This document shows positions 1 through 64,000 of a stretch of 64,000 nucleotides of DNA, piece by piece (within the stretch, counting starts at the first letter, position 1; every line of letters begins with the position of its first letter). The DNA comes from Candidatus Aenigmatarchaeota archaeon (GTDB taxonomy: Archaea > Aenigmatarchaeota > Aenigmatarchaeia > CG10238-14 > SCSR01): assembly GCA_039000165.1 (NCBI GenBank), contig JAWBTW010000002.1:19242-83241 (forward strand), written 5' to 3'. The notes beneath the pieces were generated by a model, which worked only from the letters and a program-made list of their open reading frames with translations, had not been told where the DNA came from and made no database searches. The position numbers and the translations under genes were made by a program.

Positions 1-162
1 TAAACTTTTGTAATTTTTGATTATTTTTTCAGCTTCGCAACAAATTTTTTCTGCTTTTTTATAAAAATGTTCACTTCCAAAGAGAAATTTTTCAATCGAA
101 TGTAACTTCTCGTAGAAAATTATCAAGAATTTGTAAACTCTCAGTTTTGTTAGTTCCATCAT
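1..162 (-). CDS. Hypothetical protein, 5' part (runs off left edge)
   Basis: Manual translation from ATG at 162/159 (MMELTKLRVYKFLIIFYEKLHS...) is open to position 1; divergent from scpB. Confidence 0.4.
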   Translation of the reverse strand, partial: MMELTKLRVYKFLIIFYEKLHSIEKFLFGSEHFYKKAEKICCEAEKIIKNYKSL

Positions 163-222
163 AATTAAAATTTTGATTTCTATGCTTAAATTTTTCAAAA
201 AAAATTAAATATTTAAGAGAAA

Positions 223-729
223 ATGAACCTAAAAGCTTTACTTGAAGCTGCACTATTCGTTTCTGACAAACCTTTAAGCCTGGAAAAACTTTCAAAAGTA
301 GTTGGAATATGCTCAGAAGAAGAAGTTAAAAAGCTTTTAGAGGAGTTAAAAAAAGAGTTAAGTAAAGAAGAGAGAGGTATAGAATTGGTTGAAACACCAG
401 AAGGCTTTGAGTTGAGAGTTAAAAAAGAGTATAGGGAAAAAGTTGCTAAGCTTGCTCCTTTTGCTGATTTAAGTAATGGAATGATGAGAACTTTAGCAAT
501 AGTTGCTGTGAAGCAGCCTATAAAACAGTCTTTAATAGTAAAGTACCAAGGAAACAAGGCTTATGGTTATGTAGAAGCTCTAGAAAAAAAAGGTTTAATT
601 AAAACAGAAAAAGCCGGAAGAACAAAAATTATCACAACTACACCTGAATTTGAAAGATATTTTGGAAAAAGTACAGAGGAATTAAAAAAGATTCTAGAAG
701 AAAAAGTTTTAAGGGAAAAGAAAATATGA
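223..729 (+). CDS. scpB: SMC-Scp complex subunit ScpB
   Basis: LEAALFVSDKPLS, TLAIVAVKQPI and TTPEFERYFG motifs typical of ScpB. Confidence 0.92.
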   Translation: MNLKALLEAALFVSDKPLSLEKLSKVVGICSEEEVKKLLEELKKELSKEERGIELVETPEGFELRVKKEYREKVAKLAPFADLSNGMMRTLAIVAVKQPIKQSLIVKYQGNKAYGYVEALEKKGLIKTEKAGRTKIITTTPEFERYFGKSTEELKKILEEKVLREKKI

Positions 730-733
730 AAAA

Positions 734-1225
734 TTATTCTTGGTCTGGATACTTTTCCACTTCTTTTTTCTTTATTTCAAGCTTAACTCCTGCTTTTTTA
801 AAGAATTTTTTTGTCAAAGCTGAGTCGTGATAGTCTTTTTCTGCTACCACTCTTTTAATTCCTGCATTTATTATCATCTTTGCGCAGGTAAAGCAAGGTA
901 CAAATTTCACGTACAGAGTTGCATCTTTCGTGGAAACACCATGCAAAGCAGCTTGAACTATTGCGTTTTGTTCAGCATGAGTAGTTCTTATACAATGTTT
1001 TTTCTTTTTCCCTGTTACTGGATCTATAGTTTCAGTTAATAAGTGCCCAACATCATCGCAATGTGGTAAACCAGAAGGTGCCCCTACATAGCCTGTAGTT
1101 AAAATTCTTTTATCCTTGACTATAACTGCCCCGTTTCTTCCTCTATCGCATGTTGCTCTTGTGCCAACAACTTTCGCAATCTCCAGAAAATAATCATCCC
1201 AGCTTGGTCTTTTATATTTCTTCAT
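734..1225 (-). CDS. dCMP deaminase (cytidine/deoxycytidylate deaminase family)
   Basis: RPSWDDYF N-terminus, HAEQNA and PCFTC Zn-binding motifs. Confidence 0.9.
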   Translation of the reverse strand: MKKYKRPSWDDYFLEIAKVVGTRATCDRGRNGAVIVKDKRILTTGYVGAPSGLPHCDDVGHLLTETIDPVTGKKKKHCIRTTHAEQNAIVQAALHGVSTKDATLYVKFVPCFTCAKMIINAGIKRVVAEKDYHDSALTKKFFKKAGVKLEIKKKEVEKYPDQE

Positions 1226-1313
1226 AATCTTTTTTTAAGAAAAAAGAATTATTTAAAACTTTGCTTAGGTCAAAGCTTTAACTTTATTTTTTCTCAAATT
1301 TTATTTGATTAAA

Positions 1314-3203
1314 ATGAGTGGAGAAATAACAAGTTTGGATTTGAGGTTTTTGGTAAAAGAGCTTAAAGAAGCCTTAGAAGGAGGAAAAATTCAAGGGATT
1401 AAACAAGAAGGCAAAACATTTTTATTCGAAATATACAAAAAAGAAAGGTTTTTTCTTAAAGTTTTGCTTGATAAAGCAATTTATTTAACCAAAAAGAAGG
1501 AAAAATTCGAAAAAGCAACGAGTTTTTGTATGCAACTTAGAAAACATTTGTTAGGAAAAACTATAAGGAACGTTTTCCAAGTTGGTTTTGATAGAATTGT
1601 TGAGTTGGAAATTGATGGCTTAAGCTTAATTTTTGAAATTTTCGGGAATGGAAACTTAATTTTAGCAAATTCTTCTGGCTTGATAATAACTGCTTTCGAA
1701 AAAAGAGAGTGGAAAGATAGAAAAATAATACCAAAAGCTCTGTACAAGTACCCACCTTCTTGTATAAATCCTTTCGATAAAAACTTTTTTGATTTCCAAA
1801 AGTTTTTGAAAGAAAAAAAGAGCGAAATAGTCAAGGTTTTAGCTTCGGATTTTGGTTTATCAAGAAAGTACGCAGAAGAAATTTGTGAGAGATTAGGGTT
1901 TAAAAAAGAAAAAATCTGCTCAGAATTGGATCAAAGTGAAATTGATAAGCTGTTTAGATTTTTTGAAGAACTTAAAAATGTTGAGATTAAGCCACATGTT
2001 ATTCTAGAAAATAAAAAAATTATCGATTTTTTTCCTTTTGAAACAGAGAAATTTAAAAAAAATGAAAAAATTTACTTTGAAAACTTTAACCAAGCTATCG
2101 AAAGTTATTTCGAATTTTCCTTAGAATCTAAAAAGTTGGAAGAAAGATTAGAAGAATTTATGAAAAAAGAAGAAAAAATTAGAAGAATTTATGAAAAACA
2201 AGTAGCTCAGCTTGAAAAATTGAAAAAAAATTACGAAAAATACAGCAAAATTGGGAAAATCCTTTACGAAAAATATCAGTACTTCGATGTTTTTCTAAAG
2301 AAAATCGCTGAATTTATAGAAATGAAGCTAGGTTGGGAAGAGATTAAAGCAAAAATTAAGGCCTTCGATACAGAAAAAATTCTAAAAGAAATCGATGAAA
2401 CCAAAGCTACCATAAACTTTTTAATCGATGGAAATGAAATCCAGCTCGATTTTAGAAAAAGTTTAGAGGAAAATGCAAACTTTTATTTTGAAAAAGCAAA
2501 AAAAGTGAAAGAAAAGATTGAAAAATTGAAAAAAGCTCTTGAAAAAATAGAAATTGAAAAAGGGAAAAAAGAGGAAGAGAAGAAAAAAGAATGGTATGAA
2601 AGGTTTAGATGGTTTATAAGTAGTGATAATTTCTTAGTTATAGCCGGTAAAGATGCTAAAACTAACGAGGAAATAGTGAAAAAATACGCTAAAGAACAAG
2701 ATATAATCCTTCATGCAGACATTCATGGAGCACCTTTTGTTCTGATAAGAAATGAAAAGAAAAAAGAAGTACCATTAGAAACTATAATGGAAGCAGCAGA
2801 GTTTGCTGCCAGCTATTCAAAAGCATGGTTTTTGGGTTTGGGTAGCACAGATGTTTTTTATGTAAAGCCTGAACAAGTTGTAAAGGAAGCTTTACCCTTA
2901 GGAAGTTTCAAGATTAGAGGAAAAAGAGAATGGCTTAAGAAGGTTCCACTCAGGGTTTCGATTGGGCTAAAAATTGAAGATGGTATAAAAATCATAGCCG
3001 GACCAGTAACAGCAATAAAAAAACAAACTCCTTATATAGTTACTCTTTGTCCAGGAGATATTAACTCAGAGAAGTTAGCTAAGGAAATAAAGAGGGAGTT
3101 TTTATTAAAAGTTCCTTTTGAAGTAAAAAGCTTGGTTGAAAAAATAGATCTGGAAGAAATTAAAAGGCATATTCCTTACGGAAAGGGAAAATTGGTTCTA
3201 TGA
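1314..3203 (+). CDS. rqcH: Ribosome quality control protein RqcH/NEMF (NFACT)
   Basis: FCMQLRKHL, FDRIV, EIFGNGNLIL, WYERFRWFISSD, GKDAKTNE, HADIHGAP motifs; ATG at 1314. Confidence 0.9.
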   Translation: MSGEITSLDLRFLVKELKEALEGGKIQGIKQEGKTFLFEIYKKERFFLKVLLDKAIYLTKKKEKFEKATSFCMQLRKHLLGKTIRNVFQVGFDRIVELEIDGLSLIFEIFGNGNLILANSSGLIITAFEKREWKDRKIIPKALYKYPPSCINPFDKNFFDFQKFLKEKKSEIVKVLASDFGLSRKYAEEICERLGFKKEKICSELDQSEIDKLFRFFEELKNVEIKPHVILENKKIIDFFPFETEKFKKNEKIYFENFNQAIESYFEFSLESKKLEERLEEFMKKEEKIRRIYEKQVAQLEKLKKNYEKYSKIGKILYEKYQYFDVFLKKIAEFIEMKLGWEEIKAKIKAFDTEKILKEIDETKATINFLIDGNEIQLDFRKSLEENANFYFEKAKKVKEKIEKLKKALEKIEIEKGKKEEEKKKEWYERFRWFISSDNFLVIAGKDAKTNEEIVKKYAKEQDIILHADIHGAPFVLIRNEKKKEVPLETIMEAAEFAASYSKAWFLGLGSTDVFYVKPEQVVKEALPLGSFKIRGKREWLKKVPLRVSIGLKIEDGIKIIAGPVTAIKKQTPYIVTLCPGDINSEKLAKEIKREFLLKVPFEVKSLVEKIDLEEIKRHIPYGKGKLVL

Positions 3204-3335
3204 ACTCTTCTTGGATTCTAAGAATAGAGGTCCTCTATAGCCACATTTTCTACATTCATAGACTTGACCTAACCAAGGCAAATAGTTTAACTCTTTACTT
3301 TTACAAAAAGCACATCTCAAAACTCTTTTAAGCAT
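3198..3335 (-). CDS. Small Zn-ribbon protein (45 aa)
   Basis: MLKRVLRCAFCKS...YECRKCGYRG with two CxxC motifs; ATG at 3335. Confidence 0.7.
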   Translation of the reverse strand: MLKRVLRCAFCKSKELNYLPWLGQVYECRKCGYRGPLFLESKKSS

Positions 3336-3366
3336 ATTTATTAGTTGAAAGTTAAAGATTAATTTG

Positions 3367-4194
3367 ATGGTTTTCGTAGTAAAAGCTGATGGAAGAAAGG
3401 AAGAGTTCAAAAAAGAAAAAGTTATAAGAACATGTTTAAGGATGGGAGCTTCTCAAGAACAGGCAGAAATAATAGCTAGAGAAATCGAGAAAAGAATCCG
3501 TGAAGAAATAGAAACAAGAAAAATCCTTAAGATGATTTTCAAGTTCTTACAAAAATTTAAACCAGAAATAAAGCATCAAATAGACTTGAGAGAGGCTATT
3601 TCTCTACTTAATCCTAAACCCGATTTTGAGAGGTTTGTTCAACTTCTTTTAAAAGAGCACGGTTATGAAGTTATTCCAAATCAAATAGTTGAAGGATATT
3701 GCGTTGACCATGAAATTGATGCTATAGCAAAAAGAGACGGTCAAACATTCTTAGTTGAGATTAAACATCATGTTAACCACCATGGTTACACTGGAAAAGA
3801 TGTTTTTCTTGAGGCCCAAGCTATTCTTGAAGATTTGAAAGAAGGAAGAAAAGTAGGCAAAAATTCTTTAGATTTAACCAAAATTTTAATAGTTTGCAAT
3901 ACTAAATTTTCTGACCATGCAAAAAAGTACGCTTTATGCAAAGGGATTGATTTTATAGGCTGGAATTATCCAGAAGAAAAAGGCCTTGAAAGGCTTATAG
4001 AAGAGAAAAAACTTTATCCTATAACCATTCTGAAAGGCCTGGATGAAAGGACAAAAGAAAAAATAACAAACGCAGGAATAATTTTGCTCAAACAACTCAT
4101 TGAAGAAAGAATAGAAGAGCTTAGAAATAAAACAAAAATACCCAAGAAAAAATTGCTAGTTTTAAGACAGAAAGCTAAGGAAATCTTAACTTGA
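3367..4194 (+). CDS. ATP-cone domain + Mrr-like PD-(D/E)xK endonuclease protein
   Basis: VVKADGRKEEF ATP-cone start; FERFV...HEIDAIA...VEIKHH nuclease motif. Confidence 0.8.
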   Translation: MVFVVKADGRKEEFKKEKVIRTCLRMGASQEQAEIIAREIEKRIREEIETRKILKMIFKFLQKFKPEIKHQIDLREAISLLNPKPDFERFVQLLLKEHGYEVIPNQIVEGYCVDHEIDAIAKRDGQTFLVEIKHHVNHHGYTGKDVFLEAQAILEDLKEGRKVGKNSLDLTKILIVCNTKFSDHAKKYALCKGIDFIGWNYPEEKGLERLIEEKKLYPITILKGLDERTKEKITNAGIILLKQLIEERIEELRNKTKIPKKKLLVLRQKAKEILT

Positions 4195-4229
4195 TAAATT
4201 TTAATTTAACTTAAAAAAATAATTAAATT

Positions 4230-4691
4230 ATGGAAAAAAGCTTCTATCTGGTAATTATTTTAACCATAATTATTACCGCCTTTTTTGAAATAATATTTCA
4301 ACTAACCTATAAAACGAATCCTGCCATTTCTTATATACAATTCTACTCAACTTTTACGGTCCTTGGTTTTTTAGCTTCCTTTACATCTTTGAGGATGTAT
4401 AAAGTTTTTTTCAAAACTAAAGAAATTTCTACAGTTAACTTTATGCTAGAACCTAAAAAGCTAAAGGAAGAAATTAAATTTTTACGTAGTTCGCTAATCG
4501 TAGTTTTTATAGGTTGGATTTGTTATGTTGTAGAAATGTGTGTAGAGAATGTTTTCCCAGAGTTATTTTTTAAGTACGAAATAGTTTTTTCAATCTTGTA
4601 CAATTCCTACATTTTTTCCTCTATTTTGCTAGCTCTTACTCTTATTGCCATCTTAAACAATTGGAGGAGGAGGATTTCGGCTTATGCTTGA
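4230..4691 (+). CDS. Hypothetical membrane protein (~4 TM)
   Basis: Four hydrophobic stretches; overlaps next gene. Confidence 0.65.
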   Translation: MEKSFYLVIILTIIITAFFEIIFQLTYKTNPAISYIQFYSTFTVLGFLASFTSLRMYKVFFKTKEISTVNFMLEPKKLKEEIKFLRSSLIVVFIGWICYVVEMCVENVFPELFFKYEIVFSILYNSYIFSSILLALTLIAILNNWRRRISAYA

Positions 4692-5127
4692 AAAAGTAAA
4701 GAGTTTTACTTTTTTCAACTTAATTTTTATGCTCGCTATTATTGTGATAAGCGCATTGATAGAATATTACAATGTTCGGTATTTTTTCAACTTCTTAGCT
4801 TCTTTTGCCATTATAATTATTTCAAGTATAGCAGCATACTTCGGTAAAAAGTTTTTAGAAAATTTTGAAAAAAATGAACAGTATGTAGCTACTCTAATAT
4901 TCATACACCCAAAGATTAGAGAAAGTTTTAAGATAATGTTTTTAGCTACTTTTGTTTTCGGAATAATGTGGAGCTTTTTACTATTGAGATTTGTTTTTTC
5001 CTTACAGAACATTTTTCAACATTTAATTGTGATACTAGATATAGCTCACCTGTTTTCAACTTACTTTGTGCCTCTTTCTATAGCTTATTTTTTCAAAAAC
5101 CTTTATGAAATAACAAAAAGTGATTGA
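4684..5127 (+). CDS. Hypothetical membrane protein (~4 TM)
   Basis: Hydrophobic pattern like the upstream gene; abuts roadblock gene. Confidence 0.65.
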   Translation: MLEKVKSFTFFNLIFMLAIIVISALIEYYNVRYFFNFLASFAIIIISSIAAYFGKKFLENFEKNEQYVATLIFIHPKIRESFKIMFLATFVFGIMWSFLLLRFVFSLQNIFQHLIVILDIAHLFSTYFVPLSIAYFFKNLYEITKSD

Positions 5128-5499
5128 ATGGAATTAAAAAGCGAATTAGAAGGGGTGTTAAAGGAAATAAAAATGATAGAAGGAGTTAGAGGAGCAATAA
5201 TAGCTAAAAATGATGGACTACTGATAGCTTCTTACCTTCCTTCTGGTCTTAACGCTAAGCTTCTAGCTGCTTTGGCTGCAGCAATAACAAAAAGCTCTTT
5301 CGTATCGACAAAAGAACTTGGAATGGGAAGCTTTACTCATACAATAGTAAAAGCTTCTAACGGTTATTATGTGTGTTTCCCTGTTGATAGCGAGATGATT
5401 TTAGCATGTTTACTTGAAAAAGATGCTAACTTAGGGATGGTTTTGATAAAGATGGAAAAGAGTATAAAGGAAGTGGTGAATGTACTAAGAAGTATTTAA
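5128..5499 (+). CDS. Roadblock/LC7 (MglB-like) domain protein
   Basis: GVRGAIIAKNDGLLIAS, LAALAAAI, ANLGMV motifs. Confidence 0.88.
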   Translation: MELKSELEGVLKEIKMIEGVRGAIIAKNDGLLIASYLPSGLNAKLLAALAAAITKSSFVSTKELGMGSFTHTIVKASNGYYVCFPVDSEMILACLLEKDANLGMVLIKMEKSIKEVVNVLRSI

Positions 5500-5675
5500 T
5501 AAACTGAAACATTTACACTTGCTATTTTTCCTTCTTCTATCTTAACTTTTCCAATAAAATAAAAATTTTCTCTTTGGTTTGGAGAAATTTTTGGGAAAAA
5601 GGCTGTGAGGGAAGAAAAAAAGTTTAGTATTAGTAAAAAAAGAAAAACAAACAAAATTACGAGCAAGAGTTTCAT
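5496..5675 (-). CDS. Small secreted or membrane-anchored protein (59 aa), not in ORF track
   Basis: MKLLLVILFVFLFLLILNFFSSLTAFFPK...VNVSVY; follows the 5683 gene and has a signal-peptide-like start. Confidence 0.55.
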   Translation of the reverse strand: MKLLLVILFVFLFLLILNFFSSLTAFFPKISPNQRENFYFIGKVKIEEGKIASVNVSVY

Positions 5676-5682
5676 GTTATCA

Positions 5683-6087
5683 CTAGAACTTTGCTATAAC
5701 ATCATAGCTCCCAGCATAAGCTAAGCCGCAGAAGCTTCCGTTTTCTTGTATTTGAGAAGGAAGTACTTTGAAAGCATAGCCCCAAGTGTCGTTGTAGTAA
5801 ACAGAAGTTTTACAAGTGCTGAAAGTAATGTTTTCTGGGATCTCAAGATAAGTCCCAGTTGATTTGTAGTAGCTAGGTAAAGTGCCTTCTGGAACTAACC
5901 ATATTTCTTTTGGTGGCCATACGTATTCTCCAAGCTTAAAATTTATACTCCCTCTTATCATTCCAAAAGAAGCTAACAATTCCTTGTTCCCTATCTCTAC
6001 TATTTCGCCTTCCCTTATGCTAGCTTTAAGGGAATGTACCGCTGGTATCAACAAAAGAAAAAACAAAGCCAAACTTATCCTTTTCAT
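5683..6087 (-). CDS. Secreted hypothetical protein
   Basis: N-terminal signal peptide MKRISLALFFLLLIPAVHS. Confidence 0.6.
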   Translation of the reverse strand: MKRISLALFFLLLIPAVHSLKASIREGEIVEIGNKELLASFGMIRGSINFKLGEYVWPPKEIWLVPEGTLPSYYKSTGTYLEIPENITFSTCKTSVYYNDTWGYAFKVLPSQIQENGSFCGLAYAGSYDVIAKF

Positions 6088-6131
6088 ACTTTATGAGTTT
6101 ATTGGAAAATGGATAAAAGTTTCTTACCTCT

Positions 6132-6758
6132 TTAAGTAGTAAATTTCAAATTTTTTGATTCATACTTACAAAATTTCACGATTGGACACAAATAGCATCT
6201 TGGTTTTGCTCTACAAATTTCTTTACCAAATTCAACAAAAAGACTATTTATTATTAGCCTATACTTTTGGGGAACAATTTTGTGTAAATCTTCCCTTATT
6301 TTTTCTGGTTTATCATTTTTTGTCCATCCTAATCTTTTTGAAATTGTAGCTACATGCGTATCAACAGCAATTACTGGCATACCGAAAGAATAAGAAAGAA
6401 CAACATCAGCAGTTTTTGGACCAACTCCTGGAAGTTTCATAAGTTCATTTCTTGAAGAAGGAACCTTTCCCTCATACTTTTCAATAATAATCTTGCTCAC
6501 TTCCTTGATTCTCTTTGCTTTTTGTCTGTAGAAACCTACTTCTTTAATCAAATTTGCAATTTCTTTTTCATCCAACTTCAAAATTTTTTCTGGGGTATCT
6601 GCTTTTGAGAAAAGTTTTCGCCAGGCTTGAGAAGTTTTCTCATCCCTAGTTCTTTGTGAAAGAATAGTACCGATAAGAAGCTTAAAAGGCTCTTCTCTCC
6701 AAGGCTTAATCTTGTATTTTTCGTTGAGTATGGTAATTATTTTCTCAACACTGCTCAC
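6132..6758 (-). CDS. nth: Endonuclease III
   Basis: LSQRT, HhH motif LPGVGPKTA, VDTHV, C-terminal Cys cluster for 4Fe-4S. Confidence 0.93.
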   Translation of the reverse strand: MSSVEKIITILNEKYKIKPWREEPFKLLIGTILSQRTRDEKTSQAWRKLFSKADTPEKILKLDEKEIANLIKEVGFYRQKAKRIKEVSKIIIEKYEGKVPSSRNELMKLPGVGPKTADVVLSYSFGMPVIAVDTHVATISKRLGWTKNDKPEKIREDLHKIVPQKYRLIINSLFVEFGKEICRAKPRCYLCPIVKFCKYESKNLKFTT

Positions 6759-6766
6759 AAGAATAA

Positions 6767-7057
6767 TTATTGTTCAGAATATAAAATTTGCATCATTTGA
6801 TGATATATCTTGAGAAATCTTTTTCCTTTTTCTGTTATTTGGTAAGTTATAGGTGAATTTTTCTGCTCGAGTAAACCACAGCTTAAAACCCTTCTAAGGT
6901 AACGTTCAAGTTGAGTAAAGCTTAAGTTGGCCTTGTACATTATATGTGTTTTGTTTATTGGTCTTGAGGCGAGAGATAGTATATCTGCTATTATTTTAAA
7001 TTCTTCTCTACGCGTTTCTTTCTCTTCTTTTGCAAGATTGTTTTTTAAATAAAGCAT
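6767..7057 (-). CDS. Winged helix-turn-helix regulator
   Basis: KTHIMYKANLSF...YQITEKGKRFL, typical small archaeal wHTH. Confidence 0.85.
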   Translation of the reverse strand: MLYLKNNLAKEEKETRREEFKIIADILSLASRPINKTHIMYKANLSFTQLERYLRRVLSCGLLEQKNSPITYQITEKGKRFLKIYHQMMQILYSEQ

Positions 7058-7191
7058 TTTTTGAATTTGGGTTCAAAGATTTTTAAGCTTTTTGGGTAAA
7101 AAAGATTTAAGAGCAAGACTTATTTTATTATTATTGTTTTTATGGTTAAGCAAATCTATATTATATTCTCCAGAAATGTTTAGTGGTAATT

Positions 7192-9990
7192 ATGGTTTTT
7201 GAGCTACTCAATCCCCAACTGAGAAAAATTATAGAAAAAAGGTTTAAGCAACCAACCTTACCACAAAAACTTGCAATTCCACCTATTTTAGAAGGAAAAA
7301 ATGTCTTAGTTATTGCGCCTACAGGTACAGGAAAAACTGAAAGTTGCATGCTTCCTTTATTTCATTTTCTTATGGAAAAAAAACCTAAGCCTATAAGTAT
7401 TCTTTACATTACTCCCCTAAAAGCCCTTAATCGAGACCTCCTTGAAAGGCTTTTATGGTGGTGTAATGAAATTGGAATAGAGGCTTCTGTTAGACATGGT
7501 GATACAAGCTCTTATGAAAGAAAGTTGCAAGTAGAGTTTCCTCCTTCTCTACTTATAACAACTCCGGAAACTTTACAAGCAATTTTGCCTGGGAAAAAAA
7601 TAAGGGAACATTTGAGTAATGTAAAATGGGTAGTAATAGATGAAGTGCATGAAATAGCTGACTCAAAAAGAGGAACGCAATTGAGTCTAGCCCTAGAAAG
7701 ATTGAGAGAAATTTGTAAAGACTTTCAGGTTATAGGGTTAAGCGCAACCGTAGGTTCACCAGAAAAAGTTGCAAAGTTCATATCGCCTAACAAACCGATA
7801 GAAATTATAAAAGCGACTTTTCCAAAAGGGATGAAAATAAAGGTAGTATATCCAAAGCCTGAGCTTAAAGACAAAAAAATAAGCGAGAAAATAGTTGCTT
7901 CTCCAGAAACTGCTGCAAGACTTAGGTTTATAATGGAAATGATCAAAAAATCACGTTCAGCTTTGACCTTTACTAACACAAGAGAGTTTGCTGAAATTTT
8001 AGCATCAAGAGTTAAAGCAATAGATAAAAACTTTCCCGTAGGTGTTCATCATTCAAGCCTGAGCAAAGAAGTTAGAATCAAAACTGAGAAAGAATTCAAG
8101 CAAGAAAAAATAAAAGCAATAATCTCAACAAGCTCTTTACAACTTGGAATAGATGTGGGTAGCGTGGATTTAGTTCTTCAGTACATGAGCCCTAGACAAG
8201 TAACACAACTAATTCAAAGAGTTGGAAGAAGCGGACATGAAGTTGAAAGAATGGCTAAAGGTATAGTAATTTCAACAGATGAAGATGATATTTTTGAGTC
8301 TGCAGTAATAGCAAGAAAAGCCTTAAAAGAAGAGCTTGAAGAATTGAAGTTTTATGAAAATTCTTACGATGTTTTAGCTCATCAAATAGTTGGCCTAACC
8401 CATGATTTCTGGAAAATAGAAGTAGAGAAAGCTTACCAAATAGTAAAAAGAGCATTTCCTTACAGGAATTTGAGCTACACAGAATTTTTAGAAGTTTGTA
8501 AGCAACTTCAACAACTCGGTTTGATATTCTTAGATAAAGAAATAAGGAAGAAAAGAAGAGGTTTTGAATATTACTTTTCACAACTTTCAACGATTCCTGA
8601 CGTGAAACAATACAAAATATTTAACGCCTTAGACAACAGTTTTGTTGGAGTCTTAGACGAGGAATTTGTTGCCTTGCATGCTCAAGTCGGGAATAGTTTT
8701 ATAGTTAAAGGTGAGGCTTGGAGAATTCTTGATATTAAAGAGGATAAGATATTGGTAGAGCCAACTGTTGATGTAGAAGCTGCCATTCCTGCATGGGAAG
8801 GTGAGCTGATTCCTGTACCTTTTGAAGTTGCTCAAGAAGTTGGAAGGTTAAGAAGCCTAATTGCAAACCTGCTTGAAAAAGGAGAAGAAGAAACAACCAA
8901 AAAAATTTTGGAGCTTTATCCTGTGGATGAAAATTGCGCTAGGGAGATGATAGAAACAATAAAAAAACAGCTAAATTATGGTGTTATTCCAGATGATCGA
9001 ACAATTCTTGTAGAAGATTATGAGAATACTATAATAATTCATGCTTGTTTTGGTTCCTTAATTAACGAAACTCTTGGTAGGTTTATTTCTGCCTTATTAG
9101 CACCAAGGATTGGCTCGGTAGGTTTGAAAACTGATCCGTACAGAATAATCCTTCAGCTACAGATTAAAAATCTTGAAGTTATTAAAGAAATAATTTTCAA
9201 TTCCAATCCGAAATTATTAAGAAGTTACCTAGAAATTAGTCTGACAAAAAGTGATTTGTTCGAGTGGAAGTTTGTTCACGTGGCAAAAAGGTTTGGTGTA
9301 ATAGCAAAAGATGCAGAATATGGAAAAACTACAATAAAAAGAATAATAGAAGATTATGTTGGTTCACCTATATTCAAAGAAACATTAAAAGAATTGGAAA
9401 CAGAGAAGCTTGATATAGAGAAAACCAAAGAAATACTCAAAAAAATCCAAACTGGAGAAATAAAAGTGGTTTTTAAGCAAGGATTATCATTCTTAGGAAA
9501 AGTTGGTTTAAGACATAAGTATTTGGAAGTTCTTGGTCCCTCAAAACCCGAGCAAGAAATTTTTAGACTTTTTAAACAAAGACTTCTAAGCACCAAATTA
9601 AGATTTGTTTGTTTGAATTGTGGAGAATGGAGCCAAACTTTTGTTTTAAAGAATGTTCCTGAAGACTTGAAATGTAAAAAATGTGAAGCTAGATTGCTTG
9701 GAATAACTAGAAGTACTAATCAAAAAATATTGAAGATAGTAAAGAAAAAGTTAAGAAACCTTGGGATAACAAAAGATGAGGAAAAACAACTTGAAAGAAT
9801 AAGAAAAACTGCAGATTTGTTCTTAACTTATGGTAAAAAAGCTGCTTACTGTTTGGCAGGGAAAGGTATAGGTCCGGACACCGCAATAAAAATATTGTCA
9901 AAGTTTCATAAAAATGAAGAGGAACTTTTCAAAAGCATATTGGAAGCGGAAAGGAATTACTTAAAGACAAGAAGGTACTGGAGTGTTTAA
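7192..9990 (+). CDS. lhr: Lhr-family ATP-dependent DEXH helicase
   Basis: APTGTGKT, DEVH, SAT, QRVGRSGH motifs and C-terminal Zn finger. Confidence 0.9.
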   Translation: MVFELLNPQLRKIIEKRFKQPTLPQKLAIPPILEGKNVLVIAPTGTGKTESCMLPLFHFLMEKKPKPISILYITPLKALNRDLLERLLWWCNEIGIEASVRHGDTSSYERKLQVEFPPSLLITTPETLQAILPGKKIREHLSNVKWVVIDEVHEIADSKRGTQLSLALERLREICKDFQVIGLSATVGSPEKVAKFISPNKPIEIIKATFPKGMKIKVVYPKPELKDKKISEKIVASPETAARLRFIMEMIKKSRSALTFTNTREFAEILASRVKAIDKNFPVGVHHSSLSKEVRIKTEKEFKQEKIKAIISTSSLQLGIDVGSVDLVLQYMSPRQVTQLIQRVGRSGHEVERMAKGIVISTDEDDIFESAVIARKALKEELEELKFYENSYDVLAHQIVGLTHDFWKIEVEKAYQIVKRAFPYRNLSYTEFLEVCKQLQQLGLIFLDKEIRKKRRGFEYYFSQLSTIPDVKQYKIFNALDNSFVGVLDEEFVALHAQVGNSFIVKGEAWRILDIKEDKILVEPTVDVEAAIPAWEGELIPVPFEVAQEVGRLRSLIANLLEKGEEETTKKILELYPVDENCAREMIETIKKQLNYGVIPDDRTILVEDYENTIIIHACFGSLINETLGRFISALLAPRIGSVGLKTDPYRIILQLQIKNLEVIKEIIFNSNPKLLRSYLEISLTKSDLFEWKFVHVAKRFGVIAKDAEYGKTTIKRIIEDYVGSPIFKETLKELETEKLDIEKTKEILKKIQTGEIKVVFKQGLSFLGKVGLRHKYLEVLGPSKPEQEIFRLFKQRLLSTKLRFVCLNCGEWSQTFVLKNVPEDLKCKKCEARLLGITRSTNQKILKIVKKKLRNLGITKDEEKQLERIRKTADLFLTYGKKAAYCLAGKGIGPDTAIKILSKFHKNEEELFKSILEAERNYLKTRRYWSV

Positions 9991-10021
9991 AGATAAATAC
10001 CTAGTTTGATTAAATTAAATT

Positions 10022-10426
10022 ATGGAAGAACTTGAGATGATACTTAAGTTGCTTCTCTCTGTTTTTCTTGGTAGTTTGATTGGTTATGAAAGACAAATAA
10101 GGGCAAAGCCTGCAGGTTTAAGAACTCATATGCTGATTTGTTTGGGTTCAACTCTTTTAACGATAATGTCTTTAACTGCTTTTCCTAATGCTGACACTTC
10201 AAGAATGGCAGCTTATATAATAGTTGGAATAGGTTTTATCGGTGGTGGCACAATTTTCCAGTTCAAAGATAAGGTTATTGGTCTAACCACAGCAGCCTCT
10301 TTATGGGTTGTTGCTTCGATAGGAATAGCTGTAGGTGTGGGTTATTATTTGTTAGCAAGTATATCCACTTTGATAGTTTACATAATTCTAAGACTTAGTG
10401 TGATAGAAAACGGAATAAAAGGATAA
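10022..10426 (+). CDS. MgtC/SapB family membrane protein
   Basis: IGYER...AGLRTH, GIGFIGGG, GLTTAASLW. Confidence 0.92.
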   Translation: MEELEMILKLLLSVFLGSLIGYERQIRAKPAGLRTHMLICLGSTLLTIMSLTAFPNADTSRMAAYIIVGIGFIGGGTIFQFKDKVIGLTTAASLWVVASIGIAVGVGYYLLASISTLIVYIILRLSVIENGIKG

Positions 10427-10457
10427 AAATTTATTTATCCCATGCCTTAAAAAAAAT

Positions 10458-11102
10458 ATGGCTGTTTTTGTTGTAAGCATAGATGGACCAGACTTTTGTG
10501 GAAAAACTACTATAGCTAATATAGTCACTGAACTTTTGAGAAGGAAGTATAAGAACTTGAAGATAAAAAGAACCGAATTACCAACAAGCTTTGTTACGGG
10601 AGCTTTTACTGATATCTTAAGAAGTATGAAAGAAACTCCTGCCCAAGAAGTGTTCGCATTAATATATGCAGCAGACCACCTATTTCACTACTTAAACACG
10701 ATCAAACCTTTAGAAGAGTTGAAAGAAAATTTTCTTGTCATTCAAGAAAGATCTTTACTCACTACTTATATCTATCAAGGAATTTTAGGAAAAGTAGATT
10801 TTTCTTGGTTGGACGAGATAAATAAGTATGACAAGAATTTACCAATCTTAACTCTAATACTTAAAGTTCCTACAGAGGAGCTTAAAAACAGAAAATACTT
10901 GAGTAAAAGGTTATTCGACTTTTTTGAGGAAGTAAATTATCTTGAAAAACAAGCTGAAATTTACTACAACCTTCCAGAGGAATTGGTCAAAAAGTTTAAC
11001 GTAGAGTATGTAGAAGCTAATGTTGAACCCTTAGAAGTAGCAGAAAGATGTACAAAAATAATAAGCGAAAAAATTGAAAAATTATTTAACTTCAAGGCTT
11101 GA
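10458..11102 (+). CDS. tmk: Thymidylate kinase-like protein
   Basis: DGPDFCGKTT P-loop, YAADH, ERSLLTTYIYQG. Confidence 0.75.
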   Translation: MAVFVVSIDGPDFCGKTTIANIVTELLRRKYKNLKIKRTELPTSFVTGAFTDILRSMKETPAQEVFALIYAADHLFHYLNTIKPLEELKENFLVIQERSLLTTYIYQGILGKVDFSWLDEINKYDKNLPILTLILKVPTEELKNRKYLSKRLFDFFEEVNYLEKQAEIYYNLPEELVKKFNVEYVEANVEPLEVAERCTKIISEKIEKLFNFKA

Positions 11103-11516
11103 CCAAAAAGTTCTTTTCTTTTTCAACCATTTATAGTAATCCTTGATAATTTTTGCATGATCAAAAGCGAGGTTTTTTAAGTTTATTTTTTTAAGTTCGT
11201 ACCAGTCAACATCTTGAGCATCTCCTCCTGCTTCTAGTTCGCCACCGGCAACTTCAGCAACAAAAACTATTGAAACTGTATGTCCTCTAGGATCTCTTTC
11301 TGGATCTGAATACACACCTAAAATCTCTTTCGGTTTGACAACAAGAGAAGTTTCCTCCTCAACCTCTCTTATCAAAGCTTGTTCAACTTTTTCTCCCTCT
11401 TCAACCAATCCGCCAGGAAGAGCGAGCATTCCTTCAAAAGGTTCTGAAGCTCTTGTTATCAAAAGAATTTTATTTCCTTTTTCAACTATCGCATCAACTG
11501 CTAAATTAATTCCCAT
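11082..11516 (-). CDS. NUDIX hydrolase
   Basis: Nudix box GGLVEEGE...REVEEETS; RDPRGH; LAFDH. Confidence 0.9.
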   Translation of the reverse strand: MGINLAVDAIVEKGNKILLITRASEPFEGMLALPGGLVEEGEKVEQALIREVEEETSLVVKPKEILGVYSDPERDPRGHTVSIVFVAEVAGGELEAGGDAQDVDWYELKKINLKNLAFDHAKIIKDYYKWLKKKRTFWSSLEVK

Positions 11517-11538
11517 ATTTTATATTTTGATTTTTAAT

Positions 11539-11895
11539 TTAAAATCGTTTAGTTTCGAACTTCTTGAATTTTTTTTCATTTTTCATCATTTTTTTCAGGT
11601 ACTCCTTTTCAATGTCTAGGTTTAGAAGTTGGTCCGCAAGTTTAAGGAAGTAGACGAAAACATCTATTATTTCTTCTTTCAATTTGTTGTATTCTTTTTT
11701 TGGGATTTCTTTTGAGAAGTTGAACTCTCTTAAAATTTTTTTAACAGTATTAGCAAATTCCCCAACTTCTCCTGCTAAAGCTATTGTACCATACTGCAAA
11801 TGCTTAATTTTTTCTTCTTTCAAAGATTTAGACCAGTCCCAGCCATGTTTTCTATCAAAATCTCTTTGAAACTTTGCAATTTCTTTCAAATTCAT
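11539..11895 (-). CDS. MazG-like nucleotide pyrophosphohydrolase
   Basis: GEVGEFAN...EEIID motif. Confidence 0.8.
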   Translation of the reverse strand: MNLKEIAKFQRDFDRKHGWDWSKSLKEEKIKHLQYGTIALAGEVGEFANTVKKILREFNFSKEIPKKEYNKLKEEIIDVFVYFLKLADQLLNLDIEKEYLKKMMKNEKKFKKFETKRF

Positions 11896-11896
11896 A

Positions 11897-11967
11897 TGGG
11901 CCCGAGGAGAGTCGAACTCCTTTCTTCGCCGCGTCAGGGCGACGTCCTACCGTTAGACTACGGGCCC
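11897..11967 (-). tRNA. tRNA-Val(GAC)
   Basis: Cloverleaf GGGCCCG...TCGCC-CT-GAC-GC-GGCGA...GTTCGAC...CGGGCCC-A. Confidence 0.93.
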
Positions 11968-12024
11968 ATAATATCTCTTAATTATTCATAATCGCGATTC
12001 TTTAAAAAAATTTCTATGACAAAT

Positions 12025-12849
12025 TTAAACAAAATTTTTTATTAGCATTCCTTTCTTCTTTCTTTTATCATAACAGTAAATTTTTTTAAACCCAACTTCT
12101 TTCAATCTTTCTAAAGCTTCTTTTATCCTATCTCCAGTCCTTTCTGGTAAATGAGCATCTGAACCTATTGTTACAATTTTTACACCAGAATCTAAACAAA
12201 GTTTGAGAAATTCGTAACTTGGAAAGAAATCGTTAACTCCATGAAAAAACCCAGAAGTATTAATTTCAATTCCTGTATCGTTAGTAAGTAAAGCTTCTAT
12301 TACTTTCTCTACAAACTTTCTGTATTTCTCAAAAGGTAACTCTTTTCCGAAAAATTTTGTTGCATTTTTTCTTATGCAATCTGGATGAGCTAAAACATCG
12401 AAAAGATTACTTTCCACAGTTTCGATAACCCTATCGAAGTATATTCTATAAGCTTCTTGTAAGCTCTTGTTCTTAAAAAACCTAATAGAATCTTCAAGAC
12501 TACCAGCTATTAAAATATTGCCAACATAATGAACAGAACCCAAAAGAAAATCGAACTCATGCTCGCCCAAAACTTTTTCTATTTTTTCATGTTCAGAAGC
12601 CCAATAATCCACTTCTAACCCAAATTTTATTTTCACTCTAAATTCTTTTTTTGCCTTTTCTATGTTCTCAAAATGTTCTGGTATTTGATGAAGAAGTATG
12701 CTTTCCCCTGGAGAGTTAAGTTTAAATATGTTGAAATGATTCGTGAAAGCGATTTCCTTAAGATTCTTTTCATTAGCGACTTTGCAGTAATCTTCAACTT
12801 TGCCTTTGGCATCTTGAGTATAATCTGTGTGAATATGATAATCTATCAT
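12025..12849 (-). CDS. PHP-domain phosphatase (HisJ-like histidinol phosphatase family)
   Basis: DYHIHT, GSVH, AHPD, EINT, GSDAH motifs. Confidence 0.85.
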   Translation of the reverse strand: MIDYHIHTDYTQDAKGKVEDYCKVANEKNLKEIAFTNHFNIFKLNSPGESILLHQIPEHFENIEKAKKEFRVKIKFGLEVDYWASEHEKIEKVLGEHEFDFLLGSVHYVGNILIAGSLEDSIRFFKNKSLQEAYRIYFDRVIETVESNLFDVLAHPDCIRKNATKFFGKELPFEKYRKFVEKVIEALLTNDTGIEINTSGFFHGVNDFFPSYEFLKLCLDSGVKIVTIGSDAHLPERTGDRIKEALERLKEVGFKKIYCYDKRKKKGMLIKNFV

Positions 12850-12891
12850 TAATTATTTCTGCTGATTAAGAAATAATAAAACTTATAAACA

Positions 12892-12977
12892 CGCCCGGGG
12901 CGGGATTTGAACCCGCAAGAGCCAAAAGGCTCCCTAGCTTAGCAGGCTAGTGCACTACCAGGTTGTGCGACCCGGGC
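12892..12977 (-). tRNA. tRNA-Ser(GCT)
   Basis: CTAGC-CT-GCT-AA-GCTAG anticodon arm, long variable arm, GTTCAAATC, G73. Confidence 0.93.
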
Positions 12978-13099
12978 TTAAACGATATTTACCTAATTCA
13001 ATTTTTAATTTTTTCACTGAAATTTAAATTTGTTTAAGCTTTTTAAAAATAAGAATCCTTATATTATTTTAAATACAAATTTTATAAGGAGGAATAAAA

Positions 13100-13402
13100 A
13101 TGCCTATAACAGTTAAAGATATTCAAGAGATGTTTGGAAAGGATGTTTTCACAGGAAAGGGTTTTTATTGTGGAAAAGTTTCAGACGTTGAGCTTGACCT
13201 TTCAAGGTTCAAGATTAGAGCTTTAGTAATAGAAGCTGCAAAAGAATCTTTTCTTGCTAAATTGGTTGGGAGTAAAAAAGGCTTAGTAGTTCCTTACAGT
13301 ATGGTTCAAGCAGTTGGTGACATAGTAATTATCAAGCACATTCAGACACCAGAAGTTAGCGAAGAAGGAGAGATGGCCGAAACACAAACTGGAGCTGTAT
13401 GA
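13100..13402 (+). CDS. PRC-barrel domain protein (CdpB-like)
   Basis: GKDVFT.KG.YCGKVSDV...VPYSMVQAVGDIVII pattern; GGAGG RBS. Confidence 0.85.
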   Translation: MPITVKDIQEMFGKDVFTGKGFYCGKVSDVELDLSRFKIRALVIEAAKESFLAKLVGSKKGLVVPYSMVQAVGDIVIIKHIQTPEVSEEGEMAETQTGAV

Positions 13403-13665
13403 ACGAAGGAAAAAAACCACAAAGAACAAAGGATTTAATTTGGAGTAAAGCTGGAGATGTTTATCTCCTTCTTGATAAGGATACTAACGAAACTTATACT
13501 CTTGATCCAATAGCTTTTCTTGTTTGGATTCAGTGTGATGGAAAATCCGACATAGAGCAAATAGTTGACGTTTTCTCAGTAAACGGAAATAGAGATATAG
13601 TTAAGGCTGCTATTCTCGGGATTTTGGAAAAATTACAAAAATCTGGTTTAATCAAGTGGGTTTAA
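13399..13665 (+). CDS. PqqD family / RiPP recognition element protein
   Basis: LLLD...YTLDPIAFLVWIQCDGKSDIEQIV...LEKLQKSGLI; ATGA overlap with PRC gene. Confidence 0.8.
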   Translation: MNEGKKPQRTKDLIWSKAGDVYLLLDKDTNETYTLDPIAFLVWIQCDGKSDIEQIVDVFSVNGNRDIVKAAILGILEKLQKSGLIKWV

Positions 13666-13690
13666 AAAAAATAAAAAGAAAAAGGAAGAA

Positions 13691-13762
13691 TCACCAAAAC
13701 TCTTCTTCCTCTTCCTCATCCCAGTCGGCATCTTCTAATGGGTCTGGTATATCCTCGTCCAT
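13691..13762 (-). CDS. 23-aa acidic micropeptide MDEDIPDPLEDADWDEEEEEEFW, not in ORF track
   Basis: ATG preceded by AGGGGCGA RBS-like sequence; strongly biased composition; directly downstream of ftsZ. Confidence 0.55.
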   Translation of the reverse strand: MDEDIPDPLEDADWDEEEEEEFW

Positions 13763-13778
13763 ACCATCGCCCCTTTTT

Positions 13779-13802
13779 AAATGCACCAAAAAAGGTGCAT
13801 TT
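13779..13802. other. Perfect hairpin AAATGCACC-N6-GGTGCATTT between ftsZ and the micropeptide
   Basis: 9-bp inverted repeat seen directly. Confidence 0.6.
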
Positions 13803-14950
13803 TATCTAATTATATCGATTCCCAATGTTTCGCTGACTTCCTTGACAACTGGTCTTTCGTAAGTTACTGGACCTAGAATGTAAGGTGATTTTACTCCTGT
13901 AATTATTGCAATAACTTGAACCTTTCCTTCAAATTCTGGTAAAATTCTAGCTCCCCAGAAGACTTGGGCGCTTGGGTCTAAGTGTTGAGAAACAGTTTCT
14001 CCTATTATGTTTACTTCTTCTAGCTTAAGATCTGGCCCACCTGTGATGTGAATCAAAGCTCCGGTTGCTCCTGTGTAATCAACTTCTAACAAAGGATTGA
14101 GCAAAGCTTTTGTTATAGCGTCTCTTGCTCTATCTGAGCTGTTACTTTCACCAACACCTATTGCAGCAACTCCTCCTGTGTGCATTACTGCTTTAACGTC
14201 TGCGTAATCTAAGTTCACTAGGCTTGGTAAAGTAATGGTTTCGGTTATTCCTTTGACCATGCTTGCTATTAGTTCATCAGCTACCGCAAAAGCTTGCTGT
14301 ATGGATAAGTTACCAGCATACTTCAAAAGTTTATCGTTCTCTATTACTATAACGGTATCTGTAACTTGTCTAAGAGCAGCCAAGCCTTGCTCTGCTTTTG
14401 AAATTCTTGCCCCTTCTAGCTTGAAAGGCATAGTAACTACTGCTATAACAATTGCCCCCATACTTTTAGCAATCTCACAAACTACTGGTATACTTCCTGT
14501 ACCTGTTCCTTTTCCCAATCCTGCTATGGCAAAAACTAGGTCGGCTCCTTCCAAAGCTTCTTTAATTTCGTTTCTTGATTCTTCTGCACACTTTCTTCCA
14601 ATTTCTGGATAACCACCACAACCTAAACCTTTTGTTAACTCCTTTCCTATCAAAATTTTCTTGTCAGCTTTTCCTACTGCTAAATGTTTTGCGTCTGAAT
14701 TTAAAGAAACAGTTGTTGCTCCTTCTATTCCCATTTCTGTTAATCTTGTCACAGCATTTTGACCTGCTCCTCCGCATCCTACTACAACAATTTTCGCTTT
14801 CTTAACTGAAAATCCAAACTCTTGCTCTGCTAGTTTATAATAATCAACACTAGAAAACGTTGCTCCTGAAGTTGATTCTAACCTAAACCTGGTTTGAGGA
14901 GAATCCTCGCCGAATGTTCTCTTCAAAGCGCTTTGAACAATACTTTCCAT
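13802..14950 (-). CDS. ftsZ: Cell division protein FtsZ (FtsZ2-like)
   Basis: GCGGAGQN, NLDYADV T7 loop, C-terminal GIDIIR tail; T4 loop reads GKGTGTG. Confidence 0.93.
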   Translation of the reverse strand: MESIVQSALKRTFGEDSPQTRFRLESTSGATFSSVDYYKLAEQEFGFSVKKAKIVVVGCGGAGQNAVTRLTEMGIEGATTVSLNSDAKHLAVGKADKKILIGKELTKGLGCGGYPEIGRKCAEESRNEIKEALEGADLVFAIAGLGKGTGTGSIPVVCEIAKSMGAIVIAVVTMPFKLEGARISKAEQGLAALRQVTDTVIVIENDKLLKYAGNLSIQQAFAVADELIASMVKGITETITLPSLVNLDYADVKAVMHTGGVAAIGVGESNSSDRARDAITKALLNPLLEVDYTGATGALIHITGGPDLKLEEVNIIGETVSQHLDPSAQVFWGARILPEFEGKVQVIAIITGVKSPYILGPVTYERPVVKEVSETLGIDIIR

Positions 14951-15060
14951 TCCAATCCTCCCATTTTCAACAAAATATATTTTGTTTCATCGAAAACCAT
15001 TTATAAAGGTTTTCCACTATTTTATCTTAGAATTAGTCAAGTCTAAGTTGTAACTAATTC

Positions 15061-15120
15061 AAACCCGTACAAGACCCGTAATTTAACCCGTAAATTTTAA
15101 CCCGTGTTTAAACCCGTAAA
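15061..15120. repeat. Five direct repeats of an ACCCGT core in the ftsZ-asnS intergenic region
   Basis: ACCCGT at 15063, 15074, 15086, 15100, 15112. Confidence 0.85.
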
Positions 15121-15489
15121 ATTCTTTTATTCTAAGTTATTTAAATTGATTATTGTAGAATTTTCTATATTTTTTTGTAACTATTTTTGTTAAACTTTTA
15201 TGTTAAGCAAAAATTTTTTTGAAAAAATTTCCCACATAAGTTTAAAGATTTTTGAGGAGGAAAATCTAAAAAAGGTGAGAAGGTTGGGCAACCGTCAAAA
15301 CTTTGAAGCAAGAGGATGAAGATTTCTTTAGTTTTATCGCTATTCTTGACGATCGCGGAAGAATTGATGCAATTTGTTTGCGAAGAAGTGAAAAAATGCA
15401 AGAAAGAACTTAAAATTTTTGGGAGGGAAAGGGGTTCAAATCTCCCCCAGAGCGTAAAAATTTAACTATATTATTAAAAAAATTAAGTG

Positions 15490-16794
15490 ATGGAGATGGA
15501 ATTTACTGAGATAGAAGAAGTGTTGAAAAAGGGGAAGGAAGGAAAAGTTTTTATTAGAGGTTGGGTTTATGGAAAGAGAAGCTCTGGAGGGATACTGTTT
15601 TATATAGTAAGAGATGGTTCTGGCTTCATTCAATGCACTCTTAAAAAAGAAAAGTTTGATGAAAAAACTTTTAAAGATTTGGAAAAACTAACTTTGGAAT
15701 CAGTAGTTGAAATAGAAGGAACCTCTAAAAAAGAGCCAAGAGCACCTGGAGGTTATGAAATTGCTGTTGAAAAAGTTAAGGTTATCCACAAATCCTTAGA
15801 GGGATTTCCTATCGCAAAAAAATACCACGGGCCAGAATTTTTGCTTGATTATAGACACTTATGGTTAAGAAGCGAGAAAATGCAAACGATTCTTAAAATA
15901 AGGTCAAAAGTCTTACAAATAGCAAGAGAGTGGCTTCTTTCTCATGGCTATAAGGAATTTCATTCACCAAGTCTAACAGGAGCAGCATGCGAAGGAGGAG
16001 CAACACTCTTTGAGGTAAATTATTTTGGAAAGAAAGCTTACTTAACTCAAAGCTGGCAACTTTATGCTGAGGCTGCAATCTCAAGCCTAGGAAAAATTTT
16101 TACTGTAGCTCCTTCATTTAGAGCTGAAAAGTCAAGGACAAGGAGACATTTAACAGAGTTTTGGCATCTTGAAGTTGAAGAGCCATTTTGTGATTTGGAA
16201 CAAATTATGAAAGTACAAGAAGAATTTATAACCCATATTTGTCATACTCTTGCAAAGGAAATGCCTGAAGAGTTAAAGAAGCTTGGAAGAGACCCTCAAG
16301 ACTTACTTAAGATCAAACCACCTTTTCCAAGGATAACTTATGATCAGGCAATAGAAATGCTTCAAAAAGATGGAGTTAAAATTAAGTGGGGTGATGACAT
16401 AACATGGGTTTTGGAAAAAAAGTTAGCTAGCAAGTTTGATGTTCCTTTCTTCTTAACTCATTTTCCGAAAGGAGTTAAAGCTTTTTACCATAAACCTGAT
16501 CCTAAAAGGCCTGAAGTTACTTTAAGTGCAGACATGCTTGCTCCAGAAGGTTATGGAGAAATTATTGGAGGTGGCCAAAGAATTCATGATTTAGAAGAAT
16601 TGATTCAAAGAATAAAAGAAGAAAAACTTGACCCAAAAGCCTACGAGTGGTACATAGATTTAAGAAGATACGGCTCAGTACCGCATGCAGGTTTTGGTTT
16701 GGGAATAGAAAGGTTTATAATGTGGATCTGCAAGCTCAAACATATAAGAGATGCTGTACCATTTCCAAGGTTAATAAACAGAATTTATCCTTAA
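15490..16794 (+). CDS. asnS: Asparagine--tRNA ligase
   Basis: RGWV..KRSSG, RHLWLRS, YLTQSWQLY, FRAEKSRTRRHLTEFW, YGSVPHAGFGLG. Confidence 0.9.
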   Translation: MEMEFTEIEEVLKKGKEGKVFIRGWVYGKRSSGGILFYIVRDGSGFIQCTLKKEKFDEKTFKDLEKLTLESVVEIEGTSKKEPRAPGGYEIAVEKVKVIHKSLEGFPIAKKYHGPEFLLDYRHLWLRSEKMQTILKIRSKVLQIAREWLLSHGYKEFHSPSLTGAACEGGATLFEVNYFGKKAYLTQSWQLYAEAAISSLGKIFTVAPSFRAEKSRTRRHLTEFWHLEVEEPFCDLEQIMKVQEEFITHICHTLAKEMPEELKKLGRDPQDLLKIKPPFPRITYDQAIEMLQKDGVKIKWGDDITWVLEKKLASKFDVPFFLTHFPKGVKAFYHKPDPKRPEVTLSADMLAPEGYGEIIGGGQRIHDLEELIQRIKEEKLDPKAYEWYIDLRRYGSVPHAGFGLGIERFIMWICKLKHIRDAVPFPRLINRIYP

Positions 16795-16829
16795 ATTTTC
16801 TTTAATCATAAAAACAAATTGATAATTAA

Positions 16830-16913
16830 GGGCTCGTCCGGTAACCTGGATAGCCGACTGCGCTTCGGTTTTGAGGAAACGCAGTAGTGAGGGTTCAAAT
16901 CCCTCCGAGCCCA
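16830..16913 (+). tRNA. tRNA-Arg(TCG) with 10-nt intron at 37/38 (16869-16878)
   Basis: CTGCG-CT-TCG-G[TTTTGAGGAA]A-CGCAG; CTTC/GAGG central helix. Confidence 0.85.
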
Positions 16914-17758
16914 CTTTTTATTCTTTCTTTCAACCTGCAAAAGCTACATATTCTCATGCTTGTTGGTTCTTTGCAGATTTCACACTCTTTTAAATCAAAA
17001 GATAAGTTATTCTGTAAAATTCCTGCAACTGAAATTACGCTTTGTAAAAAGTTTTCTCTAAAGTTTGGTTGCCAGCTTGAAATTTCTTTAATAAGCTTGT
17101 ACCATTTTTCTCTTTTTCTGTCCATTTTTTGTTTAAGGATTACGTAAGGACAAACATCTTCTTCAACAAAAGGGATTCCTTCTTTCTTGCAAAAATCTTT
17201 TGTTTCTTCTTGGCTAACAAAGAACAAGGGTCTTATTCTAGTTAATTGCTTATTTCTGCCTTCAAGCTTAGGTAAAAACTTTGAAATCCAAAAGATGTTT
17301 TTGCTTAGCATGTTTTTAAAGAAGAAAACCAAAAAATCATCTGCATTATGTCCTGTACAAAGCTTTGTTGCTCCTTCCTCTCTTGGAATTTTGTTCATAA
17401 GATATCTTTTAACCATTCCGCAAAAGCTACAAATTGGTCTTTCTAAATTTGTTAATTTTTCGAAATCTATCCCAAAATTTTTAACATTATAAACCTTGAG
17501 CTTAACCTTGCATATGCTTGCTTGTTTTTTCACTATGTTAAGAACAGTTTTTGGTATAAAATCGCCAAGAATTAAATGAAAAGCGTTTATCTCACAATCT
17601 ATTTTATTTTCTTTTACGTATTTTGAAAGCAAAAAGCAAACAGTAGCGCTGTCTTTTCCTCCGCTTAAAGCAACAAAAATTTTGTCTTTGTTCTCGATTA
17701 GCTTGTATTTTGAAATTGTTCTGAAAACCTTTTTCTCTATTTCAAGCATAACTCTCAT
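16895..17758 (-). CDS. PP-loop tRNA thiolation protein (TtcA/TtuA/NcsA family)
   Basis: SGGKDS, CSFC, TGHNADD, RPL, C-terminal Zn finger. Confidence 0.88.
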   Translation of the reverse strand: MRVMLEIEKKVFRTISKYKLIENKDKIFVALSGGKDSATVCFLLSKYVKENKIDCEINAFHLILGDFIPKTVLNIVKKQASICKVKLKVYNVKNFGIDFEKLTNLERPICSFCGMVKRYLMNKIPREEGATKLCTGHNADDFLVFFFKNMLSKNIFWISKFLPKLEGRNKQLTRIRPLFFVSQEETKDFCKKEGIPFVEEDVCPYVILKQKMDRKREKWYKLIKEISSWQPNFRENFLQSVISVAGILQNNLSFDLKECEICKEPTSMRICSFCRLKERIKSGLGGI

Positions 17759-17851
17759 AATAAATTACAGACAAAGAAATTAATGTGTTTAAGTTAGATT
17801 ATAAAAGGGGAGCTTAAAAATTTTAAAAAATCTTTTTAAATTATAAGTAAG

Positions 17852-17926
17852 GCCCCTGTAGTCTAGCCCGGTCAAGGATACTGGCCTCTCGAGCCGGAGA
17901 CCCGGGTTCAAATCCCGGCGGGGGCA
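17852..17926 (+). tRNA. tRNA-Glu(CTC)
   Basis: CTGGC-CT-CTC-GA-GCCGG anticodon arm; full cloverleaf. Confidence 0.93.
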
Positions 17927-17957
17927 TTTAAGATAACAAAAAAACTAATTCTAATTA

Positions 17958-18524
17958 ATGAAAAAGAAAGATAGAAGGAATGTTGCTGGTATCCTAATTT
18001 TTGTAGCAAGCGCGCAATTCATCATAGCTCTAAAGATTGCAGAAGCTTTATACCCTAACTATAACGTTTCTTCAAATTATATCAGTGATTTAGGAGTTGG
18101 GCCTTCTGCTTTCATTTTTAACTCTTCCGTTTTTCTGCTCGGCTTTTTAGCTTTAATTTCTGCTTATTTTCTTTTAATAGAAAAAGAACGAAAAGATTTT
18201 CTATTTTGCTTAGTTTTGGCGGGAATCGGTGCTATGGGGGTTGGAATTTTTACTGAAGACTTTGGCTTATTACATACCATCTTTTCTTTCATCACATTTT
18301 TCTTTGGAGCTCTAGCTTCTATCTTTTCTTACAAAACCCAAAAATCAACCTTTTCTCTCCTATTTTTATTGCTTGGTTCTATTTCCCTTATTTCCTTGAT
18401 TCTTTTTGGTTTAGGAGCTGACCTTGGTTTAGGAAAAGGTGGAATGGAAAGGATGATAGCCTATCCTATTTTAATCTGGGCTTTAGGTTTTGGTGCTTAT
18501 ACAGCTAAGGAAAAATACTTTTGA
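17958..18524 (+). CDS. DUF998-like membrane protein
   Basis: YPNYNVSSNYISDLG, GVGIF..LH, GGMER motifs. Confidence 0.8.
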   Translation: MKKKDRRNVAGILIFVASAQFIIALKIAEALYPNYNVSSNYISDLGVGPSAFIFNSSVFLLGFLALISAYFLLIEKERKDFLFCLVLAGIGAMGVGIFTEDFGLLHTIFSFITFFFGALASIFSYKTQKSTFSLLFLLLGSISLISLILFGLGADLGLGKGGMERMIAYPILIWALGFGAYTAKEKYF

Positions 18525-18598
18525 AGAAGTTTAAATTTTTTGACAAAATATTTTTAAAGGATAAAACGATTTATTAATTTGACTTGAGTTAGATTTAG

Positions 18599-18694
18599 GC
18601 AGGGGTCGCCTAGCCTGGTCGATGGCGCAGGGCTTAGAAAATTAGGAAACCCTGTGGCTTAGTGCCTTCCTGGGTTCAAATCCCAGCCCCTGCA
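18599..18694 (+). tRNA. tRNA-Leu(TAG) with 10-nt intron at 37/38 (18639-18648)
   Basis: CAGGG-CT-TAG-A[AAATTAGGAA]A-CCCTG, variable arm, CTTA/TAGG central helix. Confidence 0.88.
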
Positions 18695-18728
18695 CAAAAA
18701 TAAGATTAACAGTAAGAATTAACTACAC

Positions 18729-19712
18729 TTAGCTACTAAAACTTCTCCAGTATTTTATGGCTATGCATTCGTTTAGTTCAAAATTTTTAAAAACTTCAAA
18801 AGTTTCCAATAGTTTTCTTAGTGGTGTTTTTAAACAATTTCCAACAACCAACTTTGGAAAAAAACCGCAAGGACTAACATCCCCATTCGCATAAATTGAA
18901 AAAACACCATCGCCCATAGGACATTTGAGACGATAAAACTGATCCATAACATTTCCGAACCTTAATTTTTTTAACTTACGATAAATCCATCTTTCTTCTT
19001 TAGGGCTAAGCATTATCTCCAAACTTTCTTTGTTTTCTGGAATAAACCTCATTATTTTCCAAGCGCTTGGTTTAATTTTTTTCTTTATAAACTTAGCAAG
19101 TTTAGGAATCTCTCTGTAATTTAACTTTGTAGGGACGGTTATTATTCTTACTCTTATTCCATTTTCTTTAAGTATTTTAATACTTTCCAAGACCCTATCC
19201 CAAATATCAGCATTTCTCATCAAGTTATGTCCTTTTTTCATCCCATCTAAACTGACACTTACATAACTTACACAATTTTTTAGTTGGTTTGCCAACTCTT
19301 CGGTCATAGTAGTTCCGTTAGTTGTTATGGAACATGAAGCTCTTTTATAAGTGTATTTCAGAATTTTAATCAAATCTTTTCTTAAAGTTGGTTCACCACC
19401 ACCAAAGCTTATGTGTAGTACACCAACCCCAAATACTTGATTAAGGATTTTTGAGAAAGAATTGAAAGGTAGTTCAAAAGGTCTATACCTGTTATGACAA
19501 TGTCTGCATTTTAAGTTACACTTATAAGTTAAATCGATAAAAGCTTCGAAAAAATTATTTTCAAATTTAGGCTTAATTATCTTCACTCTGTTTGTACGAA
19601 GAAATTTAATTAGTTGGTTTTTGTTCAAAAGAAAAAATTCAAAACAGGAGGGGTCATAGCCAATTCCCCCTTCCTTTAAAAGTTTTACCCATTTAGTTTC
19701 CCCATTTTTCAA
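18729..19712 (-). CDS. Radical SAM protein with SPASM/twitch-like C-terminus
   Basis: CNLKCRHC, GGGEPTL, TTNGT, SLDG, C-terminal CPMG...NGDVSPC; TTG start after GGTGA RBS. Confidence 0.9.
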   Translation of the reverse strand: MKNGETKWVKLLKEGGIGYDPSCFEFFLLNKNQLIKFLRTNRVKIIKPKFENNFFEAFIDLTYKCNLKCRHCHNRYRPFELPFNSFSKILNQVFGVGVLHISFGGGEPTLRKDLIKILKYTYKRASCSITTNGTTMTEELANQLKNCVSYVSVSLDGMKKGHNLMRNADIWDRVLESIKILKENGIRVRIITVPTKLNYREIPKLAKFIKKKIKPSAWKIMRFIPENKESLEIMLSPKEERWIYRKLKKLRFGNVMDQFYRLKCPMGDGVFSIYANGDVSPCGFFPKLVVGNCLKTPLRKLLETFEVFKNFELNECIAIKYWRSFSS

Positions 19713-19770
19713 CAGCTTTCACCTTGCTCTTTTTCTCTTTGAAAACAAGCGGCGAACAACATCTCTTCAT
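19693..19770 (-). CDS. 25-aa peptide MKRCCSPLVFKEKKSKVKAVEKWGN, candidate RiPP precursor, not in ORF track
   Basis: Strong RBS AGGTGAGGT just before the ATG; starts 1 nt after the nucleotidyltransferase stop and overlaps the rSAM start. Confidence 0.6.
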   Translation of the reverse strand: MKRCCSPLVFKEKKSKVKAVEKWGN

Positions 19771-19771
19771 T

Positions 19772-20407
19772 TTACCTCACCTGTTTTTTAAATTTTTTAA
19801 GGTCATCGAAAGTATCTATCTCCAATATTGTATGGGGAGTATAAAAATAAAAAATGCTATAGTTATGCGCTAGCAACAGGATTGCTAAGTCTGAATATTC
19901 AAAATTATCTTCTATTTTCTCTTCTATTTTTTTCAAAATACTTACGTTCCATATGGAAAGTGAAGTCGTAGGTTTAATATATTTCAGAGAACTTACTTTA
20001 ACAGTTCTTCTCCTACCTTTTGCATGAAACAAGCAAGCTGGCTGGAGCTTTTTGTAAACTTTTATGCTTTCTCTTATTACCTCACTTGGTTGGATTATGT
20101 CAGAAGGTAGGACTAAAACATCTTTCCCAGACTTAATATTTATTATTTCAAGCATATTACGAACACAATAATCAGAACTTCCTACAAAATAGTTTATCTT
20201 TTTTTGTTGTAAGTAGGGAATGAAAGCTTCATGCCTATATCTGAGGCAAACTACTATGTTTGATTTTTTAATTCCACTTTCTAACAAACTATCAAGAGCA
20301 TAATCTATCAATTTTTTGTTGTTGATTTCAATTAAAGGCTTTGGTATTTCATAAGTAAGTGGTCTTAATCTTTCCCCTTTTCCACCTGCCATTAAAATTG
20401 CCAGCAT
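19772..20407 (-). CDS. Nucleotidyltransferase (NTP_transferase family)
   Basis: LMAGGKGERLRPLT..PKPL; C-terminal EIDTFDDL. Confidence 0.88.
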   Translation of the reverse strand: MLAILMAGGKGERLRPLTYEIPKPLIEINNKKLIDYALDSLLESGIKKSNIVVCLRYRHEAFIPYLQQKKINYFVGSSDYCVRNMLEIINIKSGKDVLVLPSDIIQPSEVIRESIKVYKKLQPACLFHAKGRRRTVKVSSLKYIKPTTSLSIWNVSILKKIEEKIEDNFEYSDLAILLLAHNYSIFYFYTPHTILEIDTFDDLKKFKKQVR

Positions 20408-20421
20408 AACTTATCTTAACC

Positions 20422-20868
20422 CTATTTATACACTACTATTTTTGTTGTCTCAAAAGCATCTTCCACAACTTTTTTGGGTTCTATTCCCCATTCTTTAATT
20501 AAGTCATGCGTTATATAGATGAAATATCCTTTATCCATTAGGTTTAGAGCTATAGTTACAAGATAGTAGGGATTAAAATTCACCAAAATTGCCTTGTTTA
20601 AAAGTTCTCCTGCGTATTCAGTAGGAAAGATTATTAGTTTCAACCTGTGCTTTGAGTATGGTGCAGGGATTTCAATTTCTTTTATGAAATCATCTATTGC
20701 CTTCTTCAATTTTTTACCTTCAAACACATCGATATAAATCTTAGCAACGTTTACTCTAAACCAATAGCCTTTCCATTCAGCATCAAAATGTGTCTTGCTT
20801 ATATCTTCGAACCTTATTCCTGGGAATTTTTTTCTTAAATTTTTTTTAACAAGATTTTTAATTAACAT
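20422..20868 (-). CDS. Hypothetical protein, possibly DUF1444-like
   Basis: VTIALNL...YITHDLIKEWGI...AF pattern recalled for DUF1444; unverified. Confidence 0.45.
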   Translation of the reverse strand: MLIKNLVKKNLRKKFPGIRFEDISKTHFDAEWKGYWFRVNVAKIYIDVFEGKKLKKAIDDFIKEIEIPAPYSKHRLKLIIFPTEYAGELLNKAILVNFNPYYLVTIALNLMDKGYFIYITHDLIKEWGIEPKKVVEDAFETTKIVVYK

Positions 20869-20988
20869 CTTCCCAATTAAAGTTAGATACAAAAAAAGAT
20901 AAAAAATTTTCTTTTGATTTGAGAGTTAAACTTAAATCTCAATCTTTAAGTTAAATTATTTGTTTACCAATTTATTAGAGGTGAGAAA

Positions 20989-21759
20989 TTGCCAAGAAGA
21001 AAGGGCTTGCCTGAATGGGGAGAGCTCGTTTTATGTACTGTTCAAAGAATCTCACCTTATGCTGCTTGGTGCAAGCTTGAAGAGTATCCAGAAGCTGAAG
21101 GGATGATTCATGTCTCTGAAGTTAGCGGAAAATGGGTTCATGATATTAGAGAATTTGTCAAAGTTAATAAGCAATATGTTGCTAAAGTTGTGAAGATAGA
21201 CTATCAAAAAAAGTTTGTAAATTTAAGCCTGAAAAGAGTCAGCGATGAAGAAAAAAAGGAAAAAATGAATTCTTACAGAAAAGAACAAAGAGCAGAAAAA
21301 ATTTTAGAACAAGTAGCAAAAGAGTTTGGAAAAACTCTGGAGCAAGCTTATCAAGAGGTTGGATTTCTTTTGCAGGAAAAGTTTGGCAGCATTTATTCTG
21401 CTTTTGAGGAAGCAAGAAAAACACCTGAAATTCTTGAGAAAAAAGGAGTAGCTAAGGAATGGGTAGAAGCTTTAACTAAAGCTATAGAGAAGAGTTTCAA
21501 GGAAAAAGAAGTTAAGATAAAGGCTGAGCTTGAACTCAAAAGCTATGCAAGCGATGGAATAAAAAGAATTAAGGAAATTCTTTTGAACTTACAAAAAAAC
21601 GGAATAAAAGTGAAGTACATAAGCGCTCCTCGCTATAGAGTTGAAATTGAAGGCAAAAACCCGAAAAATCTTGAGAAAAAGCTTGTAGAAAACTTGGAAA
21701 ACGCTTTAAGGGAAATAAAGAAAGCAGAAGGAGAGGGGAACTACAGGTTAATAAAATGA
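20989..21759 (+). CDS. eif2a: Translation initiation factor 2 alpha subunit
   Basis: PEWGELV S1 domain, GMIHVSEVS, LSLKRV, YISAPRY. Confidence 0.93.
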   Translation: MPRRKGLPEWGELVLCTVQRISPYAAWCKLEEYPEAEGMIHVSEVSGKWVHDIREFVKVNKQYVAKVVKIDYQKKFVNLSLKRVSDEEKKEKMNSYRKEQRAEKILEQVAKEFGKTLEQAYQEVGFLLQEKFGSIYSAFEEARKTPEILEKKGVAKEWVEALTKAIEKSFKEKEVKIKAELELKSYASDGIKRIKEILLNLQKNGIKVKYISAPRYRVEIEGKNPKNLEKKLVENLENALREIKKAEGEGNYRLIK

Positions 21760-21911
21760 AGATGAGAAAGTGTAATTCTTGCAAAACCTATACTTTTAAG
21801 GAAAACTGCCCAAAATGTAATCAAAAAACTGTTTCGCCTCTACCGCCTCCTTATTCGCCAGATGACAAGTATGGAAAATACAGAAGAAGGTTAAAGAGTG
21901 AAATGATTTAA
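21756..21911 (+). CDS. nop10: H/ACA RNP protein Nop10, not in ORF track
   Basis: MKMRKCNSCKTYTFKENCPKC...PPPYSPDDKYGKYRR; conserved aIF2a-nop10-PAC2 order. Confidence 0.92.
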   Translation: MKMRKCNSCKTYTFKENCPKCNQKTVSPLPPPYSPDDKYGKYRRRLKSEMI

Positions 21912-21943
21912 ATATATTTGTTAAAAAGAAAATATGTGATATT

Positions 21944-22738
21944 ATGGCAACTTGGATAAGAGAACTTGAAAAACCAAAGCTGAAAAATCCTTTGTTTATC
22001 GAAGGTCTGCCAGGAGTAGGTAATGTTGGAAGAATCGCAGCAGGTTACTTAGTAGAAGAATTGAAAGCAAAAAAATTTGCAGAACTTTATTCTTCACATT
22101 TCATGCCTTTTGTTCTGCTTCATCAAAGCTCTGCAGTGCATGTTTTAAAAAACGAATTTTACTACTGGAAGGCTAAGGAAAAAAACCAAAGGGACTTGAT
22201 AATATTAATAGGAGATAGTCAAAGTGTTGACCCAGAAGGACATTATGAAATTGTTAACACTATCCTAGACTATATTGAGAAGTTTGGGGTAAAAGAAATA
22301 ATAACTTTGGCAGGCCTAAGCATAGGAGAAATGGTAGAAAAACCAAAGGTTGTGGGAGCAGTAAGTGATGAGGAAATGATTAAAAAATATCGAAAGTACG
22401 AGATTGACTTCGAGGCAGGAAGTAGAATCGGAACAATAGTTGGTGCTTCTGGCTTGATGATAGGTTTGGGAAAAATAAGAGGGATGAAAGGGGTTTGTCT
22501 TTTGGGAGAAACAGTAGGCTTCCCCATAATTCCAGACCCGAAAAGCGCAGAAGCTTTGTTAAGAGTTGTAGTTAAAATACTGAACGTAAAAATAGACACG
22601 AGCAAAATAGAGAAGAAAGTGAAGGAAATGGAAGAGTTTATAAAGAAAATTGAAGATGTGCAGAAAAGGGCTTTAGGACAACTTCTTAAGCCTATGGAAA
22701 AACCAGGAAAAGAAGAGAAGCTTAGTTATATAGGTTAA
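21944..22738 (+). CDS. Proteasome assembly chaperone PAC2 family
   Basis: EGLPGVGNVG, GDSQ, GASGL, LLGET, PDPKSA. Confidence 0.9.
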   Translation: MATWIRELEKPKLKNPLFIEGLPGVGNVGRIAAGYLVEELKAKKFAELYSSHFMPFVLLHQSSAVHVLKNEFYYWKAKEKNQRDLIILIGDSQSVDPEGHYEIVNTILDYIEKFGVKEIITLAGLSIGEMVEKPKVVGAVSDEEMIKKYRKYEIDFEAGSRIGTIVGASGLMIGLGKIRGMKGVCLLGETVGFPIIPDPKSAEALLRVVVKILNVKIDTSKIEKKVKEMEEFIKKIEDVQKRALGQLLKPMEKPGKEEKLSYIG

Positions 22739-22742
22739 GAAA

Positions 22743-23333
22743 ATGGCAACAAAACTTTTAATACCTAGAGAGCAATATTTGGCATCTGGAATTCATATAG
22801 GAATGAAGCAAAAGACTAAGGATATGAAGGAGTTTATATACAAAATAAGAGAAGATGGTCTATGCATTCTAAACCTAAAAAAGGTTGATGAAAGGATAAG
22901 AGTTGCCGCAAAATTTCTAGCCAGGCATAGAAAAATTCTTGTAGTAAGCAGAAAATCTGCAGTCCAAGAAGGAATAAAGAAGTTTGCAGAAATTATAGGA
23001 GCAAAAGCCATTGTTGGAAGGTTCATGCCAGGAACTTTAACGAACCCTTCTTACAAAGAATACTATGAAGCAGAGGTTGTTTTTATTTTTGACCCTTTGA
23101 TAGACTATCAAGCTTTGAAAGAAGCAGTAAAGGCAAGAATTCCTGTAGTTGCTCTTTGTGACACTATAAACGAAACTAAGAATATTGACTTAGTAGTTCC
23201 TGCTAACAACAAAGGGAAGAAGGCCTTGGCAACTATTCTTTGGCTTTTGGCAAGAGAAATACTCAAAGAAAGGAAGGAGATAAAAGCTGACTCAGAGTTT
23301 ACTTACAAAGTTGAGGATTTTGCCAAAGCTTAA
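22743..23333 (+). CDS. rps2: 30S ribosomal protein S2
   Basis: YLASGIHIG, GRFMPGTLTNP, PANNKG. Confidence 0.95.
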   Translation: MATKLLIPREQYLASGIHIGMKQKTKDMKEFIYKIREDGLCILNLKKVDERIRVAAKFLARHRKILVVSRKSAVQEGIKKFAEIIGAKAIVGRFMPGTLTNPSYKEYYEAEVVFIFDPLIDYQALKEAVKARIPVVALCDTINETKNIDLVVPANNKGKKALATILWLLAREILKERKEIKADSEFTYKVEDFAKA

Positions 23334-24043
23334 ACTCTTAGAACTTCTATCCCGTTTTCTCTTATAACAAAAGGGTGAATCAAAGTAGAATGCTTGCTTC
23401 TTCTCATCTTTCTTATGGTCAAAGTTCTTTGATACTCTTTTGCGATATAAACAAAATCAAGCTTAATTATAGTATCGACAACAAATTCTAGAAATTGCAA
23501 CCTGCTTACTCCTGCTTCTGACTCTGGAACTTCTGAGATAAAAATTGTGGTCACACCTCTTTCTTTTAAAGCATCTACTAGCGAAACAACTTCAGAGCGT
23601 ATCATATATTTATCTTTAAACATCATCTCTATTGCTGAGATGGAATCTATAACAAGTCTTTTCGCCTTAATTTTATCCACAGCCTCAAGAATTTTTTGAA
23701 CTATTTGATAAAACCCCATTGAAAGAACTTCCTTTTTCTCCACAGGATGCCAAACCCTTTTTATTCTTAAAGGAAGCCATAAAAGCTTGTTCTTTTTTTC
23801 AAAAGGCTCTAAATCCCAGCCAAAAGTTTCTTCTATATCTTTTTTTATATCCTCGACTCTCTCCTCAAAAGTTACGTAGACTGCAGGCTCGTTTTTTAGC
23901 AAGCCATCGTACAAAAATTGAACTGAAAAAAGAGTTTTACCGCTTCCTGTTTTTCCACTAACCATTATAGAAGAAGAGCGAATAAAGCCTCCTCCCATTA
24001 GTTCGTCCAAACCTTTAATTCCTGAGGAAACTCTTTCTGCCAT
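23330..24043 (-). CDS. KaiC-like RecA-superfamily ATPase
   Basis: SGIKGLDELMGGG, GKTGSGKT, VIDSIS, IRKMR. Confidence 0.9.
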   Translation of the reverse strand: MAERVSSGIKGLDELMGGGFIRSSSIMVSGKTGSGKTLFSVQFLYDGLLKNEPAVYVTFEERVEDIKKDIEETFGWDLEPFEKKNKLLWLPLRIKRVWHPVEKKEVLSMGFYQIVQKILEAVDKIKAKRLVIDSISAIEMMFKDKYMIRSEVVSLVDALKERGVTTIFISEVPESEAGVSRLQFLEFVVDTIIKLDFVYIAKEYQRTLTIRKMRRSKHSTLIHPFVIRENGIEVLRV

Positions 24044-24120
24044 AATATTAATTTCTTTTTCCTTTCTCTTATTTTTAAACTAAAAGAAAAATTTATAAGT
24101 TGTTGGGCTAATAAAAATAT

Positions 24121-24380
24121 AGGCGAGCTAGCCAGGTAGCTTCGGCTTTGCATCAAAGCAAAGCTGAGGAAGTTCCCTCCATCCCTTAAGGTGCTGCGCA
24201 AGCAGCAGGCTGAGAAGCCTCTGCCAGAATCAGAAACGAGACCTTTTAGCTTCGCTAACCATGATGCGAAAGCTGAGTTGGGGCTAAAAGGATGAAACGG
24301 TCTGGCAGGCCTGGGATGCAAGTTTGAAACGCTTAGACAAATGCTACCAAAACATAAGAGGGGCTATGGCTAGCACGCCT
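24121..24380 (+). ncRNA. rnpB: RNase P RNA
   Basis: P1 AGGCG.GCTAGCCA/TGGCTAGC.CGCCT, GAGGAAGTTCCCTCC, AACATAAGAGGGGCTAT, GNRA-capped hairpins; GC-rich island. Confidence 0.9.
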
Positions 24381-24469
24381 TTCTTTTTTCAATTTTAAAA
24401 AGAAAAAAAGCTAAAAATTTTTAAATTCTTTAAAAAACCTTTTTAAACTCATTTTTCCTACTCATTTTA

Positions 24470-25126
24470 ATGAGTCTTTCGATAATGGGAATACTTTACG
24501 ATTTTGACGGAACCATAGTAAAATCAGATAAGTTTATAAGAGAAACTTATTACGAGATTTGTAAAGAAATGGGAATAAAACCTAGCTTGAGTTACAGAAT
24601 GTTGCAACGCTTACACTATGACTGGAAAAAATTTTTGAGAAGGCAAAAAATAGATCCAGAAAAAGCAGAAGAAGCTTATAAAAATAAAACTGATAAAATA
24701 AAAGTCATACCAGAAGTGAAAAAGGTTCTGAAGTACAATAAAAAACATGGAAAAATTCAAGGTATAGTAACTCATTCTCCAAGAAGTGCTGTTGAGGAAA
24801 TAGCCAGAAAAAATAAAATTGAAGAGTATATAGACGGAATGATAACTTGGGATGAAATAGAGGAAAGAAACTTAAGACCAAAACCTGAGCCTGATGCTTT
24901 GGTTTGCTTGGCAAGAGACTTAAATTTAGAAACAAAAAAATGTCTTTATGTGGGAAACAGCAAGGAAGATATTATCGCTGGAAAAAGGGCTGGCATGTTA
25001 ACCTTAGGGTTTTGTTGTGAACGTGATTTAAGAGTTATAGCAAGATTAAGAGCAGCAAACCCGTACTTTGGTGTTATAACTTCGCCTCAACATCTTTATA
25101 TATATTTCCAACGTCTAATTTTTTAG
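24470..25126 (+). CDS. HAD-superfamily hydrolase
   Basis: DFDGTIV, KPEPD, VGNSKEDIIAG..AGM. Confidence 0.88.
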   Translation: MSLSIMGILYDFDGTIVKSDKFIRETYYEICKEMGIKPSLSYRMLQRLHYDWKKFLRRQKIDPEKAEEAYKNKTDKIKVIPEVKKVLKYNKKHGKIQGIVTHSPRSAVEEIARKNKIEEYIDGMITWDEIEERNLRPKPEPDALVCLARDLNLETKKCLYVGNSKEDIIAGKRAGMLTLGFCCERDLRVIARLRAANPYFGVITSPQHLYIYFQRLIF

Positions 25127-25127
25127 T

Positions 25128-25238
25128 ATGAAAAGAAAAAATTTGGAAGAACTTGAGTTTGTAAAGTTCCTGAGAATTTCTGAAGAATTCATCCAAAACT
25201 TTATGGAGGAAGAAAACGTTTATTATTACCCAAACTAG
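25128..25238 (+). CDS. Possible 36-aa protein
   Basis: MKRKNLEELEFVKFLRISEEFIQNFMEEENVYYYPN fills the gap between the HAD gene and Sec61beta. Confidence 0.35.
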   Translation: MKRKNLEELEFVKFLRISEEFIQNFMEEENVYYYPN

Positions 25239-25245
25239 TGGTGCT

Positions 25246-25410
25246 ATGGCAAGAAGAGAAAAACTATACATGCCTATGGGGGCAGGAGGTTTACTCAGAT
25301 ATCCTGAAGAGGAAAAAGAAGTTATAAAGATAAAACCTGAACATGTTGTTTACATAGTTATTGCTATAATTCTTATGGAAATAATTCTCAGGATTGTTTT
25401 TCCAATTTAG
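25246..25410 (+). CDS. Preprotein translocase subunit Sec61beta, not in ORF track
   Basis: MPMGAGGLLRYPEEE..IKIKPEHVV followed by one TM helix. Confidence 0.88.
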   Translation: MARREKLYMPMGAGGLLRYPEEEKEVIKIKPEHVVYIVIAIILMEIILRIVFPI

Positions 25411-25448
25411 CAAAAATTAATTCTTTTAAAACTTGAAAATAAATTAGT

Positions 25449-26279
25449 ATGATTTGGCTTGGTCCTGCTGGAATTCCTACAGTAGCAAAGGATAGAAGCA
25501 CACTAGGAGGAATTAGAACTGTTTCTGAGCTTAAGCTTAACGCTATGGAAATAGAGTTTGTTAGAAACGTTTATTTGAGCGAGAAAGCTGCAGAAGAAGC
25601 TGGAGAATTAGCAGAAAGCTTAGGAATAAAGCTTTCTGTTCATGCTCCTTACTTTCTTAACCTTTGCTCAGCAAAAAAGCAAACTGTAGAAGCGAGCAAA
25701 AAATTTATTCTTGATTCCATGGATAGAGCTGAAAGGCTTAAAGCTGAGGTTGTGGTTGCTCACTTAGCTTATTATTCTGGTTTAGAAAAGGAAAAGGCTT
25801 TTGAAATAGTAGAAAGAGAAGTTAAAGATATTTTGGAAAAAGCAAAAGAAAAAGGAATAAAAAAAGTTTTGCTTGCAGGAGAAACTACAGGAAAAGTAAG
25901 TCAGTTTGGAACTTTGGAAGAATTGGTTAAGTTGAGCAAAAGAGTTAAAGGTTTCACTTTAGTTCTAGATCCTGCTCATATATTTGCGAGAAATTGCGGA
26001 AAAATAGATTACAAGAGAATTTTTGATGAAGTAGAAGAACTAAAACTTAAGCACTTGCACATGCATTTTTCTGGCATAAAGTTCACTCCTGTTAAAGCGA
26101 CAGGTTTTGGTAACGAGAAAGAGCATGTTCCTATGGATAATTCACCACCTTTTGAGCCTTTAGCAAAAGAAATTTTGAAAAGAAAGCTTAACGTTACCAT
26201 AATTTCTGAATCGCCGATATTAGAGCAAGACAGCTTAAAGATGAAAAAAGTATTTGAAAGTTTGGGTTATAAGTTTTAG
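25449..26279 (+). CDS. nfo: Endonuclease IV family (TIM barrel)
   Basis: GPAGIP, HAPYFLNL, ETTGK..QFG, DPAH, HMHFSG, SESP. Confidence 0.85.
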   Translation: MIWLGPAGIPTVAKDRSTLGGIRTVSELKLNAMEIEFVRNVYLSEKAAEEAGELAESLGIKLSVHAPYFLNLCSAKKQTVEASKKFILDSMDRAERLKAEVVVAHLAYYSGLEKEKAFEIVEREVKDILEKAKEKGIKKVLLAGETTGKVSQFGTLEELVKLSKRVKGFTLVLDPAHIFARNCGKIDYKRIFDEVEELKLKHLHMHFSGIKFTPVKATGFGNEKEHVPMDNSPPFEPLAKEILKRKLNVTIISESPILEQDSLKMKKVFESLGYKF

Positions 26280-26280
26280 T

Positions 26281-26790
26281 ATGAAAAGTAAGCTAGAAGA
26301 ATTGATTGAGAGATTTAGCGAAGAGGTTTTTAAACCATCTCTTTATGATAGCAAGTTGGTAGAAGAAATAATTGAAAAATCAAGAAGCGAAAGTTTTGAT
26401 AAATTTTCAAAGTATTTTGAAAAGAGTGGATTAAAAAAAGAGGAGAGAAAAGCAGTAAAAGATTTTCTTGAAAAATTTTGTAAAAAAACTGGCTATGCTT
26501 GGAAGCCTGGGTTATGTAGATACATTCCGAAAGTTGTTGAGCTAGCAAAACAAACTTTGAAAGAGTCTTGTGCAAAAAATTATTTTTATGAAATTGTCTT
26601 GAAAAATTATGATGATAGGCATTTCTTCTTGCTGATGCTTTCTTTTGAAGGAAAAAAATTTGTTGTTGACCCTACAGGAGTTCCTGAAAAAGAAAGGACA
26701 TGGGCTTTTCCAGACGATATAAAACCTTATTTTGGTTTAATAGAAAAGGCAAAGGGTTTTCATAAAGTAGTTTATCAAAATTCACTCTGA
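26281..26790 (+). CDS. Hypothetical protein with possible Cys-His-Asp triad
   Basis: GLC...HFFL...VVDPTG ordering. Confidence 0.55.
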   Translation: MKSKLEELIERFSEEVFKPSLYDSKLVEEIIEKSRSESFDKFSKYFEKSGLKKEERKAVKDFLEKFCKKTGYAWKPGLCRYIPKVVELAKQTLKESCAKNYFYEIVLKNYDDRHFFLLMLSFEGKKFVVDPTGVPEKERTWAFPDDIKPYFGLIEKAKGFHKVVYQNSL

Positions 26791-27474
26791 GAATTTTTTG
26801 AGAATTAAAGTGAAAAGAAAGCCGAAGATAAAGCCACCAACATGGGCAAAAAATGCTATACCACTTCCTATTCCTCCAAGAAAGCTTATAGTACCAAAGA
26901 GAAACTGAATAAAAAACCAAAAGCCTATGACTATGAAAGCTGGGATTCTTACAAACATATAGCCAAACCTTGTTAAAATCGTTTCTCTTGGGAAAAGAAG
27001 CAAGTAAGAGCCTAGAATTCCTGAAATTGCTCCGGAAGCTCCTATTGCAGGAATTTCTGAGTTTAAGTTTGTTATGTAGTGAAGGAAAGTTGCTCCTATT
27101 CCTGAGAGAAAGTAGAGCAAAAGAAACTTTATTTTTCCTAGCTTATCCTCAACGTTATCACCAAAAATCCAAAGGTACCACATGTTTCCAAAAATGTGGT
27201 CTATGCCGCCATGCAAAAACATAGAAGTGAAAATCATTGCTATCGATGAAAAAGAGAAAAAAGAAAATTTTGCTGGAATAAAACCATACCTTATGTAAAC
27301 TTCTGGAATTAATACACGCTCGCCTTCAATAACATAAGGAACTTCTTCTGAAGTTAGGCTCCAGATAAAAATCGAAACGTTTAGAATTATTAAAAGAATT
27401 GTTAAAATTGGGAAAGTTTTTCTTGGAGCTGAGTCTGCAAAAGGAAAGAATTGACCTTTTTTGCTTTTAACCAT
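26782..27474 (-). CDS. Rhomboid intramembrane serine protease
   Basis: FLHGG..HIFGNM, GASGA, AHVGG. Confidence 0.93.
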   Translation of the reverse strand: MVKSKKGQFFPFADSAPRKTFPILTILLIILNVSIFIWSLTSEEVPYVIEGERVLIPEVYIRYGFIPAKFSFFSFSSIAMIFTSMFLHGGIDHIFGNMWYLWIFGDNVEDKLGKIKFLLLYFLSGIGATFLHYITNLNSEIPAIGASGAISGILGSYLLLFPRETILTRFGYMFVRIPAFIVIGFWFFIQFLFGTISFLGGIGSGIAFFAHVGGFIFGFLFTLILKKFSE

Positions 27475-27615
27475 ACTGTAGATTTGCTTTTCAAAAATAA
27501 AAATTTTAAAAATTTGTTACAAGTTTGCGTCGTAAGAATTTTAAAGTAAAAGGAAGTTAACCTTAAAAAAAGAAAGATTTTAATACATTTTTTTTAAAAT
27601 TATTTTAGGGAGAAA

Positions 27616-28137
27616 ATGTCGATAAGAAGTACTTTTTACGAGGAATTAGTAAGATACGGAATAGATCCTTTAGAAGTGGTTAAAATCGAGTTTAAGAAAA
27701 GTAGGAAAGGAACTAAAGTAGTTGTTCATACAACGAACAAACCGATTAATATATCCGACCCCTATTTTGTAACGCTAGCTAAAGCGACAGCCTTACAAGT
27801 TCCGTTAGAAAAACTTTTTTCCAGGGATTACTTACTTAAAAGGCTTTACGGAATAATCACCGTTTTTGAAGGAAAGGAAATGCCGTTTTCTGAATTTCTC
27901 CTTTTGAACGCAAAGGTATCAACAGAAGAAATAGCCAAAAGGTTGGAAGAGTTAGAAAGAAAGTATTCCGTGGATAAGCATTTGAAAGATTACAAGGAAG
28001 GGTTGAAAATAAGAATTTATAAAAAATTAGCCTTAACTTGCGGTATATCCTTTAGAGATTTCGAAAAAGATAACGAAGACAGCACTACTGAAAACCTGAT
28101 AGATGTTTTAGCCCATTACTATTATCAAAGCACGTAA
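27616..28137 (+). CDS. Hypothetical protein
   Basis: 173-aa ORF with GGGAG RBS; no recognised motif. Confidence 0.6.
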   Translation: MSIRSTFYEELVRYGIDPLEVVKIEFKKSRKGTKVVVHTTNKPINISDPYFVTLAKATALQVPLEKLFSRDYLLKRLYGIITVFEGKEMPFSEFLLLNAKVSTEEIAKRLEELERKYSVDKHLKDYKEGLKIRIYKKLALTCGISFRDFEKDNEDSTTENLIDVLAHYYYQST

Positions 28138-29000
28138 GACAAATAATCCAAGAAACCGCTAAGCTTAAGGATTTCTTCGATATAATTTTTAAAATTCTCT
28201 CTTTCGGCCCTTATTTTCAAGGAATTCCCCACACTTAGAAGTTCTCTGTATGTTCTTTTCATCAAAGACTCTTCTATTTTCTTTTTTTGGCCGTTTGAGG
28301 CAAGCACTATTCTTTTTATTCCCTCTTCTGGAATCTCGTTCAATAAAATTTGCTTTGTTTCTTTATTTCTTAGAAGTTTTTGTAAGATTGAAGGATCGTT
28401 ATAAGAGTCAATAACGCAGAAAGTTAGGAAACCAAGCTCCTCACTAGAATTTGGAGAATACTTAAATTCCCAAGCCTTTGTGAAAGTTATCAAAGCTTCT
28501 TTAAAACTTTTAACCAAATTCTTCATTTGCTCGTTGTTAACAAAGTACCAATACCTGAGAAGGTTTGCTCCGTTCCTGTAATCAAGGTAGGTTTTAACTC
28601 GAGAAAGGCTGTCGCTTACTTCAATCCATTCCTGAGGCAGAAAAATTAACTTGTTTTCCCTTTGATTTTTGATGCTTGGAATCGTTTCGTAAATCATTTT
28701 CTTTACTGGTTGAAGAAAGTTTTCATATAAGTTATGCATTACAAAAAGTTCTTTTTGCATTGCTGGAATCTCTGTTACAAGTTGGGATGTTAGTTCTTCC
28801 AACTTTTTGAACTGAGTTGAAATGCTTTCGTACAAGGGTAAAGAGACTTCATAGCCTCTATCTTCGCTTAGGTAAGCGTCAAGCCATGTTCTGTCCCAAA
28901 AAACATCCAAAGAAGAAATTATCTGGTAAAAGCTTCTTTCATCTTCCAAGTATTTCTCCAGCAAACCCCAATTTTCAAACTTTATTTTTTCTTCTTTCAT
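28125..29000 (-). CDS. Hypothetical protein
   Basis: 291-aa ORF, helical composition; no recognised motif. Confidence 0.6.
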   Translation of the reverse strand: MKEEKIKFENWGLLEKYLEDERSFYQIISSLDVFWDRTWLDAYLSEDRGYEVSLPLYESISTQFKKLEELTSQLVTEIPAMQKELFVMHNLYENFLQPVKKMIYETIPSIKNQRENKLIFLPQEWIEVSDSLSRVKTYLDYRNGANLLRYWYFVNNEQMKNLVKSFKEALITFTKAWEFKYSPNSSEELGFLTFCVIDSYNDPSILQKLLRNKETKQILLNEIPEEGIKRIVLASNGQKKKIEESLMKRTYRELLSVGNSLKIRAERENFKNYIEEILKLSGFLDYLSYVL

Positions 29001-29095
29001 TCTTTAACCTTTTTTAAAATGAAAAAGATAACTCTTTTTTAACTTATATAAGGAAGTAAGTTTTTTAAAAGTTTCTGTTTGCTGACTTTTTTTAA

Positions 29096-29111
29096 TGTTA
29101 GACGTCTAACA
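29096..29111. repeat. 16-bp palindrome TGTTAGACGTCTAACA, copy 1
   Basis: Perfect palindrome, intergenic. Confidence 0.95.
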
Positions 29112-29145
29112 GAAAAGCAGCCAACAAACATTTCATAGATTTTTT

Positions 29146-29190
29146 TGGAATATTCCATACATAACTTATAAATACTTTATGGAATATCCT
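29146..29190 (+). promoter_or_regulatory. Operator-like palindrome TGGAATATTCCA plus a degenerate copy flanking a TATA box
   Basis: TGGAATATTCCA 29146-29157, TTATAAATA 29166-29174, TGGAATATCCT 29180-29190. Confidence 0.6.
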
Positions 29191-29196
29191 TAAATT

Positions 29197-29493
29197 ATGG
29201 AAAAAACCTTTGAAGAAATGCTTGAAAGCGTAAGAGTAAAGAAAGTCTCTCAACTTACAGCAAAAGTTTTTGAAATTATTCATTCTAGATGGCCCACAAA
29301 TCCGCTAGAAGTTGCTGAGATTTTAGGAGATAAAGGAAAAGAGAAAACGCTTTCTGCAAAGTACCTTTACCATTTTCGCAAGCTTAAGGAAATGGGGTTA
29401 ATAGACATGAAAAAAGTTGGAAACACTTACATAGCATGGCCTACTGAGATTGAAAAGCTTAGGGTTGTGCATGAATTATTAAAAGGGTTGTGA
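29197..29493 (+). CDS. Winged-helix DNA-binding protein
   Basis: PTNPLEVAEIL...YHFRKLKEMGLIDMKKVGNTY wHTH pattern. Confidence 0.7.
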   Translation: MEKTFEEMLESVRVKKVSQLTAKVFEIIHSRWPTNPLEVAEILGDKGKEKTLSAKYLYHFRKLKEMGLIDMKKVGNTYIAWPTEIEKLRVVHELLKGL

Positions 29494-29502
29494 GGTGAGA
29501 GA

Positions 29503-30039
29503 ATGGGGATAGCTGTTATGTTGAAAAAACTTTTGCTTGGAAGGGCTTTTTCTGCTGAAGAAGGAAGGGTTACGATTTTGGGAAGATATAACGTAACTTT
29601 AGTGGAAAGTTGTGGATTTGCGTATCTTCATCAGAAAATATTTGAAGAACTTGGAGAAAAAAAGGCTTTTAAAATTTTAATGGAAGCTACAGAAATTGCA
29701 ATCGAAAACGCAACAAAAGCATTTGGACTAGTACCTTTTTTTATGAGCATAGAAAAACTTTTACCTTTAACAGATTTTTATGGATTAGGGAAATTTAGCG
29801 TAATTCACAAAGAAGAAAATGAAAAAAAAGTTGTATTGTTAATTAAAGTTGAAAATTCTCCACTTACAGAATATGCCAAACAAAAATGGGGAAAGAATTC
29901 AAAAATATGTAAAATAGTAGAAGCAAATTTAATTGTGACGGCTAAACTTATCTACAAAAAAACACCAAAAGTAGAGGAAATTTCCTGCTACACTAAAGGT
30001 GCTCCTTATTGTACATTTCGTGTAGAAATAGAAAAGTGA
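29503..30039 (+). CDS. V4R (4-vinyl reductase) domain protein
   Basis: YGLG.F, NSP, IC, C-terminal EISCYTKGAPYCTF. Confidence 0.8.
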   Translation: MGIAVMLKKLLLGRAFSAEEGRVTILGRYNVTLVESCGFAYLHQKIFEELGEKKAFKILMEATEIAIENATKAFGLVPFFMSIEKLLPLTDFYGLGKFSVIHKEENEKKVVLLIKVENSPLTEYAKQKWGKNSKICKIVEANLIVTAKLIYKKTPKVEEISCYTKGAPYCTFRVEIEK

Positions 30040-30044
30040 TTTCT

Positions 30045-31496
30045 ATGATTGAAAAAATAGCATCTTGGTATGTTAAAAGAAAAAGAAATGAAATAGCAAA
30101 AAAAGTGAGAAAAGCAATGCTTTCCATTCCATTCTACAAACAACAAATTAAAAAAAATTCAATCGATTTACATGAAGTAAGAGAAATCAACTCAATAGAA
30201 AAACTTGATAAATTTCTTCAAAAACATAAAATAAATTGGTTAGAATCTACCGAACTAATGAGAAATGATTTTTCTTCTCATTTAAGTCTCGCTCCTACAA
30301 ATAAAAGAATATGGGTGCAAGTATCTTCTGGCTATAGTTTGGTAGAAAAATTGAGAAGTGGAGAAAATTTTTTAGAAAGTGTACAAAAATTTAAAAGAAA
30401 AAAAGTAGCCTTTACTCAAAAAGATTTAGAACTTGTGATAAAAGAAGTTTATCTACGTGGGGCTAAAAGAATAGCCTCAAATGATTCGATACCAACTATT
30501 TCTATTTTTTCCAGAATGTATATTTATGGTGGTTCAGGAACATATCCTTTTGCAGCTCTTGTAAGAGTATCACAGAAGTTTCCTTTAAGAATTTTACCCT
30601 ACGGTGAACCGTTAAGCCAGGAACAACTTTGTGATTATGTACTTGATTCCGTAGAGAATAACACTAACTGGATAATCACTACACCATCAATTTTAAGCGA
30701 CATAGGTAGATTTATGGTAGAAAATAATCTAAGGTACAGGAATCTAAGGTATGTAGGTATGGGTGGATTTAAACCAAGTAAAGAAGTTGTAAATCTAGGA
30801 CATGAAATAGGAGCTAAAATAATTATAGACGCTTACAGTGTTCAAGAATGTATGCCACTCGGTTGTATAGCCTCTGGAACTATATCAAGTGAAGACAAAA
30901 ATTGGGAAACTAATGAAGGATTAATGGTTATGGGAAATTTGTGTCATGTAAGAGTAGTCGATAAAAATGGGGAAAACGTTAGTGAAGGTGAAGAAGGAGA
31001 AATAAGAATAACTTCACCCTTTGAAGGAACGTTTTTAATTGACTATGCTCCTGGTGATATCGGTAAACTTTTAAGTTATACTTCTAGTGTCAGTTTAGAT
31101 AGTTCTAGGGTAAATCTTCCTTTTCCTTTACTTTCCTATGACATAAGAAGAAAAGAAGAAAATGAATATGTAAAGATAAAAGAGTATCCAGTTTCTGTTG
31201 GCATTCTAAAAGAAATCTTAACATCTTATGTTGATTATAATTTTGCGATTTGCAAGCCACAAACAAAGGGAGAACTGCTAATATTAATTCCAAGTAATAT
31301 TGAAGAGAGAAATTATGAAGAAATGTGTAAAAAGATAAGATATACAGTTTGCCCTTTACGATATAGCCTCCTTAGATTCAAAAAAATAGACGAGAGTAAA
31401 CTTAAAAAAATTGTTTTCCCAAGTTTACACCACAAGCCACACAATCTTATCCTCTCGCCCTCAAAAGAACTAGAAAGTGAGCTCTATGCCAGCTAG
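30045..31496 (+). CDS. Divergent PaaK-like adenylate-forming (ANL) enzyme
   Basis: IPFYK, degenerate P-loop VSSGYS, TTPS, DAYSVQEC, EGEIRITS, DYAPGDIG. Confidence 0.65.
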   Translation: MIEKIASWYVKRKRNEIAKKVRKAMLSIPFYKQQIKKNSIDLHEVREINSIEKLDKFLQKHKINWLESTELMRNDFSSHLSLAPTNKRIWVQVSSGYSLVEKLRSGENFLESVQKFKRKKVAFTQKDLELVIKEVYLRGAKRIASNDSIPTISIFSRMYIYGGSGTYPFAALVRVSQKFPLRILPYGEPLSQEQLCDYVLDSVENNTNWIITTPSILSDIGRFMVENNLRYRNLRYVGMGGFKPSKEVVNLGHEIGAKIIIDAYSVQECMPLGCIASGTISSEDKNWETNEGLMVMGNLCHVRVVDKNGENVSEGEEGEIRITSPFEGTFLIDYAPGDIGKLLSYTSSVSLDSSRVNLPFPLLSYDIRRKEENEYVKIKEYPVSVGILKEILTSYVDYNFAICKPQTKGELLILIPSNIEERNYEEMCKKIRYTVCPLRYSLLRFKKIDESKLKKIVFPSLHHKPHNLILSPSKELESELYAS

Positions 31497-32190
31497 CTTA
31501 ACTGATTTGCTCTGGGAAATCTATCCATTTTTTTACGACTCCCTAAACAACTTTGCTCCATACAAAAAAATGATAAGAGATACTGCTGAAAGCTTAAACT
31601 TTAGTAAAGGGAAGAAATTTCTTGACGTTGGTTGCGGAACAGGAAATTTGATTCAATATCTAGTTAAAAATTCTAAGGAAATCGAGGTTTGGGGTATAGA
31701 TGCTTCAGAGCAAGCGCTTAAAATTGCCTCAAAAAAAATTAAAAATTCAAACGCTAACGTCAAGCTTTGCCAGTACTATTTTGAAGAAAAGCTTCCTTTT
31801 AATGATAACTACTTTGACGGAATCGCTGCTGTTAACTTTATAAACTACTTAAGCCCAAGCTCTTTACAAAATTTTGTAAGGGAAGCGAGGAGAATTTTAA
31901 GAAAGGGGGGAAGGCTAAGCTTAGTCTACACAAGCGAAGTAGAATACTTTAAGGGAAAAAGCGGCTTTAAGTACTCTTTAAAAGAAAAACCGAAACAAAC
32001 GATTTTATCCCTTCCTTTCTGCGTGGCTGTTGGCTTGATGAACATTCCCATGAAATTAAAAGTCAACCTTATCCCTTATTCTAAAACTTATGTAGAAAAA
32101 CTTCTTGAGGAAAACAACCTCAAGATCCTTAACACAAAAACAACTTATTATTCTCATAGTACCTTGCTAACAACTAGCGAAAAAATTTAA
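31486..32190 (+). CDS. Class I SAM-dependent methyltransferase
   Basis: LDVGCGTG, GIDAS, LPF.DNYFD, RILRKGG. Confidence 0.9.
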   Translation: MPASLTDLLWEIYPFFYDSLNNFAPYKKMIRDTAESLNFSKGKKFLDVGCGTGNLIQYLVKNSKEIEVWGIDASEQALKIASKKIKNSNANVKLCQYYFEEKLPFNDNYFDGIAAVNFINYLSPSSLQNFVREARRILRKGGRLSLVYTSEVEYFKGKSGFKYSLKEKPKQTILSLPFCVAVGLMNIPMKLKVNLIPYSKTYVEKLLEENNLKILNTKTTYYSHSTLLTTSEKI

Positions 32191-32197
32191 AAAACTT

Positions 32198-32211
32198 TTG
32201 GAATATTCCAA
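32198..32211. promoter_or_regulatory. Palindrome TTGGAATATTCCAA upstream of the transglutaminase gene
   Basis: Same core as 29146-29157. Confidence 0.6.
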
Positions 32212-32239
32212 TTTATCTTTTAACAAACAAATTAATTAT

Positions 32240-32830
32240 ATGTTTGAACCTCCAAAAGGTTATGAAAAATATTGCGAACCAACTTTTTTGTGCGAATCTA
32301 ACCTGCCAGAAATAAAAGAGCTAGCCCAAGCTTTAGCAAAAGATAAAAAAACTCCTGAAGAAGCTGCTAGAGCATTTTTTTATTGGGTAAGGGATAATGT
32401 TGCTTGGAAAGTAGAAGAGATAGTTGGTGCTAAGGAAACGCTAAAAAGAAACCCTATGCATGGAGTATGTGCAGATAAAGCTAATCTCTTCATAGCTCTT
32501 TGCAGAGCTGTTGGAATTCCTGCAAGGTATCTTTTAATATTTAGATGTCAGCTTAACGCTAAGGTAAAGGATTTTCCAAAAAAAGTTGGGCATGTAGCTG
32601 CTAAAGTTTACTTAAACAATGAATGGAAAGTTGTAGATCCAACTTTTGGAAAGGATACGGAAAAGCTAATTCCTTTAAGTGAGTTTGACAGACCAAGCTG
32701 GAAAAGAATTGCTGGAGTCTTGAGAGTAAGAGAGCTTTCTGTTTCCTTAGCTTTATTTTCCATGCTTATTCTAAGGTTTAGTCGCTCTAGCCTAAAGATG
32801 AAAGAATTGATAGAAAGTTTGAGAAAATGA
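32240..32830 (+). CDS. Transglutaminase-like domain protein
   Basis: GVCADKANLFIALCRAVGIPAR, HV, VDPT triad; ATG at 32240. Confidence 0.88.
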   Translation: MFEPPKGYEKYCEPTFLCESNLPEIKELAQALAKDKKTPEEAARAFFYWVRDNVAWKVEEIVGAKETLKRNPMHGVCADKANLFIALCRAVGIPARYLLIFRCQLNAKVKDFPKKVGHVAAKVYLNNEWKVVDPTFGKDTEKLIPLSEFDRPSWKRIAGVLRVRELSVSLALFSMLILRFSRSSLKMKELIESLRK

Positions 32831-32842
32831 AAAGGTTGTTAA

Positions 32843-32858
32843 TGTTAGACGTCTAACA
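32843..32858. repeat. 16-bp palindrome TGTTAGACGTCTAACA, copy 2
   Basis: Perfect palindrome. Confidence 0.95.
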
Positions 32859-32862
32859 ATTT

Positions 32863-32983
32863 CTAAACTAACCACTTCCACAAAGGTTTGAAAACAATTT
32901 TTTTGTTTTCTATTTTTAATTGATCTTCATAATCCCAGGTTATCACTAGCAAATCCTTGCATTTAAGCAAGGAGGATGCTTTA
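32863..32983 (-). pseudogene. 3'-terminal fragment of an AAA_14/DUF4143 ATPase paralog
   Basis: Translates KASSLLKCKDLLVITWDYEDQLKIENKKIVFKPLWKWLV*, close to the C-terminus of 34359-35642. Confidence 0.9.
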
Positions 32984-32987
32984 AAAT

Positions 32988-33003
32988 TGTTAAATGTCTA
33001 ACG
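32988..33003. repeat. Degenerate palindrome TGTTAAATGTCTAACG (13/16), copy 3
   Basis: Direct comparison with the perfect copies. Confidence 0.75.
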
Positions 33004-33013
33004 TATAAAAAAC

Positions 33014-34294
33014 TCATTCACCCAAAACCTCAATTCCGTTCATGTAAGGAACCAAAACTTTTGGAATTTTCACGCTCCCGTCTTTTTGCTGGAAGTGTTC
33101 GAGAATGGCTAGCATGGTCCTGCTTGTCGCTAAGGCAGTAGAGTTTAAAGTATGGACAAAACCTTTTGGTTTTTCTCCTTCCTTTTCTCTAAACCTAATG
33201 TTAAGCCTTCTTGCTTGGTAATCTGTGCAATTAGAGTTTGAGCCTATTTCCCTAAACTTTCCGTCAACCATCCAAACCTCTGTATCGTACTTTTTTGCCG
33301 CTACTGTTCCTATATCTCCTGTGCAAACGTTTACTACACGGTAATGCAAACCTAAAGCTTGATAGAGCTCCTCACAATTTCTTTGCAGCTCTTCGTGCAA
33401 ATCCCAGGAATCTTCTGGCAAGCAAAAAATGAATTGCTCAACCTTGTTAAACTGATGCATCCTGAAAAATCCTTTCGTGTATTTTCCGTGCGTACCTATT
33501 TCTTTTCTAAAACATGGACTTATTCCAACAAACTTCAAAGGCAAGTCTTTTTTATTTAAAATTTCATTCATGAACATTGCTCCTATAGGATGCTCAGAAG
33601 TTGCTATCAAGTATAAATCTTCATTCTCTATTTTGTAAGTTACCATTTCAAAATCGCTTGGGTCTATCATTCCTTCGTAAGCTTTTCTGTTTATCATGAA
33701 AGGAGGCTCTACAGGAATATAGCCTTTTTTAATCATAAAATCTAGAGCAAACTTTTGAATGGCTAGATCGAGCAAAACCAATTCTTTTTTTAAGTAGAAA
33801 AAGCCTGCCCCAGCAACTTTTGCTGCCCTTTCTTGATCTACCAAACCCAACTCTAAAGCAATTTCTAGATGATTTTTTGGTTTAAAGTTAAACTTTGGTG
33901 GGGAACCAACTCTTCTTATTTCAACATTATCGTTTTCATCTTTACCAAAAGGTACAGAATCGTGCAAAATGTTCGGTAGCTTGAGCAAAATATCCCTTAC
34001 TTCTTTTTCCAGTCTGCTCGACTCTTCTTCCATTCTTTTTATTTCGTCATGGATTTTCTTAGCTTCGTTTAAGATTTTGCTTGTATCCTTGTTTTCTTTC
34101 TTCAACCTTGAAATTTCTAAAGTAAGTTTGTTCCTTCTGTTTCTCAGCTTGTTTATTTCTGTTTTGAGGCCACGCAATTTCTTGTCAAGCTCTAAAAGCC
34201 TTTCGAACATTTTCAATTTTTCCGGGTCTTGCCTCTTTTCCAAATTTTTCCTTACAAACTCTGGCCTCTCTCTTATCAATTTAATGTCAAGCAT
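33014..34294 (-). CDS. serS: Serine--tRNA ligase
   Basis: MLDIKLIRE, IATSEH, FRKE.G, RMHQFNKVE, SNCTDYQARRL, HTLNST. Confidence 0.95.
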   Translation of the reverse strand: MLDIKLIRERPEFVRKNLEKRQDPEKLKMFERLLELDKKLRGLKTEINKLRNRRNKLTLEISRLKKENKDTSKILNEAKKIHDEIKRMEEESSRLEKEVRDILLKLPNILHDSVPFGKDENDNVEIRRVGSPPKFNFKPKNHLEIALELGLVDQERAAKVAGAGFFYLKKELVLLDLAIQKFALDFMIKKGYIPVEPPFMINRKAYEGMIDPSDFEMVTYKIENEDLYLIATSEHPIGAMFMNEILNKKDLPLKFVGISPCFRKEIGTHGKYTKGFFRMHQFNKVEQFIFCLPEDSWDLHEELQRNCEELYQALGLHYRVVNVCTGDIGTVAAKKYDTEVWMVDGKFREIGSNSNCTDYQARRLNIRFREKEGEKPKGFVHTLNSTALATSRTMLAILEHFQQKDGSVKIPKVLVPYMNGIEVLGE

Positions 34295-34342
34295 GTTTTT
34301 ACCTTAATTTCAATTAATTAAAGGTTGCTCAAATATTTTCTT

Positions 34343-34358
34343 TGTTAGACGTCTAACA
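34343..34358. repeat. 16-bp palindrome TGTTAGACGTCTAACA, copy 4
   Basis: Perfect palindrome abutting the ATPase stop codon. Confidence 0.95.
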
Positions 34359-35642
34359 TTAAAAAAAGTCAACCAATAACCATTTCCACAAAGGCTTAAA
34401 AACAATTTTTTTGTTTTTTATCTTTTGTTGACCTTCATAATCCCAGGTTATCACTAGCAAATCTTTACATTTAAGTTCTTTGCTTGCCTTTATTAAAGAC
34501 CTAATTTCCCTTTTCTCAACCTCATCTTTACTAGAAGCATAAGTAACTTGAATTAGTTGATTGATTTTTAAACCTTTTTTCACGGCAAAATCTACCTCAA
34601 AATCGTTCGATTTGAAGTAAAAAATTTCATCAACTTTTCCTTCAAACTTTTTTCTCAAAAGAGAAATAGCTACCAAGTTTTCCATTTTTTTCCCAAAATC
34701 TTTTGAAAACCTTGGTTCAATCGCAAAGTAAACATTATCTACCAAATAAATCTTTGCAGGATACTTTGCTCTTTCTCTGTACTTTAAAGAAAATCTTTTT
34801 ATCGGAAAAACAAACAAAGCCTCTTCCACATACCTCAAATAATTCGCTAAGGTTTTTTTGCTAACTTTCAAGCCGATCGATTTCAATTCTTTTTCAATTT
34901 TTGTTAATGAGATATAGGAGGAAGAGTTTGCTATGCAATACCTAACAAAATAATCCATAAGTGTAACATTTTTTATTTTAAACCTTTCTATCAAATCCTT
35001 AAAAAATACGGTAGTAAAATAGGTTCTTGCTATTTCAATTTTCTTGTTTTTCTCGTCAGCAAGAAGAATTTCAGGATACCCTCCAAAATCAAGAAATTCT
35101 TTCAAAAGCATTAAAATTTCACCAACCTTTGCCTTAGAAATTTCTTCCCTAACTACAAACTTTTTTAGCTTAAGAAACTCTTTAAAGGTAAAAGGAAAAA
35201 TTATATAAGGAATACACCTTCCCCTTAGCTCGGTTGAAATCTCTCTGCTTAAAAGTTTTGAAGAAGAACCAGAAATTATTATTTTATATTTTTGGAAATT
35301 GTGCAAAGTTCTAACGAACGAAGGCCATTCTTCTAACTCTTGAATTTCGTCCAAGAAAAGAAAAACTTGATTTTTAAACAGTGAATTTACTTCCTTTAAA
35401 AACTCAGAAACACCAATTTTTCTTACTCTTGGGTCGGTAAAATCTATGTAAACAACATTATCTTTGGAATTATTCTTTTCAAAGAGCTCTTTTATTAGCT
35501 GGAACATAAAATAGGTTTTACCAGCTCTTCTTGGTCCTATAAGGGAAACTATGTGCTTGTTTATCCATACCTTTAAATCTCTCTCGATTATATCTTGCGG
35601 TAGTTCTTTCTCTTTCCACTCTAGTAAAACCTCTCTTAGCAT
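34359..35642 (-). CDS. AAA_14 ATPase with DUF4143 (PD-(D/E)xK-like) C-terminus
   Basis: GPRRAGKT, LDEIQ, SGSSS, GGYPE, KIYLVD, EVDF..IQV. Confidence 0.9.
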   Translation of the reverse strand: MLREVLLEWKEKELPQDIIERDLKVWINKHIVSLIGPRRAGKTYFMFQLIKELFEKNNSKDNVVYIDFTDPRVRKIGVSEFLKEVNSLFKNQVFLFLDEIQELEEWPSFVRTLHNFQKYKIIISGSSSKLLSREISTELRGRCIPYIIFPFTFKEFLKLKKFVVREEISKAKVGEILMLLKEFLDFGGYPEILLADEKNKKIEIARTYFTTVFFKDLIERFKIKNVTLMDYFVRYCIANSSSYISLTKIEKELKSIGLKVSKKTLANYLRYVEEALFVFPIKRFSLKYRERAKYPAKIYLVDNVYFAIEPRFSKDFGKKMENLVAISLLRKKFEGKVDEIFYFKSNDFEVDFAVKKGLKINQLIQVTYASSKDEVEKREIRSLIKASKELKCKDLLVITWDYEGQQKIKNKKIVFKPLWKWLLVDFF

Positions 35643-35654
35643 AAAAGAAATATA

Positions 35655-35683
35655 GGAAACAAAAATATATATTTTTTGTTTCC
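35655..35683. promoter_or_regulatory. Inverted repeat over the TATA element of the ATPase promoter
   Basis: GGAAACAAAAA-TATATAT-TTTTTGTTTCC. Confidence 0.55.
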
Positions 35684-35712
35684 CTTAGGGAAATTTTAGA
35701 AAGTTGGTTTTT

Positions 35713-35728
35713 TGTTAGACGTCTAACA
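35713..35728. repeat. 16-bp palindrome TGTTAGACGTCTAACA, copy 5
   Basis: Perfect palindrome upstream of the ATPase. Confidence 0.95.
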
Positions 35729-35757
35729 CAAAAAATCCTTATTTATACTTTTAAATG

Positions 35758-35994
35758 CTAACTTTCGTTTAAATTTTCATAATTTTTATTCTCTCCAAAT
35801 TTCTTTTTTCCTAATAAATAGCCTAGAATAGCTCCATAACAAAAAGCAAAATCTTTTTCTTTTCCTTCTGCTAGCTTTATTCCGAACTTTAAGCCTTTGA
35901 TAAAAGAATCCAAGTATTCTTTTCCTTCTGCCTCTTCAAAAAATTTTTCCATCAAAACTTTTGTAAAATTTAAGTATCTTTTTTCTTCTTCCAC
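35758..35994 (-). CDS. Hypothetical protein
   Basis: 78-aa ORF, GTG start. Confidence 0.5.
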   Translation of the reverse strand: MEEEKRYLNFTKVLMEKFFEEAEGKEYLDSFIKGLKFGIKLAEGKEKDFAFCYGAILGYLLGKKKFGENKNYENLNES

Positions 35995-36043
35995 AAAGAA
36001 AAAATGAAAGAAAAAGTATTTAAGTACTTGAAAAAACTCAAAA

Positions 36044-36298
36044 TTATTCCATCTTTTTCCCTTCTTTATATCCTCTTAAAAGCTTCTCCATCTCTTTTTC
36101 ATATTCTTTTCTAAGCTCAGAAATCTTGCCCAAATAATCTAGCGTTAAAGACCTTATTTTTTCCTGAGCTTCGCTTCTACCTTCTAAAAACTCCCTAAAC
36201 AAAGAATAAGCTATGTTACCAGCCAGAAGAGAAGAAATCAGACTTTCCCAATTCCTCACGTAATCCAAATCCTTCTTTATTTCTTCAAAACTTCTCAT
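36044..36298 (-). CDS. Hypothetical protein
   Basis: ATG at 36298 (MRSFEE...), coiled-coil-like. Confidence 0.55.
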   Translation of the reverse strand: MRSFEEIKKDLDYVRNWESLISSLLAGNIAYSLFREFLEGRSEAQEKIRSLTLDYLGKISELRKEYEKEMEKLLRGYKEGKKME

Positions 36299-36329
36299 AC
36301 TTTTAAAATAAAGAATAAATTTTAAAAAA

Positions 36330-37055
36330 CTATTCTTTCTTAACAACAATTCCTTTATTAGTAATTTCTATGGGATAAATGTCAGTTCCATGCTTAGTGT
36401 GACGCATCTTTCTTATAAGCAAGCTTCTTGGTGTTCCTCCTCCTGTAAATTCCAAATAATGCAAAACTATTACTGCATCTACTATAAATTCCTCAAAACC
36501 AAATCTTGATAAGGCTTTTGTTGCTTCTGGTATCTCTCCAACTATCAAGCTTGTTACTCCATACTGTTTTAACCTCATTATTAGCTCGAAAACCTTTGCC
36601 CTTAGCTCAGTAGGGTCAGAAGCCTTTGCAGCAAAAGCTACCAAGCTTAAACCATCTAGAACAAAACGAGTAGCGTTTACTTCCTTTATCCTCTTAAAAA
36701 TTTCATAATCCAAATCATCACAAGATTTAGGAAAAACATACTCTATTATACATCTTCCTTGTTGAATGTAAGGCCTGAAGTCCATCCCAAACTGCAAAGC
36801 TTGCGAGATTATATCTTCTGCTGGCTCTTCCAAGGTTATGTAAACTACATTTTCACCCTTTTGCAAGCCATGCCAAATGTATTGAGTACAAAAAATCGTT
36901 TTTCCTGTTCCTGTTTCTCCTGCTATCAAAACTGCTGAGCCTTTAACAAAACCTCCTTCTATTAGTCTATCCAAACCAGGAATTCCTGTTTCTACCCTTT
37001 CAGGTTTTCCTTCCTCTTTTGGTTTTTCAGAAACTTTTTTCATCTTTTTCTTCAT
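36330..37055 (-). CDS. KaiC-like RecA-superfamily ATPase next to the pilus locus
   Basis: TGIPGLDRLIEGG, GETGTGKT, IRKMR. Confidence 0.9.
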   Translation of the reverse strand: MKKKMKKVSEKPKEEGKPERVETGIPGLDRLIEGGFVKGSAVLIAGETGTGKTIFCTQYIWHGLQKGENVVYITLEEPAEDIISQALQFGMDFRPYIQQGRCIIEYVFPKSCDDLDYEIFKRIKEVNATRFVLDGLSLVAFAAKASDPTELRAKVFELIMRLKQYGVTSLIVGEIPEATKALSRFGFEEFIVDAVIVLHYLEFTGGGTPRSLLIRKMRHTKHGTDIYPIEITNKGIVVKKE

Positions 37056-37154
37056 CAAAATAAAATTTAGTTTTTTGGGTTAATAAATTTAAAGAAAAAA
37101 GAAAAGAAAGATAATCTTGATTATTTATTTTTAGGCTTTGGATAATTCAACTGT

Positions 37155-37646
37155 TTATGCTGATTCTACAGGACCTGTAATTCTTGCTGTAAAGTCGTGA
37201 GATACGTCACCTGTAGTATAATACTTCCCTGATACGTCAATTGTGTAGCAATCACCAACAGCTACGGAATCTGGATCTGCGCTGGTTATGTCTACTGTTA
37301 TCTCTGCGGTTTGACCTGTCTGTAAAGTTGTATCTGCACCTGGCCAAGTTGCTGTATCACCTGTTGGCGACATACTAAAAGTTAGAGGAGAAGCAGCCTT
37401 AAAAGTTATAGCCTCTGGCAAACCATTCGTTATTCTCATCTGCAATCTATTTCCGTTTGCTATCTGTGTTACTTTTATATAACTTCTATCAGTAGAAAAA
37501 CCTCCTGGAACAGTTACTTGTGTTCCTGTCCATCTGCAAGGCTTTGTTAGCCCTAGAGCATACAAAGCAGCTACTACGATTATCACTATTAGGATTGCCC
37601 ATCCATAAGTCATCAAATACTCCAAAGCGGTTTGTCCTTTCCTCAT
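37155..37646 (-). CDS. Type IV pilin (probable major pilin)
   Basis: Class III signal MRKG|QTALEYLMTYGWAILI. Confidence 0.88.
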   Translation of the reverse strand: MRKGQTALEYLMTYGWAILIVIIVVAALYALGLTKPCRWTGTQVTVPGGFSTDRSYIKVTQIANGNRLQMRITNGLPEAITFKAASPLTFSMSPTGDTATWPGADTTLQTGQTAEITVDITSADPDSVAVGDCYTIDVSGKYYTTGDVSHDFTARITGPVESA

Positions 37647-37688
37647 TTTCTCACTAAAATTGAATTTCTTTTTCTTTAAATATAAGCT

Positions 37689-38687
37689 TTATGCTGGCAA
37701 GAAAAACAGGTTTGCTAACAAAAGCCTTGCTCCAATAAAAACCAAAAGCCCTACAGCGATTAAAGCAAAAACAAATTTTATTCCTGCCTTTTCCTTTCCT
37801 GCCTCTATTAAACCAATAATTATTCCTCCAAAAGTTGTTGTTATGATAATGGCTGCCATGGAAAAGTTAAAGATAAATTGAGGATCAATAGAAGGAGCAG
37901 CAAATTTAATTATGCTTAATCCTCCTACTGCAGAAGTTTCAGGCATCTCTATTCCTGCGCTAACCCTTATTATCATCTCTACTAAATGAGTTGAAATTGC
38001 ATAAAGCAAAGGAGCACCAATAGCTACAGCAAAAAGAATAAACATTCCGTACATAGCAACATTAGCCCTTACTTCTTTTCTTAAAGATTGAGTTTGTCTT
38101 GCATCGTTTGCAGTTTCATCAAGCAAAGTAGCTAGTTCTCCTCCTGAACGCAAGCCTTCAACTATAAGCCTTATAGCTCTGTTAAGCATTTTCGACTCAA
38201 TCCTCTTAGGAATTTCAAGCAAAGCGTCCTCTATGGTTCTTCCTGTTAAAGCTTCCTTTGCCGCCCTTTTTATTTCTATTTCTAAGGGCCCAAACTCAGG
38301 TCTTGCAGCAAGAAGCAAAGCTCGATCAGGAGTAATTCCTGCCCTAATGTTTGCTGCCATTAGTTGCAAGGCATCTGGTAAAATTTCATCAACAAAAGAA
38401 GCCTTCCTGTCAGCTATTAGAATTAGAATAGCATGCTCAACCAAAACAAAAACACAGAGAAAACCAAGAAAAGCAATTATAAAGTAGAGAAAATTTATGA
38501 AACCGATCAAGAAAAGGGAAAGGCTTATTATGAAGCTGAGGAAAATTTCTACCAATAAAGTAAAGCCGATAAAAATATCAACGCTAGTTGGAATTCCACA
38601 ACAAACAAGTTTTCTTTCTAGATATTCTCTATAACCTTTTGGCATCGCTCTTCCGATTTTCCTGTAAATCTTAACAAAACTTATCAT
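37689..38687 (-). CDS. T2SS F / TadC-like platform protein
   Basis: LPDALQLMAANIRAG, EFGPL, SGG.LA..L plus TM helices. Confidence 0.88.
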   Translation of the reverse strand: MISFVKIYRKIGRAMPKGYREYLERKLVCCGIPTSVDIFIGFTLLVEIFLSFIISLSLFLIGFINFLYFIIAFLGFLCVFVLVEHAILILIADRKASFVDEILPDALQLMAANIRAGITPDRALLLAARPEFGPLEIEIKRAAKEALTGRTIEDALLEIPKRIESKMLNRAIRLIVEGLRSGGELATLLDETANDARQTQSLRKEVRANVAMYGMFILFAVAIGAPLLYAISTHLVEMIIRVSAGIEMPETSAVGGLSIIKFAAPSIDPQFIFNFSMAAIIITTTFGGIIIGLIEAGKEKAGIKFVFALIAVGLLVFIGARLLLANLFFLPA

Positions 38688-38688
38688 C

Positions 38689-39597
38689 TTATACCTCCAG
38701 GCTTGGCCTCCTAACTTTTATCAAACCAATAAACATGAATTGGAAGATTATCAAGAATCCCAAAATTAGGTATAGGAAAATGTCTAAGGGCAGGAATGAA
38801 AGACCAAAGAAAGAAGAAAGAATTATTATGAAAGTTATTCCTAGAGTTGGAATAATAACTGCAGTCATCAAATACATCAAAGCCATAGGATTAAGCTGAG
38901 CTCCATACCTTCTAATCTCAATTCTCTGGTCTATTGCTAAGCCATTAACTATTTCTCTTAAAGTTGTTGCTATGTCTGAGCCAGCTCTCATTCCATTAAC
39001 TAGTTGCCAAATAACCCTTCTAAAGTAGAGAGAAGGATTCCTAAAAGACATGTTTTCCAAAGCTTCTATCTCAGAAACTCCTGCGTTTATTTCCTTTACT
39101 GCTTCTTCAAATTCTTCTGAAACCAAACCATAATCTCCTGCAGCAACAGAAACCATAGCGTTAAAAAGAGTAACTCCTGACCTAACTTGAATCAGCAAAT
39201 GCCTTAAAGCATAGAGCAAATCTCTTTCCAAAAGCCTTATTTTCTTAATCAAGAGCATTTTTGGGTAAAGAATTACGTAATAAAAAACAAAGAAAGTTAT
39301 TCCTATATCTAGGGAAAGCATGGTAACAAGATAAGTTGGAGTAAAGGCAGCTAAAGGATTTAAAGGATTAGAAATTATCCCCAAGAAAATTGTTATGAAA
39401 ATCATTAGAGCAAAATAAAAAAATGCGGTAAAAATTGCTAAGGCAATGTATTCCCTAGGGTTCAAATCAACCTTTGCTTGTTTAAGCTCATAACTTAAAG
39501 AAGGAAAAAGCTTTGCCATCTCTTTGCTTACTCCAAAAAACTTCCTTGCATAATTCAAAGCTACTTCTGTTTTGAAAGGAAGTAGGGGAATCCTCAA
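38689..39597 (-). CDS. T2SS F / TadB-like platform protein
   Basis: LLYALRHL...SGVTLFNAM, YGLVSEEF, multiple TM helices. Confidence 0.88.
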   Translation of the reverse strand: MRIPLLPFKTEVALNYARKFFGVSKEMAKLFPSLSYELKQAKVDLNPREYIALAIFTAFFYFALMIFITIFLGIISNPLNPLAAFTPTYLVTMLSLDIGITFFVFYYVILYPKMLLIKKIRLLERDLLYALRHLLIQVRSGVTLFNAMVSVAAGDYGLVSEEFEEAVKEINAGVSEIEALENMSFRNPSLYFRRVIWQLVNGMRAGSDIATTLREIVNGLAIDQRIEIRRYGAQLNPMALMYLMTAVIIPTLGITFIIILSSFFGLSFLPLDIFLYLILGFLIIFQFMFIGLIKVRRPSLEV

Positions 39598-42500
39598 GTT
39601 TTCAACTCCTTCATCAAATCTCCTAACAATCTCTCTGGACTAATATTAGCTTTTATTGCACTTATTATTTTTTCTGGTTCAGAATAATACTCAGAAATAA
39701 CAAAACCAACAGTATTGACAGTATTAATATTGTGCCTAACTAACCAATCAAGAACCATTTGCCTTTGAGCAAGCTCTTGAGCTATTTCTTGATCTGTCAT
39801 TCCTGTGTAAAGCCTTAAGTCGTCCATTATTCTCATGCTTGTCTTGAAAGGAATAATTTCATCCTTATCTGCTCTCCACCTAAACAAAGTGTTAAGCTGA
39901 ACTCCTCTTTCACTTGGAATAATTTCAGAAACTTGAAAAACTCTCCTTATTCCTTTTCTTCTGTCTCTGTGCATTGCTAGTATAATATGCAAAGCTTCTA
40001 AGAGCATTTCTGGCACGTTTATCGGTGGATTAACTAATCTTCTAACAGTTTGCTCTGCAGTGTCTGCATGCAAGGTTGAATAAACTGAATGACCAGTGTG
40101 CATAGCTTCGAACAAAACTTCTGCTTCCCTTGCCCTTCTTATTTCTCCTACTATTATTCTGTCTGGCCTCATTCTCAAAGCGTTTACCATTAAATCTAAC
40201 ATAGAAACTTCTCCCTTTCCTTCAGGGTTCGGCTCTCTTGTTGTTAGAGGGACCCAGTGCAAGAAATCTGGCAACTGAATTTCTCTTGTGTTGTGCGCTA
40301 TTATATTGTTACAAACAAAACTTTCATTTCCTGGAACACTTATATCATAAACATAACCTTCAAACTCTCTTTCCTTTATTTCCTTTACTCTATCCCAAAA
40401 GATGTCGTTACTAGCTAACTTTATTAAAATTTCATTTCCACCATCGTTTGCAATCTTACTCACAATTTCTTTCAACAATTCTCTCCCTATGTTAGATTTC
40501 ATGTAATTTCTGTGCCAAGATTTCCATCCCTTATAACTTCTTTTTACTCCAACCTCTTCTTTTAACAATTTTTTAAGTCTGAGATAAAAGTGCTTTGGCA
40601 AAGGAACTACATCAGAAACATCATGGACTTTTTTATGCAACAAACTAAAAAGTTTTTCGTTGTTTTTCTCTTGCAAAAATCCAACTTCATAAAAGAAAGT
40701 TTTTAAAAATTTTGAACCAGAGATTGTTGCTTGATAAGTATTATCCTTAAACTTTTTTCCTATTCTTAAAGGAATTCCAAACCTTAGCAAAAGTGTTTGA
40801 ATATCTTTTAGAAGATTGAATGAAACAGAAGAAACTGCAACATCCTTTGACCTTACCCAACCATCTCCTGAAAAGTATCCTTTTAAAAATGCTGCTAGCT
40901 CTTCTTTTTCCAGACCAAAAACCCAACTTGGAACTCTTTTAGTATAGACATTTCCTTCTAACCCTAAAACTTCTTTGAAAAATGTTTTAAACAGTTTTGA
41001 ATTAAGCATCAAGGAAATTTTATCACTATGCAATTTACAACCCATTCTAAACCTTTTTGCAATTTTCCTAATAATTTTTTTACTTTCCTCATCAGTAACA
41101 GAAAAAATAACAGAATTTCTATCGTAACAGCCATCTGCAAGCCAAAGCCCAGCTACTAATGCTAAATCTTTATTTACGCTAACTTTTAAAGGTAAGAAAG
41201 AACCGCTTCTAGATTTTATTTTTCCTTTTCTTGGTTTAACGTTTAGCTTCTGCAGCACTTCAGCTTTCAAAACTCCTTTTTTTAAGTAATAGTAAGCTTG
41301 TTGCTTTGATAAAAGTTTTGATTCTACCAGCTTTTTAAAGTTTTTTCTAATAAATTCTTTGTCCACTTCAACAAAACATCCTTTGAATTTCTCAAGCTCT
41401 AAGGAAAGGTCAAAAACTTTCTTTTTTCCTTCATAAGGGAGTATTCTTGGTACTGCAATAAAACTTCCAACTTTTATTTCTTTTCCAGGAATTGGCACTA
41501 TTTCACCGTTTTCGTTCAAACCAAAAAGAGAATGATCTTCTGTAACTGAAATCTTTCTTCCGCTAGCTAAAATTATATCTAAAACTTTCTTTTTTACTTT
41601 ATGCCTAATAAAGTGGGAAGGTAGAGCAAGCTTAATTTTTCCATCTTTATCCATGGAAAAAATTTTTATGTTATCTTTGTTTTCAACTTTTTCTTCACCA
41701 TCGGGGAGTAAAGAATCTATTAGTTCGCCAATAGCCTTTCTAAAGATTTCTCCTTTCCTTTCAAAAAGGATTTCACAATCGCCAGTGACGCTATCCTCTA
41801 TCGAAACAATTCTATGGTTTGGTGGAATGAAAGTTGTTAAAACGTTCAGAATAGAAGTTTTTCCTGTTGCAGTCCCCCCAGAAACTATTATGTTCATTTC
41901 ATAATGAATGGCAAGCCAAAGCAAGGAAGCTACCTCTTTGTTTATTGTATTGTTTCTTATCAAGTCAGTTATCGTCCAAGGTTTTCTCGCAAATTTTCTT
42001 ATCGTAATAGTATTTCCTTTTGTTGAAATCGGGAATAAAGTTGCGTTAACTCTGTCTCCTGTTGTTAGGTGCGCATCCATCAAAGGGTTTAAACTAGTTA
42101 TTTGCCTTCCAACTTTCCTTCCTATCATGCTTGCATAGTTGTAAATTTCCAAATCACTTTTTATTACTATGTTAGTCTTAAGCCAACCATACTTTTTATG
42201 ATAAACCCACAAAGGCTCTTGAGAATTGTTTATAACTATTTCTTCCAGATTTTCATCCTTAAGCAAAACTTCAACTTTTCCCAAGCCTAGCATCTCATGA
42301 ACTAAAGTACCTGCCAAAATTCTTTTTTCTTCCTCAGAAATTCTTGGTAATTGTCTTTGAATTAGTTCTAAAGCCTTGTTGAAAAACCTTTGCTTCAAAT
42401 CTTCCATCACTCTTGGGTCAAGAATTTCCTGAACTTTCACTCCAACTTCAGTTATTAACCTTTCCCTTATAGCAGATAAAACTGCTAGGGTTGCTTCCTC

Positions 42501-42614
42501 AAACTTTGGTAAAGAAACTTCATAAATGGGAACAAATTCACCTTCTATTTTAACTATGTTAACCTCTGCAGGCACACCTTCTGCAACAAGCTTATAGCTA
42601 TCCAATATTCTCAT
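39594..42614 (-). CDS. Pilus assembly ATPase (TadA/VirB11 family) with intein
   Basis: GGTATGKT, IED|intein|TREI, LRMRPDRIIVGEIR, TGH..YSTLHA. Confidence 0.92.
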   Translation of the reverse strand: MRILDSYKLVAEGVPAEVNIVKIEGEFVPIYEVSLPKFEEATLAVLSAIRERLITEVGVKVQEILDPRVMEDLKQRFFNKALELIQRQLPRISEEEKRILAGTLVHEMLGLGKVEVLLKDENLEEIVINNSQEPLWVYHKKYGWLKTNIVIKSDLEIYNYASMIGRKVGRQITSLNPLMDAHLTTGDRVNATLFPISTKGNTITIRKFARKPWTITDLIRNNTINKEVASLLWLAIHYEMNIIVSGGTATGKTSILNVLTTFIPPNHRIVSIEDSVTGDCEILFERKGEIFRKAIGELIDSLLPDGEEKVENKDNIKIFSMDKDGKIKLALPSHFIRHKVKKKVLDIILASGRKISVTEDHSLFGLNENGEIVPIPGKEIKVGSFIAVPRILPYEGKKKVFDLSLELEKFKGCFVEVDKEFIRKNFKKLVESKLLSKQQAYYYLKKGVLKAEVLQKLNVKPRKGKIKSRSGSFLPLKVSVNKDLALVAGLWLADGCYDRNSVIFSVTDEESKKIIRKIAKRFRMGCKLHSDKISLMLNSKLFKTFFKEVLGLEGNVYTKRVPSWVFGLEKEELAAFLKGYFSGDGWVRSKDVAVSSVSFNLLKDIQTLLLRFGIPLRIGKKFKDNTYQATISGSKFLKTFFYEVGFLQEKNNEKLFSLLHKKVHDVSDVVPLPKHFYLRLKKLLKEEVGVKRSYKGWKSWHRNYMKSNIGRELLKEIVSKIANDGGNEILIKLASNDIFWDRVKEIKEREFEGYVYDISVPGNESFVCNNIIAHNTREIQLPDFLHWVPLTTREPNPEGKGEVSMLDLMVNALRMRPDRIIVGEIRRAREAEVLFEAMHTGHSVYSTLHADTAEQTVRRLVNPPINVPEMLLEALHIILAMHRDRRKGIRRVFQVSEIIPSERGVQLNTLFRWRADKDEIIPFKTSMRIMDDLRLYTGMTDQEIAQELAQRQMVLDWLVRHNINTVNTVGFVISEYYSEPEKIISAIKANISPERLLGDLMKELKT
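40290..41792 (-). mobile_element. Intein (501 aa) with LAGLIDADG homing endonuclease
   Basis: Starts SVTGD, block B VTEDHS, GLWLADG and GYFSGDG, VYDISV, ends HN before Thr. Confidence 0.92.
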
Positions 42615-43261
42615 TTTCTCATCCTTAGCTCAGGTTCGCCTATTGCAGGATAAAAAATTTCAGCCAAACCATGATCTTCCAAAATCTTTGCCCATTCTTC
42701 TATAACTTCTTTGCTTACATTAAACATTTTTTCCAGCTCGCTAAACTTTACTCTTTTCTTTTCCTTTATAACAGCAAGTATTCTGTCTATATCAGTTTCC
42801 ATCATGCTCGGAACTTTTTCCACAGTAGAGACTTTTTCAGAAACTGCTTCTGCCATGAGCTTAGCAAGAGATTTTATTATATCGTCTCGAGCAATTATTC
42901 CTACAATATTATTCTTTTTATCAACTACAGGAAGCCTTTTAACTTTGTATAAACTCATCAATAAAACAGCTCTATCTAAACCATCCTCTTCATTAGCTAC
43001 TATAACAACTTTTTTCATTATTTCCTTTACTTTTGTCACACCTTTTTCTTTTAAGGCTCCTTCATCTATTGCTAACAAATTTTTCTTTCCTACCAAATCC
43101 AAAATGTCTGCTTCTGTTATTATTCCAACTATTTTTCCTTCTTTAACAACAGGTAAGCCTGAAACTTTTGATTCTGCAAGAATTTTTACAACTTCCATTA
43201 TGCTTTGTTCAGGAGAAACTGTAATAACATTTTTTGACATAACATCCTTTACTTTAAGCAT
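42611..43261 (-). CDS. CBS-pair protein with C-terminal wHTH-like domain
   Basis: VKDVMS, SGLPVV..VGIITEAD, RLPVVD..VGII; C-terminal IEEWAKILEDHGL. Confidence 0.85.
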   Translation of the reverse strand: MLKVKDVMSKNVITVSPEQSIMEVVKILAESKVSGLPVVKEGKIVGIITEADILDLVGKKNLLAIDEGALKEKGVTKVKEIMKKVVIVANEEDGLDRAVLLMSLYKVKRLPVVDKKNNIVGIIARDDIIKSLAKLMAEAVSEKVSTVEKVPSMMETDIDRILAVIKEKKRVKFSELEKMFNVSKEVIEEWAKILEDHGLAEIFYPAIGEPELRMRK

Positions 43262-43299
43262 ACTTATCTAATAATTAATTTGATTTTCTTAATTAAAAT

Positions 43300-44307
43300 T
43301 TAGCAAGGATTAAGCAAAGGATTCCCAAAAAGTTGATATTTCATTAAACGTTGCTGATCGTCAATTTCATTATCAATTCTAAACCAGTTTGGTACATCTG
43401 GGTTGTTTATCCAATAACAACTCAAATCTTCTGACCGAATCGAAGAGTTCCAGTAAAGAAAATCTACAACAGTCCTGTTTGGCTGAGGTTCTATACCTAA
43501 AGCTTTTAACTTTTGAATATTAACAAAACTTTCCAACCCTATTAACATTGAACTCTGATAATTTGCTACCAGCCTTCCTTCCAGTCTATCTAAAAAGCTT
43601 GGCCCGTATAGCGAAGAATGAAAATACCCATTTTCTGCATCGTTAGCTAAATTTTCGAAATGATAGTTTCCTGAAGAATCTTGATAAGTATGATTGCTTT
43701 CAAAAGGACACTTCCAAATTGTTTTTCTATATCTTCCATTGGTATATAAAGGTGCTAAAGGATCCTCTAAACCTTCAATAGAAATCAAAACTTCCTTTTG
43801 CCCATTTCTATAAATCCTTATTGTTTCAGTGTTATCAGAAATGTTTATCGTGAAATTTATTCTGAAAAGGATGTTGAAACTATCAAAAGGCTTTATTTCT
43901 ATTTCGCTTGTGTTTAGCTTGAATTTAAAAGTTTTGTTTGCTTTTTTCTCTATTTCTTCCATCCAGTAGGTTATGCTATTATTGTACATGATATCATTTC
44001 TGCTTCCTTCTAGGGTTCCATTTTGAGCTAGTTCAAAAATTTTTTCTATAGCTTTACCTTGTTCAAAAGGTTTTCCTCCTAAAGTAACGTTATCAACAGC
44101 TGCGATCAAAGCCCTTTTTGCTGAAATTCTTAAAGCTCTTTCTATATCCTCTTCTATATTTTTTGCAAAATAGTGCAATTGGTCAGAAATAATTTTTTCT
44201 GCTGCATCTTTCCTTAAGGAATAGGAAATGTTTAAGTAAGTGAGTAGAATTGCTACTACCGAAGCTACAATCAAAACTGAAATTATAGTATAGATTAAAC
44301 CTTTCAT
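43300..44307 (-). CDS. Pilin-like secreted protein
   Basis: MKG|LIYTII hydrophobic N-terminus; N-x-S/T rich. Confidence 0.7.
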   Translation of the reverse strand: MKGLIYTIISVLIVASVVAILLTYLNISYSLRKDAAEKIISDQLHYFAKNIEEDIERALRISAKRALIAAVDNVTLGGKPFEQGKAIEKIFELAQNGTLEGSRNDIMYNNSITYWMEEIEKKANKTFKFKLNTSEIEIKPFDSFNILFRINFTINISDNTETIRIYRNGQKEVLISIEGLEDPLAPLYTNGRYRKTIWKCPFESNHTYQDSSGNYHFENLANDAENGYFHSSLYGPSFLDRLEGRLVANYQSSMLIGLESFVNIQKLKALGIEPQPNRTVVDFLYWNSSIRSEDLSCYWINNPDVPNWFRIDNEIDDQQRLMKYQLFGNPLLNPC

Positions 44308-47216
44308 GCCCACACCTTTATTTCAAGATTAGTCAAACCCCAAAGAGAAGGAACTGCTGCAACGTACAAAGTTTCGAACAAAATCTCTGGAGTTATCATT
44401 ATGTCTATTGGGTTATTCTCGGTTCCTGGCCACCAATTTCTATCACTAATATCTAAGGGATTTTCTGGCAAGTCAGGTGGTCTGATAAAGTTCAATTGGT
44501 TTAAAAGCATAAGAAAAGCATAGTCAACTGCGTTATGTGTAACGTTTAAATCTTGAACTCTTCCCAAAGTTGCGTTAAATTTAGGAACGTTTCTTCCTAT
44601 TACTACCGCATAAGAACCGTCTGCAGTTCCATCATGATCTCTATCATAGTAAACAGTTATGTTTCTCCCTTCTATGTAAGGAAAAACGATTGAGGAATAA
44701 GCTGTATAAGACTTAAAGCTTGCTGTATAAATTACTCTATCACGAGAGGAGCAAATGCTACTAGTATTAGTTGGGCCTAAGCCTAAAACAAGCCCAACAG
44801 TATTGTTTTCACCAGATTTTATATAGCTAGGAGAAAACTGAATGCTGAAAGGATCACCAAGGTAAACGTAATTGCTTCCAAAAGAGTCTAAACTCCAAGT
44901 AATATTCCAGTTATGAGCTGAGTTGTTAACATAAACCTTTCTTGACCAGAAATCAGAAGAATAGGAAGTTCTTATTACATCTAAAACTTTTACTTGTTGA
45001 GGAACAAAAAATGTTCCATTACAACCAAAAGGGTTTGTTTCAACTTTTAAAGAAATTTCCCCGTATTCTTCTTTTGCTTCAGGTTCGTAGTAGAATTCTA
45101 TGTAAGAGTCTGGATAAAGATAATTTCCTTTAAAAACTTCCCCTGTTATGTTTATTCTTTGAGCGACATAAGCTCCTGCAAAATATTCTGCAAACTGCTT
45201 GTAAATTCTTTTTAGTTCTTCATAATCATTACTTTGAGCGTATCTTACTGCTCTACAATCAGCTGTACTTCCATTTGGTAGTGTTACTTGACCTATCCAA
45301 GTATTTGAAGAACAATTCCAACAGGCTATTCTTTGAAGAGTATATTCGTCTGCCTCGTCGCCAAAAGCAACAGCAAAAACTACATAACCTTTATTTCTTG
45401 CTTCACACGCTTTATATACACTACAATTTACAGGATTATCCCATGGTGATGGACAAGAACCGCAAGATGTCATTCTATTTGCAATACCGTCGCTCATCAC
45501 TAACATACCTCTAAACTTTTCAGAAGAACTTAAAGTATCTAGCATTTGGATTGCCATATTTATTCCGCAACATATACAAGTGGTAGACAAAGGCCTATAA
45601 GAATTAATTTGATTAATAAGCTGAGTTGTATTATTAGTCAAACTAAGCACTCGGTCTACATCCTGGCTATAACTTACTAACCCAACTCTATTACCAGAGA
45701 CATTTAAAACTGTATAAACAAAATCTCTATCAACTTCCCTTGCCATATCCATTTTTTGTCGACAATATCTTCTTTGAACGTCGCAATTTGGAAAACCTAT
45801 ATATGGGCATCTTCCTCGACTATACCTGCAATAATAACTCCAGCAAAAGTTGCCAATAAATCTTATACCGCACCATTCGTTTGTATAATTGAAATTAGTA
45901 GAATCGCCTAAGACATCAACGCCTTCCATACTTCCTGAAACATCAGTTATCAAAACAGCATCAGCCAATCCTACACCACCATAAGCTTGAAACTCTTCAC
46001 TTCCAAACCTTATCGGCACAGTTCTGTTGCTAACATTTCCTTTCAAAGCATTTATTCCACCAAATTTTTCAGAAATATTTTCAAAACTTAAATCAATAGT
46101 TACTTCACCAGTAGCGTTCGTTCTGTTAAGTTCTATTCCACCTATGTTTAAAAACATCTCAATTCCTATTCCATCGGGAGTTGTTAAGTTACTATAATAG
46201 TGTAAATGAATTCTCATTCCATTAGTTTCATCTAAGGTTCCTGGCAAGTAAAAAGAATCATAAAGGTTTATCAAACCATAAATTCCTGGGAAATAATACC
46301 TATAAACATTTTTTCTAGGAGAAGCAAATTCCGTAGTATCATAAGTAACTTTTATATAGCCACCTCCGATAAACTGCTCGTTTATATCAGGAGAGGTAAA
46401 GTTTATGTCAAAAGCAGTCTCATTGCCATAACCTTTGTTTATTTGGTTCAAACAGTGTTGCCCGTTACTTTCATTAATAACAAAGCTATCTACTGCAAAA
46501 TAACCAGAAGAAGTTTTGTTAAAAATCCCACAAAAAGTTTTGTTCACATAAAGAGTAAAATTGCTCCCAAAAGTCCCCTCTATATAAATTGAGGAAATGT
46601 TAGCATCCAAAGGAATATCTCTAATTATTGCTGTTATGTTTCCTTGACCAACAAAACCTCCAAAGTAAAAGTAAGAAGCTGTGTTTTTCCCTAAAATTTT
46701 TTCCAAATAAGCCCTTGCAGTATATCCTTCTACTGGTTTGCCAACAGCATAACCTGAAACTGTTGTTTTTGAAACCGAAAGCAAGCTTTTTACTGGTTTG
46801 CTCCTATTTGCTAAAGAAGTTCCATCCATAGAAACTTCATAACCCAAATTCTCAGGAATAGTTAGGTTAAGAATCGATTCTGTTATGTTTTTTGCCATGT
46901 TTTTTGCTTCTTCAGTTCCGTTAACCCACAAGCTTCCTATAACATCTAGCAAACTTTTATCCATATCTTCCTCTCTCAAAATTCCTTGATCTTTCAAATC
47001 CTTTATCGCAGGAAACTTATCTACAACATAAGAAACTTTTGTTTTTGTTAAGAGTTCTAAGGAATCTTGTGCAAGGTAGTGAAACCTTTCATAAGTTTGA
47101 TGCTGAACAAAAGAAGTCGTTCCTATAAAAGAAACAACTATAGCAAAAATTACTAATAAAGAAATTGCCAGAATTGCCTCTAATGAAAAAACCTGACCTT
47201 TCATTTTTATCGCCAT
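44304..47216 (-). CDS. Large pilin-like adhesin with vWA domain
   Basis: KG|QVFSLEA class III signal; DVSGS MIDAS, VGLVSY, MSDG. Confidence 0.82.
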   Translation of the reverse strand: MAIKMKGQVFSLEAILAISLLVIFAIVVSFIGTTSFVQHQTYERFHYLAQDSLELLTKTKVSYVVDKFPAIKDLKDQGILREEDMDKSLLDVIGSLWVNGTEEAKNMAKNITESILNLTIPENLGYEVSMDGTSLANRSKPVKSLLSVSKTTVSGYAVGKPVEGYTARAYLEKILGKNTASYFYFGGFVGQGNITAIIRDIPLDANISSIYIEGTFGSNFTLYVNKTFCGIFNKTSSGYFAVDSFVINESNGQHCLNQINKGYGNETAFDINFTSPDINEQFIGGGYIKVTYDTTEFASPRKNVYRYYFPGIYGLINLYDSFYLPGTLDETNGMRIHLHYYSNLTTPDGIGIEMFLNIGGIELNRTNATGEVTIDLSFENISEKFGGINALKGNVSNRTVPIRFGSEEFQAYGGVGLADAVLITDVSGSMEGVDVLGDSTNFNYTNEWCGIRFIGNFCWSYYCRYSRGRCPYIGFPNCDVQRRYCRQKMDMAREVDRDFVYTVLNVSGNRVGLVSYSQDVDRVLSLTNNTTQLINQINSYRPLSTTCICCGINMAIQMLDTLSSSEKFRGMLVMSDGIANRMTSCGSCPSPWDNPVNCSVYKACEARNKGYVVFAVAFGDEADEYTLQRIACWNCSSNTWIGQVTLPNGSTADCRAVRYAQSNDYEELKRIYKQFAEYFAGAYVAQRINITGEVFKGNYLYPDSYIEFYYEPEAKEEYGEISLKVETNPFGCNGTFFVPQQVKVLDVIRTSYSSDFWSRKVYVNNSAHNWNITWSLDSFGSNYVYLGDPFSIQFSPSYIKSGENNTVGLVLGLGPTNTSSICSSRDRVIYTASFKSYTAYSSIVFPYIEGRNITVYYDRDHDGTADGSYAVVIGRNVPKFNATLGRVQDLNVTHNAVDYAFLMLLNQLNFIRPPDLPENPLDISDRNWWPGTENNPIDIMITPEILFETLYVAAVPSLWGLTNLEIKVWA

Positions 47217-47716
47217 ACTATCATCTGCATCATAGCCAAATCTCTATTTCCGTTAAAGTCTATCAGGAAATACCTCTTTATTGAAACTACAATTTTTGGG
47301 TTGTTCGGAAAGCTTCCTATCTCATAAGGGTTTGCTGGGTCGAAATCCTCTCCTGTAATGTTAGCAAATCTTATGTATAAATTGTAGCCACCAAAACCAA
47401 GACTACTTTTAATTTTATCTATACCTGCACTCAAAAATTTTGAAATTTTCTCTTCGCTCACTATATATTCTGTATCTCCTGCCAAACCAAAAGCTTTCAC
47501 GTTATTTGAATCCCAATCTTCTGGTACTCCTTTGCTTCTTATAAGCAGGTCAGAAGCCCTTTGCAATTTTTTATCGAGCATGTTAATTTCATAAGCATAA
47601 CTTGCCTGTTCAACTAACTGATTGGTTATCAAAAGCCAAATTGTAAAAACACTAACAAAAAATATTAAGCTCATGAAAACATCAAAAGTGAAAACTTGAG
47701 CTTTTTTCTTAAGCAC
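47207..47716 (-). CDS. Minor pilin
   Basis: KKKA|QVFTFD class III signal. Confidence 0.75.
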   Translation of the reverse strand: MLKKKAQVFTFDVFMSLIFFVSVFTIWLLITNQLVEQASYAYEINMLDKKLQRASDLLIRSKGVPEDWDSNNVKAFGLAGDTEYIVSEEKISKFLSAGIDKIKSSLGFGGYNLYIRFANITGEDFDPANPYEIGSFPNNPKIVVSIKRYFLIDFNGNRDLAMMQMIVWR

Positions 47717-48116
47717 TTATGTTCACCATCCCATTAATATTTTTAATTAAATTTTTTCCAAAAGTAAAGTTTCCATTAATATTGCTTGTGATTAATGCAA
47801 CGGAATAGGAAGTTTTTGTTGTGTTTATGGTTAAAACATTTCCGTAAATGGTTATGTTATAAATAAACGTCCCTATTTTTTCAGGCAAGTAATATTCTTT
47901 TGAAAATCCGTCTCCACTTAAATGAGCTAAATTTATTTGATTTGCAGCCTCATCACCTATTCTCTGAACCTCAAAAATCATGCTTTGCTCTTGAATTTGA
48001 GTATTTCTCCAAGTATAAGCTGCTATGAAAGCAACTAGAAAAAAGCAAAAAGCTCCGAATAAATAAATGAATTCTCCCACAACCTGAGCCTTAAAACTTA
48101 TAGGTAATGTTAACAT
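47709..48116 (-). CDS. Minor pilin
   Basis: KA|QVVGE class III signal. Confidence 0.72.
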   Translation of the reverse strand: MLTLPISFKAQVVGEFIYLFGAFCFFLVAFIAAYTWRNTQIQEQSMIFEVQRIGDEAANQINLAHLSGDGFSKEYYLPEKIGTFIYNITIYGNVLTINTTKTSYSVALITSNINGNFTFGKNLIKNINGMVNISA

Positions 48117-48501
48117 AATCACCCTGCATTTTAACAAGAACTCTATAGTTTCCTTCTCCTCTTGGTAAAGTTCCGTTTAGCTTGCACAAAGCTTCCCCAT
48201 AAACATGAGTCACACTAGAATCAACAGTCAAGTTATAAACTATTTTTTTATCATCAAAATAAGCGTCTTTTACTCCTGAAGGAATGTAAACCTGAGAAAT
48301 AACGCTTGCAGGCTCGCCTTGCATACAAACCATGTTAGCTGAGTCTATCATCCAATCGACTGCATTTCTGAGTTGCGAAACTCTTACATCATTAGAAAAG
48401 TTGTTTTTTGAAATTTGAAAATAGTAAAGGATTCCACCAAATATTAAAAGTGCAACTGAAACAAGAACCAAATACTCTAGAGCAGCCTGAGCTTTTCTCA
48501 T
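48091..48501 (-). CDS. Minor pilin
   Basis: MRKA|QAALEYL class III signal. Confidence 0.8.
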   Translation of the reverse strand: MRKAQAALEYLVLVSVALLIFGGILYYFQISKNNFSNDVRVSQLRNAVDWMIDSANMVCMQGEPASVISQVYIPSGVKDAYFDDKKIVYNLTVDSSVTHVYGEALCKLNGTLPRGEGNYRVLVKMQGDYVNITYKF

Positions 48502-48551
48502 ACTATTAAGTTAGGTTTTCTAATAAAAAAAGATAATTTTTTAAATTTTTC

Positions 48552-48656
48552 GTAGTTAAGTTCGAGGTTTAGAATTTTTGACTTTCCTCAGCTTTTTATA
48601 AGCCAAGGAAAGCGTAGCTGTTAGCTACTGAATTCTAAACTTCCTCCTTAACTACA
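48552..48656 (+). ncRNA. Candidate structured ncRNA (long stem capped by a two-hairpin junction)
   Basis: GTAGTTAAG/CTTAACTAC, GAGGTTTAGAATT/AATTCTAAACTTC, CTTTCCT/AGGAAAG, GCTT/AAGC, GTAGCT/AGCTAC pairings. Confidence 0.65.
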
Positions 48657-48690
48657 TTTAACTTTATTTTTTCTCAACTTATAAGCTTTT

Positions 48691-49818
48691 CTAGAAGTGC
48701 CTAAAGACTGCAAACTTTAACAAATCTAAAACATCTTTCTTTCCTTCAGTTTCTGGCAAAACTTCCTCTACTTTTACTATTCCTTGCTCGTAAAGCTCTT
48801 TTGCTTTTTCTTTTGCCTCTTCTATCACATTATACTTATTCATGATTTCTATGACTTTTAGCTTAATTTCATCGATTCTTCCTTGAACTTTTCTATATTG
48901 AGAGGAATTTTCCAGACCTTTATCTTTTAAAGAATCTCTCATAGCTACAAGCCTTTTCATCCTTCCCTCATTATCCAACATTCTTAGCAAGTATTTTTTG
49001 TCTTCGCTATCAGCTTTTTCTAAAACTTTTGCTATGAGCAAAGTTCTTTTCATTTCCTCCAAATCCCCTGCCCAATCCTTTCCAAACTTTTGAGCTTTTA
49101 AAGTAGCTTCACCTTTTTCTTGTTCTTTCTCTACTGTTAAATCAAGAACATCATCCTGAATCTGAAAAGCAATTCCTATTTTCATTAAAGCAGGCTTAAG
49201 CTCTTCTATTTCCTTATCATTTACTCCTGAAATTATTGCTCCGTAGCGGTAAGGTGTAAATATTGTATAGAAAGCTGACTTTTTCTCTAGGATTTTAAAA
49301 ACTTTTTCTTCTGTAGTTTCTCTCAAAGGTTTTTTCCTTAAGACAAACTCTAAGTCTTGTCCTTCACAAGTTGTTTTAAGCATTTCCTGTCTTGCAGAAA
49401 TAAGCCTTGAATAAGTTTTAAGCCCCCAATTTTTCTTTCCTTTTTCCAAAGCCATTTCTGCTAGAGTTCTTAAGTAATCGCCGTAATTTATTGCATTATC
49501 TATTCCATAAAGTATGTGTAAACAAGGCTTTCCTCTTCTTAACCTTGAATTGTCTTCTATATCATCGTGAATCAAAAACCAGTTATGATCAAAACTTAAT
49601 GAAATCGCTGCCCAAATGGAATCTTCTGGTCTTCTTACTTCATACGCTTTAACAGTTGACCAAACCAAACCTGGCCTAAGGTATTTTCCTCCTCTACTTA
49701 AGTATTCCTCTATAGCTAAACCCATTTGCTCGTTTTCCTTAGGAATTCCAAAAGTTTCTATAAGGTTAACTTTCATATAATTTTCTACTTCTAACAAAGC
49801 TTTCGGTATTTTTTCCAT
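48691..49818 (-). CDS. Polyprenyl (GGPP-type) diphosphate synthase
   Basis: GGKYLRP, HDDIED..RRG, GQDLE, FQIQDDVLD. Confidence 0.9.
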   Translation of the reverse strand: MEKIPKALLEVENYMKVNLIETFGIPKENEQMGLAIEEYLSRGGKYLRPGLVWSTVKAYEVRRPEDSIWAAISLSFDHNWFLIHDDIEDNSRLRRGKPCLHILYGIDNAINYGDYLRTLAEMALEKGKKNWGLKTYSRLISARQEMLKTTCEGQDLEFVLRKKPLRETTEEKVFKILEKKSAFYTIFTPYRYGAIISGVNDKEIEELKPALMKIGIAFQIQDDVLDLTVEKEQEKGEATLKAQKFGKDWAGDLEEMKRTLLIAKVLEKADSEDKKYLLRMLDNEGRMKRLVAMRDSLKDKGLENSSQYRKVQGRIDEIKLKVIEIMNKYNVIEEAKEKAKELYEQGIVKVEEVLPETEGKKDVLDLLKFAVFRHF

Positions 49819-49882
49819 GATTACCAATAAGCCTAAAAAGTATTAATATTTAATTTTTTAGCTTAAAAACCAATTTTAAAGT

Positions 49883-50299
49883 ATGAAGTTTAAGTTTTTG
49901 GACATAACAACAGCAGACATAGCCTTTGAAGCTTATGGTAAAGATTTGAACGAGTTGTTTGAAAATGCAGCCTTAGCAATGTTTGAAGTAATGGTTAACA
50001 CTAAGCAAATAGAAACAAAAATTGAAAGAAAAGTTGAGGTCGAAGGTTCAGACTTAGAATCTTTAATGTTTAACTGGCTAAATTATTTGCTAGTTTTTGT
50101 TGATTCGGAAAACTTAGCTTTTTCTGAATTTTTAGTAAAAGTTGACGAGAAAAAATTTAAGCTAGAAGCTATTTGTAAAGGCGAAACCATAGATAAGAAT
50201 AAGCATGAAACTAGAACGCACGTTAAAGCTTGTACCTATCATCAGCTAAAAATTAAAAAAAATAAAGTTTGGAAAGCAAAAGTTATTCTTGACATTTAG
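49883..50299 (+). CDS. Archease
   Basis: LDITTADIAFEAYG, VKACTYH, ILDI. Confidence 0.92.
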   Translation: MKFKFLDITTADIAFEAYGKDLNELFENAALAMFEVMVNTKQIETKIERKVEVEGSDLESLMFNWLNYLLVFVDSENLAFSEFLVKVDEKKFKLEAICKGETIDKNKHETRTHVKACTYHQLKIKKNKVWKAKVILDI

Positions 50300-50574
50300 C
50301 TTAGCTCTTCAACTTCCTCCTTTCCCTTTTTCAATTCTTCTTGCTGCTCTTTATCTTTTTCTAAAAGCAAAGCTTGAAACTCGCCAAGATGAGTTTTTTC
50401 TTCTTTCGCTATGTCAAGCAAGACTTTCTTCATTTTTTGATCTTCACAAATACTTGCTAGTTGTTCATATAAATTTATAGCATCTAGCTCTGCTATCATC
50501 CCAACTCTTGCTATTTCTTTTTCCAAATCTTCTTTCTTTACTTTCTCAAGTTTAAAAGGTATTTGGGATAGCAT
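50296..50574 (-). CDS. Ferritin-like / rubrerythrin family protein
   Basis: AELDAINLYEQ, EEKTH.GEF. Confidence 0.85.
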   Translation of the reverse strand: MLSQIPFKLEKVKKEDLEKEIARVGMIAELDAINLYEQLASICEDQKMKKVLLDIAKEEKTHLGEFQALLLEKDKEQQEELKKGKEEVEELS

Positions 50575-50620
50575 TTTCTCACCTTTAACTTAATCTTTTT
50601 CAAGAGTATTTAAAATTAAT

Positions 50621-50743
50621 ATGAGAAAATGTCCAAACTGCAGGAACAAAAGCTTAACTAAAATTTTAGGTGAATGGGTTTGCTTTGAGTGTGAATTTCA
50701 TTCTGAAAAATTGACCAAGAAAGTTAATAAAAGTTTTAGATGA
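50621..50743 (+). CDS. Small Zn-ribbon protein (40 aa), not in ORF track
   Basis: MRKCPNCRNK...WVCFECEF. Confidence 0.6.
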   Translation: MRKCPNCRNKSLTKILGEWVCFECEFHSEKLTKKVNKSFR

Positions 50744-50928
50744 TGAAGTTTAAGCTTTTTAAATTTAGTCATTAATCTTTCTGGATGGAAGTCATTCTTT
50801 TATATTCTATAGCCAACTAAAGATTTTTATTGTTTTGTCATGAACTTAGACTGAATACAAAATTTTTAAAGTATAAATTAGGAAAACTTTTAATTCTCTT
50901 TTGATAAATAAAAGTTAAAGTGAAGCTA

Positions 50929-52224
50929 ATGCTAAAGAGGACTTGCTTCACAAATGAGTTGAAAAATTTTTTGGGAAAAAAAGTAGTTTTGAACGGTTGG
51001 TGTCATGACATAAGAGATTTAGGAGGAATAGTTTTCATTCTTTTGAGAGATAAAGAAGGTATAGCCCAATTAACAGCATGCAAAGACAAAGTTTCTGAAA
51101 AAATTATTGAAGCTTGTAGGAAGCTTCATCAAGAAGACGTAATAAGCGTTAAAGGGAAAGTTGTTAAAAACAAAAAAGCCATTGGAGGTTTTGAAGTGAT
51201 TTTGGAAGAAATCGAAATTCTAAACACTTCTGAACCAGTCTTACCTTTGGACCCAAGAGAAGTGACTAAAGCAAATTTAAACACTCAGTTGGACTGGAGG
51301 TTTCTCTACTTCAGAACAAAAGAAGCTAGAGCAATTTTCAGAATTCAATCCCAAATTTTGAAATCTTTTCGAGATTTTTTGATAGGAAAAGGATACTTGG
51401 AGATTCAACCTCCAGTGATAATAGCTTCTGCTAGCGAAGGGGGGGCAGAGCTATTCCCAATCCCTTACTTCGAAAAACAGGCTTACCTTGCACAATCTCC
51501 TCAACTTTACAAACAAATGGCAGCAATTTCTTTCGAAAAAGTTTTCATGGTTGTGCCTGTTTTCAGGGCTGAAAAGTTTGATCAGCCAACTCATTTGAAT
51601 GAAGTTAGGCAAATGGACATAGAAGAAGCTTTTGCTGATGATAAGGATGTGATGAAAGTTCTGGAAGAATGTGTTACAAGGATTGTTGAAGATGTGAGGA
51701 AGAATTGCAAAGAAGAATTAAAAGTTTTGGGAAGAGAGCTTAGGCCTTTGAAGCTTCCTTTTAAGAGAGTAACTTATACTGAAGCTGTTGAAATGTTAAA
51801 GAAAAAGGGGGGAAAAATTGAATGGGGAGAAGACTTCTCAAAATCTCAAGAAAAGATTTTGTACCAAGAATATGGGGAGGCTTTCTTCATAGTTGATTGG
51901 CCTTGCGAGATAAAGGCTTTTTATGCCATGCCTTACGAAGATAACCCAAAGATTTGCAAAGCTTTTGATTTGATTTACAACGGAATAGAAATTTCTTCAG
52001 GCACACAGAGAATTCATTTGCCAGAGCTTTTGATAAAAAGGTTGAAAGAAAAAGGTCTTAATCCTGAAAATTTCAAGTTCTACATAGATTGCTTCAGGTA
52101 TGGAGCTCCTCCTCATGCAGGCTGGTCTATAGGCTTGGAAAGGATAACTATGGCAATCACCGGCAAAGCTAACATAAGAGAAGTTACTATGTTTCCTAGA
52201 GATAGGAGCAGAATTTCCCCTTAG
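50929..52224 (+). CDS. aspS: Aspartate--tRNA ligase, probably non-discriminating
   Basis: GWCHDIRDLGG, YLAQSPQLYKQ, FRAE, GAPPHAG; adjacent to tRNA-Asn and gatCAB. Confidence 0.92.
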   Translation: MLKRTCFTNELKNFLGKKVVLNGWCHDIRDLGGIVFILLRDKEGIAQLTACKDKVSEKIIEACRKLHQEDVISVKGKVVKNKKAIGGFEVILEEIEILNTSEPVLPLDPREVTKANLNTQLDWRFLYFRTKEARAIFRIQSQILKSFRDFLIGKGYLEIQPPVIIASASEGGAELFPIPYFEKQAYLAQSPQLYKQMAAISFEKVFMVVPVFRAEKFDQPTHLNEVRQMDIEEAFADDKDVMKVLEECVTRIVEDVRKNCKEELKVLGRELRPLKLPFKRVTYTEAVEMLKKKGGKIEWGEDFSKSQEKILYQEYGEAFFIVDWPCEIKAFYAMPYEDNPKICKAFDLIYNGIEISSGTQRIHLPELLIKRLKEKGLNPENFKFYIDCFRYGAPPHAGWSIGLERITMAITGKANIREVTMFPRDRSRISP

Positions 52225-52637
52225 GATTTTCTTCTTTTTGCTCAAAACTTATCCATTTTGGTATAGAGTGTTTGTTTTAGTTGCTGAAGAGTTACAGTTG
52301 TATAATAAATTATTTCTCTTGGGTCTTTATCTTCGGAGTTAACATAATTTCCTCTCCAAAAACGAAGAACAAACCCAAGAGGTATAGAGTCTACTAAACC
52401 TTTTTTTCAAATTTAAAAGACTTTCTTACATCATATTCATTCACACCTATTTCTTTAGTTTATTTCCCACTATTGCAAACCTGTATTTTAGAAGCTAGTA
52501 AATAAGTAATGATTCTTCTAACCATTCTGTTTCTGTGAACTCTTTCCCATTTGAATATTGTACTATGTTAATTCTATTAAGTAACCTAAACATCAGGATG
52601 AACAAGTTTTAAGATTTTCGTTTTTCCTAAAAAATAG

Positions 52638-52723
52638 CGCCCGGGGAGAGACTCGAACTCTCGACCTCCTGGTTAACAGCTTCGCCCTTAAGTCAGGCGC
52701 TCTACCTACTGAGCTACCCGGGC
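52638..52723 (-). tRNA. tRNA-Asn(GTT) with 13-nt non-canonical intron at 30/31 (52681-52693)
   Basis: CCTG[ACTTAAGGGCGAA]G-CT-GTT-AA-CCAGG; BHB with CGCC/GGCG helix. Confidence 0.9.
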
Positions 52724-52740
52724 TCGGTAAATAATTTTTA

Positions 52741-54144
52741 TTAAATTAATTTTAAAATTAACTCTCTTGCCTTTTTAGGATCGGCTCTCATTTTACTCTC
52801 CTTAAGCACTAAACCGATTAAAAAGTTCAAGGCTTTTTCGTTCCCCTTCAAATAATCCTCCACAACTTTTTTATTTTCTTTCACAACTTTTTCAACAATT
52901 TCTTTCAACTTCCCATCTTCTCTCAAAACACTTAAGTCCTTCTCTTCAACAATCTCGTTTGGCGATTTTCCAGTAGCAACAAATTCTTTTATTATTTCTT
53001 TTGCCGTCCTTTGAGTTATTTTCCCAGAATCAATCAGCTCCAAAAGTTCAACAAAACTTTTCGGAGTAACTTTTGATTCCACTATGCTTATCTTGTTCCA
53101 ATTCAAGCATTTGAGCAAATCTACAACCATCCACTTAGCAATATTTTCAAAATTTTTATAGAGTTTTGAGCATTCTTCAAAAAAATCAGCAAACGCTTTA
53201 CCTGTGTAAACTATTATCTTTGCTTCTCTTTCACTTATCCCATAAATTTCCACAAACCTTCTTATCTTCATATCAGGCAATTCAGGCATTTTCTTTTCTA
53301 TTTCTTTAAGCCAATTCTCAGAAATTTCTATTTTGGTCAAATCTGGCTCAAAGATGTAACCATAATCCTCTTCAAATTCTTTTTTCCTCAAACTCACAGT
53401 AGATTTTGTTTGTGAATCAAAATGTCTTGTTTCCCTCTCAACTACTAAACCCATTTTCTTCAAGTTTTGCTGCCTTACAATCTCATAATTCAAAGCTTTC
53501 TCAACATTTGCAAAGCCGGTGATATTCTTTAACTCAACTTTTTCCCCTCCTTCTATGCTTATGTTTGCATCAACTCTTAAAGCAGCTTCTCTGCTTGCAT
53601 CGTAAATTTCCAAATGCTCAAGTATAGAAACAAGCTTGGAGAGAAATTCTCTCACTTCTTTTGTTGATTCAAAATCTGGTTCAGTCACAATTTCCAACAA
53701 AGGAATCCCGGAACGATTATAATCGACCAAAACATATTTGGCTGAAGTTATATCGCCACCTACATGGATTAGCTTTGCAGGGTCCTCTTCTACATGCACT
53801 CTCCTTATCCTTATCTTCTTCTCATTTATCTCAAGAAAACCATTTTTAGCTAAAGGTATTTCATATTGGGTTATTTGAAAATTCTTTGCCATGTCCGGAT
53901 AAAAGTAGTTTTTTCTTGAAAAGAAAGTTTCTCTTGCTATTTCACAGTCCAAAGCTTTAGCTACCATTAAAGCAGAATCTATAACTTTTTTGTTGACTTT
54001 TGGTTTTGAGCCGGGAAAGCCTAAACAAATTGGGCAAGTAAGTTCATTTGGTTCAGCACTTTCATAATTAGTTGGACAAGAGCAAAATAGCTTACTTTTT
54101 GTGTTGATATGAACATGAATTTCCAAACCTATTTTCACCTTCAT
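52741..54144 (-). CDS. gatB: Asp/Glu-tRNA amidotransferase subunit B
   Basis: IGLEIH, RKNYFYPD, HVEED, DYNRSGIPLLEIV. Confidence 0.95.
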   Translation of the reverse strand: MKVKIGLEIHVHINTKSKLFCSCPTNYESAEPNELTCPICLGFPGSKPKVNKKVIDSALMVAKALDCEIARETFFSRKNYFYPDMAKNFQITQYEIPLAKNGFLEINEKKIRIRRVHVEEDPAKLIHVGGDITSAKYVLVDYNRSGIPLLEIVTEPDFESTKEVREFLSKLVSILEHLEIYDASREAALRVDANISIEGGEKVELKNITGFANVEKALNYEIVRQQNLKKMGLVVERETRHFDSQTKSTVSLRKKEFEEDYGYIFEPDLTKIEISENWLKEIEKKMPELPDMKIRRFVEIYGISEREAKIIVYTGKAFADFFEECSKLYKNFENIAKWMVVDLLKCLNWNKISIVESKVTPKSFVELLELIDSGKITQRTAKEIIKEFVATGKSPNEIVEEKDLSVLREDGKLKEIVEKVVKENKKVVEDYLKGNEKALNFLIGLVLKESKMRADPKKARELILKLI

Positions 54145-55457
54145 TTCTTCACCTTTTCAAAAGTATAAGCAACTCTTAAAGCTTTACCTTCTTGCAAATG
54201 ATCAGCCATTATATGCATTCCAACGGGCAAACCATTCAAAAAACCGCAAGGAATTGAAATATGAGGAATACCTGCAAGATTTGGTGCAACCGTCAGCACA
54301 TCCATCATGTATTGCTCAATAGGTTCAAGCTTTTCAATTTCTTCAAATTTTGGTGCAACTATTGGCATGGTAGGAGCAATCAAAACATCAAATTTTTTGA
54401 AAGCTTGTTTAAATTCTTGAATTATTTTTGTTCTAACTTTCAAAGCTTTTAAATAATAAGCATCTCTGAAGCCAGCCATTCTAGCAAAAGTGCCAAGAAT
54501 AATTCTCCTTTTAGCTTCTTCCCCAAACCCAGTTCCCCTGACTTTTGAAAAATATTCGTCAAAATTTCCTTTTAACTCAAGCTCTAAACCATACCTCATA
54601 CCACAAAATTTTGCCAAGTTTGTTGAAGCTTCTGCCATTGCTATTATGTAGTAAGAATAGAGAGCATATTTCGTGCTTGGCAAAGAAATTTCTTCATAAT
54701 TTGCTCCGTTGCTTTCTAAAATTTTTATTCCATCCCAAACAATTCTTGCAATTTTTTCATCAACTTCAAAATATTCTCTCGGCACCCCAATCCTAACATT
54801 TTTCACGTCTTCAATTAAATAGCGCGTAAAATCTTCTTTTGGTAACTTTAATACAGTGGAATCAAACTCATCTGGCCCAGCTATTACCGAAAGCAATAAA
54901 GCAACGTCTTCTACTGTTTTACCGATGCAACCAATTTTGTCCAAGCTATTTGCATAATCTATCAGTCCCCATCTTGAAACTCTTCCATAAGTTGGAGTTA
55001 AACCAACAACCCCACAAAAAGAAGCCGGACAAGAAATGCTTCCCCCAGTAGATTCAGCTATTGCTATATGTGGAAAATCCGCAACTGCTGCCAAACAAGC
55101 TGCTCCTCCTGAGCTACCACCACAACTTCTTTTTACATCGTAAGGGTTTTTTGGAATAGAAAAAGCACAATTTGTGGAGAAAGTTCCGAAACCAAATTCG
55201 TCCATTGCAGTTTTCCCTATTATAAAAGCTCCCTCTTTTTTACATTTTTCAACTACACTTGCATCAAAAGGCGGTACATAATTTTCCAAAATTTTTGAGC
55301 CTGCTGTAGTTCTCATACCTTTTGTGCAAATGTTGTCTTTAACAGAAATTGCAATTCCTGAAAGTTTTCCTTTTCCAAACTCAACTTTTTCAGTAATAGT
55401 TATGAATGGTGAAAATTTTTCTTGAATTTTTTTTGCTTTTTCCAAAATCTCTTCCAT
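54141..55457 (-). CDS. gatA: Asp/Glu-tRNA amidotransferase subunit A
   Basis: KDNI, GGSSGG, STGGSI..PA, PTYGRVSR, KRRIILG. Confidence 0.93.
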   Translation of the reverse strand: MEEILEKAKKIQEKFSPFITITEKVEFGKGKLSGIAISVKDNICTKGMRTTAGSKILENYVPPFDASVVEKCKKEGAFIIGKTAMDEFGFGTFSTNCAFSIPKNPYDVKRSCGGSSGGAACLAAVADFPHIAIAESTGGSISCPASFCGVVGLTPTYGRVSRWGLIDYANSLDKIGCIGKTVEDVALLLSVIAGPDEFDSTVLKLPKEDFTRYLIEDVKNVRIGVPREYFEVDEKIARIVWDGIKILESNGANYEEISLPSTKYALYSYYIIAMAEASTNLAKFCGMRYGLELELKGNFDEYFSKVRGTGFGEEAKRRIILGTFARMAGFRDAYYLKALKVRTKIIQEFKQAFKKFDVLIAPTMPIVAPKFEEIEKLEPIEQYMMDVLTVAPNLAGIPHISIPCGFLNGLPVGMHIMADHLQEGKALRVAYTFEKVKK

Positions 55458-55465
55458 TTTTTCAC

Positions 55466-55744
55466 CTAAACTATCCTCGGTCCTTTGAAATATTTTTCTT
55501 CTTTATGCTTAGTGTTGGCTAAAGGCTCCCATTCCCACTTTTTCTCCTCGTCATCTCTCAACACATTTTTTATTTCAATCGGATGAAAAGAAGGTTCTAA
55601 GTTGCTTGTATCAACTTCATCAATTTTTTTAAAAGCTTCCAAGACTTGATTCAATTGATTTTTAAATTTTTTCACTTCTTCTTCACTCAAACTTAACCTT
55701 GCAATTTTTGTTACGTATTTTAAAGTTTCCTCTTCTATCTCCAT
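55466..55744 (-). CDS. gatC: Asp/Glu-tRNA amidotransferase subunit C
   Basis: IARLSLSEEE, NVLRDD, YFKGPRIV. Confidence 0.9.
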   Translation of the reverse strand: MEIEEETLKYVTKIARLSLSEEEVKKFKNQLNQVLEAFKKIDEVDTSNLEPSFHPIEIKNVLRDDEEKKWEWEPLANTKHKEEKYFKGPRIV

Positions 55745-55779
55745 AAAAACCACTATTCTCTATTAAATTTTTAAAGAAT

Positions 55780-56019
55780 TTAAAAAAAATTAAAGCCTCG
55801 AATCTCTTTAGAGTTGAGTTTGCATTTACGTAAAGCTAACCCAACTATTGCTAAAGAAAGCAAATAAATTAAAGTAGCTATTCCATTAAACTTCCACGGA
55901 TGAAATGGCAATAGATATTTAAATAAAATAAGAATGTTAGCAACTATTATCGGTAAAAAAATAAATGGCAACCAAAATATAAGTTTATTCTTTTCTACTT
56001 GTTTTAATTTTTTTGTCAT
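55780..56019 (-). CDS. Small membrane protein (2 TM)
   Basis: Two hydrophobic segments. Confidence 0.5.
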   Translation of the reverse strand: MTKKLKQVEKNKLIFWLPFIFLPIIVANILILFKYLLPFHPWKFNGIATLIYLLSLAIVGLALRKCKLNSKEIRGFNFF

Positions 56020-56062
56020 TTTGTTCCCAGTTTACTATTTACCACCTAAATAAGTTCTGATT

Positions 56063-56212
56063 CTATTTCTCCACCGCAAGTTTGTTTCCTTTTATGATGA
56101 TTTTAACTTCCTCTCCTGGTTTAAAAGGAAATGCTGAGTCATTTGCTACAGCTGCAGTAATCGTCAAATATAAAGTCTTAGCTTTTTTATGTGGTATTAA
56201 AGTTGTTTTACT
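56063..56212 (-). pseudogene. AbrB/SpoVT-like DNA-binding protein remnant
   Basis: SKTTLIPHKKAKTLYLTITAAVANDSAFPFKPGEEVKIIIKGNKLAVEK*; in-frame TAA upstream and no start codon. Confidence 0.55.
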
Positions 56213-56245
56213 TTAAATTACAATAATAATTACGGTAGTAAAAAA

Positions 56246-56423
56246 ATGAAGATAACACCAGAAATTTTAGAAGAAGCAAAAAAAGTTGTATTTAGAAGGA
56301 AACTCGATTAGAAAAACTACTAAACTTATTCAAGACAAATTTGGGATAGAAATCGGAAAGAGGATTTATAAAGAAGACAGGAGGGAAATACATAATAAGC
56401 AAGAAAGGAAAAGATTTTATTAA
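56246..56423 (+). pseudogene. Frameshifted HTH fragment, possibly a transposase N-terminus
   Basis: MKITPEILEEAKK, then after a frameshift in an A7 run LYLEGNSIRKTTKLIQDKFGIEIG. Confidence 0.5.
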
Positions 56424-56448
56424 TTTTTATGAGAACGCACTTAAATCA

Positions 56449-57906
56449 TCACCCCTTCATCACGGCTAGAGGATATAATTCTGTGACACGTCTACTTATA
56501 CCGGACTCCTCTATTGCTCTAACAACTTCCACCGAAAGTTTGTATGCCTCTGGCCTTTCTTCAGCTAAGACCCTCAAGCTAGCCGCTTTAGCCAAAATGC
56601 CTTTTTGCATAAGTTGCTTTAAAACTTCTTCTCCCCTTATCTGCTTTAATGCTCTTGACCGTGATTCCACTCTTCCAGACCCATGCACTGTAGAATAAAA
56701 AGTTTCTATTGCTTTTTCTGTTCCCACTAACACGAAGCTTGGGGTAGACATTGAAGCGGCTACCAACACAGGTTGTCCTACTTTCCTATAGTCTGTTGGG
56801 AGGTCTGGATGTCCTGGTGGAAAACAACGTGTACTGCCTTTTCTATGTACATAAACCTTCTTTTTTTCTCCTTCTATTTCATACTCCTCTATCTTTGCTG
56901 TGTTGTGGGTAACATCGTAAACCACTTCCAAACCAATATCCTCCAATTTTGCACCCAAAACCTTAACAAAACTTTCTCTTACCCAATGCGTGATCATGCT
57001 TCTGTTGCACCATGCATAATTCATAGCACAAGCCATTGCAGAGAAATAATCCTCACATTCTTGAGTTCCGGCAGGAGCATAAACTAGCTCGCGATCCGGA
57101 AGCTTTCTTAGCTCATCTCTAAACCTAGATTCCAAAATTCTTAAATAATCAGTACAAACTTGATGACCAAAACCTCTTGACCCTGTATGAATCATTACAC
57201 ATACTTGACCTTCCTTTTCAATTCCAAAAACTTTCGCAACTTCTGGTAAAAATATTTTGTTCACAACTTGAATTTCAAGAAAATGATTGCCTGCTCCTAG
57301 AGTTCCAAGCTGAGGAGCTCCTCTTTTTTTGGCTTCGTTAGAAACTTTTTCTGGGTTTGCACCTTTCATGCAACCCTGCTCTTCCAAATGCTCCAAATCC
57401 TTTTCGGTTCCGTAACCTTTTTCAACAGCCCATTTTGCTCCTTTAACTAAAACCTCATCTAACTCAGAAAGGCTTAGCTTAATTTTCCCAACTTCGCCAA
57501 CACCAGAAGGGACATTATGGAAAATTGATTCTAGCAATTCTTTAAGTTTTGGTCTTATTTGCTCAACTGTAAGGTTTGTACGCAAAAGTCTTACGCCACA
57601 GTTAATATCAAAGCCTATTCCACCTGGACTTAAGCCACCTTCCTTGTAATCTAGAGCAGCAACCCCTCCTATAGGAAATCCGTATCCAAAATGCATATCC
57701 GGCAATGCTATACTATGTTTGTAAATTCCGGGTAAAAAAGCGACATTAGCTGCTTGCTCTATTGCTCCTTCTTCTACTTCACTTAAAAGCTTTTCTGACA
57801 AGAAGAGCCATGCTGGTACTTTCATCCCTGGTTTTGCTTCTTTTGGCAATTCCCATAGGCAAGGGCCAATTTTTCTAAGCCTATTTTTTAAACTAATTTC
57901 TATCAC
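56449..57906 (-). CDS. rtcB: RNA-splicing ligase RtcB
   Basis: LPDMHFGYGFPIGGV, GFDINCG, GNHFLE, HTGSRG, HRKG, HGSGR; start is GTG 57906 or ATT 57897. Confidence 0.95.
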   Translation of the reverse strand: MIEISLKNRLRKIGPCLWELPKEAKPGMKVPAWLFLSEKLLSEVEEGAIEQAANVAFLPGIYKHSIALPDMHFGYGFPIGGVAALDYKEGGLSPGGIGFDINCGVRLLRTNLTVEQIRPKLKELLESIFHNVPSGVGEVGKIKLSLSELDEVLVKGAKWAVEKGYGTEKDLEHLEEQGCMKGANPEKVSNEAKKRGAPQLGTLGAGNHFLEIQVVNKIFLPEVAKVFGIEKEGQVCVMIHTGSRGFGHQVCTDYLRILESRFRDELRKLPDRELVYAPAGTQECEDYFSAMACAMNYAWCNRSMITHWVRESFVKVLGAKLEDIGLEVVYDVTHNTAKIEEYEIEGEKKKVYVHRKGSTRCFPPGHPDLPTDYRKVGQPVLVAASMSTPSFVLVGTEKAIETFYSTVHGSGRVESRSRALKQIRGEEVLKQLMQKGILAKAASLRVLAEERPEAYKLSVEVVRAIEESGISRRVTELYPLAVMKG

Positions 57907-58003
57907 CTTAATTATACGCAGAAAAAACTCTGCGTATACCCGTTTGCAAATTTTTTTGCCGGATATACGCTTTAAATTAATTTGTTGCATAGTATTTAAA
58001 AAC

Positions 58004-58189
58004 TTATTCTAACTCTTTAAAACATTTCTTGCAAAAATGAACTTCTATTTTAAACCCTTTATTTTCTAACCAAACATGCCAAGCTTTTCTTATTACTCTT
58101 TGACAATTAGTACATCAGAAACTTCTGTACTCAGGATTTTCACTTATCTTCCACTTTCTTACAATCTCTAGTATTTTTTGCCGGTTCAT
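58004..58189 (-). pseudogene. Zn-finger protein interrupted by an in-frame TGA
   Basis: MNRQKILEIVRKWKISENPEYRSF*CTNC...HFCKKCFKELE; ATGA overlap with dodecin. Confidence 0.6.
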
Positions 58190-58395
58190 TCAGGCTCCTC
58201 AACTACAAAAGCAATTTTCATGTGGGCTCTGTATTCTGCTATTTTATTGTCTTTAACAACAGCTTTAAAACCTAAAACATCTATTCCTGTTATATTCCTT
58301 ACTGTTTTGCTCGCTCTTTTTAAAGCGTTTTGGACTGCATCTTCCCAGCTTTTTTCAGAACTTCCTATAACTTCAATAACTTTGACTACTGCCAT
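58186..58395 (-). CDS. Dodecin (flavin-binding)
   Basis: VKVIEVIGSS..SWEDA..NA..RASKTVRNI. Confidence 0.92.
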   Translation of the reverse strand: MAVVKVIEVIGSSEKSWEDAVQNALKRASKTVRNITGIDVLGFKAVVKDNKIAEYRAHMKIAFVVEEPE

Positions 58396-58403
58396 AATTT
58401 AAA

Positions 58404-60566
58404 TTAGTTAAATTTTATATAAAGTATTTTTGTGCTTGAATTGTAGAACCATCCATAATTTGCAACCAAACTCTCTAAGGAATCTTGCTCACTCAAAATC
58501 TCGACAGAATTTTTCAATACTCTCTTTGGTTTTTCTGAGCTGTACATTTTAATTGTTTGGTTTGTGGTAATGTTAAAAGTAAGAGAAATACTTTTATTTT
58601 CTGTACTTTTTGTAATGTAAATTAGGCTATTGTAGCTTGAAGAATTAACTTTAACTTCAAGCATTTTAAGCCAAAAGTTATCTACAGTAAAATTTTTTAC
58701 TTCAAAAAATATATCATAAACGCTTGGAATTATACTTAAACTATATTTTCCTTCATTATTAGTTGTTACATTGTAATAAAGTATTCCTTTTTTTGTAAAA
58801 ATAAGGTTTGTATTCCAAGGTTTGTTTTGTTTGTCAGTAATTTTTCCTGAAATTTCTATAGGAGAAGATTGTTCAAAAGTAAAGTTATAGTTTTCAGGTA
58901 TATCTTGCGTTAAAGGATGAGGATAAGTATAAGGAGTATAATTGAAAGTATGCGGAGGATACCTAAAGTAATCTCTTCCTTCAATTATTTGATTATAAGG
59001 ATCGTACTTAATTATTTCCTGAGTATCGTTTAGCATTGTGTTGTTCCATATCCACCAATCATAGCTCCAACATTTTTTCCCTAGTGCCCCACATTCATTC
59101 TGTAAATAAACGAACCACTTATAAGTTCCATTTCCGAAAATATTGTTAAAAGCAACTCCTGAACCTCCTCTTACAGAAACTCCCCAAAAATATTGAATAG
59201 CATCTACTATTTGATTTTCGTATATTTCCATAGCCCTTGTTCCTACTTGCGTTACATAATAGCTTGATACAGAAGAAGTTGAGCCTAAGGGAGAGTCACA
59301 TTTATAGCTTTCGGCTGTTTGGTTACAAACCCAAACATTTAGCTTTTCATCATAAATAGCTGAAGGGTTATCTATTTCTCCACCACCAGGTTTTCTATAC
59401 CTTGTTTGGAACCAGCCATGTCCGTCTAAGGAACCATAACCAAAATCATTTTTTATAGTATTATGCCTAAAAACCCAATGTGCTCCGGAGTTTGCCGATA
59501 CTACATGACGCCATTTTTCAAAGTAAGAGTCTTCAATTATTACGGTATAGTCATTATATTTTCCCAAAACTTTGCTTACATCATCTTCCCAAAAATCACC
59601 ATAGCCTCGAGAAACATGAACACCATAACCAACTGTTCCTGGATATGGTGCAGGATAGCCATGTGTATTAATAAGGTAGCAATGGTCTATTACACCATAA
59701 CTTGTGATTGGTGACCAGCTATGCTGAGGTGCTGAATATGCCCCTATACCACATGCTATATTTTCAAAATAGCAATGATCTATGCGAAAGTGGGCAACAC
59801 TTTTCATTTCAACTGAAATATGGCAAGTAGCGGAACTTGAGTTAATGCTTCTGTAACCTACTAGTTTAATATCTGAAAATCTTGAAGGCTTTTTGGGATC
59901 AGCATTTCCCTCAAAAGAAAACCAAACAGAACCGTTTTTTCCTGCGTCCCATGTTAAGCGAAGCACAGTTTTCCATTCTTTTACTTGCCCTCTTTCGTCT
60001 TTTTCTGTAGGTGCTCCATAAATGTTAATTCCGGCAGGAATTGTAACGGTTATCCAAGGTTCCCCCGGTTCAAGAAAATCCCAAGTTCCTTCAGGAATAA
60101 AAACATCTCCTATTCCTCCTAGAGCTACGATTTTATTCACAGCTTCTTGAATCGCTTTTGCTGAACCATTAGCAGCAAGAACAGCAGGAGTGGTACTTCT
60201 GTTAGCTATGTTAGATAAATTACCCCATTCATTAAACTTATCTTTTACCCTAATAGCAAAATAATAGTTCGTATTGTTAGTTAAGTTTCCGATAACAACT
60301 CTTTCCTTAGTTCCTGGGGGAGCCGGAACAATACTTACATTAACTTTTACAGCATAATTCCAGTTACTTTCATCTATGGGAACCAAGGAATATCTTATAT
60401 CATACTCGATAGCATCTTCTGGAGTTGTCCACTCCAGAACAAGCTTGTTTGAAGATGGTATAAAAGTTCTGTAAGCTTTAAGGTCTGTTATTACTGCTGA
60501 TTTAACATTCACTATGATGGAAGATAGGGAAAACAGCAAAAAAAGTAAAAATATCACTTTCCTCAT
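58404..60566 (-). CDS. Secreted protein with FN3-like and pectin-lyase-like beta-helix domains
   Basis: Signal peptide; LEWT.P...YDIRYS...YYFAIRV FN3; IQEAVN...VFIPEGT and IDHC.F repeats. Confidence 0.7.
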   Translation of the reverse strand: MRKVIFLLFLLFSLSSIIVNVKSAVITDLKAYRTFIPSSNKLVLEWTTPEDAIEYDIRYSLVPIDESNWNYAVKVNVSIVPAPPGTKERVVIGNLTNNTNYYFAIRVKDKFNEWGNLSNIANRSTTPAVLAANGSAKAIQEAVNKIVALGGIGDVFIPEGTWDFLEPGEPWITVTIPAGINIYGAPTEKDERGQVKEWKTVLRLTWDAGKNGSVWFSFEGNADPKKPSRFSDIKLVGYRSINSSSATCHISVEMKSVAHFRIDHCYFENIACGIGAYSAPQHSWSPITSYGVIDHCYLINTHGYPAPYPGTVGYGVHVSRGYGDFWEDDVSKVLGKYNDYTVIIEDSYFEKWRHVVSANSGAHWVFRHNTIKNDFGYGSLDGHGWFQTRYRKPGGGEIDNPSAIYDEKLNVWVCNQTAESYKCDSPLGSTSSVSSYYVTQVGTRAMEIYENQIVDAIQYFWGVSVRGGSGVAFNNIFGNGTYKWFVYLQNECGALGKKCWSYDWWIWNNTMLNDTQEIIKYDPYNQIIEGRDYFRYPPHTFNYTPYTYPHPLTQDIPENYNFTFEQSSPIEISGKITDKQNKPWNTNLIFTKKGILYYNVTTNNEGKYSLSIIPSVYDIFFEVKNFTVDNFWLKMLEVKVNSSSYNSLIYITKSTENKSISLTFNITTNQTIKMYSSEKPKRVLKNSVEILSEQDSLESLVANYGWFYNSSTKILYIKFN

Positions 60567-60591
60567 ATTCTTAAATTACTGTTTGTTAATA

Positions 60592-61278
60592 TTAAATTAT
60601 CTTCACAAACCTTGCCTTTTCTTTTGCTTTTTTAACTTCAACTATTCCTTTCAAAATTTCAACAAATTTCTCGTAATTATCAGCCAAAACCAAGGCAGGA
60701 CCTCTCAAAACTTTTATTCTTACCGAAGAATTTTCCGGAATAACAAAACTCTTGATTTTTTTCCTATGCAGATTGTTGAAAGAAATTCCAATTCCTTTTT
60801 TAAACGGTTTTCCTCCTGTTGAAGAATAGTAAGCTGTCGAACCATAAGGCGTTGAAACTATTACACCATCGCCAAGCAAGTTTTCAAATTTTTTTCCTTC
60901 AGCACAAACAGAAAATTTTATAGCTCTTGCTGGGTTTTTATTGTGAACTTGAATTTCGTTTAAAGCAAAAAGCTTTTTTCCTTTTGCTCTAGCTTCAAGC
61001 TTCATTTCTTCTACTATCTCATAATTCCTTTTTGATACTTCCTTCAAAACCTTGTTCAGCTCGCTTAACTTATACTCACATTTTTTACAAACACTTGTAG
61101 GCTTTTTTATCACAAGCTTAGGAATTCCTGGAAAAACCCTTTCAGCATACAATATTGTTCCATCTCCACCATAGCAAACTACTAGCTCAGGTTTCTTATC
61201 GCTAATCTCGAAACCAAACTTTTTGACAACTCTTAAAATTCTTTCCTTTTTTAGTGGTGAGACTATAGCTATTTTCAT
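60592..61278 (-). CDS. NAD(+) kinase
   Basis: GGDGT, ALNE, GDGVIVSTPYGSTAY..S.GG. Confidence 0.92.
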   Translation of the reverse strand: MKIAIVSPLKKERILRVVKKFGFEISDKKPELVVCYGGDGTILYAERVFPGIPKLVIKKPTSVCKKCEYKLSELNKVLKEVSKRNYEIVEEMKLEARAKGKKLFALNEIQVHNKNPARAIKFSVCAEGKKFENLLGDGVIVSTPYGSTAYYSSTGGKPFKKGIGISFNNLHRKKIKSFVIPENSSVRIKVLRGPALVLADNYEKFVEILKGIVEVKKAKEKARFVKII

Positions 61279-62381
61279 CTTGATTCCATCGCTTCTCTTA
61301 CCCTTTCCTTTGCTATTTCCATAGCAGCTTCTCTTGGTTTTATTTGCTTTTCTTTTGCTCTTTTCAAAACTAGCTTTGTGTTTTTCTTTATCTTTCTCTC
61401 AACAAGCTTGAACATCTTGTTTTCATCATAACCTCTATATTCTGCGTAGGAAGAAATTACTCCTCCTGCGTTAGCAACAAAATCAGGAACTATTAAAATC
61501 CCTCTTTTAAAAAGCTCTTCCTCTGCTTTTTTTGTTATTGCTATATTAGCAGCTTCAACTATAATTTTTGCTTTTATTTTTTCATAATTGCTTTCATTTA
61601 TAGAGTCTGATAAAGCTGCTGGAATTAGTATGTCACAATCCAAACCAAAAAGCTCCTCGTTTTTTAAAACTTTTCCTTTTTGATAATTTGTCACACTTCC
61701 TGTTTCCTTTTTAACTTTTAGCAATTCTTCAAAGTTTAAGCCTTCCTCGTTATAAATACAGCCTTTGCTATCGCTTACTGCTATAATTCTTGCTCCATGC
61801 TGAGCTAAATGCTTGAAAGCAAAAGTTGCAACGTTGCCAAAACCTTCTATAGCTACTCTTGCATTACTTATTTTTAATCTTGCATGCTTGCAAGCGATCA
61901 AAGTAGAAACTGCAACACCATAGCCTGTTGAACCAAGCTCATGAGGTAAGCCTCCTAAATCTTTTGGCTTTCCTGTAGCTGATTTTAAAGAGCCGTTACC
62001 TTCAACAAACCATCTCATCTCTTCTTCTCCTGTGTTTACATCAGGAGCAGCTATGTAATATTTTGGACAAAAAGGTTTCAAGGCTTTTCCGAACTCGAAA
62101 AGCAATTCTTTCTTCTTTTCTAAAGAAATTTCTTTTGGGTTTGTCATTATTCCAGACTTTGCTCCTCCAAAAGGTAAATCTGCTAAGGCAGTTTTCCATG
62201 TCATTACTCTTGCTAACCTAAAAACCTCTTCCACGCTTACTGTAGGAGTCATTCTTATTCCTCCCTTTCCTGGACCGCGAGCTGTCGAATCTATGACAAG
62301 AATTCCTTTAAGTCCAACTTTTGGGTTATAAACTTCAACAACTTTTTCAGGTCCAAATTCGTCTGCAAATTTTTCTATCAT
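61275..62381 (-). CDS. gdhA: Glu/Leu/Phe/Val dehydrogenase
   Basis: GPGKGGIR, GGAK, APDVNT, GFGNV, PDFVANAGGV. Confidence 0.9.
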   Translation of the reverse strand: MIEKFADEFGPEKVVEVYNPKVGLKGILVIDSTARGPGKGGIRMTPTVSVEEVFRLARVMTWKTALADLPFGGAKSGIMTNPKEISLEKKKELLFEFGKALKPFCPKYYIAAPDVNTGEEEMRWFVEGNGSLKSATGKPKDLGGLPHELGSTGYGVAVSTLIACKHARLKISNARVAIEGFGNVATFAFKHLAQHGARIIAVSDSKGCIYNEEGLNFEELLKVKKETGSVTNYQKGKVLKNEELFGLDCDILIPAALSDSINESNYEKIKAKIIVEAANIAITKKAEEELFKRGILIVPDFVANAGGVISSYAEYRGYDENKMFKLVERKIKKNTKLVLKRAKEKQIKPREAAMEIAKERVREAMESR

Positions 62382-62382
62382 A

Positions 62383-63339
62383 CTAATGCCCCCAGTCAGT
62401 TGTTACAGGAACATCAATTCCTTTTATATAATTGTAAGCTTGTAAAGCTGCTTTTGCCCCTTCAGCAGCAGAAGTAATTATTTGCTTAAAAGGATTGTCA
62501 GTTAAATCACCTGCTGCAAAAATTCCTGGTCTGATTTTATCGCTATTAGGATAAAAAGTTTCACATTTTTTGTTCACAACTATTTGGTTGTTTTGATCGA
62601 TTTTTACCAACTCTCTTACAAAATCTATTTTTGTTTCAAAACCAATTTCAACAAACACACCATCAACCTTTATTTCTCTTTCCTCTTCTGTTAAAACATT
62701 CTTGACTATTATCGCTTCAACAAACTTTTCACCCTTTATTTCTTTTACCACACTATCTAAAACAAACTCAACGTTTTTCTTTTCTTTAACTTTTTCAACA
62801 AGCTCTTCAAAACCTCTAAACTCTTTTCTTCTGTGAATCAAATAGACTTTTGAGGCTATCTCACTTCCGTTCAAAGCAGCATCAAGAGCAGAGTTTCCTC
62901 CCCCTATAACTGCTATAGTTTTTCCTTTAAACAAAGGTAAATCACAAACTGCACAATAAGAAACCCCTTTCCCCAAAAATTCCTTTTCTCCTGGAACGTT
63001 TAGGCTTCGGGGTGTTTTTCCAAAAGCTAAAATCACTGCTTTAGTTTCGTACTCTTTGCTTGCCGTTTTAACCAAGTAATTCTTTCCCTTTTCTTTTATT
63101 TCTAAAACTTCTTCAAAAATTACTTCTGCCCCTGAGTTTATAGCTTGCTGATAAAACTTCTGCATTAACTCGAAACCTGAAATTTTTAAAAATCCTGGGT
63201 AATTTTCAACTTGAAAGGCTAAGCTTGCTTGCCCTCCTATATCCTTTGTTAAAATCAAAGTTTTTAGCTTTCTTCTTCCTGCATAAATTCCTGCTGTTAA
63301 GCCTGCTGCTGCTCCTCCGATTATTATTACATCGTACAT
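62383..63339 (-). CDS. trxB: Thioredoxin reductase
   Basis: ENYPG, GVSYCAVCD, GGGNSA, FAAGD. Confidence 0.92.
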   Translation of the reverse strand: MYDVIIIGGAAAGLTAGIYAGRRKLKTLILTKDIGGQASLAFQVENYPGFLKISGFELMQKFYQQAINSGAEVIFEEVLEIKEKGKNYLVKTASKEYETKAVILAFGKTPRSLNVPGEKEFLGKGVSYCAVCDLPLFKGKTIAVIGGGNSALDAALNGSEIASKVYLIHRRKEFRGFEELVEKVKEKKNVEFVLDSVVKEIKGEKFVEAIIVKNVLTEEEREIKVDGVFVEIGFETKIDFVRELVKIDQNNQIVVNKKCETFYPNSDKIRPGIFAAGDLTDNPFKQIITSAAEGAKAALQAYNYIKGIDVPVTTDWGH

Positions 63340-63386
63340 ATAAATCAACCAAAATAAAATTTATATTCTAGCTATAATTTAAAAAT

Positions 63387-64000
63387 ATGCCTTTAAAGCC
63401 TGAAGACTACCTTTTGCTCATGTTTTCCATGAAAGGGGTAGGAAAAAGAGTTGATTTTAATCACGTAAAAGAAAAGGTTTCTCGTGATTTAAAAAAATTT
63501 TCTGATGAGGAAATTAGAAAGATTCTTGAAAATCTAATAAAGGAAGGGTTTTTGGAAGAAGTAAAAGGACTTTATGGGGTAACAGAAAAAGGGGAAGAAT
63601 TTTTTGAAAAAAGAATAAAGGAAGTTGAACAAGATTTAAGAAAAGTGAACGAGCCTTGGGTTGTTGTATACAAAGCAAAAAAGTACTATCCTTTTGTTGC
63701 TGATACTGTTTTTGAATTTTGTAAGAATAGATACGTGGGATTTTACGCATTATTTACTGAGAAGCGATTTTTTAGGAGGGATTTTAGAGGTAAAAAAATA
63801 GTTTTAAATTCTGTAAAAGATTTGCTTTTTTTCGTCAACATTCATTACATAGATGTGATTCCTTGCGTTCACAGAATTGGAATCAACAGGCCTGACTGGC
63901 TTGTTGTTGACATCGACCCAGGACCAAAAGTTTCCTGGGAAAGAACAAAAGAAGTAGCAGAAATAACCTATAAGATTTTTGAAAAATTGGACTTAAACCC
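63387..64000 (+). CDS. wHTH + LigD polymerase-like (AEP) fusion, runs off right edge; not in ORF track
   Basis: Manual translation: MPLKPEDYLL...LENLIKEGFL...YGVTEKG (wHTH), then YY..VAD...FFRR...RPDWLVVDIDPGPKVSWE. Confidence 0.75.
   Translation, partial: MPLKPEDYLLLMFSMKGVGKRVDFNHVKEKVSRDLKKFSDEEIRKILENLIKEGFLEEVKGLYGVTEKGEEFFEKRIKEVEQDLRKVNEPWVVVYKAKKYYPFVADTVFEFCKNRYVGFYALFTEKRFFRRDFRGKKIVLNSVKDLLFFVNIHYIDVIPCVHRIGINRPDWLVVDIDPGPKVSWERTKEVAEITYKIFEKLDLN

Follow-up and report, generated by a model that had tools for sequence, protein, structure and literature searches.

Short palindromic sites and the systems that use them

The classic position of an archaeal repressor is between the TATA box and the start codon. 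Among proteins of another kind, the DNA-binding domains of papillomavirus E2 and of EBNA1 form dimers of ferredoxin-like fold whose helix 1 reads palindromic DNA. Short sites also delimit genes: in the pdif modules of Acinetobacter plasmids and in the IMEX elements at dif, XerC/D sites flank gene modules. To our knowledge, almost no regulators or recombination systems have been characterised in DPANN archaea. A dif site is a single-copy element with 11-bp arms, a 6-bp spacer and an inner TAA-N6-8-TTA (PMC11840125, PMC2958812), the last of these being named in the Methods of PMC11840125 as the most conserved feature of archaeal dif.

The 16-bp palindrome TGTTAGACGTCTAACA, first seen in a Candidatus Aenigmatarchaeota contig, may best be read as a protein-binding site of operator type that moves along with gene modules, a 69-aa Cas2-fold protein being the candidate binder. 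The probability of this reading is roughly 45%. The original prediction had offered a centromere or chromosome-organising site, a cassette recombination site, and the operator of a regulator. The last is the best supported of the three, through a double site on the promoter of the solo Cas2-fold gene and the gene-specific palindromes of its family.

Distribution of the palindrome

In the window, i.e., the whole 64,000-nt stretch of DNA analysed, the four perfect copies and the three-mismatch copy of TGTTAGACGTCTAACA lie where they had been reported (Table 1). A search at up to three mismatches gives no further match in the 64 kb, as had been claimed, and shuffled sequence yields a mean of 0.22 matches, reaching five in 0/100 shuffles. 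No window copy falls inside a gene body, and the intervals do hold the putative wHTH + V4R-like module, the ATPase remnant, serS and the AAA ATPase. The described orientation flip is also present (gene strand switches near 32-34 kb, GC skew there too), as is scpB (238-690). The V4R-like ORF scores 30.4 bits on V4R, slightly below the Pfam cut-off of 31. The ATPase remnant comprises 39 codons with a tblastn identity of 87-90%, and a depth spike was counted as evidence on it. An A-rich BRE/TATA-like stretch separates copy 3 from the serS start. In the sister genome (G001), a one-mismatch copy stands in place of the 13/16 copy, and a second AAA_14/DUF4143 ATPase module occupies the next slot.

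Table 1. Palindrome copies and intervening genes in the window.
Feature	Position	Strand	Context
Perfect palindrome copy 1	29096..29111	.	Divergent intergenic; 95 nt to 291-aa ORF start (-), 85 nt to 98-aa putative wHTH ORF start (+)
Five-gene module between copies 1 and 2	29197..32830	+	98-aa ORF, V4R-like, AMP-binding-like, SAM methyltransferase, transglutaminase-like
Perfect palindrome copy 2	32843..32858	.	12 nt past transglutaminase-like stop; no gene start nearby
Remnant, conserved 3' end of AAA_14/DUF4143 ATPase gene	32859..32987	-	Duplicate of 34359-34490
Degenerate copy (13/16)	32988..33003	.	10 nt past serS stop
serS (seryl-tRNA synthetase)	33014..34294	-	Copy 3 at 48 nt upstream of start
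Perfect palindrome copy 3	34343..34358	.	0 nt from ATPase stop codon; 48 nt upstream of serS
AAA_14 + DUF4143 ATPase, single-gene module	34359..35642	-	Copies 3 and 4 on either side
Perfect palindrome copy 4	35713..35728	.	70 nt upstream of ATPase start; 29 nt past 78-aa ORF stop

What had been taken for a cluster in the window is in fact genome-wide, and the window has no special status. The source genome (G000, 783 kb) contains 16 perfect copies, one with a single mismatch and two with three mismatches, on seven contigs (C1, C2, C6, C7, C8, C10, C21), along which the sites are clustered; a reversed control pattern has 0 copies. Mapping in relatives finds the motif across the genus and the family, with lineage variants. 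The palindrome occurs in 5/5 other genomes of the genus, at 16-21 places per genome within the genus, TGTTA-N-ACGT-N-TAACA variants reach 3-29 copies in relatives titled Candidatus Aenigmatarchaeota, and GTTANACGTNTAAC is carried, in lineage variants, by 25/61 family genomes. Site positions differ between genera, and so do the flanking genes, except for the Cas2-fold gene and DUF488. The genes beside the sites are of mixed function (TyrRS, SerRS, TFB, tRNAs, TatD, DUF4870, ATPase). The site upstream of TyrRS is perfect in a 70%-identical ortholog locus whose flanks have diverged beyond alignment. Whatever the binder, the sites can serve in these MAGs to mark where modules join and where assemblies break.

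Site structure and position relative to genes

The sequences around the palindrome are unconserved, except for a symmetric T-tract/A-tract: runs of T5+ within 14 nt on the 5' side are found on 72/164 half-flanks, and A5+ runs on 21. As a single strand, the palindrome forms a weak hairpin with a 6-bp stem (-3.1 to -5.3 kcal/mol, z -1.0 to -2.5), and this weakness, together with the unconserved flanks, fits recognition of duplex DNA better than recognition of a structure. For nine of the 16 perfect copies in the source genome, a gene or tRNA start follows after 36-48 nt, with an A-rich BRE/TATA immediately downstream of the site. Both the dyad symmetry and the fixed core-promoter position of a transcription-factor operator are thereby present. 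Three observations count against an operator: 4/16 copies are set between the ends of converging genes, away from any start; 16/19 copies are perfect, which regulons seldom show; and the genes beside the sites are of mixed function and mostly change between genera.

The Cas2-fold family and its promoter palindromes

A solo Cas2-fold protein of 69 aa is encoded outside the window, at G000:C1:79257-79466. Two palindrome copies bracket the TATA box of its gene, one just upstream of the BRE/TATA and one between the TATA box and the start codon, and this double site is shared by G000, G001, L073 and, from another genus, L072. The fold model of the protein (pLDDT 95) displays a b-a-b-b-a-b topology, and its top Foldseek matches in the PDB, 3exc, 2ivy and 5h1o, are all Cas2. 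All 19 orthologs compared have an aspartate where strand 1 ends (D8), so that the protein combines the Cas2 fold with its Asp. The homodimer model scores 0.60 vs 0.00 for the best of three controls, a mark reached by 20/30 solved pairs and 1/23 single chains. Its runs share at least 94% of contacts, the pLDDT of the partner is at least 92, and helix 1 remains outside the interface. This pass may stem from likeness to solved Cas2 dimers. The family profile gives no sequence match to solved Cas2 chains, and the 69-aa protein stays below the curated Cas2 cut-offs (PF09827, 20.8 vs 23.8 bits; TIGR01573, 21.1 vs 24.5). Its gene adjoins neither cas1 nor a CRISPR array; Cas1 is present only on contig C19 of the source genome and was found in none of G001, G006, G073 and G051. 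The protein belongs to a small family of its own, with 130 representatives at E<=1e-3 among 1.84 billion.

The promoters of this family link it to palindromes. A palindrome of 14-22 bp is located 0-24 nt before the start of 21/25 family genes examined in 14 genomes, perfect or with one asymmetric position, and these 21 amount to about 18 different sequences. They come after a conserved ATAGAAAAGTTTATAT-like TATA box, and their inner triplet varies from gene to gene. As a background, 400 kb of G010 hold only 20 perfect palindromes of at least 14 bp with at least four G/C. The more identical two of the proteins are, the more similar their operators tend to be (rho 0.25, Mantel p 0.01), and the helix 1 pair RQ accompanies TGTC half-sites in 4/4 genes having RQ. 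The motif is present in 22/35 genomes with a family member vs 3/26 without (Fisher p 5e-5, the genomes being kin and not independent), and the three motif-bearing genomes devoid of a member are 69-81% complete. Against the link between protein and site count 13 genomes with a family member but no motif, a G010 paralog that has nearly the same operator and yet is only about 44% identical to the source-genome protein, and its 75%-identical sister paralog in G010, which has a different triplet. Three family genes examined from the motif-free genomes (L207-L209) lack a palindrome.

Gene linkage, covariation and phyletic pattern make the 69-aa protein the most likely binder of the palindrome. The 16-mer would be the double-stranded operator of a dimeric sequence-specific DNA-binding protein, presumably this solo Cas2-fold protein, and would represent a lineage variant of a frame TGT-NNN-AC|GT-NNN-ACA. 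Within the genus, the operator would have been copied to 16-21 places between transcription units. A dimer bound before promoters, as at serS, might affect how TFB/TBP are recruited or might form a boundary. What has to be accommodated is the existence and placement of the sites, the way they are linked to the Cas2-fold gene family and the fact that they coincide with indel junctions; sites inherited and lost together with gene modules would produce the seeming partition of the region.

A broader proposal, which we regard as speculative and rather unlikely to hold in full, is that a small lineage-specific family of solo 67-72-aa Cas2-fold proteins are sequence-specific duplex DNA readers, each with a private palindrome on the promoter of its gene, and that one of these palindromes has spread across Aenigmatarchaeota chromosomes. 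Bound or cut, the spread sites would serve at once as operators close to promoters and as junctions for the gain, loss and inversion of gene modules. Nickase activity is conceivable too, since in the dimer model the Asp of the Cas2 active site is retained at the interface. If true, this would constitute a new protein-plus-site system for genome modularity and possibly offer a glimpse of a pre-CRISPR role of Cas2. The candidate pair, one 69-aa protein and one 16-bp site, is directly testable. Should it bind, a Cas2-fold protein would join the known DNA-reading folds, the conspicuous motif of a whole archaeal family would be explained, and it could then be asked whether sites of this kind shape how very small genomes gain and lose genes.

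Alternative explanations

The palindromes might instead serve a site-specific recombination system as dedicated crossover points for the insertion, excision and inversion of gene modules, with crossover in the central ACGT, forming a candidate archaeal chromosomal analogue of pdif modules or integron cassettes. We consider this rather unlikely. Module content does differ at sites between the source and sister genomes. Four indels have a site at both ends and a single site in the other genome (AcnX; Yip1; a 3-gene FAD-oxidoreductase module; orf69b + second ATPase), about 0.06 being expected by chance, and 7/7 differences in site presence coincide with a change in gene content. Inside both of its sites, the AcnX module carries an additional 12-bp inverted repeat, and the second ATPase module (95% aa identity) is found in a different slot in L074. 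In L098, the TFB between two sites is 69% identical while its neighbours reach 91% and 83%, and homology at the orf69 locus stops exactly at the site, resuming 39 nt on in a gene located elsewhere in G000/G001. In fragmented relatives, 13/49 perfect sites are no more than 300 nt away from where a contig ends, vs 4.5% expected, and synteny breaks in 5/13 site-bearing intergenic regions vs 64/434 (p 0.036).

Against this stand the 64/69 break-bearing intergenic regions without a site, as well as several events with only one boundary at a site (the TatD promoter replaced; an ATPase deletion with its junction in homologous 3' ends). The L098 junction coincides with the TFB2 stop and not with the C7 site, a reciprocal junction was looked for and not found, and extended inner repeats exist in only 1/34 site pairs. 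No recombinase tracks the motif either. The source genome encodes XerA (C6:43058-43870; NCBIfam recomb_XerA_Arch, 285 bits, cut-off 220), but across relatives it does not co-occur with the palindrome: XerA is present in 5/5 genomes of genus g20 and the motif in 0/5, and the search of G006, a genome with 23 sites, gave a 34%-identical tyrosine recombinase but no XerA ortholog. A serine recombinase was not found in G000, and with its 16 bp the site is small for the core of a tyrosine recombinase. Recombination does not account for the double site conserved on one promoter, and paired sites would equally result if segments between 16-bp repeats were deleted or if entire transcription units were transferred along with their operators. 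Of the cassette option in the original prediction, the indels bounded by two sites and the same cassette in different slots stand; the integron features are not found, and most indels are site-free.

Two specific recombination sites were rejected. The 16-mer differs from dif in being TTA-N6-TAA, in its 16 copies and in XerA not following it. Integron attC is dismissed on the 16-bp palindrome, the unconserved flanks and the lack of a 50-150 bp attC architecture. IntI was not found in G000, whose sole Xer-like recombinase scores 235 vs 265 and 154 vs 435 on integron-integrase models. The resemblance, pointed out originally, to the integron core GTTRRRY and to the MetJ-box AGACGTCT looks coincidental: the variants GTTATAC/GTTACAC break the RRR, and ATACGTAT/ACACGTGT break the MetJ-box.

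A reading of the palindrome as selfish or neutral repetitive DNA, dispersed without host function and carried in promoter/operator modules or in mini-Cas2 cassettes inserting between genes, is improbable. Such a repeat would account for perfect copies amid differing flanks, for Cas2-fold members numbering up to 16 per genome and occurring as single-gene insertions (in G010, between two genes adjacent in G000), and for a promoter-plus-operator copy set in reverse orientation before another gene of G010. The constant spacing to start codons and the TyrRS site, perfect despite diverged flanks, argue otherwise, and no transposase partner was found, Y1_Tnp (PF01797) being absent from G000, G006, G073 and G051. 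This absence and the weak hairpin led to the rejection of REP/RAYT elements.

A bidirectional terminator or insulator, made of T-tract, hairpin and A-tract, would agree with the excess of T5+ over A5+ runs and with the many copies 0-12 nt past stop codons, and is nonetheless very improbable. The T-tract is as common on flanks facing gene starts (16/28) as on those facing gene ends (23/38), a 6-bp-stem hairpin weak at 37 C belongs to an organism from hot springs, two site loci are divergent promoters, and paralog operators lie between TATA and start.

Finally, a parS-like centromere or SMC-loading site can practically be discarded: the palindrome matches parS TGTTNCACGTGAAACA at 12/16 positions and its G073 variant TGTTACACGTGTAACA would at 14/16 (consensus as quoted in the original prediction), the sites are clustered and scpB is in the window, but ParB_N (PF02195) was not found in G000, G001, G073 and G008 (one match in G006), the only Cdc6_C match above cut-off is on the site-free contig G000:C3 (G001:C2), and all copies stay outside gene bodies at fixed distances from gene ends, in positions that differ between genera. 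Within the window, the skew flips as gene strand does, and the profile of the 802-kb contig G001:C1 is noisy without a clean replichore skew; clustering at the origin is not seen, as judged from the Orc1/Cdc6 contig and skew.

Comparison with known systems

With bacterial parS, the element shares a 16-bp palindrome, an ACGT centre, TGT...ACA ends and near-perfect clustered copies; in contrast to parS/ParB, no ParB was found, and the sites are neither near orc1/cdc6 nor ever inside genes. As in pdif and IMEX, short inverted-repeat sites delimit modules of one or few genes that differ between relatives, although here the sites are 16 bp, fully palindromic, without TAA-N6-8-TTA, and chromosomal in a DPANN archaeon. 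Integrons, including those of archaea (PMC9668308), likewise have cassette-like single genes between repeated sites, and the half-site GTTAGAC fits GTTRRRY, whereas the present modules possess their own promoters, lie in either orientation and lack IntI. The 69-aa protein displays the b-a-b-b-a-b topology of the CRISPR adaptation subunit Cas2, a modelled homodimer and the conserved Asp after strand 1, but, at 67-72 aa in its family, it is stand-alone, with sub-cut-off scores and no cas1/CRISPR neighbour. Unlike autoregulated archaeal repressors, it would read DNA with a Cas2 (ferredoxin-like) fold, for which the E2 and EBNA1 domains would be a precedent, and not an HTH or RHH. Its candidate sites also differ in being perfect copies instead of degenerate ones, and a quarter of them are away from promoters. 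Like the operators of those repressors, the element is a dyad 16-bp site with a CG centre, present on the candidate regulator's own gene as one copy between TATA and start and one upstream of the BRE, with further copies in front of other promoters.

Distribution of the palindrome

The 16-bp palindrome TGTTAGACGTCTAACA occurs perfectly at window positions 29096, 32843, 34343 and 35713 and with three mismatches at 32988, always outside gene bodies, as the original prediction had stated. The 64-kb window holds no further match at up to three mismatches, and five or more matches were reached in none of 100 shuffles of it. The idea of a local cluster is not borne out, since the motif is genome-wide: the source genome (G000; 783 kb in 25 contigs, 91.6% complete), in which the window spans C2:19242-83241, carries it on seven contigs, where 16 copies are perfect, one has a single mismatch and two have three mismatches. 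A reversed control pattern has no match in this genome. The motif is found in all five other genomes of the genus, and its general form GTTANACGTNTAAC in 25 of 61 genomes sampled from the family, with up to 29 copies and with lineage-dependent bases (G, T, C or A) at its N positions. When one genome per species was scanned for exact matches, multi-copy contigs were limited to records with the title Candidatus Aenigmatarchaeota or uncultured archaeon, and Bacteria showed single chance matches. The sequencing runs containing the window stretch are labelled hot springs metagenome.

The contents of the intervals between the window sites, as well as the presence of scpB, are as first listed (see table), and both gene strand and GC skew change near 32-34 kb, in agreement with the reported strand flip. 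A duplication covers the terminal ~130 nt of the ATPase gene (window 32859-32987 and 34359-34490); the ATPase paralogs are ~42% identical overall and ~90% across the 39 final codons. The public contigs for window 28500-36500 are short unitigs; their depth rises to 4-5x where the ATPase 3' ends are repeated, and some of them join paralogous copies. Distinct from the 16-mer, a further inverted repeat, GGAATATTCCATA ... TATGGAATATCC, surrounds a TATA-like box immediately before the 98-aa ORF and is probably a local operator of that ORF's module.

Features of the window and of the genomes compared (G000, source genome; G001, sister genome; G010, a relative; C, contig; L, locus)
Feature	Position	Remarks
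scpB	window 238-690	
Archaeal RNase P RNA	window 24123-24378	Rfam, 135.8 bits
Five tRNAs	elsewhere in window	
98-aa ORF, V4R-like ORF, three enzyme genes	between window sites	98-aa ORF without Pfam match
ATPase 3'-end remnant	between window sites	39 codons
serS	between window sites	
AAA_14/DUF4143 ATPase	between window sites	
Inverted repeat	window 29148-29195	
Solo Cas2-fold gene	G000:C1:79257-79466	minus strand, 69 aa
Cas1 gene	G000:C19:5090-5944	315 bits
xerA	G000:C6:43058-43870	
Intron-containing tRNA-Ser(tga)	G000:C6:33177-33409 (L002:3177-3409)	perfect site on each side
Degenerate palindrome, 15 bp	G000:C10:20441-20455	~40 nt upstream of perfect site 20496
Tyrosine integrase, 432 aa, zinc ribbon	G000:C10:20806-21603 (L005:15668-16966)	directly after tRNA-Glu
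AcnX module	G001:C1:207421-209141 (L009:4421-6141)	two sites; missing in G000
Yip1 module	G001	two sites; missing in G000
Three-gene module	G001	two sites; missing in G000
Small ORF and second ATPase	G001, in the window's array between ATPase and serS	two sites; missing in G000
Cas2-fold paralog, promoter and palindrome	G010:C1:76871-77257 (L194)	single-gene insertion
L194-type promoter and palindrome	G010:C2:63709	reverse orientation, before 553-aa gene

Site anatomy and position

The flanks of the sites are unconserved except for a symmetric bias: on its 5' side, each half has 55-65% T at positions -9 to -3, hence an A bias on the 3' side. Stretches of at least five T within 14 nt are found in 72 of 164 half-flanks, versus 21 with at least five A, and the bias is alike on flanks toward gene starts (16/28) and toward gene ends (23/38). 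Nine of the 16 perfect copies in the source genome have a gene or tRNA start at 36-48 nt, with an A-rich, BRE/TATA-like stretch between; two others have starts at 70-95 nt, and four are situated between convergent ends. In many cases a stop codon precedes the copy by 0-12 nt, and in a few the copy overlaps the end of the coding sequence. As single-stranded DNA, the motif folds weakly (-3.1 to -5.3 kcal/mol), and an Rfam search of the sites returned no RNA family. The favoured interpretation is that a dimeric protein recognises the palindrome as duplex DNA. Copies of the motif stand where transcription units meet and move along with these units.

A solo Cas2-fold protein as candidate binder

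The leading candidate for the binder is the solo Cas2-fold protein encoded outside the window. The ATG of its gene is preceded by, in order, a perfect palindrome, 4 nt, the box AAAAATTTTTAAG, 2 nt, the 1-mismatch copy and another 4 nt; a third copy is found 40 nt past the stop. The double-site arrangement is common to the sister genome, to locus L073 and to L072, which belongs to another genus and has a 45-nt spacing. The protein scores under the curated Cas2 cut-offs; its fold model (pLDDT 95, b-a-b-b-a-b) has Cas2 proteins as best PDB matches. Its gene does not adjoin cas1: Cas1 is encoded on C19 only in the source genome and is missing from G001 and from three relatives (G006, G073 and G051). 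C19 is mostly without counterpart in G001:C1, and a CRISPR-Cas locus is therefore probably present in the source genome only. A profile search among 1.84 billion sequences yielded 130 family representatives at E<=1e-3 and 61 at E<=1e-10, nearly all of 60-80 aa, and some genomes have up to 16 matches. The homodimer model passes, with 0.60 versus 0.00 for the best of three controls; 20 of the 30 solved pairs attained this mark, as did 1 of the 23 single chains. Contact agreement between runs is at least 94% and pLDDT at least 92. Resemblance to Cas2 dimers already solved may account for this pass. Helix 1 is free in the model. No report of a DNA-binding solo Cas2 was found in the literature searched.

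A promoter survey covered 25 genes of this family from 14 genomes. In 21 of them, a conserved ATAGAAAAGTTTATAT-like box is immediately followed by a palindrome of 14-22 bp, perfect or with one asymmetric position, whose end is 0-24 nt from the start; L203, L207, L208 and L209 have no such palindrome. The inner bases vary by gene within the frame TGT-NNN-AC|GT-NNN-ACA. In 400 kb of G010, perfect palindromes (at least 14 bp, at least four G/C) number only 20. Three putative operators of paralogs are located in this stretch, each single-copy, and two more are on contigs outside it; the TGTTATACGTATAACA-type palindrome has five copies in the scan. The genes flanking the L194 insertion are adjacent in G000:C3. 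Protein identity correlates with putative-operator similarity (rho 0.25, Mantel p 0.01). The pair RQ in helix 1 accompanies TGTC half-sites in all four genes having RQ, and one TGTC putative operator goes with KK instead. Of the 35 genomes encoding a family member, 22 have the motif, versus 3 of the 26 that encode none (p 5e-5), a test that overstates the association because the genomes are kin. DUF4143 is present in all nine genomes with at least eight sites, yet also in seven motif-free ones (Fisher p 0.0014), a weaker association than that of the Cas2-fold family.

Of the three readings in the original prediction (centromere, cassette recombination sites, regulator's operator), the operator is the best supported, by the double site at the Cas2-fold promoter and by the gene-specific palindromes.

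Sites and genome plasticity

A cassette recombination system built on the sites survives as a rival of the operator reading or as a second role. The source and sister genomes share 90.7% nucleotide identity over 570 kb. Four G001 segments are bounded by two sites and replaced by one site in G000, about 0.06 being expected by chance, and all seven differences in site presence coincide with a change in gene content. At L098, a TFB gene between two sites is 69% identical, versus 91% and 83% for its neighbours, and homology stops exactly at a site, resuming 39 nt on in a gene from another region; the reciprocal junction was not found in G003, G004 and G005 (80-84% complete). At L074, the second ATPase module (95% aa) adjoins the 98-aa ORF. 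Synteny breaks fall in 5 of 13 site-bearing intergenic regions versus 64 of 434 others (p 0.036) in an automated count leaving out overlapping HSPs and those <500 bp or <78% identity; visual inspection places 8 of the 16 sites at breaks. In fragmented relatives, 13 of the 49 perfect sites among the matches listed are no more than 300 nt away from a contig end, versus 4.5% expected. However, the majority of breaks have no site, several events have a site at one boundary only, and the motif is tracked by no recombinase. Extended inner inverted repeats are seen in 1 of 34 site pairs, that of the AcnX module, where 12 extra bases AGAAACTACTTT stand just inside both sites.

Other observations concern individual loci. 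Between tRNA-Ser(tga) and the gene for diphthamide synthase is a slot that different genes occupy in four relatives. The degenerate palindrome of C10, TGTTAGATACTAACA, may be a decayed site; at its place the sister genome has the Yip1 module between two sites. The tyrosine integrase of C10 is absent at the corresponding place in G001 and is therefore likely part of an integrated element.

Comparison with known site systems

The parS-like centromere is not supported: ParB_N has no match in G000, G001 or G073, the sole Orc1/Cdc6 match passing the cut-off in G000 lies on the site-free C3, and the 802-kb G001 contig has no clean skew. The Orc1/Cdc6 counterpart in G001 is on contig C2; C3, C11 and C17 of G000, all without sites, have no nucleotide match to G001:C1. 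A REP/RAYT system is not supported either: Y1 transposase is missing from G000, G006, G073 and G051. G000 has no serine recombinase. The 98-aa putative wHTH protein was rejected as partner, being not found in G006 and G073, the genomes with most sites. XerA fails the phyletic pattern test: it is present in five of five genomes of genus g20, where the motif occurs in none, and G006 has 23 sites and no XerA ortholog. The distance from xerA to a site is 0.4 kb in G000, G001 and G003 and ~1.5 kb in G062 and G073, a closeness noted post hoc that may be due to chance. A search for a separate canonical dif, requiring TAA-N6-8-TTA, arm matches of at least 10/11 and conservation in G001, turned up a single candidate, AT-rich and unconvincing, at G000:C1:59702.

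Nothing on the motif was found in the literature searched. An integron is rejected: G000 has no IntI, because its single Xer-like enzyme passes the XerA model only, and the GTTRRRY fit is lost in lineage variants. The motif differs from integron attC in having no attC architecture. It also differs from archaeal dif, which is described by TAA-N6-8-TTA (PMC11840125): XerA is present in G000, but the motif is without that pattern, is untracked by XerA and is multi-copy.
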